64,000 nt of DNA. It comes from Mobula birostris. Lineage: Eukaryota. Positions 1 through 64,000 of this stretch are shown here, piece after piece. How positions within the stretch are numbered: the first letter of the stretch is position 1; each line of letters opens with the position of its first letter. Both the position numbers and the translations under genes were made by a program. Under the pieces are notes generated by a model that saw nothing but the letters and a program-made list of their open reading frames with translations, made no database searches and was not told the origin of the DNA. The DNA is taken from contig NC_092393.1 of assembly GCF_030028105.1 (NCBI RefSeq), positions 37,363,248 to 37,427,247 of the forward strand, in the 5' to 3' direction.

Positions 1-119
1 TTCCTGCCATCTCTACTCTCTCCCACCCCCCCCCCCTCCCCCCCCCCCCTATTTCCTGCCTGAGATCAACTTCCAACAACAGGCTCAGTCCTTTGCTCCA
101 ACCTCAATCCTCACTCCCA

Positions 120-242
120 ACTGAGCCTCTTGACCATGTCTGCATGCTTTTATGCATTGAGTTGCTGTCACATGATTGGCTGATTAGATACTTGTATAAT
201 AAGCAGGTGTATAGATGTATCTAATAAAGTGGCCACTAAGTG
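120..242. mobile_element. Terminal fragment of Tc1-family non-autonomous DNA transposon
   Basis: Ends CTAATAAAGTGGCCACTAAGTG then TA; clearly homologous to 61497-61612. Confidence 0.8.
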
Positions 243-323
243 TATTTAATGTGCAGATTGATCAGTATTTGAAAGATCAAGCAATTAAGGTGTGACAGAG
301 AGCTCTCGATAAATGCACTCCAT

Positions 324-346
324 ACACACACACACACACACACACA
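324..346. repeat. (AC)n microsatellite
   Basis: Direct reading. Confidence 0.95.
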
Positions 347-1132
347 AACATTTCCTTGTCATTCTGCTGATGTTGCACTGAGTGTGCGCACTTGGATGTC
401 TTACCCGGTATATTCTTATAATGGCGTTGGTTTAATGGTGCCTTTCTCACCAAACAGAGTAGAATATTCCACTTCTTTAGTAATAGGGATGTGTAAATGT
501 GTATATATTGTTTATATTCTGTATTTAAGGTGGATTCTTCTGTTTATTTTGTAGTATGACTGTAACTGTATTGTGGGGTACATCATATTCTAATTCATTT
601 GTAGTCTTAATTTAACTTTGTGGGTAATTAAAGATGGTACGTCCCCATGCTTAAAAAATGGGGTGGATCGCTCTTGGGGTTGGGGAGAGAAAGATTGAGT
701 TGCCAGCAGGTCACATCGGCCAAGTATAAGTACTTAACTATAATTGTGTTTTTTTTGGTAGATATCTTTTTGTGAATATTTGCAGTTTCCTTTTCACTAT
801 TTTTGTAAGTTTGATTTCTGACGCACTGAATAAATACCCTTGCATGAAAGTGCTGAGCAACTCTAGCCATTTCTGTTTTGGGGTTGAAACCGATGTTGTA
901 ACATAGGTTTTAATGAGAGCTGGCATAGAAGAGGAGCTGAGCCCATTGTAGTAAAGGTCATATTAAAATATAGGTCTGGCCTTGTGGGCCTACTCCTGCT
1001 CCTATTTTCTATTGTCAGATTTGGATGCCTGTTCTAAAATTTAATAAAATAGCTTTTAGGAATAATATTAGGAAACTGCTCTGTGCAGGGTGCAGTAGGA
1101 ATTTAATTCTACTTCTGAAAAATATGGATAAT

Positions 1133-1280
1133 AAACACCAGAAAGTCTGCAGATGCTGGAAATCCAAATACAAGATGCTGGAGGAACTCAGCAGGATCTA
1201 TGGAAATGAATAAGCAGTTGATGTTTCAGGCTGAGACCCCTCTGCAGAACTGGAAAAGAAGGGAGAAGACAGCAGAATAA
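1133..1280 (-). mobile_element. Penelope-like element tail with decayed hammerhead core
   Basis: Reverse complement reads CAGTT-CTGCAGA-GGGGTCTCAGCCT-GAAACATC-AACTG; homologous to the tail at 59640-59776. Confidence 0.75.
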
Positions 1281-2094
1281 TGGATAATGTTAGGTTGCAA
1301 TAATTTAAGTAGTTTTTAATAACCAAAGTTATTAGAAGATGTCAGGAACAGTTAGGGAGTTTGGTTGCAGATTAACCACAATCACATTGAATGGTGGATT
1401 GGGTTTTGAAAGCTGAAAAGTCCTAGACTAGCTCCTGTCTTCTTGATGTCATGCAACCTTTTAAATTCTGAAAGAGAAGACCAAAGTTTAATTTGTAATG
1501 TCTCATCCATGAAGCAGCCCAGATCTTCTAACATTGGAACAGTTTCTCAGCACAATACTGAATTGCTGAATTACGTATTTCTCCCACAATGAACTGACAA
1601 ACATTAGCATCATGAGTGGGAATACAACCTACTGGTAGATAATAAGATGAAAGAGGGAAAGCAGGCCAGGAGCAAGTGAAATAAAATTGAGAAAGATTTA
1701 AGAATAAGGGAGGCAAAATAGGAAATTTGCTGACGAAATGTTTCAAAACTAACACATTCTTCCACCATCTTGATTGATATATTGCAGGTACTTTTAATAG
1801 TTCTATGTCCAGACTGCCATGCACTGGCTGTCTGGTTATACACCATCAATTATTTTCAATAAGTGTATGACATTATATATACACATCAAATATATGACAC
1901 TGAACTTTTTAACATTCTTAGAGGGGAAACAATTATTTTTAAATGTGGAAAACTTAGGCAAACGAATGGCTATCATCAGGTGATGGATAATTAAAAGGAT
2001 AAAGATATAGGATTATCATTACATGAACTTATATAGAATGTGTTCAGCCACTTGGCTCAGTAAATTACAGATGCCCCTGAGCTCAGTGGTACTG

Positions 2095-2290
2095 TAACTG
2101 TGCAGAAGTCTAAGGCACATGTAAAAAAATTCTGTAAACCAAAGATGCTTTCAAAAATGTTCCTAAATAACAAAAATTATTACTACAAAGAGCAGTAAAC
2201 AGTAAAAGCCTAAATCAAATTAATATTTAGTGTGACCACCCTTCGCCTTTAAAGATGTATCAATTCTTTTCTCAATTCTCTTAGACACAT
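2095..2290. mobile_element. Tc1-like terminal fragment (second family)
   Basis: ACTGTGCAGAAGTCTAAGGCAC resembles the inverse of the terminus near 44190-44218. Confidence 0.5.
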
Positions 2291-2559
2291 GGTGGGAGGA
2301 AATATTATCAAGGTAGCCGTGATACTGTTTGGGCTTTTAATGGATGTCTGTGGTTAATCTATTCCCAAAGATATTGATCTGAAAAGGAAAGAGAAGCTTC
2401 AGAAATAGGGCAAGTGAAAATGAGATCAGATGTTCAAATGGTTCAATTTAATATCAGAGAATGTATACAGTATACAATCTAAAATTCTTACTCTTCACAG
2501 AGAGAGGGTGAAAATTGGAATAAAAACTGATAAAATTTCTGATTTCTGTATGTACGGAG

Positions 2560-3200
2560 GAAGCAGCCGCAATGTAGTCATCACTGTACCAGAAAAGGGA
2601 GTTGAGGGAGGCTCAGAGTTTGTTCTACGTATCCCACCAAAGACAGACACAGCTTGAGGCCCATACAAGTTCCCCTAACTACAAGTGAGTGGACTTGAAG
2701 GGGAAGTTCCTCGTTGTGAAAACAAGTTCTGCCAGGCAAATAAGTATGCTGATGGAGAGGAATTGGTTAGTTGAGTCTCTGTTGAGGGAAGAAGCAGAAA
2801 GCTCTCAGACCCTCCATATACAGGACGGTGGTCAAATGGGATTGTACATCCATGGTGAGGATGCATCAGTTTAGGGCCAGGAAAATGGAACTGTCAATGT
2901 CTGCGGGCATCCAAGGTATCATGGATGTAAGGGACTGGACAAGGGATAAAGAGTAGAGTTAAAATAGGAAGAATTAATGGGGTAAGAGCAGACTGAAACA
3001 ATGGGTTCATTAAGCCAGTCCTACTCGTAGAACTGGGCTGGGGCACTGCAAAGTTGGGAAATATAGGGGTTGGGTGAAAAGGGGTAAGATCTTCCAAGGA
3101 AGTGAAAAATACGACTGTGCAGGAGACAATAGCCTGTGGTTCAATAATAGGGCCCTAGTCGAGAGGGAGGTACGATGATTGTTTTGAGATATGACATTTG
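2560..3200 (-). mobile_element. Decayed Penelope-like reverse transcriptase fragment
   Basis: Frameshifted minus-strand translation gives FPGP..LTMDVQS..EGLRAF..LAELVFT.RNF..GT.MG...VGYVEQ, characteristic of PLE RT. Confidence 0.7.
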
Positions 3201-3300
3201 CATCTGGAATTTAGAGGTCAAAACTGTGCCTCCCTGATTGGAACATTTGATAACAACTTCAGGAAGGAACATCCATTGTTCCACCTAGTCTTCCACAAAA

Positions 3301-3570
3301 AAGGCATCCGTTAGTCTTGCGAGACCATGATCTCCAGGGCGCAGGCCTGGGCAAGGTTGTATGGAAGACTGGCAGTTGCCCATGCTGCAAGTCTCCCCTT
3401 TCCATGACACCGATGTTGTCCAAGGGAAGGGCATTAGGACCCATACATCTTGGCACCAGTGTCGTCGCAAAGCATTGTGTGATTAAGTGCCTTGCTCAAG
3501 GACACAACACGCTGCCTCAGCTGGGGCTCGAACTCAGAACGCCTTAACCACTTGGCCACGTGCCCCACAT
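3301..3570 (-). mobile_element. tRNA-derived SINE with 12-bp TSD
   Basis: Minus strand has A box TGGCCAAGTGG and B box GTTCGAGCC. TSD TCTTCCACAAAA at 3289-3300 and 3571-3582. Second copy at 9203-9484. Confidence 0.85.
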
Positions 3571-4640
3571 TCTTCCACAAAACCTCCTTTTTGCAGTATT
3601 TTTCTTTCAAGTATCTAGCATCTGCAATTTTTATTAATTTTCATCTGGTTAATTAGTTTGAACAATTGCAAAGAAAAATGACAAGCTGCTTTTAGGCATA
3701 AAGAAACGAGAAATTGAACCTTTCAAAGGCAATTTTGGGCTATTCCTGTGTGCTTTCCAAATGTGGAGCTGAGGTCACAATATATAACTGATTTATTTAG
3801 GAACAGTGTAAGACTACAGTTAAATAAATCGATGGGTTCCAGCTGCACCCAAGGACTTCAACATGCATCCAGACATGCAGCTCAGTACAAATCCATAGAG
3901 TTTCTCAGAGGTTTCTCTTTTCATCTGTAGCCACAAAGATAGTTTCAACATTTGCCCTTTTTAAAGTTAAGAAATACAGATTGGAAATGCCTTTTTGATT
4001 ACTGTAGTTAATGTTCTATGAGAGAACATAATTTGCTGATTGGTTGGAAATTTAAAGAACTTTCCTTAAAGGGTTTTTTTGTCAAAGTAATGAAAAAAGG
4101 GTAAAGAAAAGGAGGGGAAGATAGGAAAGAAAGGCAGGTAGTTTATATTTTGTGCATCTCATGTAAGGGTGGATTTTATTTTTGGAGGAGCAATTTGTTG
4201 TTACGAAAGGATTATTAGATTTTCTGGTTTTTCAAGAGAGCTGTTTTTAAGACATGGATCCACCCTACTGATTCAAACACTGTTTCTTGGTGCTCGAGGC
4301 TGATGTGCACAAGCAGTATTGAGCAATTCCTGCATTGCTCCTTGACCAAGAGCCTTCAACCAGAAATGTTAACACTTTTTTTCTTTATTCACAGCTGTTG
4401 CCTGACCTGCTTAGGGGTTTCAGCACTTGTTGTTTCTGCTTGAGTTTTTTAGCATTTGTAGTACTTTTCGTAAGTTGTGGCCAAAAAAGATCCCCTGCTA
4501 TTTCAGTTTTGAAGAGGAGTTGGAGTTTTACCCGGTATCCTGACTTCTAGAAAGATCACAGGTCATATCTAATTTGAAATCTTTCATTTGGCACTCACAT
4601 GCCCATATGATAGTGATTTAATACAACACATGTTTATTAT

Positions 4641-4829
4641 AAACAAGGAAGTCTGTAGATGCTGGAAATCCTAAGCAACGCACACATTTGGGATCGATGG
4701 GCACTGATTCAAAAAGTGGTGATTCTTGATAACCCAAAATCCTGAAGAAGAGTCTAAACATCAACTATCTATTCATTATCATATATACTGCCTGACCTGC
4801 TGAGTTCTTCCAGCATTTTGTGTGTGTTA
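4641..4829. mobile_element. Two oppositely oriented Penelope-like tail fragments
   Basis: Minus-strand piece at 4641-4686 and plus-strand piece at about 4738-4829 of the same tail family. Confidence 0.65.
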
Positions 4830-4921
4830 CTTTTTTACTGACCACTGTTTCTCATACTGACCTGCTAACTTCTGCTGTTACAGTCTATCATCTGAGATTG
4901 TAAAAATTTCCATTGTGCTTT

Positions 4922-5190
4922 CCATAAGACCATAAGATATAGGAGCAGAAGTCAGCCATCCGGCCCATCGAGTCTGCTCTGCCATTCAATCATGGGCTGA
5001 TCCGATTCTTCCGGTCATCCCCACTCCCCTGCCTTCTCCCCATACCCTTTGATGCCCTGGCTAATCAAGAACCTATCTATCTCTGCCTTAAATACGCCCA
5101 GTGATTTGGCCTCCACAGCCACTCGTGGCAACAAATTCCACAGACTTACCACCCTCTGATTAAAGAAATTTCTCTGCATCTCAGTTCTAA
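4922..5190 (-). mobile_element. CR1 LINE 3' fragment
   Basis: ORF2 C-terminus [33 protein letters not shown], and a (TCTTATGG)n tail. Confidence 0.9.
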
Positions 5191-5237
5191 AAAGAAGTTC
5201 GATGCTGAAGTCGTGCTTTCTTTGCAGATCAGTCGGG

Positions 5238-5474
5238 ATGCCCAAACTGGAGGGGTTTGATTTCTGGAGGACAACGCTAAATGGTGCACGATACGTGGTT
5301 GCTCCAATGGTGGATCAGAGTGAGCTTGCATGGAGGTTGCTTAGTCGTCGCCATGGTGCCCATCTCTGTTACACACCCATGCTTCATGCTCAGGTGTTCG
5401 TGCGGGATGCAAATTACAGAAAGGAGAACCTGTACAATGAGACAAACGCAGAAGATCGACCACTCGTCGTTCAG
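5238..5474 (+). CDS. DUS1L: DUS1L coding exon 1 (exon begins 5228; ATG 5238): [10 protein letters not shown]...[45 protein letters not shown]...DRPLVVQ
   Basis: Translation closely matches the vertebrate DUS1L N-terminus (APMVDQSE motif). AG acceptor at 5226-5227, GT donor at 5475; 237 nt, phase 0. Confidence 0.97.
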
Positions 5475-5921
5475 GTATTGGGCTTAGAGCAATTATAACA
5501 GGAATAAAGCAAAACTATACCTCACTGACATTTGAACTTGACCTCTTCACACTCCTTCTATCGCTGAATTGTAACATCATTCTGTCTATTGATTTAATTT
5601 AAATACATTGAGCATATTAACAGAAAAATATGAACTAAAATGTTTATAATTTATTTAGCTTCAATAACCCAGTAACTATTTCCATTTAGTGTCCCATTTA
5701 CAATAACAAGAAGACTTCCCTGTGTTTCAGATGGATCACCCGAGTGTAGGTGAAATTGGGCAGATGGATTGCACATCTGTAATTGAACCTGTCTCAATGT
5801 AATCCTTTGTCCACTGCAGCTAGATCATCCAATATTCCTGGTTACTAAAAAACCTAGTGAAATATCAGTCTGATTGCATTACCTATTTTTAATATGTCTT
5901 ATTGTCTTTTTTTGTTTTAAG

Positions 5922-6030
5922 TTCTGTGCAAATGACCCAGAAGTGTTTGTCCAAGCCTGTTTGCTCGCTCAGGATTACTGCAATGCCATTGATCTCAACC
6001 TGGGTTGTCCACAGATGATTGCAAAACGAG
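5922..6030 (+). CDS. DUS1L: DUS1L coding exon 2: [36 protein letters not shown]
   Basis: Contains the Dus-family NxGCP catalytic cysteine motif; AG/GT flanks; 109 nt. Confidence 0.97.
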
Positions 6031-6385
6031 GTAGCTGAGGATTTTTTCTGTTTATCTGATGTACTAAACTGCACTAATGCTGACATGAAATTTAAAAAAA
6101 ACACCATTTTTTCAGCCAATTACATCATGGCATTTTGGTCATTAGAGTGGTGCAATGTATAAGAAATTTTTGGTTGAACTGTTAGCACTCTAGTGTGTAA
6201 AAATGGTCGGAATGTTACCAATGAGTCATTGACTATGTTTATATATTGTAAAATTTGTTTGAGGATCTGAAACAACACAAACTATAAATGTGAAAGAGTT
6301 AAATCCTAAAGGCCAAAAGCTTTGATAAGCATAAAATATGTTGAAGTACTAGCAATGCAGGAAGTAGTTTAGTCTTAATTTGCAT

Positions 6386-7320
6386 TTCTGGTCAAGATGG
6401 CACCAGTGAACAACGATTCCAAGGGGAACATCTTCCAGATAGTAAAACATTCCAATTATTTCACTCTTTCTACACCTTCTGCTTGTTCTTTTTGTCTTGC
6501 CTGTGTTATGGAAACTGTTGGAGCCTGTGATGTATAATTTGGAACTTGATCTCCTATGTCTGGAGAGTTGTCTTGTGGAGCTCAGAGACAGGGGGCCGAA
6601 AAGTTCCAAGACCACAAGCCGACTCGTGGAAAAGACTAGAGATGAGTTGCGGGGTCATGAATGACTCCATCCCAAAGCAGCGAGGAAGATTGAAGCATTG
6701 GGGTGAATGCGGAGGGGATCAGCAATGGCTTGGCTCAAGACAGTCGGCAGCCAGGTCAGCACGTTTGGACCCAGTTCGGCGTGTTTGGGCCTAGTTGGGC
6801 GCCGTTCAGCCCTGGATTGGCGGTGTTAGGACCCAGATCAGCAGTTACTCTTTAAGGATGGACTGCGTTTGTGTGGCTGCTCTCCTTGTATGCAACGAGA
6901 AAACGTTTCCCACATTCTGAGTTTTATGTAATTATTGGACTGTACTTTATGTTAGTTTCTTTCAGTTTTTCAGTGTTTTCTTTCGTGTGGCAGGTGGATG
7001 ATCTGTTAATTTTTTTGTGTGTTGGGGGGTTGAGGATTTGGTGCTACTGTCACTGTTCTTTACTGCAAGTGAGGTGGTCGGGAATTATTATGTGTTGAGG
7101 ATCATTGATTTTGTGGGGTTTTTTTGTTGCGGACAAGGGGGGTATTTTGGGGTCTGCAAATTTTGTTTCTTTTTCATGCCAGTTGAGGGGGGTGGAGTTG
7201 ATGTCTTTTCTTTCATCAACCCTCATGGTCTTTCTTTATTTAATGGCTATCTGGAGTAGACAAATATTGGAGTTGTATTATAAATGCATACTTTGAGAAT
7301 AAAATGAAACTTTGAACCTT
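6386..7320 (+). mobile_element. Non-autonomous retroelement starting TTCTGGTCAAGATGGCACC, with Rex1-like tail
   Basis: Same 5' end as the minus-strand element ending at 42778; ends AATAAA...TTTGAAC. Confidence 0.55.
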
Positions 7321-8778
7321 TTAATATTTTTATTTAAATATTGCATCTATGTTAATATCAGAACAACAGTTTTGGAAGTTTTTTTGTGCTTTTATAGACC
7401 GGGCAAGCAAACGTTAAATTGTTTATGAACATTGCCTGATTCTTCCTACTTCAGTCTTGAAACACTGTATTTATGCATGCATAGAACTAAAGATCTAATA
7501 GTATGGTGAGAGTGTAAATCAGCAAAAAGTCTGAATGTGAGCATGCTACATAGGGTTGGAGAATGGACACAAAGTTGATGAATGTTGTGATTATGATCTG
7601 ATTGGAATATGTGGTTTATTTTTACTAAGGTTTTTGGAACACTTGCCAATTGTCAAGTGAAAGCCTTTCATGCATTATATTCATTTAGTAACATCCATTT
7701 CTTGTTTTTGCTTCACTTAAAAAAATAGCAATTACAGAGTATGGAATACTTAGATTAAAATGGATTGTGATTATTTGTCTATCCCCTGGGATTGAGGTCC
7801 ATCTAATGAATGTTGTTGGGAATGCAGATAGTGGTGTACATACTGCATACCAAATAACATATATAATCAGAAGTGATCTAAATTCACATCTAAAAATAAT
7901 ATTGCACACAAAGTGCATGTTTTAATAGAAAAAAAGTCAGTCACTTCTGTAAATGAAGCTATATCTGAACTACAGTTTTGCACAACCAGTTGAATAGATC
8001 AACTGCAATTTAGTTCAAGTTTGAATAGCTAAGTCTTTCCTTGGAGTGCTAATCCTTTAGGAGAATGTAACTATTAGAAAATTAGTGCATGTTGGTGGGA
8101 TGTAAGTAGCATTTAATAAAATTGGGGAAATGTCATTGACTTACTGTAGTATTTATTGACGTTAAAACTGCCTTAAAATATCAAAAAAGAGAACTGACCT
8201 GTCTTGATTTTTTGCTTATGATCATTTATCTACTTCAATACATTTGGTATATGTTAGAGTGCAAAAAGAAAATAATTGAATTCAAGAAACTCTATGGTAA
8301 CACGAAGTTCATTTCCTCGGCATTAATCTCTCAAATATTTGGCAGTCTTCATATGAGCTTCCGTTTCTTTTCTTGATATATTTTCATAAAGCCAAAATCT
8401 ACAAAAGGATTAAAAGGATGTATTTTATATTTTTTGATCAGCAGCTAAGGTCTTTTCTACTGCGCTAAATCAAATGTGATCTTACTCAACTTAAAATATA
8501 CCATTAACTAATTGCTGTATAATTAGTGGAAATAATTAAAAGCCTGAACATAAATGAGATAATGAAGAGAATTTGCAGGTGACACATTTTATAAATTTAT
8601 ATTAATGTGTGGCGAATCCTCTAACATTCCACTTGGCTCTCAGCTGCTGCTGAGAACCACGCTCTTTAACAGAGACTGCAGAAACACTCATCCTTTTGAA
8701 ATAATACCTCTCTTTTAATCAGCAAGGTATTTTGCGGGGTATATGACAATAAATGTATGTGTTTGCTCTTGTTTATAG

Positions 8779-8829
8779 GGCATTATGGAGCATTTCTACA
8801 AGAAGAATGGGACTTGCTACACAAAATGC
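8779..8829 (+). CDS. DUS1L: DUS1L coding exon 3: GHYGAFLQEEWDLLHKM
   Basis: tttatag acceptor and gtgagt donor; 51 nt; phase consistent. Confidence 0.96.
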
Positions 8830-9202
8830 GTGAGTAGTTAGTTTAAAAATTAAAAATTTATTTGCAGGCCCTCTTCAGTTTCTTTAGGTAATTTGTGATC
8901 TATCTGTTAGCGTTTTTCATTATTTCCTTGAAATTACTGAAACCCTTTCCAAGATGTACACAATTTGAGTGGAACTACACAATGAACAATTTTTCTTGCT
9001 TTAGCATTTGCCCCCAAGTATAGTGTTACAAATGCACTCAAACTAAACCAATCAAATGAAGAATTTTATGAAGGAGGACGTGCTAAAGTTATGCCATCCT
9101 CAGATAGTCTGTACAGCATGTATTCTGCAGTTTAAATCTGCTTAATAAAATCAGGCTGTTTCTGAAAATTCAGAAGCATAAATAGATCGCTTAATTCACA
9201 AG

Positions 9203-9484
9203 AGGCATTCGTCTAGTGATTCAAAGGTCGCTAGTTCGAGCCTTGGCTGAGGCAGCGTGTGTGTCCTTGAGCAAGGCATTTTACCACACATTGCTCTGCG
9301 ACGACACCGGTGCCAAGCTGTATGAGTCCTAATGCCCTTCCCTTGGACAACATTGGTGGCATGGAGAGGGGAGACTTGCAGCATGGACAACTGCTGGTCT
9401 TCTATACAACCTTGCCCAGGCCTGCGCCCTGGAAACCTTCCAAGGCGCAAATTCATGGTCTCCTGAGACTAACGGATGCCTATA
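9203..9484 (+). mobile_element. tRNA-derived SINE (same family as 3301-3570), 5'-truncated
   Basis: B box GTTCGAGCC; body and 3' end GAGACTAACGGATGCCT shared with the first copy. Confidence 0.85.
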
Positions 9485-9833
9485 ACATGCCAGCTCAGAA
9501 GGTATTTCAGTGGAAGGGGAAGTGAAGAGAGGAAAGGAGAAACAACTAGTCTCTAATTTTATAAACAAGAAGGTGGAATTTTAACTGTCTTTTAAAAATA
9601 ACACATTGATGTACAGATGTTTGTCGGAGGTGGTAGAGCAATTTTAAAACTACAGCCTCTGACTTTAGAAGAGAATTTGGAAAACACATTTAATAAAAAC
9701 AGCTGGGTGACATCCTGATGTATTTAACTGTAGAGGCTTAAGAGTAAATACTTGCTTATGTCATGGAATGAGATTAAACGGAGGACGACTTAAGAAAAAT
9801 AAATAATGCATTCAATTTGTTCTGTTTTCTTAG

Positions 9834-9946
9834 TTTCTGAGGCACATAAGAGAATCTCTGTTCCTATCACCTGCAAAATTCGTGTCTTCCCAGAAGTCAG
9901 TAAAACTGTGCAATATGCAAAAATGCTGGAGAAGGCAGGTTGTCAG
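9834..9946 (+). CDS. DUS1L: DUS1L coding exon 4: [38 protein letters not shown]
   Basis: PxTCKIR motif; AG/GT flanks; 113 nt. Confidence 0.96.
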
Positions 9947-11094
9947 GTAATTAAAATACTTATTTTACTTTCTAATAATCTTGATTGTTGAACTTTGGAA
10001 AATATGTGGCGTATGTTTAGCACATATTTGGATGTGATTGTAACTTGTAAATTGGCAGTTTGGCTCAGCCTATAGTTTCCCACCCGAGTGAGAAAATTGG
10101 TTTCAAATGCATTATGTGGTCAGGGTTCTGAATTTTTGGAATACTTTAAGAAATATTTGACAATACATAGGGTTTATTCCTGTACTGTGTCATGTTTGGA
10201 GCCATATTTTACTCAGCAATGCAAAGTGGAAGTCCATAAGTAATTATAGGTAACTATATAATATAGTTTACACACAGTTAGCAAAGTCAAAATCTGAGCA
10301 TTTGGACAATTGGAATGTTCCCTTGCACAATTAGTGACTTATCCTAACCAAGTATTGTTGTTAACTGCTATTGAATATTTCAGATATGTACAATTACTTA
10401 CTTCAGCTGAAGCTTGAGATGGTTCATGTAAGCAATGGATGATTTTTTAAATGACCTAACCATGCACACTATGGAACTAATATGTCTGGAATTTTGATGT
10501 TGTGAATTTTAAATCATGAAAAATTAACTGAAAGTCTTGTGTTGTAATTGATTTCAAATATTTTCCTCCACAATAAAAGCTGTAACATAGTAATGGTGTA
10601 TTATATTAATTGTTTAAGGAAAAGATTGACATGTTGCTCAGAGACTGGATCAAAAATCGAGGTCAAACCAATGTGATTAAATACAAGTTTCTTATTGCAG
10701 TATGCACCTACATTGATAAACCTGCATTCACTCTGTTTACTTTGCATGGGTATGGATTTTAAACACAGACCTACCTTAATCCTAAATGTATTAAAACTTG
10801 GTGGACTTTATGAATTTGTTTAACCTCACTTTGGGAATCTAGTTCCATTTGAAAATATGGAAGGTGAGATGCATTCACTTTTCAATGATTAGCCCTAATA
10901 ATCAGATGTGTTAAATCACAGTCAACAGAAATTCAAAGCCTTTAATGGGGCAAAGATAATGGCTTTCTCTACATTTCAACCAAACTTACTATATTTTGTA
11001 GCTAAACAAAAGAAGTATGTTGCTTGTCATGCTCCTTCCAAATGTTCTGATTTTATAATGCATATGTAATGAAAAAAATTCCAATCCTTTTCAG

Positions 11095-11177
11095 CTGCTA
11101 ACTGTTCATGGTCGTACAAAGGAACAAAAGGGGCCCCTGACTGGAGTGGCTGATTGGGAACACATAAAAGCTGTGAG
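11095..11177 (+). CDS. DUS1L: DUS1L coding exon 5: [27 protein letters not shown]
   Basis: VHGRT motif; gtaagt donor; 83 nt. Confidence 0.96.
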
Positions 11178-11449
11178 GTAAGTAGCCAATAATGTTGTGC
11201 ATGATAATAGGTAACAAGTATATTCATTCTTATCCTCTTCCTCATCTGCATAGTGGGTGGAGCCTAGTTACAAATGAAATCTTGGCTCATTTTTGGTCAT
11301 GTTGTCATAGTTGTTCAATTAAAATTTATAGCTTGTTCAGTTTTCACTTGATCTGACTATGAATAAATTATTTTAATCTTGTGAAAGTTATAAAATTTGG
11401 ATTTCAGAACTACCAATGCTATGCTCTCACCTTGAATATCATATAAAAG

Positions 11450-12065
11450 TCTCAAGGTCAAGTTCAGTTAGTTGTCATTTGACCGTATACATGTATAGCA
11501 TGACACGAAATAACGTTCCTCTGGACCAAGGTGCTCAGCACAGTACATATAACTCACACACAACACATAAAGAAATATTACCACAAATAAATTAACAAAT
11601 AATAAGATGCATTTACGACACGAGTTACAAAGTAAACAGTATAATACCACAGGTGCTTCATAGGTTATGAGACCTGGATGATGGCAGGAAGGTTAGTAAT
11701 TTTATTGCCTGGGGAAAAAAGCTGTTTGCCATCCTAATAGTTCTTGTCCTAATACTGTGGTACCTCCTGCCTGATAGTAGGGGGGGTCAAAGAAATTGTT
11801 GGATGGATGTAAGAGATCACTGACAATGTTAAGGGCCCTACGCATGCAGCAGGAGAGACCTCATTAATCCTCTCAGCTGTCCTTGCAATCCTTTGTTAGA
11901 ACTTGCAGTCATATTCCTTGCAATTCCTTTACCAGGCAGTGATACAGCTAGTCATGTCACTCTCAGTGGTGCTCTTCTAAAAATAGATTAGAATGGGGGT
12001 AGGGGGAGTCTTACTTTCTTCAGTCTCCTCAGTAAGTGGAGACAGTGCTCTGCCTTCTTGACCAA
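11450..12065 (-). mobile_element. Rex1-like LINE 3' fragment
   Basis: Minus strand encodes a decayed LLSGRRY-type C-terminus and a TTGAAC/TTGAC tail. Confidence 0.7.
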
Positions 12066-13336
12066 AGAGACATTAAGTATGAGTGTTTCTTTATTTTAAT
12101 GTTAATTTTAACCTTCCGCTGTGCAAATCTCCATACATTAAAGATAGTGCTGACTCTTTCGCATTCATGCATTATTTTTCAGATTTCTTCCCATCTCCTC
12201 ATAAAGAATTATGGGTTGCTCTTTCACGTGATTTGTTCCTAGTAGACCCATAATACATAGTGGAAAACAATTTTCCTACTTCATCATTTGCCTACAAGTT
12301 CACTACATTACATATGGAAAATATATGTTAAGAAAACTATTGTAAAGAACTTTAATAATGGGAGACTTTAGTTGGTCTTTCTGTGTCAGTATGTGCAGCA
12401 TAAACTGTACAGATTAAAGCTGTTTAATAAAAGCAGGCTGTTTATGGTCATTCAAAGCACAAAGTTCAATTCACAAACCACACACTGTTCAGCTCAGCAA
12501 ACACCTTCAGTAAGTGCAGTATAAAGAAGTGAAGTAAAGGAGAGGAGCAATTGTTTGTCCCTGACTAGAAAGTATTCATATTAGCTATCTCTCAATAATT
12601 GCTTTTTTTTTCTACAATTCCTTAAATTTCATGTCACTAAATCCCTGTGTATCTGTTAGTGCATATTATTTAACATGGGGAGCTAATGTTCATCACTTTT
12701 GCTGGTCTCTCCTTTGCTCATTTAAAACTATTCTCTCATGAAGGCATGCAGTAGCTCTGCAGTTTTACTCTTTCCCCCTTTTATCATTGCCTCTCCTTTC
12801 CAGTATTATGTTCAGATAAAAATTGGGGGGAAAAAATTGAAGTCAAAGTTCTAGGACTGTGAGTTCTAAAAGAAGTTTGCTCACCTAAAATTTCAGTGGC
12901 ATGAAGGATTACTAGGTAGTGAAGGAGCATCATATACATTATTTTTTTCCCTACGGGATTAAAGGTTGTAGGCAAAATGTGTAAGCAGCCTATTTGATTT
13001 GGACTAGGGAATACAGTATACTGGATTAATAATACTCAAATGAAAATGGAAATTTGACAATTTTCTTCTAGAACAAAATATTTGTAAAATAGCTTCCTGG
13101 TAAAGCTTGATTCTGTCAGTTTATTCATTCATTGGGCTATTTCCATATTGTAATACTTGGTTATCTTTTAACAAAGTGTTCTGACAAATTACAGTTAACA
13201 GCTTCCACTTAAATTTAAAACTTAATATACGCAAGTAAAGACACATTTGATATCATTCTGCTACACTGATAATCAAACATTAATGTGATACCTAAATATT
13301 TTCATAAAATAAGTGGAATAATTCTGTTCAACGCAG

Positions 13337-13440
13337 GAAAGAAGTGAACATTCCAGTTTTTGCAAATGGCAATATCCAGTACTTAAGTGATGTGGAGCGA
13401 TGCTTCCGGGAAACTGATGTACAAGGTGTAATGAGTGCAG
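13337..13440 (+). CDS. DUS1L: DUS1L coding exon 6: [35 protein letters not shown]
   Basis: IPVFANGNI and GVMSA motifs; AG/GT flanks; 104 nt. Confidence 0.96.
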
Positions 13441-13974
13441 GTATGTGCTCAAAGGAGAACTACTTCACCTTATTCCTAATTAGCCTGATTTATTTCTGCA
13501 CTTAAGTATCCATTCTTTGCTGCAATATATCTCTGTGTGAACCCTGTTTCTACATGTAGTTCCCTTTGACAAAAGCTTAATACTATATAAAGATATACCA
13601 TCATAAATTGCTATAATCCATGTATATCATTGAAGCAAACTTGTCACGTTTCAGTTGCATCCTCTTGTCAATGATTGAACTGTAATACCTCAAGTTTAGT
13701 ATTTCCAAAAGTGGCTGCTGCTACATGGAATCATCTTTATCCCAGTCAGCTTGCTGTAATAGCAAAATCTATCAGTTATTCCATTTAACTAAAAATCATT
13801 TAAAAAATGGAATGAATGTGTGATTGTAAGATTGGGATTAAGGTCCCCTTCTACAGTCTGGTCTATTAATGTGTTACATTCACCAGTGGATTAGTCTTGA
13901 CCCTGACCTCCCATGGGTAATATCATGTAACGAACAGATCGAATGACTTGCAGAATTGACTGTATTTTAAAAAA

Positions 13975-14680
13975 ACATAGAACATACAACACTGCAGCAC
14001 AGGAACAGATTATGCTGATCTAATTAGTAATCAACTGAACTAATCTTTTCAACTACACAATCTCCGTATCTTTCCATTCTCTGCACACTTATGTGCCTAT
14101 CTAAGAGCTTTTTATACACCCCCATCATATTTGCCTCCCCTACCAAATCTGTCCATGCATTCTAGGCGCCTACCATTCTATTTTTTAAAAAAACGCCCTG
14201 CACCTCTCCTTTAAACTCACCCCTCTCACCTTAAGTGCATAGCCTCTAGTACAGACAAAGATACCAGCTGTCTTTTCTGTGCCTTTCATGATCTTATAAA
14301 TTTCTGTCAGTCTACCCTCAGGCTCTGCCACTCCAAAGAAAGAAGTTCGTCTATTCACACTTTATAGCACATGCCCCTAATCCAGGAAACAACATGTTAA
14401 ACCTCTTCTGCACCTTCTCCAAAGCCTCCACATCCTTCCTATAAGGTGGTGACGAGAAATGAATGCAGATGTGGACTAACTAGAGTTTTATAAAGCTGCA
14501 CCATAACTTCCTGACCCTATCAATCTGTGCATCCACTTTCAGAGAGCTGTGAACTTGGATCCCAGGATCATTCTGTACATCAGTACTGCTAAAGATCTTG
14601 CCATTAGCATTAACATTTGATCTCCCAAAGAATATCTCACATTTGACTAGATTAAATGCCAAATGCCATTTCTGCAACTG
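13975..14680 (-). mobile_element. CR1 LINE 3' fragment
   Basis: Decayed KW.LAFN..KCE..FGRSN...GIQVHSSLKV; TTCTATG tail. Confidence 0.8.
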
Positions 14681-14956
14681 ATATATATACTGAATGTCTC
14701 CATACTATGACACAGATTTACCTTCAAGTCCTTGTTTTCAATTTGTTTATATTCAGCACTATAAAATGTATTCCAGTTTAAAGTTTTCTGTCCTTTTTCA
14801 TAAGTCTGCCAAATATAACTATTGCAGTTGTTGCATCAAATATTTTCCTCTGCCAGTGTTTCTACTTGCTTAGGTTTATATCCTAAGACTAATTCCAGTA
14901 TTGCCGCTTTGGGGTTGGACTTGGCAAAAGCATTTCAAGAACACTCTATGTATTAT

Positions 14957-15602
14957 TAGATTAGATTAGATTATGAGGACACTCAGTCCTCGTTTATTGT
15001 CATTTAGAAATGCATACATGCATTGAGAAATGATACAATGTTCCTCCAGAGTGATATCACAAAAAAAACAGAACAAACCAAAGACTAACACTGACAAGAC
15101 CACATAATTGTAACATATAGATACAGCAGTGCAAAGCAATACCATAATTTGATAAAGAACAGACCACGGGAACGGTTAAAAAAAAGTCTCAAAGTTCCGA
15201 TCGATTCCCGATAGTCCCCAATAGCAGGCGGCAGAAGGGAGAAACTCTCTCTGCCATAAACCTCCAGGCGCCGACAACTGTCGATGTGTTGGAAGCACCC
15301 GACTCTGAGTCCAGCCGAAAACTTTTGAGCCTCCAGCCAGCCCTTCGACACCGAGCACCGAGCACCATCTCTGCCGAGCGCTTCGACCCCGTCCCAGCCG
15401 CCAATCAACAAGCAAAGCCGAGGATTCGGGGCCTTCGTCTCTAGAGATTCTGGATCACACAGTAACAGCGGCAGCGGAAAAGGCATCTCAGAAGTTTCTC
15501 CAGGTGTTCCTCCGTTCTCTCACGTCTGTCTCCATCAAATCAGAATTGTGCACGGCACCCTACTTGACAGATTACAGATATCATTCACTGGAGTGGCCGC
15601 GC
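14957..15602 (-). mobile_element. Non-coding, CpG-rich (young) non-autonomous retroelement with (TCTAA)n tail
   Basis: (TTAGA)n at the left end followed by TTTATT (minus-strand polyA signal); GC/CpG-rich body with sharp boundaries. Confidence 0.6.
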
Positions 15603-18058
15603 AATCTTTTCCTCTTCCTCCCTCAAACAACCAGCACAGTTTAGAGACCAGGCTTGGGTGGGGGGTGGGTGGGTGGAGGCTAATCCTGATTGAGGCATCT
15701 TCCATAGACTCTAATAATAATCATGTTCAAAAGTTAAAGAAATTTATTTGATCCTTCGTTAAGAAACTAGCAAAACAAACAATCTTGAAGCGATATAATT
15801 AATGAAACTAAAACTAACGCTATTTAGAGTACTTAAATAGAATGAAATGAAGTTAAGCGAAATTAAATGCAAATGGTTAAACGAAATTAAACACAGTTAA
15901 ACAAAATAAGCGGAATTAAACTGTCAACAAAATGATATCACCCCAACCTACTCCCTAGTTCTAAACTAATCAAAATGAGTAAAAAACACGAATACATAAT
16001 TAAAACTCTTTACCCATGCGCCCCCACCCACATGACTAACAGACATAATAAACATGCAACACAGCATACAATGCAGATAGGACACAGATACATAGCTCCT
16101 ACAATACTAATGCTATCCCAGTTAATGTTGACAATTAGTACTATTAACTTTGTACTTTTCAGAAACTTGACTACAAATTAAGGATAGAATGTGCAGAATT
16201 ATATGGTAGAATTTAAATTATTTTTATACAGTTTGGTCTAATAATCTGCTATTTCCTGATCGCTTTTCATTAGAGGACTAGATTTGATCTTGACTTCTCA
16301 TGTGCAATGTCATGGTGCCATGAAGTACTTATTTTTCTAAGGGGATACATTTCAGTTCAATGGAGATATTATGAAGGCAAACAAATATATTTTATCTTCT
16401 GCTCGGCTTGTCAAAGGTACTAAGAATCCCTGTGATTCATTGCAGTATTGTTACGTCAATGTAATGTGCAATGAAGTAATAGTATATATGTTTATACTTG
16501 GCACCTACAGGGCAAATAACCAGTTGGAAATTATATATATTTTTTTAAAAACAGTGCTGTTAGGCCATAGTCCTGTCAGAGATGTATAGCTACATTTCTT
16601 TCTGCAATAAAAGATAGAATAAATAATAATTCATACTTATTTTTGAAGAAATTATGATGAAATAGAAGCAGATAATGCTGTAAATGCTCAGCAAGTTAAT
16701 TTAGCAGAATGAGAAGGAGAAAACATTTCTGATTGGATCTTTCATCAAAACCAGAAATGGTTAGAGAAATAAGTTTAATGAGAAAGGAAGAATTCAAGTA
16801 GAGAGAAGGTAATAAATCTTATTTGTTATGATTGTAACACCAGGCATTTCAGTGAGATAACTTGTATACGTTATGCTTTAAAATATGTTCCTATAAAAAT
16901 CACAATTGTTCTAAGCCATCAGACTATGACTGACTTGTAGTTTTGATCATCTGGAGCCAGGTTATTTTCCCAGCATGTACCATTTACAGAATATATCATG
17001 AGAATCAGAAAAAGAATTACTAAAGTGTTTTTACATACCAGTTAAAATGCAGTAGCAGTCAATGCTCTCCCACACAGGTTCCTCTGTGCAGTTGATGAGT
17101 TATCATCGAATACAACAGTCAATCAATTAATCAGAATGCAATATATCAGTTCAAGCTAAGGTTCAAGTAGGAAAAGAACATGTTAAGAAAGAGACCGCAG
17201 TATTAATGGACTTAATATAGCTATGGTATCTTCAGCCTATCTATAAGTTTGATCTTAGATTTGCAGTGTGCCCATATGAAATGCTCTTCATTTCAACCAC
17301 TGTGACCTATCCTGTAGTAGGCAAGAGAAACTCCAGATCCTGGAACTATTTCTGCATAAATATCTTTCAGATTATATGACTTTTGATTTTGCAAATTTAT
17401 TGCTGCTGTGGGGAGACATCAGTGATGATGAGCCATCAACTTAAAATTGTCTCTGAGCCTGAGAGATGAGGCATTCTAACATGGTGTTGTTGGACCCCAT
17501 TGTGTTTTGTCTGAGTGAACATCAGATGATAAATTGAAGCCATACTATAAATGCTTCCTTATGTTCATAATCTTGTATTTGAATGATGCCCATTCCATTT
17601 TTTTTCATTTTGAGATTTTGCCATATTTTTCTGTTGAAAATAAATCTTAGAAGAGTTGTTATCAGCATTTTTAATTTTTTGCTGTTAAATGGCAGTTATT
17701 ACAGCATCTTATGTTAAGCACAATGCTTTTTACTTGATGTATTCTGTGTTCAATACTCATAATCCCTAAGATTTATAGTACCTAAGGATGCAACACATTT
17801 TTTTTCACATGATTCTAAGTAGGGTAAAGTCAACACTAAAGGTGCTCATTTCTGATGTTGTCACTTGAAATTAGGATAAAGAATTGAGATAGAGGAAGTA
17901 TGATTCTCTCTTACAATGGTCTAGTACTTTGATATGTCCCATGTGCAAATAACAATTAGAGTTAAGGTCTAGATGTAGCTTCTGTGTAGCTTTAGGGTAT
18001 AGAAGATATTTGGAACTGTAACTTTAGAGTCTACAATTTCTGTACCTTTCTCTGACAG

Positions 18059-18203
18059 AGGGAAATCTGCACAACCCAGCTCTGTTTGAAGGCCGAAAGC
18101 CACCTGTGTGGGAGATGGCAGAAGAGTATTTAGAGATTGTCAGCCAGTACCCTTGTCCACTTTCATTTGTCAGAGCCCATCTCTTCAAACTCTGGCATCA
18201 CAC
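18059..18203 (+). CDS. DUS1L: DUS1L coding exon 7: [48 protein letters not shown]
   Basis: NPALF motif; AG and gtgagt flanks; 145 nt. Confidence 0.96.
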
Positions 18204-20549
18204 GTGAGTTAATGAGCAAACTTTCTTCATTATTGCCTTCAATACGGTCTGCCTGATCATCTTGTTTTGAGCAATGTGGACAGGATCCTCTGCTTTTTTG
18301 CACGAACTGCTCCAGATCAACATTAATCGCAGAAATACATTCACCATTTACTAATGAAACTGTAGGATAAGTTATATATGTATGATGTTCCATGATCGCA
18401 CAGGTGGTAAACTTTACAGACTATAGAAAACAATGTTCCTGCTGATTCCCAGGAATAAGCCAGTGTTTATAAAGCTGAAGGTTATGGGCACCTTTTGCCG
18501 GAGAGCAACATGAATATAGCTGAAGAATAACACACGATAGACAAAGCACCATTCTCTTTTTGACAAGGTACACAATTATAGCTATTTCCTGGGATTTTCT
18601 TAAATGTATGCTGTGTAAGTATTCTTAAATGTGATGATCAGAACATTAAGTGATGTGTTTACTTTGATGCAGTCTGAGTCTCTCTTTTAATTTGTACTAT
18701 GCCTTCATGACAATGGAATAGGCAGATCGTCATCCGAGAAGCCCCTGCAATGGGTCTGAAGATCTGTCATTGGCCTAACACTATCAGAAGCAATGATAAG
18801 TGAGACCCATTTCCTACTGACAGATTTGGGGTTGGTGCCATGAGCTGGGGGATTGAATGGGTTTGAGGTTGGGGGGAGGAGGCTGCAGGAATTGAAACAA
18901 ATGTTCCCTGAAGCCACCCAGAATCATCTCAAAAAGCTGTTCACTTTATTCTAATGCAGTTGATTCTGACAACTGTGCATCTTTTAAACCCAGTCTAGTT
19001 ATCTGAATTGTATAAAAGCAAGAGCTGCAATACCACTGTCCTTCATTGTAAAACATATTATTCAGGAAAGTTGACAGATAGATTGTATTGGGATCAAAGA
19101 ATAAAGGAATAAATTTAAATGACAGGAATCAGAAGAAGATGCTTTGTCTCTAGTTTTCTTACCCCAAATTATTGCAGTTTATACAGAGATAACAGGCAAA
19201 TAGTAAGGACTACTATCTGTGTGTGCCTTTTGTATTGGAGAGTCTATTTAAAAAAAAACTTCGTTATTGGAAATATGAAACAAGAACTTCTGTTTTACAC
19301 TACTCTGGTACAGTATACAGCATCACATCTAATATTTTTAATATACTTTGTTATACACATTTCTCCTGCTAGATTGAAGTGGCCTATTCTATAAAATTAA
19401 CTCCATTGTTAGAAGACTTGAAATTGCTATAAATTGTGGATTGATTCTGATCTTTGTATTTATTTAGTGTCCTCTGTGTTGGAAGGTGGAGAGGCATCTT
19501 TGTGTGTTAAAGGGCAGAAAGATAGTAAAAGATCAAGAAAAGAGAGATTATTTGGGGAAAAATAAAAAAAAGAATTAAAAATATTATTTTTCAATTTCAC
19601 CACTTCATCAAGAGGCTGTTTCTTACAAAGCTTTCAGGGGCAGAGAGGGAAACTCATGTTAGTTTTTAGTCTTTCCGTTCTTGGCTCAATGCCACACTTT
19701 ATCTGATATCATTTAAGTGACTCTCCTTAGCCTGTTTCCTGTATTAAGAGCACCAATGAAATGCAAGTGTCAGGTGTTTTCAGAAGCAGCCTGTGAAATA
19801 CTTATAATTTATTGTATGGATGGGATAATAGGAGTTACCATTACATATTAATAGTAGCTTTGAAATGTGATCCTCTTGGAAAGGGTTAGTCCATTGGGTC
19901 AGTAGGATCATCTCCATTTTGATGGAAGCTGACAAACTCTCAATGGTATGAAGGCGGATTAAATCTAAGCAATTTGAATGTTCTGTTTTCAATATGTCAC
20001 ACAGGAGGAAAGATTAAGCAATTTTTCTAATGAGGGTTTGAATGATATTATGTGTGATTATATAGGAAATGTTATTTGGAGGAGACTTACTTCACTCCGT
20101 CTCTGACTCAAATTTGCCATTATGTCCTTTTATTCCACGTCTGATTTTGTATAACCAAAATTAAATAATCAGCTCTACCACCTGAAGGTGTAATTCCAGT
20201 TTACTGCGTCCTAGAATGGGGAAAGTAAATGAGGTGTATGATTGCATGTGGTGTTCCCTGCATTACCAATAGATGCCCCTAGGTAGCTGATACCTGTGTA
20301 ATAAAAATGAATGGAACCCCATTGTGCCCACTGTACTGTGCACAACCAGGGGAGAAAAGTAGTTATCAGATTGAGAGCAGCTACAGAATTTTTACTTTGT
20401 CTGATTTTAAAACCTTTAAAATCTTTCCAGTTGGACTAGCAATTACATTTTTAAAATTGAAAACTTTTGATGTAACACATTGTGTTATTTGTCAAGCTTC
20501 TTACTTGTCAATGTGTATTTTACTGAACAAAGACCTGTGCTTTTTATAG

Positions 20550-20646
20550 GCTACAGGTTTACCATGAATTAAGAGAGGAATTAGCAAAAGTGAAAACTCT
20601 GGAGGCCATTATAGAGGTCAACAAAGAACTTAAACGAAGGTGTCAG
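20550..20646 (+). CDS. DUS1L: DUS1L coding exon 8: [33 protein letters not shown]
   Basis: Matches the DUS1L helical domain; AG/GT flanks; 97 nt. Confidence 0.95.
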
Positions 20647-22463
20647 GTATGCATAATTATGATATAATCAAGGAATTGGTGCTCATACCCACAATAAGTA
20701 TATCTGTTGCTGAAAGACAATGTTAAGTGTTTTGAAGGGGAAAGATAGATATGTTTTGCATTAAAGAAATTAATATTGTTTTCCTGAAGATTTGTTCTTT
20801 TTGTGCAAAGATATATTCAGCTTATTTATTACAGAATAAAATTAGGATGGCACAACAATAATACAAGCCTGGTTGAAAATGAAACTTGTTTTGATTCTGT
20901 TAAAATACAAACATTTTATTAACATGATTTCTTTAGAATATGCAGCGGAAAATATTCTTTAAAAGGCCTAGTTGGATTTGATTAATCTGCAACGTAATGC
21001 TCAGTTTCAAATGGAATGTAGTATCACCTTACAGTGCAATTGCTTTTGACTGTTATGAGCTACACCGTGTGGCCAGTTGCATTCCCAAAGAATAGCTCAT
21101 TATACTAATGACATTAAAATTAACATGAGCCTGGATGAAGGAGAACTGCATTTTAATTGCAAGATGCTTTGCTAATGTTCAACTTTTAAATTCATAACCA
21201 TATTTTTGAAAAAAAGCATTATATAATAACATAAAGTAAAAATTTTTTAAAGCTATTGTCAAAGTTACCTTGAAGGCTAAGAGGTAGAGAAGAAATTCCA
21301 TTCATAGTGCAGGACTATGTAGCTATTCACTGGGTGAGGAATGTCCAGAGTCTGAAGGATGTTAAATTTGTGGCAGGATTATAAAGGTGGGTGTAGTCGT
21401 GGATGAAGGGAGAGTACAAGGTCTCAAAGAATATGAGCTTGTGGATGAGAATTGTAAATTTGTAATGCAAGGGTAAAAGCAACCAAAGTAAGTTATTGCA
21501 TATTGATGAAGGGCAAGTGGTACTTTGCTGGTTTCAGTATTAAACCTTTATATTGACTATAGATTATTAAGAGTGGTGATGGAAGATCATGCAGAAGAGC
21601 TTTGGAGTACATAGATAGTTCTGGAGATGCCACATCAATTACTTTTTCAGGAAAACAAAGTAGAAAAGTTTAGAAATACTCAGTTGGGCAGCAAGCGTCT
21701 TTGAGGTGAGAAACAGTGACATTTTCAGGTTGATCATTCTCATGGATCTCTCCATCAGAAATTATTTCAGTTCGAACTCATAGGACTAGATGTTTCAATC
21801 CCGTTGATAAGCAGATCCTAACTTGGGTCATAGCATAGAGATTTTGAGGAGGGACTTGGAGGGTGGTGGATGCTTCTTAGGGAACATCAGGTGGGCACCC
21901 CTTTTCTTAGATGTTTTGTCAATTTAAGCCCACTACATTTCCAGGGGGTTCAACAGTGCGACCTGATGTACCGAGTCCCCCTCCCCCCCCAACTTCACAT
22001 CTGGCCACCCATGGGTCATTTTAGGGCTCAGCTGCCATCACTCCTCTTCATCTATAACTAGTAGGTTTCGCTTGGCTACCTCTGAGAGTTCTTTTATAGC
22101 TTGGTCTCAGACTCCCAGTCCCTTCAGCAATCTGATTATGGAAGTAGCCACAAATCCTGGGCAGCCAACTCCTACGGGGAAAATCTGCACTTTCTGTGGC
22201 CAGAGATTTTAAAACACTACTATATTGTTTATCAGAATCGGGAAAAAGGTCAATTTTGAAGGCTGAATTTGGAATGTAACATGATGGGGGGGTGGGGGGG
22301 GAGAGAATGTTGGAGCAGTGAAGGTACCTCCCCATTTGTAGATGGCAATGAACTCAAATAAGAGGGAGATTTTACCCATGGTAAATAAGAGCTTGCAGAA
22401 TTTGAATTAATTTTTTGCATTATTCTATTGCAAATATTTATAACTGTTTCCTAATGTCTGTAG

Positions 22464-22552
22464 GATGAAATATCTAACTTAAAGGAAGAAGAAACTGGAG
22501 AAAACCATTTGCCTCTTCCTCACTGGATTTGCCAACCGTATGTCCGACCAGG
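22464..22552 (+). CDS. DUS1L: DUS1L coding exon 9: DEISNLKEEETGENHLPLPHWICQPYVRP
   Basis: HWICQPYxRP motif; AG/GT flanks; 89 nt. Confidence 0.95.
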
Positions 22553-23009
22553 GTAGGAGAGGTTTAAATTTAGAGTTTACACTGACAGGCATATTTATAA
22601 TCAGAGCTACAAAAATACTCAACTTGGATTATTGTAAATTTATACAATAATAACTTGTTGGAGGAGGGTTGGGGGAAGCCAAAGCTAACAGTTAAATGAG
22701 AAATGATGCAAATTCATTTCAATTGAATGGATGTGGGATATGATTGTTTAAACTTTGCAATAGCTAATTGGCTTGCACACCTTATCTGATTTTCTTCCAC
22801 ATTAAAATCAGTGCAAAGGATAATCAAACAAGGGATCCATTTTGGATTTGCTCATTTCCCTCTGTCAAAAAATTAAAATCACTTGACTACTGATGCATAG
22901 GAGCTCAGGAATTGGGTTTTGTAAAGAAATGCTGCGAATGAGAAATCTAAAAGCCTGCATCAGCATCGGTTGACTTGGGAGCGGCTGGAATATCTGGACT
23001 CTGAAGAAA

Positions 23010-23945
23010 TGTTCAAGTTCAAGTTTATTGCTGTTCAACTGTACACATGTCTATAGCCAAATGAAACAACTTACCTCTGGGATCAAGGTACAAAACACAG
23101 TACGTATATCCCATGCAACACACGCAGATGCTGGAGTAACTCAGCAGGTCAGGTGGCATCTATGGAAGTGAATAAACAGTTGATGTTTCAGGCCAAGACC
23201 CTTATTCAGGACATAAAAAATATTAACATAATAATATTAACATAATAAAAATTCTCTGGATGTACAAGTTGACATCAGGTGTATGTACAACATATAGTTA
23301 AACATACAACACTATAGCTACTGGTGGTAGGGTGTTCAGAAGTCTCACAACCTGGGTGAAGAGACTATTATCCAGCTTAACACAGTTCTTGTTCTTATAC
23401 TGCAGTATCTTCTGCTTGACAGTGAGAGATTGTGGGATGGATGAGAGGAGTCCTTGACAAAGCTGAGGGCTCTGCAAACACAGTGCTCCTAGTAAGTGTC
23501 CTGGGATGGGTTGGAGGGAAGATAGAGACCCAGATAATTCTCATAGCAGCCCTCACAGTCTGTTGCAGAGTTTTGCAGTCAGATGCCTTACAAATCCCAT
23601 ACCAGACAGGGATACAGCTGGTCAGGGTAATCTCGATGGTGCTCCAGTAGAATGTGATTAGAATGAGGGGGGCAGGGAGCTTCGCTCACCTCAGTCTCCT
23701 CAGGAAGTGGAGGCACTGCTGTGCTTTCTTGAGTGAAGATCATCTGTGATGTGCGCCCCAAGAAACCTGGTTCTCCTAACTCTCTCCACGGAGGAGCTGT
23801 TGAAATGCAGTACAGAATGGTTAGCTTGCACCTTCGTGAAGTCCACATTTTGTCCACATTGAAACCCAAGGTGTTAAGTTTGCGCGTCCACAAACCGCTT
23901 GACCACTTCTCTGTAACTTCGCTGCAACTCATCGTTGTTGCTGAT
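23010..23945 (-). mobile_element. Rex1-like LINE fragment interrupted by a PLE tail (about 23115-23212)
   Basis: TTGAAC tail and decayed RT C-terminal region. The inserted PLE tail reads CTGAATAAGGGTCTTGGCCTGAAACATC on the minus strand. Confidence 0.7.
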
Positions 23946-24217
23946 GAGCAAAAGTTAATATCTTTAATTGCTGAGTTCAGCGTAAGACTTGGCCAGCATT
24001 TGGCTTAAAGTAGACTCCAAGTTAAGATCCAATAATTTTCTTTCAATATTACGGTGATTAACAGATCCATCAGAATAGAGTCAGCACTAAAATTTTAGTC
24101 ATAATTAATTGTTCCAATACTGTGAAGGAGTTGCTTACAGTCGAGGAACATTATTTGCTGAAAGGAACATAGAAGGTGTACACAGCCTATGATTTACATA
24201 CTTATCATACTTTACAT

Positions 24218-24430
24218 GCCGATGCGGCAGAGAGGGCCTCAAGATGGCTGTGGCTCAAAAGAGGGGAGCCATGGAGTCATAAGTAGCTAGCCATCTGGAC
24301 ACAAGCTGGGGTCTGATCAGCCCCGGCTGGGTCACCTGGAGGAGGTTGTATGATGTTGAAAGACCCGAAACACCTGATGATTCCAGGAACATCACTGAAG
24401 ATGTGTCCAGAAGCATCAGTGGATGTATGT
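24218..24430 (+). mobile_element. 3' end of a HERO-like (restriction-like-endonuclease) non-LTR retrotransposon
   Basis: In-frame ADAAERASRWLWLKRGEPWSHK* (24218-24286) resembles the C-terminus I recall for HERO-clade ORFs; followed by a structured 3' UTR. Confidence 0.65.
24294..24411 (+). ncRNA. Putative permuted hammerhead-ribozyme-like structured RNA
   Basis: CTGAAGA at 24395-24401, GAAAC at 24367-24371, GTA at 24348-24350, with six complementary helices (see findings). Confidence 0.55.
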
Positions 24431-25285
24431 ACACAGCAATATATACTTAAATTGTATTCAATATTAATACACTTGAAGATTATTATCTATTTATGTAGCA
24501 CCTTTCATGCCCTTTTCAGCAAATCCTAACATGCTTTACAGCTTTTCCCAATGCTGTCTCTGTTTAATGAGGCAGACATTGGAACCAATTTACATACTGT
24601 AAGCTTCTATAAACAGAAATGGAATAATGAATCAGTGTTTTTGTGGAGACACAGGACGCTGGAAATGCTGTAATCTAGCACAAAATTCAGACTGCTGGAG
24701 GAACCCAAGGCAGAGAGTATATAGATGGGAGATTGCCAGTATTAAGAGGAAGGGACGAGGCAGAGACTGGCTGGTGATAGGTGGTGTATTTTTCTTAAAT
24801 GCTAGTGCTTACTAATGATTTTTGCAAACTTCGGTCATGAAGCAGAACTTCCATCTCCCAATTAACTGAAGTGTTTAAATTCATCATTCCTTGCAGAAGT
24901 ATAGTAAATTTTAACAGATGTGAAATAATCATAGTTGAATTACTTGGATATTATCAAAGCTAACATAATAGCTACATTTAAAAAAGAAGTTCCCAATTGT
25001 TCAAAATGAGAGCTAAACACCTTATTTTTTTACTTAATGTAAATATTTAGTTGCAATTTAAAAAAAAAATAAAATACAGATTTTCTTGGCAGTAGATGTT
25101 GTGAAACTGGAGAGGGTGCCAAGGAGATTTACTGGGATGTTGCCTGGGACAGAGAAGTTTAGTTAAAAAGAGAAATTAGATCTGTTCTCTCTGGGACAGA
25201 GGAAGTTAAGGGACCTGATGGAGATACAGTATATAAAATTATGAGGGGTGTATATCAGGTATAACGCAGGAAGTATTCCCCTTAT

Positions 25286-25600
25286 GGGATGCCATGGTAG
25301 TGTAGCGGTTTGTGCGACATTATTACAGCTCAGGACATCGGAGTTCAGAGCTCCATTCCGGCGCTGTCTGTAAGGTGTTTGTACATTCTCTCCATGTCCG
25401 CGTGAATTTCCTCCAGATGATCTGGTTTTTCTCCTACAGTCCAAAAACATACCAGTTAGTAGGTCAATTAGTCAGTGTAAATTGGCCTATGATTAGGCTG
25501 AGGTTAAATAAGTTGGTGGGTTGCTGGGGATGTGGCCCATTGGGTGGGAAAGGCCTGTTCTGCACTCTCTCTCTAAATAACTAAATAAACAGATAATAAA
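25286..25600 (+). mobile_element. V-SINE (HE1-like) tRNA-derived SINE
   Basis: tRNA-like head (TAGTGTAGCGG), V-core-like TTTCCTCC..TCTGGTTTTTCTCCTACAGTCCAAA, and TAAA-repeat tail. Confidence 0.7.
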
Positions 25601-25824
25601 ACTAATGAAAATGGGTTTAGCATAAGGGGGAGATATTTGGAGGAGATTCGAAGATGAACTTATTCACCCAGAGAGAGGAAACTACTTGGAATGCACTGTC
25701 TGAGAGAGTGATTGAAATACGAGGGGTGATTGATAAGTTCGTGACCTACGGTAGAAGGAGTCAGTTTTAGAAAACCTAGCACATTTACTTTTCAACATAG
25801 TCCACTCCTACATGTACACACTTA

Positions 25825-26498
25825 GGCTACGTCCATACTAGACTTGATAAATCAGTAGCTGAAGCTTTTTCTCTTCGTTTTGATCCTCCATCCACACTGA
25901 AAAGGTGTTTTCCTCCCCTGAAAACCAAGATTTTCAGAAACGCTCTCCAGAGTGAATGAATCTGGAAACGCCTAATATCCGGTGTAGTGTGTACAGAGTA
26001 ACCGGCTATTTTTAAAACCGCTGTCATGACGTGCCGGAACAAATGGTGGCGGCAGCACAGCATTTCATTGTTCTCTTGAACACAACCTCCAACACCACAA
26101 CAATATCTGACAATAGGTGTGTAACAGCCTCACGTAACATCGTATGGAAATACAAGATAACACTGATGCAGACATGTTTTATACATTTAACAAGGTGCTT
26201 TATTAATGCAAACATGAGGAATTCTGCAGATGCTGGAAATTCAAGCAACACACATAAAAGTTGTTGGTGAACACAGCAGGCCAGGCAGCATCTCTAGGAA
26301 GAGGTACAGTCGACGTTTCAGGCCGAGACCCTTCGCTTGTTTTCTGTGTGTCCTACGCATGCCCAGTAGGAGGAGATTCGCCCAAATATCCAGTTTAATG
26401 TGGACAGAGGTATTTTTAAAAATGCCTAGTGTGGATGCCTGTTGTTTTTAGGCGAAACCGGCGTTTTAAAAATTATCTGGTCTAGTGTGGACGTAGCC
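25825..26498. mobile_element. PIF/Harbinger-type MITE nested in the mariner MITE
   Basis: TTA|GGCTACGTCCATACTAGAC ... GTCTAGTGTGGACGTAGCC|TTA; 3-bp TWA TSD. Confidence 0.85.
26209..26335 (-). mobile_element. PLE tail fragment nested in the Harbinger MITE
   Basis: Minus strand reads CGAAGGGTCTCGGCCTGAAACGTCGACTG... Confidence 0.85.
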
Positions 26499-28304
26499 TT
26501 AGTCCAGCAGTCATGGAGCATTTGGATCCCTTCTTTGTAGAGGTGGTCCACAGCAGGGGTGATTGATAAGTTTGTGGTCTAAGGTAGAAGGAGATGAGTT
26601 ACTAACTTCAAACTTTCTGCATTATCACTCAAAGAGTTGAACTGCACGTGCATGTAATGAGAGCGTCTTGGACCTCCAGGTGGTCCACAGCAGGGGTGAT
26701 TGATAAGTTCATGGCCTAAGGTAGAAGGAGATGAGTTATACAGCTCTCGTTATATGCATGTGCAGTTCAGCTCTTTGAGTGATTATGCAGAAAGTTTGAA
26801 GTTAATAACTCATCTCCTTCTATAGTAGGCCACGAACTTATCAATCATCACTGCTGTGGACCACTTTCTGGAGGTCCAAGACACCGACTTCTACAAAGAA
26901 GGGATCTGTATGCTCCACGACCGTTGTGTGTAAATGTAGGAAAAATAAATGTGCTAGGTTTTCTAAAATTGACTCATTCTACTTTAGGCCACAAACTTAT
27001 CAATCACCCCTCGTAGGTTGCTGTCAGAATTTTAAGAAGTATCTATATGCACTTGAATCGTTTCAACATAGAAGACGAAGCACCAAGCGCTGAGAGATGG
27101 CATCAATACATAAGGGTGCCCATAGGTTGGTGTGTACGTGTTCCTGATTCTATTCTGTATGATTCTATGAGTTTATGACTGCGGATCTGCCAACATAATG
27201 TTATCTAACCTATCCTTGAATCAGGGTCAGCACAATTTAATTAAATTTGTCAAATTTCCGGCAACATCTCTGTGTGTTTGGAAGCTCTGCGCTTGGGAAA
27301 TGCATAAACTCATACCATTGTACCTTGAGAGGGGGAAGAAAAAAGTAATCTTTAAAGTAGCTAGGTGATGTGAAAATACTGTTCTACCATTTGGCAGTTA
27401 CCCCTCCATAATGCAGTAATTCAGCAACTATCCTACCACGTTCAATTGAAAAGTTGATTCTATTCTTCCTTCCTTGGTCGTGACGGGTACCTTTCCACAC
27501 AAGTGTTGTGGGTGATCACTGTCACTGAGGCAGTAAAAGCTGAAAAGGAGACATACAATGTCAGTTCATAATTAGTGATATAGAACCACTCAGCTCAGAA
27601 GAGTTATGGGATAGAAGCTTGATGGAATGTGACTCCAGTTTTACACTAGAGTGTGGTATTGGAGATGAAAGCTATTCACATTTTATGTATCTTTGTTTAC
27701 ATCTGTCCTGGGTATCTTTACATGTGTTATGTCTTCTGATTAAGCTGCGTTATACCTCAGTGTTTCATTATGAAAAGTTTTAAAAGTGAATTTGCTTTCG
27801 CCATTAACCTATAAAGCGGACAGCTGAGATGTTCCTATGGAACTGTCTGATGATCCAGTGAAATCAACAGTGTCAAACTCTTACACTTCCTGAAGATTCC
27901 TAAATTCATAATTTTTTAAAACAGATTTCTTTTTCATGTCCTACAATATATTTTAGTCAATATAATAGCATATTTCTTGAAGATTTAGGAGTGTAGTTAA
28001 AGCAATTTGCTGAGTTAGGAATGTTTGTTATTCAAAATTAGAATATTGATCTTTGACAACAAAGTATTCAACAGAGAGCTAAAACAACTCTTATAGCAGC
28101 CAAGTTTATGGTCTATGGGTACTAAATTATGGATAGTTTTTGTGTCTTATACCTGCAGGAAATGTGCTCCATTATCATTTTATATTGAACACTAAAACTG
28201 AGTGTAAAGGATATTTTTGCATAATGGCCAGTGCTGAATTTGAACATTAGCCTTATTGTTGCTGATGACTTCAGTCATACCAACGCAAAAAACAGTCCTG
28301 CCAA

Positions 28305-28805
28305 AGTTCAGAAGCAGAATTAGAATCAGGTTTAATATCACTGGTGTATGTTATGTCGTGAAATTTGTTAACTTTGCTGCAGCAGTACAATACAATACAT
28401 GATAAATATAGGAAAACAAACTGTGAATTATAGTAAGTATATATTTATGTATATTAAATGGTTTAATTAAGTAAGTAGTGCAAAGACAGAAATAATGTCG
28501 TGAGGTAGTGTTCATGGGTTCAGTGTCCATTCAGAAATTGGATGGCAAAAGGGAAGAACATACTACTGAATGGTTGAGTGTGTGTGCCTTCAGGCTTCCA
28601 TACCTTCTTCCTGATGGTAACAATGAGAAGAGGGCACGTCCTGGGTGTTGGGGGTCCTTAATGATTGACTCAGCCTTTCTGAGACACTGCTCCTTGAAGA
28701 TGTCTTGGATTCTATGGTGGCTAGTACCCATGATGGAGCTGACTAATTTTACAATTCTCTGCAGTTTTACACAGATCCTGTGCAGTATAGCCTCCCACCC
28801 ACTGC
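28305..28805 (-). mobile_element. Rex1-like LINE 3' fragment
   Basis: ORF 28531-28812: CLRKAESIIKDPQHPGRALFSLLPSGRRY. Confidence 0.85.
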
Positions 28806-28809
28806 ATAC

Positions 28810-30930
28810 CAATTAAACAAGTTCTACCAACATGTCAACTTCGCAAGCAGAGAAGAGAATATATTAGATCTGGTCTATACCAACGTCCATGGAGCCTACA
28901 AGGTTGCACCTCACTCCCACTTCGGACACTCAGACCACATATCCATTTGGCTAATCCCTGCATACAGACCATTGGTTAAATGAGTAAAACCAGTTTACGG
29001 GAAGATCAGGACCTGGCCAGAACGTGTCACCTCAGCACTGCAGGACTGTTTTGAAAATACAAGACTGAAGCGTATTCAGTAAGGCAGCTACCTACGATCA
29101 TCACGTCAACATTAATGAGCATGTGAAATCGGTGACTGGCTACATAGGAAAATCCTTTGTGAATGTTACTGTGATTAAACACTACACTGCCAGGGCAACT
29201 CAGAAACCATGGCTGACTGCAGAAGTTCGTGCACTGCTTAGGCAGCCGATGACTCTAAGGCCAGCGAGAGCCACGATCTGTGCAATTAGGAAGACAAAGT
29301 GAGAGTTCTCCGGAAAATTCATAGACACTTTTGTGGTACTAGGGACAATTACAAGTCCACCCGGTGCGTCAATGACAGCGCAGCCTCCCTTCATGATAGG
29401 CTAAATGCCTTCTATGCACGATTTGATACAGTGACATCAAGGAAAGCCCCCTCCCTCCCTGAGGAACAGGCACCTTGACAGGCCATAGCCAAGGTGAGGA
29501 GGATCCTAGCCAGGTAAACCTCTGCAAAGTCGCAGAGCCAGGCATCATATGTGGGTGGGTGCTGAGGGATTGTGCGGCCCAGCTAAGAGAGGTCCTAATG
29601 GACATTTTAACATCTCTTTGCAACAGTCCACTGTCCCTGCAGGCTTCAAGGTAGCCCCATCATTCTGGTGCACAAGAGAGCAACAGTAACTGGCCTTAAC
29701 GATAACCAACCAGTGGCAGTGACCTCCCAGTCATGAAGTGCTTTGAGTAGCTGATGATGGATTCTATAAAATCCCACCTTCCAGCAACATTGGACCTTTT
29801 ACAGTTCATCTGCTGCTCAAACTGGTCCACTGGTGATGCCATAGCTTTGGCCCTCCACTCTATCATCTCCCACCTGGAAACCAAACCTCATACACCAGGA
29901 TGTTGTTCATCAAGTTCAGCTCAGCATTGAACAGGATCATCCCTCAGAGGCTGGTGGGTGAACTGTCCTTGTTGGGACTCAACGCCCCTCTCTGGAATTG
30001 GATCTTAGTCTTCTTGATGGAAAGACCGCAATCAGTCCAAGTTAGCAGCAATATCTCAAGCTCTATCATGCTGAGCACTGGTGTCCCCCAGGACTGTATG
30101 CTCAGTTCGCCGATTGTGCAACAATGATGAGTCGGCATATGAAGAGGAGGTGGAAAGGTGTGTCAAATGGTGTGAGAACAACAACCTGAGAACATGGCAA
30201 GACAAAAAAATATGATTGTGGACTAAAGGCAGTCAGAGATCAACCACTCTCCATTTCAATTAATAGCTCTGCCGTTTCTGAGAGTGGGGAGTACAAAGTT
30301 GATTGGTGTGCACATAACAGAATATCTAACCTTGACCCATAACACCTCCCTATTAGTTAAGAAAGCACAGCAGAGTTTACACTTTCCAAAGAGATTGAGG
30401 CATGCGAGGCTCACCACCCCCTTCTAAAAGCCTTCTACAGGAGCACCATTGAGAGTGTCCGGTCTGCTTGCATCATTGACTGGTATGGAAGCTGCAAGGA
30501 TCAGACCACAAGACACAACAGAGGATAGAAAGGGTCACTGGGGTCTCCTTCTCCCTTATTTGTGACATTTACTGGGAGCATTGTATATTCATTAAAAGCG
30601 TTGTTGAGGATCCCTACCACATATCCCACAATCTCCTTGACCCACTACTGTCAGGAAGGAGGTACAGGAGCATCAAGACTAGGACTGCCAGACCGGGTAA
30701 CATTTTGTTCCCCCAGGATGTGAGAATAATGAATACCCTGGCACCACCGAGCTGTTTACTGTACTGTTTACCTATGCTGCACGCTTCATGTGCATTTTGA
30801 ATTATATTTTATTAACTTATTTTGGAAATATTTTGTGTTATGTACTGCGTGTAATCTATGTATTGTGGTCCAGAGGAACGCTTTTCATTTGGTTGTATAC
30901 ATGTACAGTCTCACGGCAATAAACTTGAAC
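28810..30930 (+). mobile_element. Rex1-like LINE, decayed APE endonuclease end plus RT
   Basis: FYQHV..R..NILDLVYTN...FGHSDH (APE C-terminus), MLFI.FSSA.N.I.P, STGVPQ; AATAAACTTGAAC end. Confidence 0.85.
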
Positions 30931-31211
30931 CTACACCCAATCCAAAAGGTCAGTGCACGTCATCACATACAGAGTTTTCCTGTATAATGTATCTCAAGGT
31001 TTGTAATGGAGGGCCTTAATTATTATTTACAGTTTTAAATTCTTGGAGCTGATTATCACCAAAATGTCACTTGATTCTTCTCACAGCTCCAAAATGAATT
31101 TACAGTCATGGTGTTCATCATTGTGACCTGCTTAATTGACTGCACTGATAGTCTGTCCTCGCAGGACACAGCAGTTAGTATCAAATGTTTAGTGAATCTC
31201 AAAGGATGATC

Positions 31212-32075
31212 AATTGAATGGAATTGACTTTATATTAGTTACATCCTTCATTTATCTAAGGAGTAAAAATATTTACGTTACATTTCTGTCTATATGTACA
31301 ATGTGCAATTTATAGTAATTTATAATAAATAATATGTTTAACAGGACAGACAATATAACATAAAAATACAGTTGTCAGCATGAATTAGTCAGTCTGATGG
31401 CCTGGTGGAAGAAGCTGTTTCAGAGACTGCTGGTCCTGGCTCTTATGCTGCAGTACCGTTTCCAGGATGTTAGCAGTTGGAATAGACCATAGTTGGGGTG
31501 ACTCTGGTTTCCAATGATCCTTCGGGCCCTTTTTTCACACCTGTCTTTGTAAATGTCCTGAATCATGGAAAGTTCACATCTACAGATGCGCTGGGCTGTC
31601 CGCACCACTCTCTGCAGAGTCCTGCAATCGAGGGAAGTACAGTCCCCAAACTGGGCAGTGATGCAGCCAGTCAGGATGCTCTCAATTGTGCCCCTGTAGA
31701 AGGTTCTTAGGATTTTGAGGCCCATACCAAACTTCTTCAACTATCTGAGGTGAAAGGGGTGCTGTTGTGCCTTTTTCACCTCACAGCCAGAATGTACAGA
31801 CCACGTGAGATCCTCGGTGATGTTTATGCGATCAGTTAGGTAGGCGAATTGTAGGTGTCCAGTGTGGGTGGTAGCATGCTACAGATGTAGTCCTTGGCCA
31901 GCCTCTCATTTGCTTATTATTGAGGTGAGTGTGACAGGATGCCAGTCATTTTGGGTATAGGTTGTTTTGAAGCAGAAGGACACTCTACACTGGGAGAGGG
32001 AGAGATTAAAAATGTCTGTAAACACACTTGCAGTTGTGCCACGCACACTTTGAGTACCTACCCAGGTACACATTA
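31212..32075 (-). mobile_element. Rex1-like LINE fragment (internally deleted)
   Basis: ORF 31420-31740: FYRGTIESILTGCIT..LQRVVRTAQRI. Confidence 0.85.
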
Positions 32076-32544
32076 CTTTCCTTGATGTGTAAAGTAAAAT
32101 AAACGACATATGAAATAAAAATGAACACAGGCATCTGAATTTACAGTCATATAAAGGCACATAGATGAGAATAAAAAGGCTATGGAGTTGCAGCCACTAT
32201 AACTTTTTAGACAAAAAAAAAGAAAAATGCTGGATGTACTGAACAGATCAGGTAACATCTCAGTGGAGAGAACCAGTTAATGCTTCAGTTCATTGAACTT
32301 CTAAAATGCTCTTTTAATGAAATCCATCACTTTGGAATATTAATGGTCTCAAATAATATTTCAGCCAACACTTGAATTCAGTCACTAAATGAGAGAACCT
32401 TCCTCAACTGTCTTAGTTTCTCCCCTGTTCCCCAAGAAAATTCCCAAAAGGAGCATGTCACCATGTCTCAGTATAGTACAGTAGGTAGGGTCTTCAACCC
32501 AATATTAAATATAAGAAAATGGTAAGTGAAAGGATTCAACAAGT

Positions 32545-33200
32545 GAACTGCTGGAGGGATTCAGTGGGCTGAGCAATATCTGTGGGTAGAGAAGGGAATT
32601 GCTAACATTTCAGGTCGAGACTCTACATTAGGAGTGAGTGGGGGGGGGGCAGATAGCTGGTATAAAGAGGAGAGAGAAAGGGCTGAGACAGGAGCCGATA
32701 GATGACAGATAGATTGGGGGGGGGGTGAGGAATGGTGGACAGAACGAGCCATGTGGGGATGGGAGTGTGGTGGAGTTAGGAGACAGAAAGAGAAGGATGA
32801 TAAGTGTAAGCAGATGAGGGGAAAATAAGGTCACATGGTGCCAGAAGGGAAAAGGGGAAGGTATAAGTAGATACTGTGGTAAGTGGAGCCACAAAGTCTG
32901 GAAGTCCTGGACTCTGAAAAGTAAGGAAGATGAAAATAGCAATTATTAAGGTAAAGATGAAGGGCAGATGGAACCAGAAGGGGAATAGATATGATAGATG
33001 AAGTACGTGGGTGGTAGACAGACGAATCTGGGGGGGGGGCGTGGGTGCAAATGAGTGATGGGGGGACTAGAGTTAGGAGCAGATATGGGAAAGGAACAAA
33101 AATGGGAAGACTGGCGTGGATGGGAAATAGAGAGAGAGGGGGGCATGAGTTAAGGGTTACCTGAAATTGTTCAGTGTTCATACAATTGGGTTGTAGACTT
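32545..33200 (-). mobile_element. Penelope-like 3' region (ORF end, pyrimidine-rich UTR, decayed hammerhead tail)
   Basis: Minus strand SLQPNCMNTE resembles SLQPLGMNIE at about 59400; C/T-rich tract follows. Confidence 0.7.
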
Positions 33201-33321
33201 TGTCAACCTTAAATTCTCTTTATTTTGCTCTGCGCAATTGCAGATATCCAGTGCCTGTCTTTTTGCCACACAGTGCCACTCTTGCTTATACAGTGACTAG
33301 GCGGGAAATGTCTTCTAACCT

Positions 33322-34560
33322 TAAAGTTTAAAATAAATTTATTATCAATGTACATATATGTCACCATATACAATCCTGAGGTTCATGTTCTTGCGGGCAC
33401 TCTCAGTAAATCTAATAACCATAATAGAATCAATGAAAGACCGCACCCAACAAGGCAGACAACCAATGTGCAGACAACAAACTGTGTAAATACAAAAGGA
33501 AGAAAATAAATAAATAAGCAATAAATGTCGAGAAGATGAGGTGAAGAGTCCTTAAAAGTGAGTTAATAGGCTGTAGGAATAGTTCAGTGATGGGGCAAGT
33601 GAAGCTAAGGGGAGGTATCTACTTTGGTTCAAGAGCCTGATGGTTGAGGGGTAATAACTGTTCCTGAACCTGGTGGTGTGAGTACTGATGCTCCTGTACC
33701 TTCTTCCTGATGGCAGCAGTGAGAAGAGAGCATGTTCTGGACGGTGGGGGGTGGGGGTTCCCTGATGATAATCGGTGCTGCTTTCCTGCGACAATGCTCC
33801 ACGTAGATGTGCTCAATGGTGGGGAGGGTTTTACCTGTATGGACTGGGCTGTACTCACCACTTTTTGTAGGATTTTCCATTCAAGGGCATTGATGTGATG
33901 TAGCCAACCAATATACTCTCCACCACACATCTATAGAAGTTTGTCAAAGTTTTAGATGTCATGCCAAATCTTCACAAACTTCTAAGGAAGTAGAGATGAT
34001 GTTGTGCTCTCTTTGTAATTGCACTTATGTGTTGGGCCCAGGACAGGTCCTCAGAAATGATAACACCGAGGAACTTAAAGTGACTTTCTCTACCTCTCAT
34101 CTCCTGATGAGGACTAACTTATAGACCTTCAGTTTCTTCCTCCTGAGGTCAATTATCAGCTCCCTGGTCTTGCTGACATTCAGTAAGAGCTTGTTGTGGT
34201 ACCACCCAACCAGATTTTAATTCTTCTTCCGATATGCTGATTTGACACCGCCTTTGATTTGGCCAACAGTGGTGTCATCAGCAAACTTGAATATGGCATT
34301 GGAGCTGTGCTTAGCCACACAGTCATAGGTGTAAAGTGAGTAGAGCAAGGGGCTAAGCACACAGCCTTGTGGTGCACCTGTACTGATGGCGATCATGGAG
34401 GAGATGTTGTTGCCAATTGGAACTTACTGGGTTTGCAAATGGGGAAATGGGGAATCCAGTTGCACAAGGAGGTATGTGAACCTGTTGTGCCAGTAGGTAA
34501 ATTGGAGCAGATCCAAGTTGCTTCTCAGGCAAGATTTGATATGCTTCAACGCCAACCTCT
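33322..34560 (-). mobile_element. Rex1-like LINE RT fragment
   Basis: HALFSLLPSGRRYRSISTHTTRFRNSYYP; decayed KFADDT region. Confidence 0.85.
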
Positions 34561-35057
34561 TTGAGTACTCAAGTCTGACGTTTATTATTTGGAAGAAGTT
34601 GCTGGACTTGTGTTTGACAGAAGACAAAGCTTATTATTGTTTTAGGAAATTACTTGCAGATGATGCACGAATGTTACTTAGTCACTGCAGTATTGAAAAA
34701 TAAGTGCAGAACACATTGGTCTGACAGATCTTGGTACTTTGGTACTTCCATCCAGCACCAACAATGTGACAGTTGCAAGCTGGTAGGCAGCAGGGTGGCT
34801 ATAACCTTTGTAGAGAGTTGTTCAATTTTGTAAAAGAACTATTAGCTTTTGGGTAGTATACTTGGGAGTGCCAATAAATTGACGTTCACACAGAAGGAAG
34901 GCAAATCAACCAAGTGGATTGTGACCATATCAGAGGCTCTGAGCAGGACATTATGTTCTGCACTGATGCTCTTGATGATATTTAAGTGCACAGACTCTGT
35001 AACATATGATGTAAGTAATTTCAATTTAAAACATAATATTTCTGTTCTGCTTGACAG

Positions 35058-35221
35058 ACCCAAGGACAGTAATTCCCAAAACGGGGAACAACCTAATGGT
35101 GGGAAAACCAGTGGAAAAAGAGCACTGGAAGAGGAGGATGGGAATCTTGAATCCCTTTCAAAGAATAAACAGAAAAAGAAAGCACGAAATCCCAAAAAAA
35201 ATTTTGATACCTCAGTGAAAC
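35058..35221 (+). CDS. DUS1L: DUS1L coding exon 10: GPKDSNSQNGEQPNGGKTSGKRALEEEDGNLESLSKNKQKKKARNPKKNFDTSVK
   Basis: KRALEEE...LSKNKQKK...RNP basic segment of DUS1L; AG and gtaagt flanks; 164 nt. Confidence 0.94.
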
Positions 35222-36056
35222 GTAAGTTTTCTAATTTGGGATCTACGTGAAGGATGAAGCCAATTTTATAGATGGGTACGCTGAGTTATTAGTCCTGCAC
35301 TGGTCCCAGTCAAAGTGTAATGTTTTGATCAGAATATACTTTAAGTTTGATTACTTATGGAATCCTGTACAGCACAAAACTCCACAACATCTTGAGTTTA
35401 AGCAAAGAAACCAAATTACTGGTCAACTGCTAAATATTTGAGTTCCTTCCTAGTACAGTGAGCTGTGTTCTTTGCTCAGCCCCGTGGTTGTTGCCCATTG
35501 AATCTATGGCAAAAGACTCATCATGGATTTCCAAACACAACATATCTTGTTCTGCTTCAATGCACCATGTAGTGATTCGACTTGTATGAACACATGAAAG
35601 GCATGCTTTTCACTGTATCTTTTCACTGTGACAATAATAGACCAATATCAATACCAATCCTGCTAAAGTATTTAAAATCGTTCTTAAAAGTGAGTCATGC
35701 AAGATGCTACTTGGAAGCAGAATTAATAAAATCCTAGACTAACTGCATTCTTTCAATCCTTGAATTCTCTGTTCATGGTTCCAAAATGAAGGAGAAACCA
35801 AAGGACATATGACACAGTGACATAAATTAAAATCCAATAACATCAAAGCACTATCTGAGTGAAGCTGGATTTTATTATAGTGATCACTTGGCCTGAATGA
35901 AGTTGAAGGAAACCAGAAGTATTTTTTTCAGGTCTTCTATTAGTAGGAATGGGGAATAAGGCATGGTAATTACACAAAATATAAAATGTCAGCTTCAAAA
36001 GAAGACTGTTCACTCATCGAGACTGTTCTAGCCCAATTTGTACCCTAGTCCTTTTT

Positions 36057-36815
36057 CATAGAGTCATAGAGAAGTACAGCACAGAAACAGGCCCTTCAGC
36101 CCAACTAGTTCATGCTGAAACCATTTAAACTGCCTAGTCTCATGGACCTACACCAGGACCCGAGCCCTCCATATCCCTACTATCCATGTACCAATCACCT
36201 ATCCAAACTTCTCTTAAATGTTGACATGAAGCACACATGCACCACTTATGTTGGCAGCTCATTCCTCACTCTCATGATCCTCTAAGTGAAGAAGTTTCCC
36301 TTCATGTTCCTCTTAAACTTCTCACCTTTCACCCTTAACCCATAACATTTGGTTGTGGTCCCTCCCAACCTCAGTGGAAAAAGCCTGCTGCTTATATTTA
36401 CCCTATTTATAACCCTCATAATTTCGTATACCTCTATTAATTCTCCTCTCAATCTGCTATATTGTAAAGAATACAGTTCTAACCTATTCAATCTTTCCTT
36501 ATATCTCAGGTCCACCAAACCCAGCAAAATCCTTGTAAATTTTCTCTGTACCCTTTCAACTTTGCTTACATCTTTCCTGTAGGTAGGTGACCAAAACTTC
36601 ACACAATACTCCAAATTAGGCCTCACCAATATCTTATACAACTTCAAAATAACAGCCTATCTCCTGTACTCAGTACATTGATTTATGAAGGCCAGTGTGC
36701 TTCATTTATGACCCTATCTATCTGTCACACTACTTTCAATGAGTTCTGGACCTGTATTCCCAGACCCCTTTGTTCTATCACACTCCTCAGTGCCCTACCA
36801 TTCATGCCATAGAAT
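36057..36815 (-). mobile_element. CR1 LINE 3' fragment
   Basis: ORF 36282-36647: LYKILVRPNLEYCVKFWSP.YRKD..ERVQRKFTR. Confidence 0.9.
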
Positions 36816-39271
36816 TGAAGATTATAGCACAGTAACATGGCAACATGTGCATCAGTCTGTATTTGTAAGCGCCACATGGTCATTCCTTCTTGTCATCCAT
36901 GTTCTGTATTTAATTTCCCTTTAAAATCATTTATAGAATCCACTTTGAAATTGTATGTGGTGGTAAATTCAAAATAAAATGCATTCTGTGTAAAGACTTT
37001 TTTCCAACTTCCATTAATTTGCTCAAAAGCCTTGATGGATACAGGCCCGTAAATAATCTTTTACCACTATCCTCTGAAATTCTGTAATAATCTTGAACAC
37101 AGTTTATGTGTTTAAGATTCTAGACGTGGAGGCTCACAGTAAGTGATAGATAATTTAGATCTGAAATAAGAAATCCTCACTGATAGGGGTGAATCATTGG
37201 AATCCTTTACTTAAGAAAGCTGCGCAGGTTTAAACATTGAGTTTATTGAGATCAATAATTTTATGGATATTAGATGAATTGAGGGATAGGCAATAAACTG
37301 TTTGTTGAGGTCAATGTCTTATTGAATGGGGAAGCAGGTTTAAGGGGCTGCTATTGTTCCTGCTTCTTATGTTTTCCCTGTCTCATTCCCAAGTATCATC
37401 CCACTTAATCCACATTGCATCTTGCCATGCTTTCTGTATCCTCTTTTTTATTGAAGGTTGCAAAATTGTAAATACAGTTTCAGTGATGTCTTACATACTT
37501 TTTCTTACTTAATTCCTTCATATATAAATACCAGATTAATTCATTGCTTTGAGCTTGGTTTTAATAAGCGCTATGGCCTGGGTTTTGCAGCCAAGAGCAC
37601 ACTGACAACAATTAGCAATAGACTCATTTCAGAAGTGCCACTTAATCCCCAGGGGTCCTGCCAGTGAGAACTGGTGATGGTCAGTGAGTCAATCTTCTGT
37701 AACTGTTTTTTGTGTAAATTTGTGTGCTTGCAAAGTGGTATACCCAAAGAGGGGCCACGTTATCATCATACACAAAATAAGATATGAAAACTAGAGTAAG
37801 TTTCTCCCTTGGATTCTGTCTGAACAGTTAGGGGAGAAAAGTACTGTTCAAATTTTTAGGAACTTTCAGCCACTTTCAAAAACTTCGAGAAATTTATTTT
37901 CAAAACATAGCTTTTTGAAAATTTAAAAATTTGTATCAACAAGCCAAATGAGAGATTTATTTTTAATCTTTTCAAATTAATATGCATTCCGAAAGTTCTT
38001 TTTTACAAATTAACAAGCCACTGGGATGATTTTTTGAAAGTCTTGAATTAAAATCTGCTACTTGGGTCCCTCGCAGCTTTTGTCTTCTATTAAAACACTC
38101 CACTATGGGAAAATACTCCTTGCACCTTCTAGGACCTGGTGCAAAATCTATGGGTGAGTTATATTCCTACATTTGGGAAAAAAACACAAATTCGCATTGC
38201 TTTGTTTGTTAATTCCTGTTTCAGAAATATCATCATCACAGCCTGCAGGATTGTAATGCATGGCTGACAGCATCTTCAGGATTTTCATATTAAAATATAC
38301 TACATGGACATCCTAAGGTTGATGTCAGTTTCAGTTAATGGTGCTGACTGTCAGTAGTTTCTCTGAGCAATAATGATGTCTACTGGTAGCTTCACTGTCA
38401 TTACTATTGTAAAATCCTGTGTCTTCATTCTGTTCTATGGCTTTAATTGTGCTCCATTGAACATCTGAATGTGCATGATAAATATTTCAATTTTTCCATT
38501 CCTTTTTCCCAAAATGAACAACTTCACATTTATCTTGTTCACCAGTTGACGCATTTTGTTGTTCATTTGTCCCGTTATATGAAAGCTGAATTTGAAAGTT
38601 TGCTTTGCTCTCTTTAACAGTTAAAAGCTAACTGAAGGGGTGTTTATCCAATCCAGGATATCTGGGATTTAGTTTGTGCCTACATGTCTTCAACAATGAA
38701 ACAGAAATGCTGTCAATCAATGCATTTTGGTGATGAGGGGGATGGTAAAACTTGAACCTTTATATATTCTAGTTGAACAACTCTTGTGTTCTTTGGTTAA
38801 GGTACCTCTACATTGATCCATTTAAGGTGAGATGATCAGAAGTTTAGTTAAGGTTTACATTTTTAAAGAACATTTAAATGGGGGGGGCGGGGAAGGAGCA
38901 TAGGAGTGAAATTTATTGTCTCGCCAACCAAAGGTACATCTGCCAATGAAGGAGAAATTAAATTTAGGACTGATCAGGAGGACAGAATTGGAGGAGCTTT
39001 GATTTCTTGGTGAGTTATAAAGCTGTAGGAAGAAGACTATTTCTGACCACCTAAAGAAGCAAGGATGAGAATTTTTAAATTGAATTGAGAGCCATTATAT
39101 TAAAAAAAAACAGACATGTGACTGGAGAACTAGATGGTGCAAATTAGAACCAGAGCAGCACAGTTTTATATGACATCAAATTTATAGAGAGAAAAAGAAA
39201 ATATGCCAATCATGGGTGTATAGAAACAATCAAACCTATGGCTGATGAAGGCAAGAATGTAGGTTTCAATA

Positions 39272-39401
39272 CAAACACAAGAAAATCTGCAGATGCTGGA
39301 AATCCAAGCAACACACACAAAATGCTGGAGGAACTGAGCAGGCCAGGCAGCATCTATGGAAAAGAGTAAACAGTTGATGTTTCGAGCCAAGACCCTTCAT
39401 C
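39272..39401 (-). mobile_element. PLE tail fragment
   Basis: Minus strand reads GATGAAGGGTCTTGGCTCGAAACATCAACTG... Confidence 0.85.
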
Positions 39402-39520
39402 GAAATGCATCTGGTTTTACACTTTACAATTGTATATTGATGTTTTCAAAGATTTTGTGAACTTAGACATAAGAATGATAAAATCAGTTTCCTTATAACA
39501 TTTTTTTTCTTAATTTTCAG

Positions 39521-39558
39521 CTAAGTATGTGAAATGTGAACAGTGTGGGAATCCAAAG
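39521..39558 (+). CDS. DUS1L: DUS1L coding exon 11: PKYVKCEQCGNPK
   Basis: CxxCGNPK start of the C-terminal Cys-rich domain; polypyrimidine tract plus AG, gtaaga donor; 38 nt. Confidence 0.94.
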
Positions 39559-39576
39559 GTAAGATATCTTTATTCA

Positions 39577-39830
39577 TTTTTCAGGATATGTGCATTGTTG
39601 GGGAGGCCGGCAGTTATTGCATGTCTGTAATTAGCCTTGTGAGTCACTGTCTTGAACTATGGCTGTGCTTCTAGTGAAGATACTCTCATAAAGCAATTTG
39701 AGAAGGATATCCCACTGATGACAAGGAAACAGCAGTACATTTCCAAGTTAGAATGGTGGGTGACCTGGAAGGGAACCTGCAAGTAGTGATGTTCCCACAC
39801 ACCTTATCATGGGCAGTAGGTTAGGGAAGT
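39577..39830 (-). mobile_element. Ancient L2-like 3' fragment (related pieces at about 46970-47330 and 53720-54860 on +)
   Basis: The end GCAATAACTGCCGGCCTCCCCAACAATGCACATATCC resembles 47291-47330. Confidence 0.4.
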
Positions 39831-40892
39831 ACTATCGGAACGTCATGGATTTTTATTCTGTACTCAACAGGATTATATCCAGAGCCTTACTAAATTGGCC
39901 ATAAATTTAAAATGACTAATCAAAATCATGTCAATAAAATAGCAAGTGGAGATTTACTCATTTTGATAGTTGTTGCCATTTATTGCCTTTTAACGGTTAT
40001 CTCTTTTACATCTCTTTATATTTTATCATATAATATTCATTGTGTATTATATCTTTTTATCCAAGTAGAGTATGAAAATGATACAAAATTTTCCTATTGG
40101 CTCTGCATATGTCATTAATAGTTATAGATGTCATTAATTTGCTTTTTGTTTTCTTCTCATCTTTCTAAAATCAATGTATTTTGAAAAGTTTCTCCAAAAT
40201 TTAGTTTTCAGTATTTTATTTTGATGTAGGATTGATCAGGCTTTTGTAACTGTTACGTTGTTCTTGCATTCATTTTCAAAATTTTATGCACATGAGTATT
40301 ATGTGAACTCAGCAAATCTAAATCAAGTATTAGTTAGTGCACAGGACAACCCAACATCAAAAAGTTAATTTGAATTGGTTAATCTGTTTACTCTGACATC
40401 AACACATTGGGAAGTACCCACATTAGCTTAGTGGTTCATTTTGTGAACCAGGTGTTAGATTCCACTTCCACTTCCCAACTGGGCAGATCATGGCCAGTAA
40501 CTTCAGGAGCCTGCAGTTAATGTCATGCTCCCGTACAGGGCAAAGAAAAAGTTTCTAAGGTTCTAGTCTATTTGCTGTGCAGTGTAACTGCTTGAAAACA
40601 CATGCATATTACTAATGAGGTAAACAGGATCCGATTCAGCTGCCATCTTTTCCATGAACCTGTTGGCTTATACATGACTAGTCAATGGCTGAGCACAGTG
40701 TAAAGAAGCATCTGGTGCTAGGAATTAGTTCCCGCTGGATAGGATAGGGTGAGGTTTTTGGAAATGCTATTACGAAGATTTACAACACTTTACTAGTCCA
40801 ACTGTTAACCGGTGGTTAAATACACTGGAATCAGTTGCTTTATATTATAGTTCAGATGTTCAGAAAACTCTGTGAAATAAGGTACTCCTTAA

Positions 40893-42228
40893 GAACATAA
40901 GATAAGATGGGACAAATGGCATAATTCTGTTCCCATATCCTATGGTCTTAAGAGCAGAATTAGGCCATTTTGGCCCACCGAGTCTGTTCATTATTTCATC
41001 ATGGCTGATCCATTCCCCTCTCAGTCCCAGTCTCTTGCCTTCTCCCCATAACCCTTCATGCCCTGATTAGTCAACAATGTTCCAACCTCTGCCTTAAATA
41101 TACCCAGTGACTTGACCTGTAGAGCCACCTGTGGCAACGAATTCCACAGATTTACCACTCGCTGACTAAAGAAATTCCTTTTCACCTCTGTTCTAAATTG
41201 ACATCCATCTATTCTGAGGCTGTGCCCTCTGATCCTAGACTCTCTCACCATTGGAAGCATCCTCTCCACATCTATTCCATTGATGCCTTTCAACATTCGA
41301 TAGGTTTCAATGAGATTCCCCCTCATTCTTCTGAATTCCAGTGAGTACAGGTCCAGAGCCATCGAACGCTTTTCATATGGTAAGCCTTTCAATCCTGGAA
41401 TCATTTCCGTGAACCTGCTTTGAACCCTCTCCAATGTCAGCACATCCTTTCTTAGATAAGGGGCCCAAAACTGGTCACAATACTCCAAATGATGCCTGAT
41501 CAGTGCATTATAAAGCCTCAACATTACATCCTTGCTTTTATATTCTAGTCCTCTCAAAATGAATGCAAACATTGTATTTCTTTCCTCACCACCAGCTCAA
41601 CCTGCTAATTAACCTGTAGGGAATCCTGCACTGGCACTTCTTTGTCCATTTTCCTAATCTGTTTAAGTCCTTCTGTAGCCTCTCTGCTTCCTCAAAACTA
41701 CCTGCCCCTTCACCTACCTTCATATCGTCCAGAAACTTGGCCACAAAGCCATCAATTTCATCATCCAAATCATTAACATATAAAGTAAAAATAAGTGGTT
41801 GCAACACATACCCTAGTGAAACATCACAAGTTATCAGCAGCCAACTAGTAAAGGCTCCCTTTATTCCTGCTCTTTGCCTCCAGCCAGTCAGCCAATGCTC
41901 TTTCCATGCTAGTACCTCTCCTGTAATACCATGGATCCTTGTTAAGCAGCTTCATGTGTGGCACATGAGGTCTTCTGAAAGTCCAAGTAAGAACGTTGAC
42001 TGATTCTCCTGTGTCTATCCTGTTTCTTATTTCTTTAAAGAGTTTCAACAAATGAGTCAGGCAGGATTTTCCCTTAAGGAAACCATGCTGACTTTTGCCT
42101 ACTTTATCATGTGCCTCCAAGTACCACAAAACCACATCCATAACAATCGACTGCAACATCTTCCCAACCACTGAGGTCAGACTAACTGGCCTATAATTTC
42201 TCTCCCTTCTTGAAGAGTGGAGTGACGT
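40893..42228 (-). mobile_element. CR1 LINE RT fragment
   Basis: Frameshifted ORFs 41021-41572, 41586-41807 and 41845-42171 (SQHGFLKGKSCLT, FVAKF.DD). Confidence 0.9.
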
Positions 42229-42778
42229 TTACAATAAAAAAAACAGAAAACAAAAACCAAAAAAGATCGGGTGAAAAACACAGAATACAAAAATACCAAA
42301 AGACTGAAAAAGAAATCCACATCCAAAACACAAAAAACCTGGGCACACGCTCCTCTCCGTAGCAAAGCGATCTCACCAGTGATTAAAAGGCAGTCTGCCC
42401 TCTCCAGCAGCAGAGTGATCCCCCCCCCAGTAATAAAAAGGCAGGCAGCCAGCATTTCAATCTCCCTCATCACTTTAAATGGCAAACAATGGAAGTTTTA
42501 TTTGGCGAAATGGAGTCAAACATTAGCTCATAGCTTTCTTGCCCCATGGTTCCCACACACTGCCTCTGCCTCCTGGAATCCCCTCGGAGACTGCAGAGCA
42601 CTTAAACACCCGAATGACCTCCAAACTGCAAATCACAGGTTCCAACCTTTCCAGAATCACATTCAAGGCAAAAAAACAAATGTAAAAGACATAAAAGAAG
42701 TGAACTGTTTGGTTTCATGATCTATCCAGAAGATGTTGACTGAAGGACTGTTGTAAGCAGGTGCCATCTTGACCAGAA
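42229..42778 (-). mobile_element. 5' part of non-autonomous element starting TTCTGGTCAAGATGGCACC
   Basis: Same start as the element at 6386. Confidence 0.5.
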
Positions 42779-42779
42779 A

Positions 42780-44218
42780 TCAGAGGAATGTCAATCTGAT
42801 GTATGTCTCATCTGCTGCACTTAATTTCCATGGCTGACCACTGCGTTTCTGGTCCTCAGCCTTGCCCATTTCTTTATGCTTCTTCAGAAGAGCAAGGACA
42901 GCACATTTTGAAATTCCTGTCTGGCGCACATTTTCTGCTTGCTTGGGAGAGTCCTTGCTGATGCAGGATGACCACCATGTGTCCTGTTGCCATGGTGTAA
43001 GAATTGATGATTTGAAGGTTAATGTAACACATCTGTCACACCTCACCTTTTAGTTTGGTTGTGTTTTGCCCAGTTTGGTTCCTCCTCCTCCTTTTGTGCA
43101 CACCTGTCAGGAAGTTGCAATATTGCCACCTACTGTAATACCATGTGAAGGGAGCCATGACAGGGATCAGATCCTACCTCTCAAACCGGTTTTAATTCCA
43201 TAGTTATGTTCACCTCCCCATTTTGCTCATCACAATTCCCCCCTGCAAGAAGTGTCAACATGTCCCACTCGTTGACACTTTAAAACACTGCAATGGATCA
43301 TGCACTCTAACAGAATAACTAATACAGCCTGAATAAACTTTTGACGGTAGCAATTCCTCAGAAAAACGCAACAGAACAGACTAGCACATTTTCCCTTCTT
43401 TCCAAGTTTACCTTACCCCTACTCAGGTTGTCCCTATTATCTTCTCTAGATACACACCGAGTTTCACCAGAAATAACATCCCAAACCTTCATTTCTGCCC
43501 CTACCAATGTACTAACAATTTTACTGTCATCCAGAGTCTTCATTCTCAATATTTTTTCCTGTTCTTTTACATCGGTACTTGTAATCAACACCCTACCTTT
43601 GCTAAGACATATTGCGGACTTTATGAAAATTCTGAGTAGCCTTCGTCAAGTGAAACAGATGAAGATGTTTATGAGAATTAGATATAAATGTAATCATTTC
43701 TATGAAGTTGATATCATCTTCCACCACAGTCCTAATGTCTTTCACAGGGCAACCCTCCTCATCTGAACTCGTTTCTCCCCCACCCCCGACTCAGTTTCCT
43801 TTTATTTCTTACCAAATTCCATTCCATACCATCACTTAACTCCCTATCTGAACTTCCCGCCATAGGTTCCCCTCAGTCACATTACAGGGGGTGTAACTGG
43901 CAGCGGTCTCTTCCGGCCAAAACATCCACCTCAGAGTCCTCCAACCTTACGCTACTCCAAAAATCTTGCCCTTCCCTCATCACGTTTCCCAGTTTGATTC
44001 CTTCTACACGCATTTCCTTTCTGGCTGATCAGTTTAGTTCATTCATTTAATTATGTCATTGATTATTTTTCTAAATAATTTTTTTTGGAAAATGAATGTT
44101 TGGAAATCTAAAATTTGCTCTTTTCTATTGACACACTAATGCAGAAGACAAAAACTAAACACTGAAAACAAAATTTATATAAAAAATCTAGGGTCCATAC
44201 GACCTTTGCACAGTGCTG
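42780..44218 (-). mobile_element. Tc1 transposon remnant (transposase N-terminus plus TIR), interrupted at about 43085-44025 by unclassified, possibly LTR-element, sequence
   Basis: RQTGISKCAVLALLKKHKEMGKAEDQKRSGQP.KLSAADE.YI (paired-like HTH with GRPR-like linker); terminus TTTGCACAGTGCTG|TA. Confidence 0.7.
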
Positions 44219-46077
44219 TATCTCTTCCCACTTTCAGAGTGAATGTATCTTCCAAGATCTCCAGAATAAATGTCCAAAATGATTCACATCTGACTTTACT
44301 CTGCATTCTAGTGTTAATTTTTTAAATCACAGATGTACTACCAATATCAAAGTTTTAAATTACCTGTCTTTTGATCAACGTAGAGCTTTAGAACAAAATA
44401 GAAAAATATCAATTTCTTGAAGTCTGAAGAGCAGAGTATAAAACATATTGCTGTATGTACAGTGTGAAAAAATATGTTTGTCTGGTCACAGTTTATGTTT
44501 CCAGAAGTTGGTATGGAGATTACCTGTTTGCACTTTTTTAGCGATTGGTTTTGCTGAACTTCATGCAGTGAAGTATAGACTGCATGAGATGATTGTGCTA
44601 TCATTATGCTTGAGCATTGATGAACTCAAGAGGCAGTTCTGAGGCTGTACTGCTGACTAGTGAACCATTAGCTGACTGTGCAATTAGTAAGTTCGGGTGA
44701 ACACTACTATAATTTTCCAATCACTGCTGGTTGAAAACTTTGAGTGTTGTACATTTGGAGTCCTGATTGGTTCTGATAGTAAGAGTATTTCTCTGCCAAC
44801 TGTGCAGACTCTTTAAAATCACCTCACTTTGGTATCATTATCATTATTCATAACCTTAACCATTGAGGCATAATAGCAGGTGATGAAAGAAGCATGAGCA
44901 ATAATGAGACCAATTGAAATCCTAATCTTAAAAGTAGGCATGTGAAATGACCTGATAGCAGGTTTAGTGCTGTCTGTGCAGTAGACACATTGTGTAAAAG
45001 AACCTATTATATACATATGCAAGCCAATAGCATCTATAATTTCTGTGTTCTTCATATGACAGTTTAAATACTTTGGCTTTGTAATTAAGCATTTTGATTT
45101 AGTTTTGGAAAATAGAAAGCCCAGTGTTCTTTCTGCTATTTTACCACTATAACATATTTGGTTAGTGCATGGAAGTGAACAAATTGGAAATAACTTTGAT
45201 TACCTACCCTTGAGTTGATGTTTCTTTACATTTGGCTTGTTTGTTAATATAGAACTTTTTTCCTTCAGTCTCTTGGGTGAATAACTTGTTTTCATGAAAG
45301 ATGAATTAACTTTAAAAATTAAATAACTGTATACCAAAAATGAATGATGTGATGTGATACCTAAAATAATTACAGCTATGTTATACTTACACAGATGTGT
45401 TAAATACAAAGAAGGAACAGATGGTCTTATCTCCAGCTAATTGTTAAATGTTTGAACCAGTTAAATTGGCTTAAGGAGGACACACCTGGTTCAGCAAGGT
45501 TACAGCCCATCTCTTTAATTAGTCATTGAAGATAGCAGTTGTCTTGGGGACTGAGATATTTCTTTTATATACTGAGATACTACAGGCAATCATTCAGGTC
45601 CATGACAAATAGAACGGTCTTGGCTGGGTAGACACCAGGTCTGTGTTTATACTTGGCACAGTTTTAACTATTTAAACTTTCATGGACTTGGTGTCTCAAT
45701 ACTGTTTATTATCCATCTTAATGGCATCTTAACCAAGCTTGGATATTTTATACTTGGTCTCTTCATTCAAGCCAGTGTTTTAGGTTGCAAGTAGCTGAGA
45801 CTCGGGTGCTGACCCTTGTTCTACAAGATTACTGCTCACTTATTTCGCTTGATCTTGTGAATGACAGCAGCAGATGGTGAAGAGTAGCAGCCATTATTAT
45901 TTTTCACTTATTCACAAAGGATGCAGTCAGGAATGTTGAAGGAAATGCTAGGTAATAACTATGTGAGAGAAAAGAATAATTTTCCCATTCACTAATAGAC
46001 AAGGAAATAATCACAAGCAGTAGCTTCTTCATCTTTTGTGATAAGGTGAAACTAAATATTTTCATCATAAGAATCCA

Positions 46078-46150
46078 TTCCCAACCTGGGGTCCACAGAG
46101 CCCTTGCTTAATGGTATTGGTCCATGGCATAAAAAAGGTTGGGAACCCCT
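46078..46150. mobile_element. Short hAT-like MITE
   Basis: Inverted ends TTCCCAACCT ... AGGTTGGGAA(CCCCT). Confidence 0.55.
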
Positions 46151-47970
46151 TATTTACAGGAATGTAGAATTTTTGAATTCCATTTGCTGTTTCTGTGGAT
46201 TAGCATAACAATCACCAATCTGGTTAAAGTGGATTTAGCTGTGACAGAAGAGCATGCTGGGAATTGTAGGAACATTAAGAGAATTTTTGGTCCTCAGTGC
46301 TTGTAGATGTTCTATAATCTGCTTTTAACAGTGTTTTAGCACATACATGCAAATTGATTTTCTGAATAAGAAAACTTTTGAGTAGAAATGGCTTGAGTAT
46401 AATTATGTTGCATACAGATGATTGCTCATCATTGACATTGATTCTACACATACTAAAAATGAACAGACGATAGCAGCATAACTTAATCAATAGAACTTCT
46501 ATAAAAACTCAACAATTTTCTTGATTAGAACTATATATTGGAATTGATTTCTTATATACAAACTTGCAAATGGAGCTATAGCAAGATTTAGCCACACAAT
46601 CGTGAGTGTATAGGGAATATAATAATAAAGGGTTGAGGTTACAGCCTTGCAGGACACTGGTGTGAAGGATAAAATCATGGAGGAGGTATTGTTTCCTATC
46701 CTTACTGATTTCTGTCCATTGATTAGGAAGTCAGGGATTCAGTTGCAGAAGTAGGTGCAGAGTCATAGGTCTATGGGTTTGAGGGTGAGTCAAGAATTAT
46801 AGCACTGCAGACAGAGCTATAATCAATAAGTAGGAGTCTGATGTAGATGTCTTTGTTATCCAGATGAAAATGGTCTTAAAATTATGCAACATTTAAATGA
46901 ACTGTATAGCTTCTTGACTTGTAGATGATTAACCTTTATATTTTGGTTAGAATAAATTACACACCATTAAACGTCCTGTGCATTTCTTCCTTTCATCACC
47001 AGTGCACATTGGCAACAGTGTGCACCACCTACATAAGTGTACTGTGTTTACTCACCCCGTCCATCGCCAAAAACATCTCCCACCTGCAACTTCTACTGCC
47101 AAGGCCAAGTATTGTATGTGGAAACACTACCATATGCAGATTCATTCATCACTGACCACCCTGAAGGTATACTTTTATCATCACTAGGTCCAAATCCTAA
47201 AACTCCCAACTTACCGAAAGGACTATACCAAACTACCCACCCACCAATAACGGATCTTCACCAAAAGGAAGGCAGGAGCTCGAGAATGTGGCAATAATTA
47301 ACGGCTTTGCCAATAATGTGCAGATTCCAAAACACCATTAAACATTGCAATCCATCTATTTCTTCTCAAAAGAACAATGGAATATATTTAAAGAGCAAGA
47401 TGACTTTAGACTTTCAAAGTGAAATAACTTGGCATCAATCTCAGTCTTTCTAATCTATAGAACGTAATTTGGTGACTTTAAGAGAAACATGGTCAAATTG
47501 CTAACTGTGGTGAAAATTGTATGTCTTTCATAAAAGAAAGATCATTACACAGAGTACTCGGGGTAAAAAAAATACATATACAGAGATTTACAGAATTCCT
47601 TCTTGCTAATCTATGGGTCTCAATATTTCTCAGGTGTCCAAGTTACATTTACAAATTGTCAGGGATCAGAATTATCTTTTTCAGTTATGTGTATGGGATT
47701 ATACATATTTCTTAAAAAAAACATTTTATCACTTCAGACTTGTGTGCTTAAATTCCTAGTTTGGCGTTTCGGCAAAAGAACTTAACATCATGGCAGATGC
47801 GGAAAAATATTTTTAAGGGCTTTGTTGTATTAAGAGTGATGTTGATCCATCAAGTGAAAATCAGAGCTCGGTGCTAGCAAGTTACTTGAATGTTTGCAGA
47901 TATTTGAAATTAATAAGTGAAATGTGCTATTGAGCTGTAATAAATTTCAATGTCTGTTTTGTAAATCCAG

Positions 47971-48046
47971 GGAACAAAATGTATTTTCAACTTGTGTCGT
48001 GGTTGTTGTAAGAAGAAAGCGTTCAAAGAAATGGCTGACTGTGCAG
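47971..48046 (+). CDS. DUS1L: DUS1L coding exon 12: GTKCIFNLCRGCCKKKAFKEMADCA
   Basis: CxFxLCRGCCKK Cys-rich motif; AG/GT flanks; 76 nt. Confidence 0.95.
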
Positions 48047-48833
48047 GTCAGTAAACTCTAAAGATTGTATAATCAATTAAATCCTAGTATTTGAATTAAA
48101 CACAGAATGCTGGAAAGATTCATCAAATCGGGCAGGATCTGTGGAGAGAGAGAGAAATTGAGATCATGCTGGAAACCTCTTTCACCTCCTACTCCCCCCC
48201 CCCATAGAAGTTGCAGTCATTCACTTTTTAAATCTTTTTCTGTTTTGAATTTGATTACAGCTCTTTAAACAGCGACATAGCGAAATCCCACAGAGTAACT
48301 TTTATCAACCAAAAACTACTGTTTGCTAACCAGCAAGTTGTTAATTGGCTTCATAGTTGGGCAACAGGAGGACATTGACCCACACAGATCAAGGTCCTGA
48401 AGGTATAGTAGTGGTGTAGTTGGCCGTTATAAAGGACATGCGTCTGGCACCTGAGCTCTGTTTGCATCAGCCATTTGTCCCAGTGTTTAATATTTTAACA
48501 GCTCCTTAGCTGGTTAGCCATGAGAAATGTGTATCCTTATGAGAGTACCTCTTCCTCTTCTTTAATCCCTTCTTAAAATCCACACTTCACTAAGCTTTTA
48601 ATTGCTTTGGTCTTGCCCTTTTTCTAATTACTTTTCTAAAACCCATTGCAATGTTTGCATACGTCACTGGTGCATCATAGATCCAAAGTTTTGATCATAT
48701 TAGAAACAGATACTCACCTTCGTGTTACAAATTACAGTGAGACCAGAATGAGACACAGCTGAGGTATTGATTGCTTCATCAGCTTCAGACAGAATACGGC
48801 TTTTTAATGAATTGTTGTTTGGTTTATTGGTAG

Positions 48834-48943
48834 GACATGGATTACTCTTCAAAACTAAACATGAGAAGAGATTGAAATGGAAACTAATGGAAGAGGGAAT
48901 ACTGGAAAATGGAGACAGAATTCATGAACATTTGGGTTCCTGA
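48834..48943 (+). CDS. DUS1L: DUS1L last coding exon: GHGLLFKTKHEKRLKWKLMEEGILENGDRIHEHLGS*
   Basis: GHGLLFKTK motif; TGA at 48941-48943; total spliced CDS 1416 nt in frame. Confidence 0.94.
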
Positions 48944-49848
48944 AGAAATTGTCCATCCCATTAAATTTTAATGGATATTTGGTTTGTTGCGCACATGCAC
49001 ACTTAAATGTATTTATGCACAGGGCTCAAGGTTAAGTTTTCTTTTACCATTCAAGTATTAATTTTGAACTATGCTAAGAAGCATTCCGGTCAACTAACTG
49101 TATTAATCTTGTGATATTTGCACAGTATTCCCATGTCCCATTTGACTTTTAATTTTGGTTTCCCGGTTCCCTCTCTGATTTTAATACTTAGCTGTCAAGC
49201 AAATGAAAGAGAACATTTGTTAGTATCCATTGAAGCCATCAACAAAATTATGCCTTCAATAATTATTTTAAATGCCTATCATTCTTTTGTCCTTAGAGAG
49301 TAATAATCCAAAGGGGAAGTTAAATAATCCATAGCTAATAAAATGGTCTCCAATCTGCTAACTTATCATGAATTTCCAGAACCGCAGATATCTACCAGAT
49401 GTCAGCTAATCATTCTTAATCTTTTAAAGACATTTACAGGAAGGAAGCTTCCAGTGTATAAATTTTATCTATGGTAGTTTGCAAAAGATGCTTAATTGGT
49501 CCAAGATATTTTAAAGTTTTAATTTTAATATTATCTTACATGACACCTCCCAAGGAGTTCATCAGCTTTGTGCGCTGGTTTTGGAAATTGTTGTGACCTC
49601 TGCTATACTGAACACTTGAGACCCACTGTGCAAGGCTTGCTAATTCAAGAAAAACTTCCAAGAATGCAAAGTCTGATGGAAATGTATGCTTGAAGGTACT
49701 CTGTTTTTGTCTTTCACTGTTGTAATGTGATGCCCATTGGGCATTGCCATTGACAATAATTGAGCAAATATTTTATGACTGAGCTTCACAGATGAAATTC
49801 TTTTTCTTAAAATTGTGTGGTATCAAAGGAATGTATTTGCTTTCTTAA

Positions 49849-49898
49849 AATAAATGCATTGTATTACATTAAGTTATTGCAATGGAAAAGAAAATAAA
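49849..49898 (+). terminator. Candidate DUS1L polyadenylation signals (AATAAA at 49849 and 49893; alternatives at 49337 and 50821)
   Basis: Hexamers in repeat-free AT-rich sequence after the stop codon; which one is used cannot be determined. Confidence 0.4.
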
Positions 49899-51126
49899 TT
49901 CCTAAAAGCAACTACAATGTATTTCATAGGTGGCAGTTGGCTAAACATATAAATCTCAGAAATAACAATCTATGTGATGATAATAGATGCATCAATTTAC
50001 CTTTTAAGGCTTTTTATTCTGATTTTATATTTTTATTGCAAAACATTTGATTCATGACTGTATAGTGTGGCTGGTTATAGGATAAACATGAGCAGAGGTT
50101 CTCTGTGCTTGAAATGACTTCTGTGTAATACAATTTAATGCATGCAGGTCAAATGTTCTTGCCTGAGTTTTCTTCATAATCCTTTTGACCCTGAAGCTTC
50201 GAGTGCATCATCATTATTATGGAGGGATAAAGAAGAATCTTGTAGCTTCACTGCATTCATGTTATTATAGGCACTCTGATCGCTAGCCATAATTCACACA
50301 AGGATCTGCAATGATTTGTTTCTTGCCATTAAAATAACTAGCAACGTAAAAATCTGCTGCTATTCAAGGTACAAACATGAGCTCACAGTATCCTAGAGGG
50401 TGAGATTGATCAATAGTAATGTTAAATGGGCTGTTAGTAAATTAAGAGAGGACTGGATTGAACCTCTACAAGCTTCCTCATTTGTGTCCAGCACATTTGG
50501 CCTTGCGTACCCTTAAAATGCATAGAGTCTTTACTATTCCTTGCCCTTTGAATCTGGGTAGATACATTTGAGCATGAAGCCTTTGAGGAATATTCAGAGA
50601 TTTTATTAAGACTGGATGTCAAGTTTTATTTTTGCATAGGCATTCACTTACAGCTGAAATAAGGAAAGCATCATTTGCTGAATTAAGGAATTTCTAAAAT
50701 CAGGTTTTAAACAATATTTTCAGTGCATGGTTTAAAGGAAACATTTTGTTAGATTGGCAGAACTGTTTAATGGTAAATTTGTAAAATTGGTGACTGTTAA
50801 TATTTTCTTTGAAATTATTTAATAAAATTTCAATTTTATGTATAATTATTCCTTTCATAATGGTGTTTTTAATTTCTCTTGCAGTATATATTTGTATGAA
50901 AGCTATTCCTTTTCCAAAAGGAATTTGTAATAACAGCGAATTTCAAATTGTTCAAGATAATCAAGCAAAACCAAGAATTTAGCAAAAGGAATATCTTGTC
51001 TGACTAATGTATTGGTGTTCCGTGAAGAATTGAAGAATGCACAATTAGGGCAACGTGTAGATCTAGTATACTTAGACTTCCAGAAGGCATTTGATAAAGT
51101 TGATCAAGTAAATTTGATTAAGCATT

Positions 51127-51252
51127 TGAAGGGTTTTGGCCCGAAACGTCGAGTGTACTTTTTTCTATAGATGCTGCCAGGCCTGCTGAGTTCCTCCAGC
51201 ATTTTGTGTGTGTTGCTCAGATTTCCAGCAGCTGCAGATGTTCTCTTGTTTG
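51127..51252 (+). mobile_element. PLE tail fragment inserted in an old CR1 piece (about 50950-51350)
   Basis: TGAAGGGTTTTGGCCCGAAACGTCGAGTG...; the flank encodes DLVYLDFQKAFDKV. Confidence 0.85.
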
Positions 51253-51977
51253 CCATATCAAATGTTATTATAATATTGTGGAAGATAAATTATTGACATG
51301 GACAGGAGATTGGATGTCTCACAGGAAATCATGAGCATAAATATTTCCTTTTTTAGAATGAACAACATCATACATGTAAAATCCAAGCTTCTCATTCTAC
51401 TTTTAAGCTTAATGCTCTTTATTTATTTTCTTTAATTTAGCTATTTTTACTTAAACTTTGTAATCAGTATATAAATCGAAAAGCAAACTGAGTGAAGGTA
51501 AATAGAGGTGACATGTAGAACAGTGAATTCTCCTTAACTTCCCTTGGCAATTGGTGGTTTCTGGTATCTGGCTGTGAAATTTTCTACTTGTATTAAGTTT
51601 GGAAGAGAAATTAATAAAAATATTTGTTTAAAGAAGAGCAGATGAAGAGCAAAATCCAGTGAATCATCCTGTGCCTTTCTGCAGCTGCAGGGCACAGCAG
51701 TTTAGACCTCAGATCCTGCTCCTTACTGAAGAAGTTGTATCGTGAGCACTTCCACATATCATCAGATTCAGTCACATTGTAAGTCTTGGCTATTGGAACT
51801 GTAAGCCAGTGTCCATATGGTAACTCTAGGGCCATTTTCATATATACATATCACGATGCCATCATGATACAGGTACTGATCAATCTATTGCACAATTCAG
51901 GGGTTTTATCTTTTTATTACAATTATCCAGTGGCAAAGGCAAAAATGTTTAATATAATAGTCACTATCGTTAGATAC

Positions 51978-53720
51978 CGCCACAAGACATAGGAGCAGAA
52001 TTGGCCACTCGGCCCATTGCATCTGTTCTGCCATTCTATCATGGTTGATTTATTATCCCTCTCAACCCCATCCCCCTGCCTTCTCCCCATAACCTGTGAT
52101 GCCATGACAAAGTAAGAACCTAGTAACCTCTGTTTTAAATATATTTAATGATTTGGCCTCTACAGCCATCTGTGGCAACGAATTCCACAGATTCACCACC
52201 CTCTGGCTCAAGAAATTCCTTCTCATCTTTGTTCTAAATGGATGTCTCTCTATTCTGAGGCTCTGCACTCTGGTCCAACACACACCCACTATAGGAAACA
52301 TCCTCTCCATGTCCGCTCTGTCTCGGCCTTACACTATTTGATACATTTCAAAGGGATACCCCCTCATTCTTCTAAACTCCAGTGAGTGCGGGCCCTGAAC
52401 CATCAAATGCTGCTCATACGTTAACCCTCACATTTCCAGAATCATTCTCATGAGCCTTCTCTGGACCCTCTCCCATGCCAGCACATTTTTTTCTTAGATA
52501 TGGGGCCCAAACCTGCTCCCGATTCTCCCAAGTGCAGTCTGACCAATGATGCCTTAGCATTACAGCCTTGCTCTTATATTCTAGTGCTCTCAAAATGAAT
52601 GCTAACGTTGCATTTGCCTTCCTTACCACTGACTCAGACTGCAAGTTAACCTTCAGAGAATCCTGCACAAGGGATCCCGTCCCTTTGCTCCTCTGGTTTC
52701 TGAATTTTCTTCTTGTTTATAAACTAGTCTGACTTTATTCCTTCTACTAAAGTGCATAACCATATACTTCCCTATACTATATTCTGTCTGCCACTTCATT
52801 GCCCATTCTCCCAATCTGTCCAAATCACTCTGAAGACTCCCTGCTTCCTCAACGCTACCTATCTTTGTATCGTCAGCAAGCTTGGCCACAAAGCCATCAA
52901 ATTTGTTATCCAAATTATTGAGATATAACCTGAAAAGAAGTGGTCCTAAAAGGAAACCATGTTGACTTTGGCCTGTTTTATCATGCGCCTCCAAGTACCC
53001 TGAAACCACATCCTTAATAATGGACTCCAAATCCTCCCAACCACTGAAGTCAGGCTAACTGGCCTCTAAGTTCCTTTCTTCTGCCTCCTTTCCTTCTTAA
53101 AGAATGAGGTGACATTTGCAATTTTCCAGTCCTCTGGAACCATTCCAGAGTCTGTGATAATTATTAATTTCTCCACAGTCTCTTCTGCTACCTCTTTCAG
53201 AACCCTGTGGTGCAGTTCGTCTGGTTCAGGTAACTTATCTACCTTCAGACCATTCCACTTCCCAAGCACCTTCTCATTAGTCATAGCAACTACACTCACT
53301 TCTACCCTCTGACACTCTCGAATTTCTAGCATACTGCTAGTGTCTTCCACAGTGAAGACTGATGCAAAAACCTTTCTAAGTTTGTCCTCCATTACTACTT
53401 CTCCAGTGTCATTTTCTTGCCATCCAATATCTGCTTTTGTTTCTTTTTCACTCTATAGATCTGAAAATACTTCTGGAATCCCCTCTGATATTTTTGGCTA
53501 GCTTACCTTCATTTTCTCTTCTTATGGTTTTTTTTTTAGTTGCCTTCTGTTGGTTTTTAAAAGCTTCCCAATTCCTTAATTTAAAACTTTTTTGCTGTAT
53601 TAAATGCCCTCTCTTTCACTTTTATACTGTTTTTGCATTCCCTTATCACCCACAGTTGCCTCACCCTCCTTTTAGAATACCTCTTCATCTTTGGGATGTG
53701 TCTGTCCTGCATCTTCCGAA
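51978..53720 (-). mobile_element. CR1 LINE fragment with internal deletion
   Basis: Multiple frameshifted ORFs (VPEDWKIANVT, SQHGF, KLADDTKIG, QRVVNLWNSLP). Confidence 0.9.
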
Positions 53721-54864
53721 TTAAAGGCACAAATCTATTCTGGCTAATTATCAGCCCATCGGGATATTTTCAGTCCTCAGCATAGCGATGGGTAGTGTCA
53801 TTCACTGTGCTATCATTGCACCATCTAATAACTTCACCTCTGGTTTAATCCAGTATGAGCATCCAACCCTTTACAAATGTAGTCCAAAAAGGAAATTCCA
53901 GGGTAAGATGAGTGTGACATTAAAATTGTTTTGGACTGAATGAAGAGTCTTGGTTAAATTATAGTCAGTGGCAATTGGAGAAAAAACTGTCTGTCCAATT
54001 CTGTATTTATTTTCCTTTTGTCCTGCCTTAATGTACTTAAGTATGAAATGGTCTGTCTGGTTGGCATGGAAACAAAAGCTTTTTACTGTATCTTGGTACA
54101 TGTGATATTAACATAGCAATTACCATTGGTTGTACGTAATCAAGTCTGGCACAAAAGAAGATGGTGGTGTTTGCTTGAACTCTATCATCTCAGCCCCAGG
54201 GTGCTGCTGCAGAAATACCTAGGTGTTGTGGGACCAGCCATCACCTTTATGAATGAATCTTTCTTGATAAGAATTGGGATTTCTGCTGATTTTCCTCCGT
54301 TCATTTTTTTCATGGCTCTGGTGAGGGAAGCAGACTATGCTTCATATATTATAAATGTATAACAATGTTCAAGCTTGGGGTAAGAAGTGGTAGTTGACAC
54401 CTACACCATGCTAGTCCCAGGCAGTAACCACCATGAGCAAGACCAAGTCCAACCATCACTTCCTGGTGCGAGAAACTTCCACCATCAATATCCTACTGGT
54501 CACCACCAATCAACAATTTAACCAGATCGGCAGCATTGACACAGCGTCTCAAAGAACAACTCAGAGACTATGTATTCTGTTGTGAAAGATTGTTTCCTCA
54601 TCCCCCTGAAAGACACAAGTCAAGAGCACAATCAATATTCTCCACTTGCCTAGAGACTTGTGGGTCCAATAGCACTGAAAAAGCTCTGCTTTTCAGGACA
54701 GAGCATGCGTGTTGAGTACTTTAATCTCCTCTTGATACATTCACTTTATTCACCTCTGGCACTCTGTGACTGCAGAGTATTCCTTCTAAAACTATACAGA
54801 CGTAATCCACCAAGACTGTTTTGATTGCAATTTCACTCCCTCCCCAACCTCTTCCAAGAAAAAT

Positions 54865-55083
54865 CACACAAAATGCTGGAGGAACTCAGCCAGCCAGGCA
54901 GCTTCTAAGGAAAAGAGTAAACAGTCGACACTTCAGATGGAAACCCTTCCCAGTGCCGATGAAAAGTCTTGGCCTGAAATATCGACTGTTTACTCTTTTC
55001 TATTGATGCTGCCCGGCCATTGAGTTCCTTCAGCATTTCGTGTGTATTGTTTGAATTTCCAGCATCTGCAGATTTTCTCTTGT
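54865..55083. mobile_element. Inverted (head-to-head) pair of PLE tails
   Basis: 54865-54949 is a minus copy and 54950-55083 a plus copy. Confidence 0.85.
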
Positions 55084-55854
55084 CCGAGATACATCAGAAT
55101 GGATAAAAAGGGAAAATGAAAGAAATCCGAGACAATTAAACTGAGCTGAGAAAGATGTTTTTTGCCATTAAACTGCACAGGTACAGATGACTTTATTTAT
55201 AAGGTAGATGGAGAACTTGTATCCTGTCAGTAAGAGACTGCCATATGAGTCTAGCTCCTTCAAATGTGCTTATGAAGAATAATGTAAAGCCATTAGTTTT
55301 GCTCAGCATTTGGCATGATGTCCTCCATCATCCACTTCTTGCTTATTACTTACAGATGACAAAATTACAGTGCATGCAGTAAGTTTCAATTATATTGAAA
55401 TCTCTGCTGGGGCAAAATAAAAGAATAGCTAATATGTCACGTAAAAATACTTACAGTATTTCTATTGGCAATCCATGTAACTCTACTGTTGTTGTCTGTC
55501 CTCATTTTCTGCCCATGACTGCCTTTAAGACTACTGTTTGGCAAGCAGGCTCTCACTCATTTGATTTGTTTCTCAAAATACTGTAAGCTCTAGTCTATAT
55601 AAGTGAATATAACACCCAGGAATTCTGTAAACCTGCTACGGATAAATGATTTACAGCCCTTTCATTTGTCGTAAATCATGAGACAAATGGAATAGGTCTC
55701 ACAAGCTATTTAGTAAAAACTTGCTAATGAAGTTAGTCTCCCTAACAGTTTGAAAGTAACATCCAGAATAATTTGTGAAGGTAAATCAGTTCTCTTTAAG
55801 GCCGTGTCAGAAAATGAAAGAAATAAATATGCATTTGTTATAATATCTTTCCCA

Positions 55855-55995
55855 ATCTCTCCACTTTCTGCAGGGATCTCAGGGATCTGTGATTATCTTA
55901 TCCATTCATCCCTCCCCACTAATTTCCCCCCTGGCACATACCCCTGCAAGCGACAGCAATGCTACACCTGCCTATTCATATCCTCCTTTACCTTC
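55855..55995 (+). mobile_element. PLE linker fragment (PGTYPCKRQQCYTC)
   Basis: Homologous to YPCKRKCYTCPY at about 59030. Confidence 0.65.
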
Positions 55996-56129
55996 TGCTG
56001 TGGCTGTTGGTGCACGGACCTTGGTAGATACCAGATCTGTTTTCAATCAATCCCATCTCGAGCAACAGTAATAAAGGTAGAATTTTTTTACAGAGGTCTA
56101 TGTGGTTTAACTTCACAGTACTTAGCTGG

Positions 56130-56690
56130 TAGGGGTGTATGGGGTGTCAGGGAGGGGTAGCACCTCCGGTGATGGAACATGTCGTGTCCTTTTCAAGGCA
56201 GTTAGTCCACCTTTGGTCCCCACCTGGCACTCAGCTCTCACCTGTGGCTCCCCGTAGCTGTTTGCATGCGACAGCGGCCACACCCTGGGCAACGGCTTCG
56301 ACAAGCCAGCTAAACCAGGTGAGGGTAGCCGACAGGTCTCAAACCCTCGGTGAGATAGGGAGTTGTCTATCCCAGCATGTGAAGACAGACTCCGGCAGAT
56401 TGAGCGGACGAGACCAATGGAAGATCCAACGGTCAAGAAGGCGGTCTCTGCAAGCGTCGTGGAACATGTAGAGCAGGACAAGACACAGAAGAAGCCCTGG
56501 TCATCCACTGCACCTAGTCCCATCTCCAGCCGTCTCGACTCTGTCTTGCCACTGGATCCAGATGGGAATTGGGAAGAGAGAGTGAGGCTGACACTGTGCA
56601 ACTCTTCCTCACTTGAATCCAAGTCACGCACTAGACTCAACACCATAATGGTGTCGAGGTCCTCATCGACGTTGGCGATGGACAAACACA
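56130..56690 (+). mobile_element. 561-bp non-coding retroelement (probably an RTE-derived internally deleted element) with 7-bp TSD
   Basis: TAGCTGG at 56123-56129 and 56691-56697; CpG-rich; no Pol III boxes or TIRs seen. The RTE affiliation is recalled similarity, not verified. Confidence 0.7.
56132..56325 (+). ncRNA. Putative HDV-like ribozyme at the element 5' end
   Basis: P1, P1.1, P2, P3, P4 and J4/2 GCTAA can all be assigned in canonical order (see findings). Confidence 0.6.
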
Positions 56691-57574
56691 TAGCTGGAAA
56701 AACTGCTGTCCTGGCAATTGCAGGAAAGTGGTAATTTATATATATTAGGGGGAGGGTTTGGGGATTGAAGGGGTTTGAAGCAGGTCGTCATGAAGCAGAG
56801 CCAACTGTTTGCAAATGTCTGAAAATAAGTCAATAATGAAGTTCAGCCAGTTAGAATAAATGCTGTAATCATAACTTTTAAAGCTTCAAACCATTTTGGA
56901 ATTGTTACACATTATTCAACGGAGTGATTTGTGAAGTGACAAACACAGACAGCCTATGGGGCCACAATATCCTTTCTTGCATGAATTATTGAAGAGTAAA
57001 AAGCCAGTCTGGCAACACACTTAACATACCTATTTAAACTGAAGTGTAGTCTTGCAGTAAGTATGGAGGGGAGTACATTTGTCAATTAATTTATCTTTTC
57101 AGAAACAAACATCAAAAGATTTTCCAGCTGTCTAACCATTCATTTCACAGTTGCAAGAGGTTAATAGAGGCAAATTAAAAGGATGCCAAATCTCAGTAGA
57201 ATCTAGATGGAATTGGTTTCAAACTCAGCAATGACCTGAATCCAACTTCCACTTTTCTCTGCAAGTTGTCAAATGTATTTGCACCCACAGCAAACACCAA
57301 GAATAGCTTGAACAATGAGAAAGTTTAGAAATAACAATCTGGAATTCCTTCTGAAATGCTGTTGGTATTGGAGTAGTAAAGCATTTGGTAAAGAATAAAT
57401 CAGGTTATCACTTCACATCTTACATAAAAATGCTGCACTTGGATGATCCTAGAAAAATCTAAAGGTTGTGATTTTGGCGATATATAAATGAAATAAAGGT
57501 TGACTTCAGTTTCTCTCTCCCCAAAATTTCATAGCATTATTGCACCACAAAAGCAGCAATGAGAGAGAGCTCCT

Positions 57575-58200
57575 GTTCAAAGTTCAAGGTAAATTTATTG
57601 TCAAAGTAACTATGTCACCATATATGACCCTGATAGTAATTTTCTTATGGGCATACTTAACAAATCCATAATAGAATAATAATCACAATAGAATCAATGA
57701 AGGAACACATTATCTTGGCCATTTAACCAGTGTGCAAAAGACAGCAAACTGTGCAAATACAAAAATAAAGAAATAATAATGATAAATTAATAAACAATAA
57801 ATATCGAGAGCATGAAATGAAGAGTCCTTGAAAGTGGATCCATAAGTTGTGGGAACAATTCAGTAATGGGGCAAGTGGAATTGAGTGAAGTTATCCCCTT
57901 TGGTTCAAGAGCCTGATGGTTGAAGGGTAATTAATGCTCCTGAACCTAGTAGCGTGAGTCCTGAAACTGTACCACATTTCTGCTGGCAGTGGTCCTGGTT
58001 GGTGGGGAGCCTAATGATGGATGCTGCTTTCCTGCAAGAATGCAACATGTAGGTGTGCTCAGTGGTGGAGATTTAACCATGATGGACTGGGCATATACAC
58101 TACATTTAGTAGGTTTTTTCATGCAAAGGCATTGATGGTTCCATACGAGGCTATAATGCAACCAGTCAATATACTCGCCACCATCATTGTGGATATTGTT
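57575..58200 (-). mobile_element. Rex1-like LINE 3' fragment
   Basis: Homologous to 33322-33930; TTTGAAC tail. Confidence 0.8.
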
Positions 58201-58271
58201 TGAATTCACTTTTGTTCTAATGTTCAATTCAAGTCTCATTATTGCACCACAAAAGCAGCAGTGAGAGTTCC

Positions 58272-58740
58272 AGTTCAAAGGAAATTTAATGTCAATTTAA
58301 CCACTTGAATACAGCCGAACAAACCAGCGTTACTAGGGAGTCAAGGTGCAAAGCCACGTTACTAACAGTCAGACACAGTCGGCACACACAGTCAGACACA
58401 GTCACGTAATAAGAGTTCCGACAGCCCACCACCCTGACTCCCATGATGCCACAGCTTGATGATATATATATATATAGTCCAGAACCAGCCCGCTCCCTCC
58501 GGCCCACCGGCCCACCAATATCATCTGTCGACCAGCACCTGATGCCCAGTAGGTGAGAATGGCTTTGAGGCCCAGTCCTCGTCCCGGCACCCAACCCCCA
58601 CTTGGTGAATCCACGGCTTGGAGTCCCAGTTCTCACATATGCAAGCACATATAGACTATTAGTAAAAACACAACCACAAAAATATATATGTATCAAACCC
58701 CTCAGTCTATTTGAAACTAAATAAAATATTTCAATGAACA
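58272..58740 (-). mobile_element. Non-autonomous element with Rex1-like tail
   Basis: TTTGAAC tail and 3' UTR similar to those at 11450 and 23010. Confidence 0.45.
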
Positions 58741-58988
58741 CAGTAAGTTTAAAGAAAGCATGGGAAACAGAAGCAAATGGGTTTCAATGATGGCCCTCAT
58801 CAGTCAGAAGAGAGTGCAGGAACTGAAATTCCAGTGATTTGAGAAGGAGTGTAGCAAGCATCACCTACTGAGCTCGACAGCAAGCCATCAGGATTTCTAT
58901 ATAGTTGGATAGCTTATTGTCCTCCTGAACCACTAATACACTCAGTGGCCACTTTATTAGGTACCACCTACTCCTAATAAAGTGGCCA

Positions 58989-59776
58989 AAGCAACTGGGA
59001 GCACTGGATGCAATAGATGACACCAGCTTATCCCTGTAAGCGTAAGTGCTACACCTGTCCCTACACCTCATCTCTTGCAACCATTCAGGGCCCCAAACAG
59101 TCCTTCCAGGTGAGACAACACTTCACTTGTGAGTCTGTTGGAGTCATCTATTGCATTCGGTGCCCCTGGTGCGGCCTCCTCTACATCGGTGAAACCCAAC
59201 ACAGATTGGGGGACCACTTTGTCAAGCACCTCCACTCTGTCTGCCACAACAGACAGGATCTCCCGGTAGCCACCCACTTCAACTCTGCTTCCCATTCCCA
59301 TTCAGATATGTCCATACATGGCCTCCTCTACTGCCATGATGAGGCTAAACGCAGGTTGGAGGAGCAACACCTCATATACCGTCTTGGTAGTCTCCAGCCC
59401 CTTGGTATGAACATAGAATTCTCCAACTTCCGGTAATTCCCTCCCCCTCACTTCCTCTATCCCTATTTCACTCTGCCCCCTCCCCCAGCTCCCTCATGGT
59501 TCCGCCTCCTTCTTCTACCACCCATTGTTTTCAGGGCTATGACGTCAATGCTTCCCCTCCCCCACCCCTTTGCCTTTCAAATTACTGGTCTTTCAACTGA
59601 CGCTACAAGCATTCTTCAAATCCTTCCCCATCTTTCATTCTTCAGCCCTGACGAAGGGTTCCGGCCCGAAACGTCGACTCATCGTTTCTGACTGATGCTG
59701 CCCGACCTGCTTATTTCATCCAGCGTACTGAAAGTGTTGCTTTGACCTCTTACAGCATCTGCAGATTATTTTGTGT
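58989..59776 (+). mobile_element. 5'-truncated Penelope-like element with open GIY-YIG endonuclease frame (about 59026-59436) and hammerhead tail
   Basis: GVIYCIRCPWCGLLYIGET..RL..H...HFN..H...RRLEEQ.LI..L.SLQP.GMN; long TSD. Confidence 0.92.
59643..59680 (+). ncRNA. Minimal type I hammerhead ribozyme of PLE
   Basis: CTGACGA (59648-59654), A, GGGT-TCCG-GCCC, GAAA (59668-59671), CGTC; stem I partly decayed. Confidence 0.75.
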
Positions 59777-59861
59777 TCCTAATAAAGTGGCCACCGAGTA
59801 TATGTTCGTGGTCTTCTGCTGCTGTAGCCCATCCACTTTAAGGTTAAATGTGTTGTACTCT

Positions 59862-61180
59862 TAGAAACATAGAAACATAGAAAGCCTACAGCACAATACA
59901 GGCCCTTTGGCCCACAAAGCTGTGCTGAACATGTCCTTACCGTAGAACAACCTTGGCTTACCGATAGCCATCTATTTTTCTAAGCTCTATGTATCCATCC
60001 AGGAGTCTCCTAAAAGACCCTATCGTTTCCGCCTCCACCGCCACCGCCGGCAGCCCATTCCACGCACTCACCACTCTCTGTGTAAAAAAACTTACCCCTG
60101 ACATCTCCTCTGTACCTACTTCCAAGCACCTTAAAACTGTGCCCTCTCGTGCTAGCCATTTCAGCCCTGGGAAAAAGCCTCTGACTATCCACAATCAATG
60201 CCTCTCAACATCTTATACACCTTTATCAGGTCACCTCTCAACCTCCGTCGCTCCAAGGTAAAAAGGCCGCGTTCACTCAACCTATTTTCATAAGGCATGC
60301 TCCTCAGTTCAGGCAACATTCTTGTAAATCTCCTCTGCACCCTTTCCATGGTTTCCACATCCTTCCTGTAATGAGGCAACCAGAATTGAGCACAGTACTC
60401 CAAGTGGGGTCTCACCAGAGTCCTATATAGCTGCAACATTACCTCTCAGCTCTTAAACTCAATCCCACGATTGATGAAGGCCAATGTACCGTATGCTTTC
60501 TTAACCACAGAGTCAACCTGCGTAGCAGCTTTGAGTGTCCTATGGACTTGGACCCCAAGATCCCTCTGATCCTCCACACTGCCAGGAGTCTTGCCATTAA
60601 TGCTGAATTCTGCCATCATATTTGACCTTCCAACATGAACCACCTCACACTTATCTGGGTTGAACTCCATCTGCCACTTCTCAGCCCAGTTTTGCATCCT
60701 ATCAATGTCCCACTTTAACCTCTGACAGCCCTCCACACCCCCAACCTTTGTATCATCAGCGAATTTACTAACCCACTTCCTCAACCAGGTCATTTACAAA
60801 AATCACAAAGAGCAGGACAGATCCCTGAGACACACCACTGGTGACCCGTTTACAACCACTCTTTGCCTTCTGTGGGCACGCCAGTTCTGGATCCACAAAG
60901 CAATGTCCCCTTGGATCCCATGCCTCCTTACCTTCTCAATAAGCCTTGCATGGGGTACCTTATCAAATGCCTTGCTAAAATCCATATACACTACATCTAC
61001 TGCTCTTCCTTCATCAATGTGTTTGGTCACATCCTCAAAAACTTCAATCAGGCTCATAAGGCACAACCTGCCTTTGACAAAGCCATGCTGACTATTCCTA
61101 ATCATATTAGGCCTCTCCAAATGTTCATAAACCCTGCCTCTCAGGATCTTCTCCATCAACTTACCAACCACTGAAGTAAA
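59862..61180 (-). mobile_element. CR1 LINE RT fragment nested in the Tc1 element
   Basis: ORFs 60185-61171 (DVVYMDFSKAFDKVPH, SKFADDTKVG, LVRPHLEYC); (TTTCTATG)n tail. Confidence 0.92.
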
Positions 61181-62361
61181 CTCTTCTGCAAACTATTGTT
61201 GTAATGCATGATTATTTGAGCTAATGTCACTGTCCTGTCAGTCTGGCCATTCTAATCTGACCACTCTCATTAACAAGGTGTTCTCACGCACAGAACTGCT
61301 GTTCACTGGATTTTTTTGTTTGTTTTTTTTTTGCACCATTCTCTGTAAATTCCAGAGATTGATGTGCGTGAAAATCCCAGGAGATCAGCAGTTTCTGAGA
61401 TACTCAAACCACCTCTTCTCGCACCAACAATTATTCCACAGTCAAAGTCACTTTGATCACATTTCTTCCCCAATCTGATGTTTGCTCTGAACAACAACTG
61501 AACCTCTTGACCATGTCTACATGCATTGAGTTGCTGCCACATGGCTGGATAATGAGATACTAGGATCAGCAAGCAGGTATACAGGTGTACCTAATAAAGT
61601 GGCCACTGAGTGTAGTCATCATGCCTGACCATTATGAAGGTCTTATTTATACTTTCCTGGCTGTCAGAAAGTTATATTCCTTCCCTCATTTATGCAAATA
61701 ACTTTCTTATATGTTAATTTAAGCTTACATAATTTATATTTGTCACATCTGTAATACACTGTGCTGCTGCTGCAGAAAGCTAATTTTCATGGCATTTTGT
61801 CCCCTAACTATGTATGCCCATGACAATAAACTTGAACTTGAATTCACCCAGACACCCATAAAGACTGTTGGCTGCTCTGCCAACTACTGGTTAAAGACTG
61901 GCCACCCACTCTCATCAGAACAGTGTCACTTGCATGTCAAACCCACCACTGCCTTCAAATTATTTGTGCCAAGGTCCCTCCAGGCAGATGTTTTTCACGA
62001 TAAGCAAATAACTAAGCAGATTATACTGAAGAGGCAACTAAAGCCTTGATCAGATGACATATCATTAACAATAGATGGAAACCAGCAAAGAGAGGGCATC
62101 ATCTGATTCCACTTGCTGAGTTGGAGGAATCCATCCTGATTATTGATTAGTAATCAAAATTATTCATGGAAGATGATTCAAGTAAGTTTTCCAGAGACAG
62201 AGATAGGAAGAGACAAAATAAACAAGGCCCACATCATTCCAAGCAGACTATAGAAATTCTCATGTCCCATTGGAAGCACGGGTCAGATTTGAAATAGGCT
62301 AAGAACAGGCAGAATTACCGCTGCATCTTGCTGCATTCTGTCAAAGTGTAGATTGGTTAGA

Positions 62362-63952
62362 AGTGGTCTCAGTATTTGAAGATGATGTGTGGGCTGCCTT
62401 CAGGAGAGTGAATCCAAGGAAAGCATCCAGTCCAGACAGAGTACCTGGCCGAGTACTGATTACTTGTGCCCAAATCCGGCTGCTGTGTTCACAGATACAG
62501 TATCTTCAACCTCTCGCTCCAGCAGTGTGTCGTACCCACCAGCTTCAAGCAGGCTTCAATCATACCTGAGCCAAAGAAGAGTGTGGTAACCTGTCTAAAT
62601 GACTATCGTCCAGTGGCACTTACGTCCACAGAGATGAAATGCTTTGAGAGGCTGGTTTTGAAGCATATCAGCTCCTGTCTGAATGGCGACTTGGATCTCC
62701 TCCATAGCAACAGGTCTATTGCAGATATTATCTTGTTGGCTCTTCACACAACCCTGGAACATCTGGACAGCAAAGATGCATACATAAGGATGTTCCTTCT
62801 CGACTACAGCTCGGTATTTGGTACCATCATCCCCCCAAAACTAATCAGTAAACTCTAAGACCTGGACCTCAATACCACCTTGTGCAGTTGGATCCTGGAT
62901 TTCCTCACTTGCAGACCCCAGTCAGTTCGGATTGGCAAAAATATCTTCTCCACCATCTCCATCAGCACAGGAGCACCACAGGGATGTGTAGTTAGCCCCC
63001 TCCTCTACTTGCTTTACACCGATGACTGTGTGGCTGAGTACAGCTCCAAACCATATTTGCTGATGACACCACTGTTGTGGGCCGTATCAAAGGTGGTGAT
63101 GAATCAGCATACAGGAGGGAGATTGAAAACTTAACGGCGTGGTGTAATAACAACAACCTCTCACTCAATGTCAATAAGACCAAAGAACTGATTGTAGACT
63201 TCAGGAGAGGGAAACCAGAGGTCCACGATCCAGTAATCATCAGAGGATCAGAGGTGCAGAGGGTCAGTAACTTTAAATTCCCGGGTTTCTCTTTCTCAGA
63301 GGACCTGTGTTGGACCCATCATATGGCTATAATTGGGAAGAAAGCCCGACAGCACACTTACTTCCTCAGGAGTCTGCAGAGGTCTGGCATATCATCAAAA
63401 GCTTTGGCAAACTTCTACAGATGTGTGGTGCAAAGTGTGCTGGCTGCATTACAGCCTGGTATGGGGAGACAAATGCCTTTGAGTGAAAAATCCTACAAAG
63501 GGTAGTGGATGCAGCTCAGTACATCACGGGTAAAACCCTCCCAACCATTGAGCACATCTACGTAAAATGTTGCCGTAGAAGAGCAGGATCCACCATCAAA
63601 GATCCTCACCACCTAGGCCATTCTCTTTTCTCACTGCTGCCATCAGGTAGAAGGTACAAGTGCCTCAGGACTCACACCACCAGGTTCAAGTACAGTTCCC
63701 ACCCTCAACCATCAGGCCCTTGAACAAAAGGGGATAACTACACTCATTTAAGGACTCTGTTAATTTGTTATTTCATGCTTGTTATTTAATGCTATTTATT
63801 TATATCTGCATTTGCACAGTTTGTTTACAGTTAACAGTTCCTGATGTTTACAGTTTACAATTACTGTTCTGTAGAATTGTTAAGTATGCCTGCAGTAAAA
63901 TAATCTCAGGGTGACATGTATGTATTCTGATAATAAATTTTGCTTTGAACTT
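62362..63952 (+). mobile_element. Rex1-like LINE RT fragment
   Basis: [58 protein letters not shown]; AATAAA..TTTGAAC end. Confidence 0.9.
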
Positions 63953-64000
63953 TTAACATATTAGTTGCTGTAATATATTTCCAGATTCTGTACCTATTTC

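What the first reader, a model, noticed from the sequence alone, without database searches (positions are those of the whole stretch)
24294..24411. Hammerhead-like catalytic core in a non-circularly permuted, pseudoknotted arrangement in a HERO-like 3' UTR
Seen: 8 nt after the ORF stop all three hammerhead core strands occur with their correct partners. The cleavage triplet GTA (24348-24350) is followed by TGATGTT (24351-24357), which pairs with AACATCA (24388-24394) directly preceding CTGAAGA (24395-24401, = CUGANGA). GAAA-CACCT (24367-24375) pairs with AGGT(T)GT (24343-24349) as stem III. Stem II is replaced by a multi-helix junction: TCTGGACACA 24294-24303 / TGTGTCCAGA 24402-24411, hairpin AGCTGGGG 24304-24311 / CCCCGGCT 24321-24328, and GGGTC 24329-24333 / GACCC 24362-24366. 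An extra helix CCTGGA 24335-24340 / TCCAGG 24382-24387 is also present. Established: types I-III hammerheads are circular permutations of the order CUGANGA, GAAA, NUH. The order here (NUH, GAAA, CUGANGA) is not one of them, so standard searches would miss it. Rearranged natural hammerheads have been reported, and I cannot tell whether this is the same family. Inference: a retrotransposon 3'-end processing ribozyme, or a hammerhead-derived protein-binding fold.
Basis: partly seen in the sequence, partly recalled or inferred. Interest (0 to 1): 0.9.

Follow-up and report, generated by a model that had tools for sequence, protein, structure and literature searches.

The report
Rewired hammerhead fold in fish LINE tail
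A dead, shortened copy of a fish jumping gene ends in an RNA fold that has every sequence hallmark of a self-cutting hammerhead ribozyme but is wired in an order not yet described; cutting itself has not been tested.

Summary
One copy alone proves little: an equally strict motif turns up in 6 of 100 shuffled windows. The comparative data carry the case.

The stretch 24219-24437 is a 5'-truncated retro-copy of a very abundant R2-superfamily LINE. Two related species have the empty site.

Fifteen homologous copies from metagenome contigs were aligned, two of them behind intact 1085-1110 aa ORFs. In them 92% of cells pair, against 30-43% when partners are slid. Fourteen pairs show changes on both sides. 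GAAA, U16.1 and H17 (only A or C) are kept, and N7 takes all four bases.

GGGUC/GACCC is a normal stem II with G10.1-C11.1. Helices A and B sit between A9 and G10.1 as a flush four-way junction. The strand order is that of the published type-SGC hammerhead (PMC10085705), opened at a different point.

Weak points:
- Stems I and II barely covary.
- The CUGANGA block was fixed by my search pattern.
- No cleavage data exist.
- The cut site lies 87 nt inside the element, so "3'-end processing" is unlikely.

This scan had already flagged the same fold in other windows of this genome.

The parts
24207..24218 (+). Filler nucleotides at the 5' junction of the insertion. They are absent from the empty orthologous site.
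   Evidence: contigs of runs X9 and X10 join 24206 or 24204 directly to 24438, with 2 or 4 other letters between. Family copies diverge from the window upstream of 24219.
24219..24286 (+). Last 22 codons and the TAG stop of the LINE ORF (...DAAERASRWLWLKRGEPWSHK*). This is the 5'-truncation point of this copy.
   Evidence: the same C-terminus ends the intact 1110-aa ORF of L001 and the fragments P0001 and P0002; repeat depth starts at 24219.
24294..24303 (+). Helix A, 5' strand. It pairs with 24402-24411.
   Evidence: 10 bp. The three outer pairs change on both sides (CG/UA, CG/UA, UA/GC). The inner 7 pairs are invariant, and their 3' side was fixed by the search pattern.
24304..24328 (+). Hairpin B: 8 bp (24304-311 / 24321-328) with a 9-nt loop that holds the palindrome UGAUCA.
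   Evidence: 3 pairs with changes on both sides, 92% of cells paired; loop palindrome kept in 8 of 11 rows; in 5 of 8 copies its UGA is the ORF stop codon.
24329..24333 (+). Stem II, 10.x strand (GGGUC; G24329 = G10.1). It pairs with 24362-24366.
   Evidence: 95% of cells paired. G10.1 is kept in 12 of 13 rows and C11.1 in 15 of 16. Only one double change is seen, in L005.
24335..24340 (+). Helix E, the strand next to stem II. It pairs with 24382-24387 and bridges the far ends of stems I and II.
   Evidence: 4 of 6 pairs change on both sides (UA/CG, GC/AU, GC/AU, GC/AU).
24344..24349 (+). Stem III, 16.x strand, ending in U16.1 (24349). It pairs with 24370-24375.
   Evidence: the pair 24347:24372 is UA in 9 rows, GC in 4 and CG in 3. 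The pair 24346:24373 is GC in 10, AU in 2 and GU in 1. RNAalifold finds this helix on its own.
24350..24350 (+). H17. The predicted scissile bond lies between 24350 and 24351.
   Evidence: A in 5 and C in 10 of 15 rows, never G or U; the only variant of at least 5% here is A>C. Cleavage was not tested.
24351..24357 (+). Stem I, 1.x strand (UGAUGUU). It pairs with 24388-24394.
   Evidence: the first 4 pairs are kept in 15 of 15 to 16 of 16 rows, the 5th in 12 of 16, the 6th in 14 of 15 and the 7th in 5 of 15. There is no covariation, because the partner strand was fixed by the search pattern.
24358..24361 (+). Four-nucleotide GNRA-like linker from stem I to stem II.
   Evidence: GAAA, GUGA, GAGA or GUAA across copies. 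This varying GAAA is therefore not the core GAAA.
24362..24366 (+). Stem II, 11.x strand (GACCC; C24366 = C11.1).
24367..24370 (+). Core G12 A13 A14 and A15.1.
   Evidence: G12 in 15 of 16 rows, the three A in 16 of 16. G24367>A at 4-27% and C24366>T, both at a CpG, which fits decay after insertion.
24370..24375 (+). Stem III, 15.x strand (ACACCU here; the family has C at 24375).
   Evidence: T>C at 24375 in 81-96% of laid depth, by run..
24382..24387 (+). Helix E, the strand next to stem I.
24388..24394 (+). Stem I, 2.x strand (AACAUCA).
   Evidence: 24389-24394 was part of the search pattern.
24395..24401 (+). Core C3 U4 G5 A6 N7 G8 A9 (CUGAAGA).
   Evidence: N7 is A in 4 rows, U in 8, G in 2 and C in 2. 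The other six letters were fixed by the pattern. which is not biased by the pattern, lists no variant of at least 5% here, and the large divergent subfamily reads CUGAUGA.
24402..24411 (+). Helix A, 3' strand.
24413..24426 (+). Hairpin F: 5 bp (24413-417 / 24422-426) with a 4-nt loop.
   Evidence: the pair 24416:24423 is UA in 9 rows, CG in 5 and UG in 1. RNAalifold finds it.
24427..24437 (+). 3' tail. The element ends at 24437 and has no poly(A).
   Evidence: The empty-site joint resumes at 24438.

Best explanation
Window 24219-24437 is a dead, 5'-truncated retro-copy of the 3' end of an R2-superfamily (RLE-type, Hero/Rex6-like) LINE of fishes.

The element's roughly 150-nt 3' UTR folds on the sense strand into a compact pseudoknotted structure. 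Its centre is a complete hammerhead core:
- Stem I is 24351-357 / 24388-394.
- Stem II is 24329-333 / 24362-366, with G10.1-C11.1.
- Stem III is 24344-349 / 24370-375, with A15.1-U16.1.
- The core strands are CUGANGA, GAA and H17.
- A fourth helix, E, ties the far ends of stems I and II together.

The strand order is that of the published type-SGC hammerhead. The chain is opened between A9 and G10.1 instead, and that gap is bridged by helix A and hairpin B. Together they form a four-way junction with no unpaired nucleotides.

Inferred: in RNA of active elements this fold cuts itself between 24350 and 24351. About 27 base pairs (helices A, II, E and III) would keep the two products together.

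Inferred: the same fold, with hairpin F and the tail, is also what the element's reverse transcriptase recognises to start target-primed reverse transcription.

The copy in this window has no promoter or ORF and does nothing where it lies.
For: **Retro-copy**
- Laid contig depth is 3-11 outside 24219-24437 and 3x10^4 to 6x10^5 inside.
- Runs X9 and X10 have the empty site. X5 shares the insertion.
- The ORF tail matches intact 1110-aa and 1085-aa ORFs with RVT_1 and zf-RVT domains. Their nearest solved relatives are R2 proteins, E = 3e-27.

**Fold**
- The sequence-only MAFFT alignment of 16 rows gives 92.1% paired cells, against 30-43% when partners are slid.
- 14 pairs have changes on both sides. 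0 of 500 shuffles reach the observed values.
- Pairs with double changes per helix: A 3, B 3, E 4, III 2, F 1, II 1.
- G-U pairs place the fold on the sense strand.

**Core**
- G12 is kept in 15 of 16 rows. A13, A14 and A15.1 are kept in 16 of 16. U16.1 is kept in 15 of 15.
- H17 is only A or C.
- G10.1 is kept in 12 of 13 rows and C11.1 in 15 of 16.
- N7 takes all four bases.
- All junctions are flush, with no indels.

**Variants in four species**. Of the 14 variant positions with at least 5% share inside the fold:
- 4 are unpaired.
- 1 is H17 A>C.
- 6 keep or restore a pair.
- 1 is a CpG transition at G12.
- 2 break a pair.

**Rival folds.** The alternative MFE helices lose pairing in most copies.

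**Architecture.** It matches the text description of type SGC: four helices, a short linker from stem I to stem II, and proven in vitro cleavage of SGC ribozymes.
Against: - No cleavage data of any kind exist. The one read-laying run returned contigs only.
- The two crossing helices that make it a hammerhead are the least supported. Stem I shows no covariation, because its 3' strand was fixed by my search pattern. Stem II shows one double change, and that is in the aberrant copy L005.
- Six of the seven CUGANGA letters were fixed by the pattern. Only speaks for them without that bias.
- A break of the chain between A9 and G10.1 has no tested precedent that I know of (recalled).
- Efficient cleavage would separate the ORF from the 3' end needed for reverse transcription. 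Yet all 15 rows that cover the S block carry both sides joined cleanly. The listed loose ends show no pile-up of copies starting at 24351, though 522 further rows were not shown.
- The rows are related subfamilies, so the covariation counts are not independent events.
Confidence: 0.6

Rival explanations
1. The RNA really adopts the hammerhead-shaped fold, but its biological job is only to be the handle that the LINE's reverse transcriptase binds to start target-primed reverse transcription. Cleavage is absent, suppressed or incidental.
For: The fold fills almost the whole 3' UTR of an RLE LINE. In the related R2 elements the protein binds a pseudoknotted 3' UTR (PMC12222951; abstract in the listing only). 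All 15 rows that cover the S block were made from templates uncut at 24350|24351. The cut site is useless for making the element's 3' end. In 5 of 8 copies the ORF runs into helix A and hairpin B, so the fold is tied to the end of translation, where a newly made protein could seize it. An invariant competing hairpin, 24389-393 / 24400-404, could keep the core off.
Against: Residues needed for catalysis rather than shape (G12, H17 not G, A13, A14) are kept across subfamilies whose ORFs are only 67% identical, while N7 varies freely. An RNA that forms this core with C17 or A17 and Mg2+ is expected to cleave (established hammerhead biochemistry; Eckert et al.).
Confidence: 0.3
2. Only the nested helices A, B, E, III and F form a conserved 3' UTR structure. 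Stems I and II do not form, and the match of the conserved single strands to CUGANGA, GAAA and UH is a coincidence.
For: Covariation is strong only for the nested helices. Stem I has none and stem II has one case. A single-sequence match of this kind arises in 6 of 100 shuffled windows. No Rfam family matches at E up to 10.
Against: The conserved 'single strands' are complementary exactly as stems I and II require, with 85% and 95% of cells paired. They abut the core strands with no spare nucleotide in any copy. G10.1-C11.1, A15.1-U16.1 and C15.2-G16.2 all sit where hammerheads have them. The one freely varying core position is N7. The layout of linker and bridging helix repeats that of proven type-SGC ribozymes. 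Rfam models cannot represent this crossing order.
Confidence: 0.08
3. A chance motif in unconstrained repeat DNA, with no structure at all.
For: MFE z-scores are only -1.5 and -1.7 on the two strands. The motif arises in 6 of 100 shuffles.
Against: Fourteen pairs covary and 92% of cells pair, against 30-43% when slid. The fold is kept behind intact ORFs that are 67% identical.
Confidence: 0.01

Closest known systems
Type-SGC hammerhead ribozymes (HRIMA-1 motif and variants), Eckert, Friedrich, Weinberg and Weinberg, NAR 2023 (PMC10085705; sections 13, 14, 15 and 18 read; figures and supplements not seen)
   Same: The order is cleavage site, then GAAA, then CUGANGA. There are stems I, II and III plus a fourth helix joining the other sides of stems I and II. 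A short linker (4 nt here, typically 3 there) leads from stem I straight into stem II. Stem I is near-invariant and about 5 bp long. The core nucleotides are the same.
   Different: In type SGC the stem II strand follows CUGANGA directly. Here that strand (24329-333) lies 5' of everything else, and helix A plus hairpin B stand between A9 and G10.1. This is a circular permutation of SGC cut inside 'block C', which the authors assumed cannot be interrupted. The host also differs: a vertebrate LINE 3' UTR rather than metatranscriptome RNAs found alongside hairpin ribozymes. Cleavage is proven there and untested here.
Classic hammerhead ribozymes, types I-III, including those of Penelope-like elements and retrozymes
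   Same: The same conserved core letters, G10.1-C11.1, A15.1-U16.1 and GUC/GUA cleavage triplets. Both are carried by retroelements present in many copies.
   Different: The strand order is the mirror ring, so two helices cross, and no circular permutation gives types I-III. Rfam hammerhead models do not match. The cut site is inside a LINE 3' UTR and not in terminal repeats. The roles in Penelope-like elements and retrozymes are recalled, with only titles seen.
R2 3' UTR RNA bound by the R2 protein for target-primed reverse transcription (PMC12222951, abstract in a search listing only)
   Same: A structured, pseudoknotted 3' UTR without poly(A), at the end of an RLE-type LINE whose protein is the nearest solved relative.
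   Different: No hammerhead core is reported there, as far as my searches and recall go. Binding of the fish fold by its protein is inferred and not shown.
HDV-like ribozymes at the 5' ends of R2 and other LINEs (recalled; titles seen)
   Same: A double-pseudoknotted self-cleaving fold carried by RLE-type LINEs.
   Different: A different ribozyme class, placed at the 5' end, where cleavage frees the element RNA from a co-transcript. Here the site is 3' of the ORF and internal.

Membership tests
Hammerhead ribozyme (any topology) | CUGANGA strand between stem I and stem II | tested here: inconclusive
   Present at 24395-401 and in all 16 rows, with N7 = A, U, G or C. The six fixed letters were part of the retrieval pattern. 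One search, unbiased, lists no variant of at least 5% there, and the large divergent subfamily reads CUGAUGA.
Hammerhead ribozyme (any topology) | GAA strand between stems II and III, with A15.1-U16.1 closing stem III | tested here: met
   G12 in 15 of 16 rows. A13, A14 and A15.1 in 16 of 16. U16.1 in 15 of 15. The A15.1-U16.1 pair is UA in 15 of 15. This is not biased by the pattern.
Hammerhead ribozyme (any topology) | Cleavage-site nucleotide H17 (not G) as the only nucleotide between stems III and I | tested here: met
   A in 5 and C in 10 of 15 rows, with no indel. The A>C variant appears in four species.
Hammerhead ribozyme (any topology) | Three helices meeting flush at the core, each supported by covariation | tested here: inconclusive
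   The helices are flush in all rows. Stem III covaries at 2 pairs, stem II at 1 pair in one aberrant row, and stem I at none, because its partner was fixed by the pattern.
Hammerhead ribozyme (any topology) | G10.1-C11.1 at the base of stem II | tested here: met
   G24329-C24366: GC in 11 rows, GU in 1 and other in 1 of 13. G10.1 is not covalently next to A9.
Hammerhead ribozyme (any topology) | Mg2+-dependent self-cleavage 3' of H17, giving 2',3'-cyclic phosphate and 5'-OH ends | not testable with these tools
   All runs laid were contigs. No bench assay was possible.
Type-SGC hammerhead (Eckert et al. 2023) | 5'-to-3' order of block S, block G, block C | tested here: met
   24344-357, then 24362-375, then 24388-401. 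Definition.
Type-SGC hammerhead (Eckert et al. 2023) | Blocks uninterrupted: CUGANGA directly followed by its stem II strand | tested here: not met
   The letters after CUGANGA (24402-411) pair with 24294-303 and not with GACCC. The stem II partner is 24329-333. It is therefore not filed as type SGC proper.
Type-SGC hammerhead (Eckert et al. 2023) | Fourth helix joining the other sides of stems I and II, and a short linker from stem I to stem II | tested here: met
   Helix E, 24335-340 / 24382-387, has 4 covarying pairs. The linker 24358-361 is 4 nt. Description.
Hammerhead types I, II, III (Rfam models) | Circular order CUGANGA, GAAA, NUH without crossing helices | tested here: not met
   The order is the reverse ring. 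No Rfam match at E up to 10 in 23800-24900.
R2-superfamily (RLE) non-LTR retrotransposon | A single ORF with a reverse transcriptase followed by a zinc-binding motif and a C-terminal restriction-enzyme-like endonuclease. Copies are 5'-truncated, and empty sites exist in relatives. | tested here: met
   RVT_1 and zf-RVT. R2 proteins are the best solved relatives. The C-terminal stretch with RPD...ELTVPWE...KY was read, and the motif name is recalled.
Hero clade (as against R4/Rex6, NeSL, R2) | Placement within the Hero clade in a reverse-transcriptase phylogeny with reference elements | not tested
   No reference Hero, Rex6 or R4 sequences were on hand. Database names are all 'uncharacterized protein', 'reverse transcriptase' or 'polyprotein'.

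The most novel reading that the evidence does not exclude
The fold is a catalytically active hammerhead of a topology not yet described: the SGC ring opened between A9 and G10.1 and closed by a four-way junction. The LINE uses the cut in its life cycle. The cut nicks the RNA 87 nt from its 3' end while about 27 bp hold the halves together. The 3' module bound by the reverse transcriptase could then be released, religated or exchanged between RNAs. From head-to-tail copies such as the pair in L008, unit-length RNAs with 5'-OH and cyclic-phosphate ends could be made and circularised, as proposed for retrozymes. The shared SGC ring would also link a vertebrate LINE to the viroid-like RNAs in which SGC hammerheads were found.
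Probability: 0.2. Interest if true: 0.9.

Novelty: new variant of a known kind. Interest (0 to 1): 0.78.

Why it matters
If the fold cleaves, three things would follow.

- It would be the first non-circularly permuted hammerhead in an animal genome. It is carried by a LINE whose laid depth is about 10^4 times that of the single-copy flanks in at least four related species.
- It would be the first case in which the chain is broken inside the CUGANGA/stem II block. That would show the hammerhead core tolerates a junction at A9/G10.1, and that motif searches built on three unbreakable blocks miss real members.
- It would put a self-cleaving ribozyme into the 3' UTR that an R2-like reverse transcriptase must use as its template end. 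How RNA cutting and target-primed reverse transcription are reconciled would then become an open and testable question, of interest also to those who engineer R2-type elements.

If it does not cleave, it is a clear case of a ribozyme fold kept as a protein handle.

In my searches no paper describes a ribozyme in Hero or Rex6 elements. Subscription-only papers and supplements were not searchable.

Tried and rejected
**Steps that added nothing**
- Rfam at E up to 10 over 23800-24900 gave only two weak snoRNA-like chance hits outside the target.
- Single-sequence MFE folding on both strands gave z = -1.5 and -1.7. Its three inner helices were tested on the alignment and rejected: two lose pairing in most rows, and the third is invariant only because of the search pattern.
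- No second copy is in the window.
- A representatives search with the 37-aa tail gave only two short C-terminal fragments.
The 3' flanks of the 389 related proteins, including the amphioxus and scallop relatives, could therefore not be fetched.
- An 18-mer from the S and G blocks, meant to find copies without bias on the CUGANGA block, gave 41 bacterial or chance loci in genome contigs and 3 in viral contigs, none homologous.
- The first pattern found nothing in viral contigs. The search for related loci with the L001 ORF found nothing in viral contigs.
- Covariance model R1 found only the 18 places already known in the window plus 16 loci.

**Rows dropped before the counts.** Of the 23 pattern matches in 22 metagenome loci:
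- 6 were chance hits with no other similarity (L003, L006, L007, L011, L016, L018).
- 2 were stubs truncated inside the fold (L004, L013).
- The other 15, plus the window, form alignment A1. Five of those 15 are cut by contig ends.

**Readings considered and rejected**
- The GAAA at 24358-361 as the core GAAA: it varies (GUGA, GAGA, GUAA).
- A 3'-end-forming ribozyme.

**Not seen.** The figures and supplements of PMC10085705, which hold the SGC consensus drawings and sequences. They could show whether any published variant already has the stem II strand displaced.
Full report
**1. The observation**

Reading 24100-24600 shows every string of the finding at its stated place. The in-frame stop is TAG at 24284-286. 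A scan of my own looked for the order [stem III strand]-U-H-[stem I strand] ... GAAA-[stem III strand] ... [stem I strand]-CUGANGA. At stem I of at least 7 bp it finds only this site in both strands of the window. With a stem II partner of at least 5 bp also required, at least one such site still appears in 6 of 100 dinucleotide shuffles. The MFE fold is unremarkable, with z = -1.5 on the + strand and -1.7 on the - strand. No Rfam family matches at E up to 10. The single sequence is real as described, but it does not prove anything by itself.

**2. What the DNA is**

Laying contigs of four runs from four coded organisms shows three things.

- Only 24219-24437 is repeated. Summed contig depth is 3-11 outside and 3x10^4 to 6x10^5 inside. 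The tool warns that this is not a copy number.
- Runs X9 and X10 carry the empty orthologous site. They join 24206 or 24204 to 24438 with 2 or 4 other letters between.
- Run X5 shares the insertion with the window.

This is therefore a recent 5'-truncated retro-insertion. It ends at 24437 without poly(A), and 24207-24218 is junction filler. Only 24219-24286 is ORF-derived. Runs of at least eight coded organisms hold 35-88% of the sampled words of 24100-24520, and six runs on record as RNA hold 12-21%.

**3. Homologs**

A 20-letter pattern from 24389-24408 (one N) found 23 matches in 22 metagenome contigs.

- Six are chance hits.
- Two are stubs truncated inside the fold.
- Fifteen are homologous copies.

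Two of the fifteen sit behind intact ORFs of 1110 aa (L001) and 1085 aa (L008). These ORFs are 67% identical and carry RVT_1 and zf-RVT. Their best solved relatives are R2 proteins, E = 3e-27. All database relatives are unnamed fish proteins, plus amphioxus at 62% and scallop at 48% identity. R2-superfamily membership is thus shown. The 'Hero' label was not tested.

**4. The fold**

The MAFFT alignment A1 has 16 rows and was not fitted to any structure. I tested seven helices on it:

| Helix | Coordinates |
|---|---|
| A | 24294-303 / 24402-411 |
| B | 24304-311 / 24321-328 |
| II | 24329-333 / 24362-366 |
| E | 24335-340 / 24382-387 |
| III | 24344-349 / 24370-375 |
| I | 24351-357 / 24388-394 |
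| F | 24413-417 / 24422-426 |

Results:

- 92.1% of 622 cells pair, against 30-43% when partners are slid by 1-3 columns.
- 14 of 47 pairs have changes on both sides.
- 0 of 500 shuffles reach the observed values for four of the five measures. For the fifth, 'further standard pair types', the observed value of 28 lies below the shuffled mean of 31.5, and 497 of 500 shuffles reach it.
- Pairs with double changes per helix: A 3, B 3, E 4, III 2 (one pair is UA, GC or CG), F 1, II 1, I 0.
- G-U pairs place the structure on the sense strand.

The MFE's alternative inner helices fail. RNAalifold on its own recovers III and F.

**5. The core**

Positions not biased by the pattern:

| Position | Count |
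|---|---|
| G12 | 15 of 16 |
| A13, A14, A15.1 | 16 of 16 |
| U16.1 | 15 of 15 |
| H17 | A in 5, C in 10 |
| G16.2 | 15 of 15 |
| C15.2 | 15 of 16 |
| G10.1 | 12 of 13 |
| C11.1 | 15 of 16 |
| N7 | A 4, U 8, G 2, C 2 |

The other six letters of CUGANGA, the stem I strand 24389-394 and the inner 3' strand of helix A were fixed by my pattern and prove nothing in A1.

The only unbiased view of them is. No variant of at least 5% is listed in 24388-24411 among the laid contigs. The large subfamily that leaves the alignment after 24387 reads CUGAUGA.

Of the 14 variant positions with at least 5% share inside the fold:

- 4 are unpaired.
- 1 is H17 A>C.
- 6 keep or restore a pair. Among them, 24375 T>C and 24346 T>G repair this copy's stem III.
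- 1 is a CpG transition at G12.
- 2 break a pair.

**6. Topology**

Eckert et al. (PMC10085705; sections read) define blocks S, G and C. They describe type SGC as having stems I-III, a fourth helix joining the other sides of stems I and II, and a linker of about 3 nt from stem I into stem II. They show that it cleaves in vitro.

Here the layout is: S, a 4-nt GNRA-like linker, G, 6 nt, the helix E strand, the stem I strand, CUGANGA. That is exactly the same run. The difference is that the stem II 10.x strand and the other helix E strand lie 5' of S and not 3' of CUGANGA.

GGGUC/GACCC is therefore an ordinary stem II with G10.1-C11.1. The RNA is the SGC ring cut between A9 and G10.1. That cut is spanned by helix A and hairpin B, with no unpaired nucleotide at 303|304, 328|329, 366|367 or 401|402, which makes a perfect four-way junction. 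Inference: stem II stacks on the core as usual, and A stacks on B.

This is not one of the six block orders of that paper, whose blocks were assumed to be unbreakable. I could not see its figures or supplements.

**7. Function**

*Shown:* the fold sits 8 nt after the stop codon, or overlaps the last 8 codons. In 5 of 8 copies the stop is the UGA in the loop of hairpin B. The fold fills the 3' UTR up to 26 nt from the element's end.

*Inferred:* it self-cleaves after H17, with about 27 bp holding the products together. It is also the site where the reverse transcriptase engages the template, as in R2 (PMC12222951, abstract only).

*Against a simple processing role:*
- The cut lies 87 nt inside the element.
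- All 15 rows that cover the S block are joined cleanly across it.
- The listed loose ends show no excess of copies starting at 24351, with 522 rows unseen.

Cleavage, if real, must be slow, reversible or regulated. An invariant competing hairpin, 24389-393 / 24400-404, is a candidate off-state.

My estimates are 0.85 that the hammerhead-shaped core forms and 0.6 that natural intact copies cleave in vitro.

**8. Novelty and literature**

No listed paper joins a ribozyme with Hero or Rex6 elements. The searches were:

- hammerhead + rearranged + pseudoknot + retrotransposon + ribozyme
- type-SGC terms
- hammerhead + Hero + non-LTR + ribozyme (0 papers)
- Rex6 + ribozyme (1 unrelated paper)
- Rex6 + Hero + restriction enzyme-like endonuclease
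- 'hammerhead ribozyme' + non-LTR + teleost (2 unrelated papers)

Subscription-only papers are not covered.

The scan itself has flagged the same fold in other windows of this genome. One follow-up, s1-145551, reached the same reading without a cleavage test. I file the fold as a new variant of a known kind.

**9. This copy**

The core letters are intact. Stem III has a U-C mismatch and a G-U pair. There is no ORF and no promoter. It is a fossil, informative only as a member of the family.

Noticed in passing
L001 328-3660 (-), L008 4837-8094 (-): The intact LINE ORF of L001 is 97% identical to a protein of Limanda limanda, 93% to Entelurus aequoreus, 89% to Conger conger and 86% to Clarias gariepinus. 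By my own knowledge these fishes belong to different orders, which suggests horizontal transfer of the element. Relatives also occur in amphioxus (62%) and scallop (48%).
   Followed up: no
L008 8327-8440 (-) and 4837-8094 (-): The 3' UTR fold of one copy ends about 235 nt upstream of the ATG of the next, full-length copy on the same strand. This may be a head-to-tail pair. I could not tell whether the 235 nt are the second copy's 5' UTR.
   Followed up: partly
window 24312-24320, and the same loop in the loci: The 9-nt loop of hairpin B keeps the self-complementary hexamer UGAUCA in 8 of 11 rows, so it could form a kissing-loop dimer. In 5 of 8 copies its UGA is the ORF's stop codon.
   Followed up: partly
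window 24386-24408: An alternative hairpin (24389-393 with 24400-404, extended by 24386-387 with 24407-408) competes with stem I and with the inner part of helix A. It is invariant, but those letters were fixed by the search pattern. It may be an inactive conformer.
   Followed up: partly
window 24204-24438: The insertion is missing at the orthologous site in two of the four organisms laid and is shared by the other two. The flanks differ by about 2-4%. The family was therefore active recently.
   Followed up: yes
window 23298-23932 (-): Short ORFs on the minus strand look like the C-terminal part of another LINE's reverse-transcriptase protein. The resemblance is recalled and not tested. This is unrelated to the finding.
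   Followed up: no
window 59017-59436 (+): A 139-aa ORF looks like the zinc-finger and GIY-YIG endonuclease end of a Penelope-like element. The label is recalled and not tested. A similar fragment lies at 55750-56160.
   Followed up: no
window 56130-56690: An earlier first-reader note (s1-895675) reports a short retroelement here with an HDV-like ribozyme at its 5' end. I did not look at it.
   Followed up: no
L001 3748-3759 (-): The contig starts with a 12-letter string that I recall as the end of a sequencing adapter. The first bases of this contig may therefore not be genomic.
   Followed up: no

What the first reader, a model, noticed from the sequence alone, without database searches (positions are those of the whole stretch)
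56130..56690. Short non-coding retroelement whose 5' end is an HDV-like ribozyme fold with an unusual hairpin inserted in L3
Seen, in canonical HDV order: P1 5' GGGGTGT (56132-56138). A long J1/2 is closed by GGGTGTCAGG 56142-56151 / CCTGGCACTC 56223-56232. Then come P2 5' CTCTCACCTG (56235-56244), P3 5' GGC (56246-56248), L3 starting TCC, P3 3' GCC (56277-56279) and P1 3' ACACCCT (56280-56286, giving a G1-U wobble). These are followed by GG (56287-56288, P1.1 with the L3 CC), P4 GGCTT-CGAC-AAGCC (56294-56307), J4/2 GCTAA with candidate catalytic C56310, and P2 3' CAGGTGAGGG (56316-56325). The predicted cleavage site is only 2 nt from the left TSD (TAGCTGG), so the element begins where the ribozyme would cut. 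Atypical: L3 is 28 nt rather than about 7 and contains a hairpin, GCTGT 56257-56261 / ACAGC 56271-56275. Established: R2 and RTE elements use 5' HDV-like ribozymes. Inference: a promoter-less, ribozyme-released SINE-like parasite of an RTE LINE carrying a structural variant that standard descriptors would not find.
Basis: partly seen in the sequence, partly recalled or inferred. Interest (0 to 1): 0.85.

Follow-up and report, generated by a model that had tools for sequence, protein, structure and literature searches.

The report
Ribozyme-headed short copy of ray LINE
A 559-base jumping-gene copy in a manta-ray genome begins exactly where a hepatitis-delta-type self-cutting RNA fold would cut; that arrangement is already known for this kind of element, but here the fold has an extra hairpin in its catalytic loop, and cutting has not been tested.

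Summary

- **What it is.** A non-autonomous, internally deleted derivative of an RTE-type LINE. It keeps about 500 nt of LINE 5'UTR plus a roughly 60-nt tail, spans 56132-56690, and is flanked by TAGCTGG (9 bp with one mismatch).
- **Abundance and 5' end.** The family is very abundant in three ray organisms. In the two best-sampled runs, 97 and 98 contigs with unlike AT-rich flanks stop matching exactly at G56132, the predicted cut site.
- **Partner LINE.** The same head sits at the 5' end of a full-length LINE (endonuclease plus reverse transcriptase, 1090 aa) on a metagenome contig. Between the two, the ribozyme core is 83% identical and the J1/2 interior 43%.
- **Pairing evidence.** P4 covaries directly. 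Codon-inferred letters from 74 related ORFs suggest compensatory changes in P2, P4 and the L3 hairpin. P1, P3 and P1.1 hardly vary.
- **Corrections.** The G1-U wobble is a CpG mutation of this copy (the family has C). The long structured J1/2 and long P2 are known from mosquito RTE ribozymes. Only the L3 hairpin is unusual.
- **Limits.** Rfam finds nothing, and cleavage is untested.

This scan has already flagged and followed up the same family elsewhere in this genome. Verdict: a new variant of a known kind.

The parts
56123..56131 (+). Left target-site duplication: TAGCTGG (7 bp perfect), or TAGCTGGTA (9 bp, one mismatch to the right copy)
56132..56690 (+). The element: a non-autonomous deletion derivative of an RTE-type LINE (5'UTR plus short tail), 559 bp
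   Evidence: Family contigs stop matching before 56132 (97 in X1, 98 in X5) and behind 56690 (71 in X5). Alignment to the L001 LINE 5'UTR.
56132..56138 (+). P1 5' strand GGGGTGT. The predicted cleavage is 5' of G56132.
56139..56234 (+). J1/2 peripheral domain (P1.2-like long hairpin, 96 nt). It is closed by 56142-51 / 56223-32 and contains a second GGGGTGT unit at 56141-47.
   Evidence: The minimum-free-energy folds of the window copy and of L001 both form it. The interior is only 43% identical to L001.
56235..56244 (+). P2 5' strand CTCTCACCTG
   Evidence: codon-inferred compensatory changes
56246..56248 (+). P3 5' strand GGC
56249..56276 (+). L3, 28 nt. UCC 56249-51 (its CC forms P1.1), G56254 (candidate partner of U56249 in the reverse wobble), then the inserted hairpin 56257-61 / 56271-75.
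56277..56279 (+). P3 3' strand GCC
56280..56286 (+). P1 3' strand ACACCCT. T56286 is a change specific to this copy; the family majority and L001 have C.
56287..56288 (+). GG of P1.1
56293..56308 (+). P4 hairpin. It has 5 bp in this copy and 6 bp in the family majority, where 56308 is G.
56309..56315 (+). J4/2 GCTAAAC with candidate catalytic C56310
   Evidence: C kept in the codon-inferred lineages
56316..56325 (+). P2 3' strand CAGGTGAGGG
56326..56630 (+). Rest of the LINE-5'UTR-derived body
   Evidence: Alignment A1 to L001 5146-5480: 47-69% identity by segment
56631..56690 (+). Short 3' tail with a small hairpin. It resembles the sequence just after the stop codon of the L001 LINE. Family depth here is about 10-fold lower than in the body.
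56691..56699 (+). Right target-site duplication: TAGCTGG(AA)

Best explanation
The element at 56132-56690 is a non-autonomous, internally deleted copy of an RTE-type LINE. It keeps about 500 nt of the LINE's 5'UTR joined to a roughly 60-nt 3' tail. Its first 194 nt fold as an HDV-like self-cleaving ribozyme of the 'large' type, with:
- a 7-bp P1;
- a roughly 96-nt structured J1/2 domain;
- a 10-bp P2, a 3-bp P3 and a 2-bp P1.1;
- a short P4;
- J4/2 carrying C56310;
- one unusual feature, a 5-bp hairpin inserted in the 3' part of L3, after the conserved U-C-C-N-N-G.

Inferred mechanism:
1. Master copies are transcribed as part of longer host or read-through transcripts.
2. The ribozyme cuts 5' of G1 and so defines the RNA's 5' end.
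3. The tail is recognised in trans by the LINE's endonuclease/reverse transcriptase.
4. Target-primed reverse transcription gives full-length copies with 7-9-bp target-site duplications.

What is shown is the anatomy, the family-wide 5' end at G56132, the same head on a full-length LINE, and conservation with partial covariation. What is inferred is cleavage, co-transcription and trans-mobilisation. The window copy itself is an old insert, at least about 4% from the family majority. It carries two CpG transitions in the fold (56286, 56308), and neither should destroy it.
For: - Every helix is present at the stated coordinates.
- The descriptor hits nothing else in 128 kb of window or 22 kb of L001. 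The random expectation is 2-208 per Mb, depending on strictness and base composition.
- Of 9476 (X1) and 12011 (X5) family contigs laid, 97 and 98 have loose ends lying just before 56132, with low-agreement AT-rich flanks (0.39, 0.37). That means independent insertions beginning at G1.
- L001 carries the same head at 4941, about 790 nt upstream of a 1090-aa ORF with Exo_endo_phos and RVT_1 domains.
- Identity to L001 is 16/16 in the two 5' units, 43% in the J1/2 interior, 83% in the core and 47-69% downstream.
- P4 has one compensatory pair (G-C to C-G) and one one-sided change between the two sequences. The L3 hairpin keeps 4 aligned pairs, one with a one-sided C-G to U-G change; its fifth pair falls on an alignment gap in L001.
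- A second ray subfamily has a P4 of CCGCTT/AGGCGG (loose ends behind 56285).
- Codon-inferred letters from 74 related ORFs give states with both sides changed that can still pair at 5 of 10 P2 pairs, 4 of 6 P4 pairs and 3 of 5 L3-hairpin pairs.
- Both J1/2 domains fold as long hairpins closed by GGGUGU/GCACUC.
- Nested parts plus the P2 duplex come to about -81.6 kcal/mol before any pseudoknot penalty, against a minimum free energy of -79.5.
- Literature: HDV-like ribozymes at RTE 5' ends; a structured J1/2 plus long P2 activates drz-Agam-2-1; the L3 G-U reverse wobble is conserved.
Against: - There is no Rfam match up to E = 10 for the window head or for the L001 head.
- Folding energy is ordinary (z = -0.55 and -0.82).
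- P1, P3 and P1.1 never vary between the two DNA sequences, which says nothing for pairing.
- In the codon-inferred set those three helices show no reliable compensatory change, and they show 11, 14 and 7 broken cells. Across all helices 112 cells are broken.
- With both sides changed, 23 of 33 states can pair at the true partner. One of six slid controls is as high (13 of 17 at -2); the other five are lower.
- A 28-nt L3 has no precedent that I could find, and it could abolish catalysis.
- A sharp family 5' end is also what a fixed transcription start would give.
- The 'RNA?' run shows no end at 56132, and contigs cannot show RNA ends anyway.
- The descriptor was written after seeing this case.
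Confidence: 0.68

Rival explanations
1. The head is a conserved structured 5'UTR element of the LINE with another role, such as binding of the LINE protein, translation initiation or an internal promoter. The HDV-like threading is a coincidence. The sharp 5' end is then a transcription start.
For: - P1, P3 and P1.1 show conservation but no covariation.
- Other blocks of the 5'UTR are conserved too.
- Rfam is blank.
- Folding energy is ordinary.
- P2, P4 and the J1/2 hairpin are all part of the ordinary nested minimum-free-energy fold, so their covariation does not need a pseudoknot.
Against: - The canonical order of all five helices is present. So are UCC...G in L3, GG directly after P1, C two nucleotides after P4, and a P1 that starts on the very first base of the family. 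That combination is expected at one fixed position about 2e-6 to 2e-4 times.
- The arrangement is the published one for this LINE clade.
Confidence: 0.22
2. It is a relic. An ancestral canonical HDV-like ribozyme was inactivated by the hairpin insertion in L3, and the family has spread without cleavage, for example from a promoter gained upstream or inside.
For: - L3 is 28 nt against the usual short loop.
- I found no known active example with such an insert (literature searches).
Against: - The hairpin is kept in the distant L001 LINE.
- It shows codon-inferred changes on both sides at 3 of its 5 pairs.
- The surrounding core stays 83% identical while its neighbours drift to 43-47%.
- This family with the insert is the very abundant one.
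Confidence: 0.08
3. The conservation reflects a protein encoded on the minus strand. The 189-aa ORF at 56122-56691 spans the whole element.
For: - The ORF covers the full element.
- There were 4 hits in one protein search and 65 in the other, including Mobula 'uncharacterized protein' models.
Against: - No Pfam family matches.
- The homologous stretch of the only full-length LINE, L001, has no long minus-strand ORF, only pieces of 25-85 aa.
- Relatives switch frame along the element.
- The databases hold only open frames, so finding them is expected.
Confidence: 0.02

Closest known systems
drz-Agam-2 family: HDV-like ribozymes of mosquito (Anopheles gambiae) RTE elements
   Same: - An HDV-type double pseudoknot.
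- A large base-paired J1/2 domain (P1.2) joined by short linkers, and an extended P2 (12 bp there, 10 bp here).
- The reviews read here place HDV-like ribozymes at RTE 5' ends. That drz-Agam-2 in particular maps to RTE elements is my recollection of Ruminski et al. 2011, which was not held.
   Different: - Here a 5-bp hairpin is inserted in L3, making it 28 nt.
- There is a tandem second copy of the P1 5' strand.
- Rfam 15, searched whole, gives no match; I recall but did not confirm that it holds a drz-Agam-2-2 model.
- The host is a cartilaginous fish.
- Activity is untested.
R2 5' ribozyme and its SIDEs (short internally deleted elements)
   Same: A non-autonomous element made by internal deletion of the LINE keeps the 5' ribozyme and the 3' end and rides on the LINE's proteins (passage in PMC6765202).
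   Different: R2 is specific for 28S rDNA and is cut out of an rRNA co-transcript. This family is dispersed, with ordinary target-site duplications, and belongs to another LINE clade.
L1Tc / NARTc of Trypanosoma cruzi (Pr77 / L1TcRz)
   Same: An autonomous LINE and its short non-autonomous partner share a 5' HDV-like ribozyme (abstracts in the listing; passage).
   Different: That is a compact 77-nt ribozyme that doubles as an internal promoter. It is in a different clade and a different host kingdom.
Canonical HDV and CPEB3 ribozymes
   Same: - The same helix order, with the cut at the first base of P1.
- U and G of L3 available for the reverse wobble, and CC/GG for P1.1.
- C in J4/2.
   Different: - L3 is 28 nt instead of a short loop, and J1/2 is 96 nt.
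- G1 pairs with C, not U, in the family majority.
- No covariance-model match.

Membership tests
HDV-like self-cleaving ribozymes | Nested double pseudoknot with P1, P2, P3, P1.1 and P4 in the canonical order, P3 3' strand abutting P1 3' strand | tested here: met
   Every helix fully paired in the window copy. The same helices are in L001. The descriptor hits only these heads.
HDV-like self-cleaving ribozymes | Cleavage 5' of the first nucleotide of P1 | tested here: inconclusive
   The family's DNA 5' ends coincide with G1 (97 and 98 contigs). This fits cleavage but also fits a fixed transcription start. No RNA ends could be read.
HDV-like self-cleaving ribozymes | Catalytic C in J4/2 | tested here: met
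   C56310 lies two nucleotides after P4. It is kept in L001 and in the codon-inferred lineages. Its role is not tested.
HDV-like self-cleaving ribozymes | Short L3 carrying U...G (reverse wobble) and the C(s) of P1.1 | tested here: not met
   UCC and G are present and conserved (UCCCCG here, UCCACG in L001). L3, however, is 28 nt with an inserted hairpin.
HDV-like self-cleaving ribozymes | Match to a curated covariance model (Rfam HDV-like families) | tested here: not met
   No match up to E = 10 in 56000-56800 or in L001 4850-5300, and none at gathering score in the whole window.
HDV-like self-cleaving ribozymes | Covariation supporting the helices | tested here: inconclusive
   P4 covaries directly. 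P2, P4 and the L3 hairpin covary indirectly through codon-inferred letters. P1, P3 and P1.1 are invariant or broken. One slid control is as good as the true pairing.
HDV-like self-cleaving ribozymes | Self-scission in vitro or in vivo | not testable with these tools
Non-autonomous internal-deletion derivative of an RTE-type LINE | 5' end shared with the LINE's 5' end | tested here: met
   It aligns from base 1 to about 56630 with the 5'UTR of the L001 LINE. That LINE is from another, unnamed organism; a ray LINE was not in hand.
Non-autonomous internal-deletion derivative of an RTE-type LINE | 3' tail shared with the partner LINE | tested here: inconclusive
   The tail resembles the hairpin sequence after the L001 stop codon by eye. 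It aligns poorly in A1, but there it was aligned to L001's 5'UTR; L001's 3' end was not in the alignment (34%). The ray partner's tail was not seen.
Non-autonomous internal-deletion derivative of an RTE-type LINE | No endonuclease or reverse-transcriptase coding capacity, target-site duplication, many copies | tested here: met
   No Pfam family for the only long ORF. tblastn with the L001 LINE protein found nothing in the window. TSD shown. Thousands of family contigs in three organisms.
RTE clade of LINEs (for the L001 partner) | Single ORF with N-terminal AP-type endonuclease and reverse transcriptase, very short 3'UTR; clade placement by RT phylogeny | tested here: inconclusive
   The architecture fits. 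No phylogeny with named clade references was made. The name RTE rests on architecture, on the tail (recalled resemblance) and on earlier notes of this scan.
Pol III SINE (tRNA, 5S or 7SL head) | Head derived from a small RNA gene with an internal promoter | tested here: not met
   ARAGORN finds no tRNA. Rfam finds no small-RNA family.

The most novel reading that the evidence does not exclude
The heads of this RTE lineage, in ray elements, in an unnamed eukaryote's full-length LINE and in dozens of unnamed contigs, form a conserved and active subclass of HDV-like ribozymes. In this subclass a helix is inserted into the catalytic loop L3, after the U-C-C-N-N-G core. The P1 5' strand is present twice in tandem, so that one copy forms P1 while the other closes the J1/2 domain, or the two serve as alternative cut sites 9 nt apart. 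Current covariance models and descriptors miss this subclass.
Probability: 0.45. Interest if true: 0.6.

Novelty: new variant of a known kind. Interest (0 to 1): 0.48.

Why it matters
If the head cuts, the HDV fold tolerates a whole helix inside its catalytic loop. That widens the search space for this ribozyme class, because Rfam models miss this head. It would also give a natural system for asking what L3 geometry catalysis needs.

For genome biology, it would explain how a very abundant ray retroposon family gets a precise 5' end without a small-RNA head of the pol III kind (no tRNA or Rfam small-RNA match; promoters were not tested). It would also extend ribozyme-headed RTE elements, known from insects, to cartilaginous fish.

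If it does not cut, this is an ordinary deletion derivative of a LINE with a conserved, structured 5'UTR.

Tried and rejected
- **More DNA copies.** blastn of the element against the window found no second copy. A gap pattern (P2 5' strand, gap, J4/2 plus P2 3' strand) found nothing in viral contigs or genome contigs and one contig in metagenome contigs, L001. The search for related loci with the L001 LINE protein found nothing in viral contigs or genome contigs. With a 22-protein alignment it again found nothing in viral contigs.
- **Fetching contigs behind related ORFs.** I therefore inferred letters from codons, which is lossy. Third codon positions are unknown. Ungapped tblastn pieces can be out of register near indels. 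Many ORFs come from decayed copies.
- **Protein profile.** I considered a protein-level profile of the plus-frame ORF. I dropped it because ours and L001 change frame inside L3.
- **Taxa.** Names behind 10 related ORFs: none given.
- **L001 boundary.** The TSD search gave one 12-mer with one mismatch, 14 nt upstream of the head and 257 nt after the stop codon. I take it for chance, because the RTE-like tail ends right after the stop, but I could not settle it.
- **Other ribozyme classes and small RNAs.** No Rfam match.
- **Minus-strand protein gene.** Rejected.
- **Literature.** I found no paper that links HDV-like ribozymes to shark, skate or ray RTE elements. 'HDV-like' plus 'shark' gave 2 papers, both unrelated to RTE by title and abstract start. 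'ribozyme' plus 'RTE' plus 'skate' gave 0. 'HDV-like ribozymes', 'SINE' and 'RTE clade' (at least two of the three terms required) listed 15 of 48 papers, none of them holding 'HDV-like ribozymes' together with 'RTE clade'. One search was a badly posed search that returned RTEL1 papers and gave nothing. Ruminski 2011 and Webb 2009 are not held, so I know them only through the reviews. I did not ask for supplements; lists of HDV-like ribozymes in supplements could already hold L3-insert variants.
Full report
**The observation.**
- P1 GGGGTGT 56132-38 pairs with ACACCCT 56280-86: 7 of 7 pairs, one G-U.
- A 96-nt J1/2 is closed by 56142-51 / 56223-32: 10 of 10 pairs.
- P2 56235-44 pairs with 56316-25: 10 of 10 pairs.
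- P3 is GGC/GCC. P1.1 is CC/GG.
- L3 is 28 nt and holds the hairpin GCTGT/ACAGC.
- P4 is GGCTT-CGAC-AAGCC.
- J4/2 is GCTAAAC, with C56310.
- The direct repeat TAGCTGG flanks the element. Read as 9 bp with one mismatch, it abuts G56132 and A56690.

**Is it more than chance?** The fold's free energy is ordinary (z = -0.55). Rfam 15 finds nothing up to E = 10. I wrote an HDV-type descriptor after seeing this case and widened it for the long L3 and J1/2.
- In the window's 128 kb (both strands) it hits only 56132 and 56141, the two copies of GGGGTGT. In L001 it hits only the homologous head.
- In 1 Mb of random sequence it gives 2-6 strict or 22-208 loose hits.
- A hit on one given base is therefore expected at about 2e-6 to 2e-4.

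**What the element is.** There is no second copy in the window, no tRNA and no small-RNA family.

I laid Logan contigs of four runs on 55950-56850 at 80% likeness. Thousands of family contigs matched in three organisms: 9476, 12011 and 6390. A fourth run, guessed to be RNA, gave 242.
- Summed contig depth rises from single-copy level to 10^5 at the left end of the element and falls back at the right end.
- The best-supported loose ends lie 'before 56132' in 97 contigs (X1) and 98 contigs (X5). Their flanks are AT-rich and agree poorly (0.39, 0.37), so these are many independent insertions that all begin at G56132.
- X5 also has 71 contigs with loose ends 'behind 56690'.

Organism B has both junctions of this very insertion (records 25 and 32). 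In organism D one contig matches the left flank up to 56129 and then runs on for 123 letters that do not match the element. This fits an empty site, but I could not confirm it.

**The autonomous relative.** A pattern built from the two P2 strands found one metagenome contig, L001.
- At 4941 it has the same start (GGGGTGTATGGGGTGT...) and the same fold.
- About 790 nt downstream lies a 1090-aa ORF with AP-endonuclease and reverse-transcriptase domains.
- Right after the stop codon comes a short hairpin tail of the kind I recall from RTE elements.
- The window element aligns with this LINE's 5'UTR from its first base to about 56630, and then has its own tail of about 60 nt.

It is therefore an internal-deletion derivative and not a SINE with a foreign head. 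The 10-fold lower family depth over 56601-56693 fits this: body and tail have different copy numbers. The closest named relatives of its ORF are from amphioxus (62-63%) and a catfish (61%). The minus-strand ORF of the window element matches Mobula birostris and M. hypostoma models, which agrees with earlier notes that call this genome a manta ray.

**Direct evidence for the fold.** Identity between the window copy and L001, by segment:

| Segment | Identity to L001 |
|---|---|
| Two 5' units | 16 of 16 |
| J1/2 interior | 43% |
| Core 56223-56325 | 83% |
| Next 75 nt | 47% |

- Both J1/2 domains still fold as long hairpins closed by GGGUGU/GCACUC.
- P1, P2, P3 and P1.1 do not vary between the two sequences. 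P4 has one compensatory pair and one one-sided change. The L3 hairpin has one one-sided change.
- A second ray subfamily, seen as loose ends behind 56285, has a P4 of CCGCTT/AGGCGG, again compensatory.

**Indirect evidence for the fold.** I used their translations instead. The set was 10 plus-frame proteins, 63 minus-frame representatives (65 were found, 2 dropped) and 2 further hits, P0002 and P0004 (P0001 and P0003 were among the 65). That made 74 proteins, laid on the window by ungapped tblastn. Each codon then gives the set of letters it allows.
- Of 1556 pair cells, 1260 need no change, 104 have a compatible one-sided change, 34 are changed on both sides and can still pair, 46 would need a change at a silent partner position, and 112 are broken.
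- The both-sides cases fall on 5 of 10 P2 pairs, 4 of 6 P4 pairs and 3 of 5 L3-hairpin pairs.
- P3 has none. The two in P1 are unreliable.
- One P2 case can be read from both strands' frames of what looks like one lineage: 56317 A to T from the plus frame, and 56243 T to A from the minus frame.
- Counted as distinct states, 23 of 33 both-sides changes can pair at the true partner. With slid partners the figures are 7/18, 13/17, 3/19, 9/16, 7/20 and 6/17. The number is highest at the true partner, but one control has as high a fraction.
- I read this as suggestive support for P2, P4 and the L3 hairpin. It gives no support either way for P1, P3 and P1.1.

1. Position 56286 is C in the family majority (for example 112712 of 128708 depth units in X1), in L001, and in the Mobula and other ORFs that show it. 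The ancestral state is therefore G1-C, and T is a CpG transition of this copy. The same holds for 56308 (G in the majority), which adds a sixth pair to P4.
2. [quoted passage not shown] The long J1/2 is therefore not atypical.
3. The L3 hairpin is the real oddity. It follows U-C-C-N-N-G, so the U and G of the conserved reverse wobble (PMC3774820, section 12) and the CC of P1.1 are kept.

**Energetics.** Enforcing P1, P1.2, P3, the L3 hairpin and P4 gives -65.8 kcal/mol. The P2 duplex adds -15.8 before any pseudoknot penalty. The nested optimum is -79.5. The double pseudoknot is therefore competitive but not favoured, and the competing TGTGGC/GCCACA helix is real.

**What is known.** Passages in a review (PMC6765202) and in the R2 ribozyme paper (PMC3774820) make three relevant points.
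- HDV-like ribozymes sit at the 5' ends of RTE, R2, R4/Dong and L1Tc elements.
- Baggins and RTE elements lack their own promoters and are co-transcribed.
- Internally deleted non-autonomous R2 copies (SIDEs) keep the ribozyme.

The primary paper (Ruminski et al. 2011) is not held. My searches found no paper on such ribozymes in sharks, skates or rays, and none mentioning an insert in L3 (by listing only).

**Earlier notes of this scan.** The same family had already been flagged in other pieces of this genome. Follow-ups called it a ribozyme-headed deletion copy of an RTE LINE with an extra hairpin in the catalytic loop (s1-145255) and a well-supported but expected example (s1-145449). My results agree. 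They add the non-ray full-length LINE with the same head, the family-majority corrections, the indirect covariation and the tandem P1 unit.

**Verdict.** This is a real, well-delimited, ordinary kind of element carrying a plausible but untested structural variant of a known ribozyme. I put about 0.9 on the deletion-derivative reading, and about 0.7 on the head being (or having been in its master copies) a working HDV-like ribozyme.

Noticed in passing
window 56132-56147; L001 4941-4956: The P1 5' strand GGGGTGT is present twice, 9 nt apart, in the window copy and in the distant LINE. Both registers satisfy the HDV descriptor. In another species' copies the two units read GGGTGTCAG twice. Four plus-frame ORFs cross into unlike flank just before unit 1, and one (P0127) starts at unit 2. 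This could mean two alternative cut sites, or one copy for P1 and one for closing the J1/2 domain.
   Followed up: partly
window 56122-56691, minus strand: A 189-aa ORF spans the whole element on the opposite strand. It has no Pfam family. Its relatives include 'uncharacterized protein' gene models of Mobula birostris and M. hypostoma, and 65 cluster representatives. These are probably retroposon-derived open frames that entered annotations.
   Followed up: partly
window 56252-56253: The L3 variant CC to AA holds 16-26% of family depth in the three DNA runs but 73% in the run guessed to be RNA. A particular subfamily may therefore be the expressed one.
   Followed up: no
window 55992-56129 and about 56738-56850: In organism D one contig matches the left flank up to the last base of the left TSD copy, then continues for 123 letters unlike the element. 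Organisms A and B have the insertion. This is a possible empty orthologous site that would date the insertion (record 9).
   Followed up: no
window 56208-56252: In organism B, contigs 'go back' from 56246-56252 to 56208 with 17-23 other letters in between (depths 90-291). This suggests a subfamily with a tandem duplication of the P2 5' / P3 5' segment (table 5c).
   Followed up: no
window 55950-56011: A different repeat lies just upstream of the element's flank. Summed depth is 300-1600 there, against about 5-7 in the single-copy flank.
   Followed up: no
window 62466-63505, plus strand: Two ORFs have weak matches to RVT_1 (below its cut-off) and to ALKBH8_N (above its cut-off). This is a fragment of another LINE, unrelated to the L001 ORF by tblastn.
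   Followed up: no
L001 326-4744, minus strand: Upstream of the LINE, the metagenome contig carries ORFs that look to me like a tyrosine-recombinase (DIRS-like) retroelement: 275, 402, 193, 125, 145 and 250 aa. I judged this from the translations only and ran no family search. It marks the contig as eukaryotic.
   Followed up: no
L001 4915-4926 and 9262-9273: A 12-mer repeat with one mismatch lies 14 nt before the head and 257 nt after the stop codon. If it were the true TSD, the LINE copy would carry 14 extra 5' letters and a longer 3'UTR. I think it is chance.
   Followed up: partly
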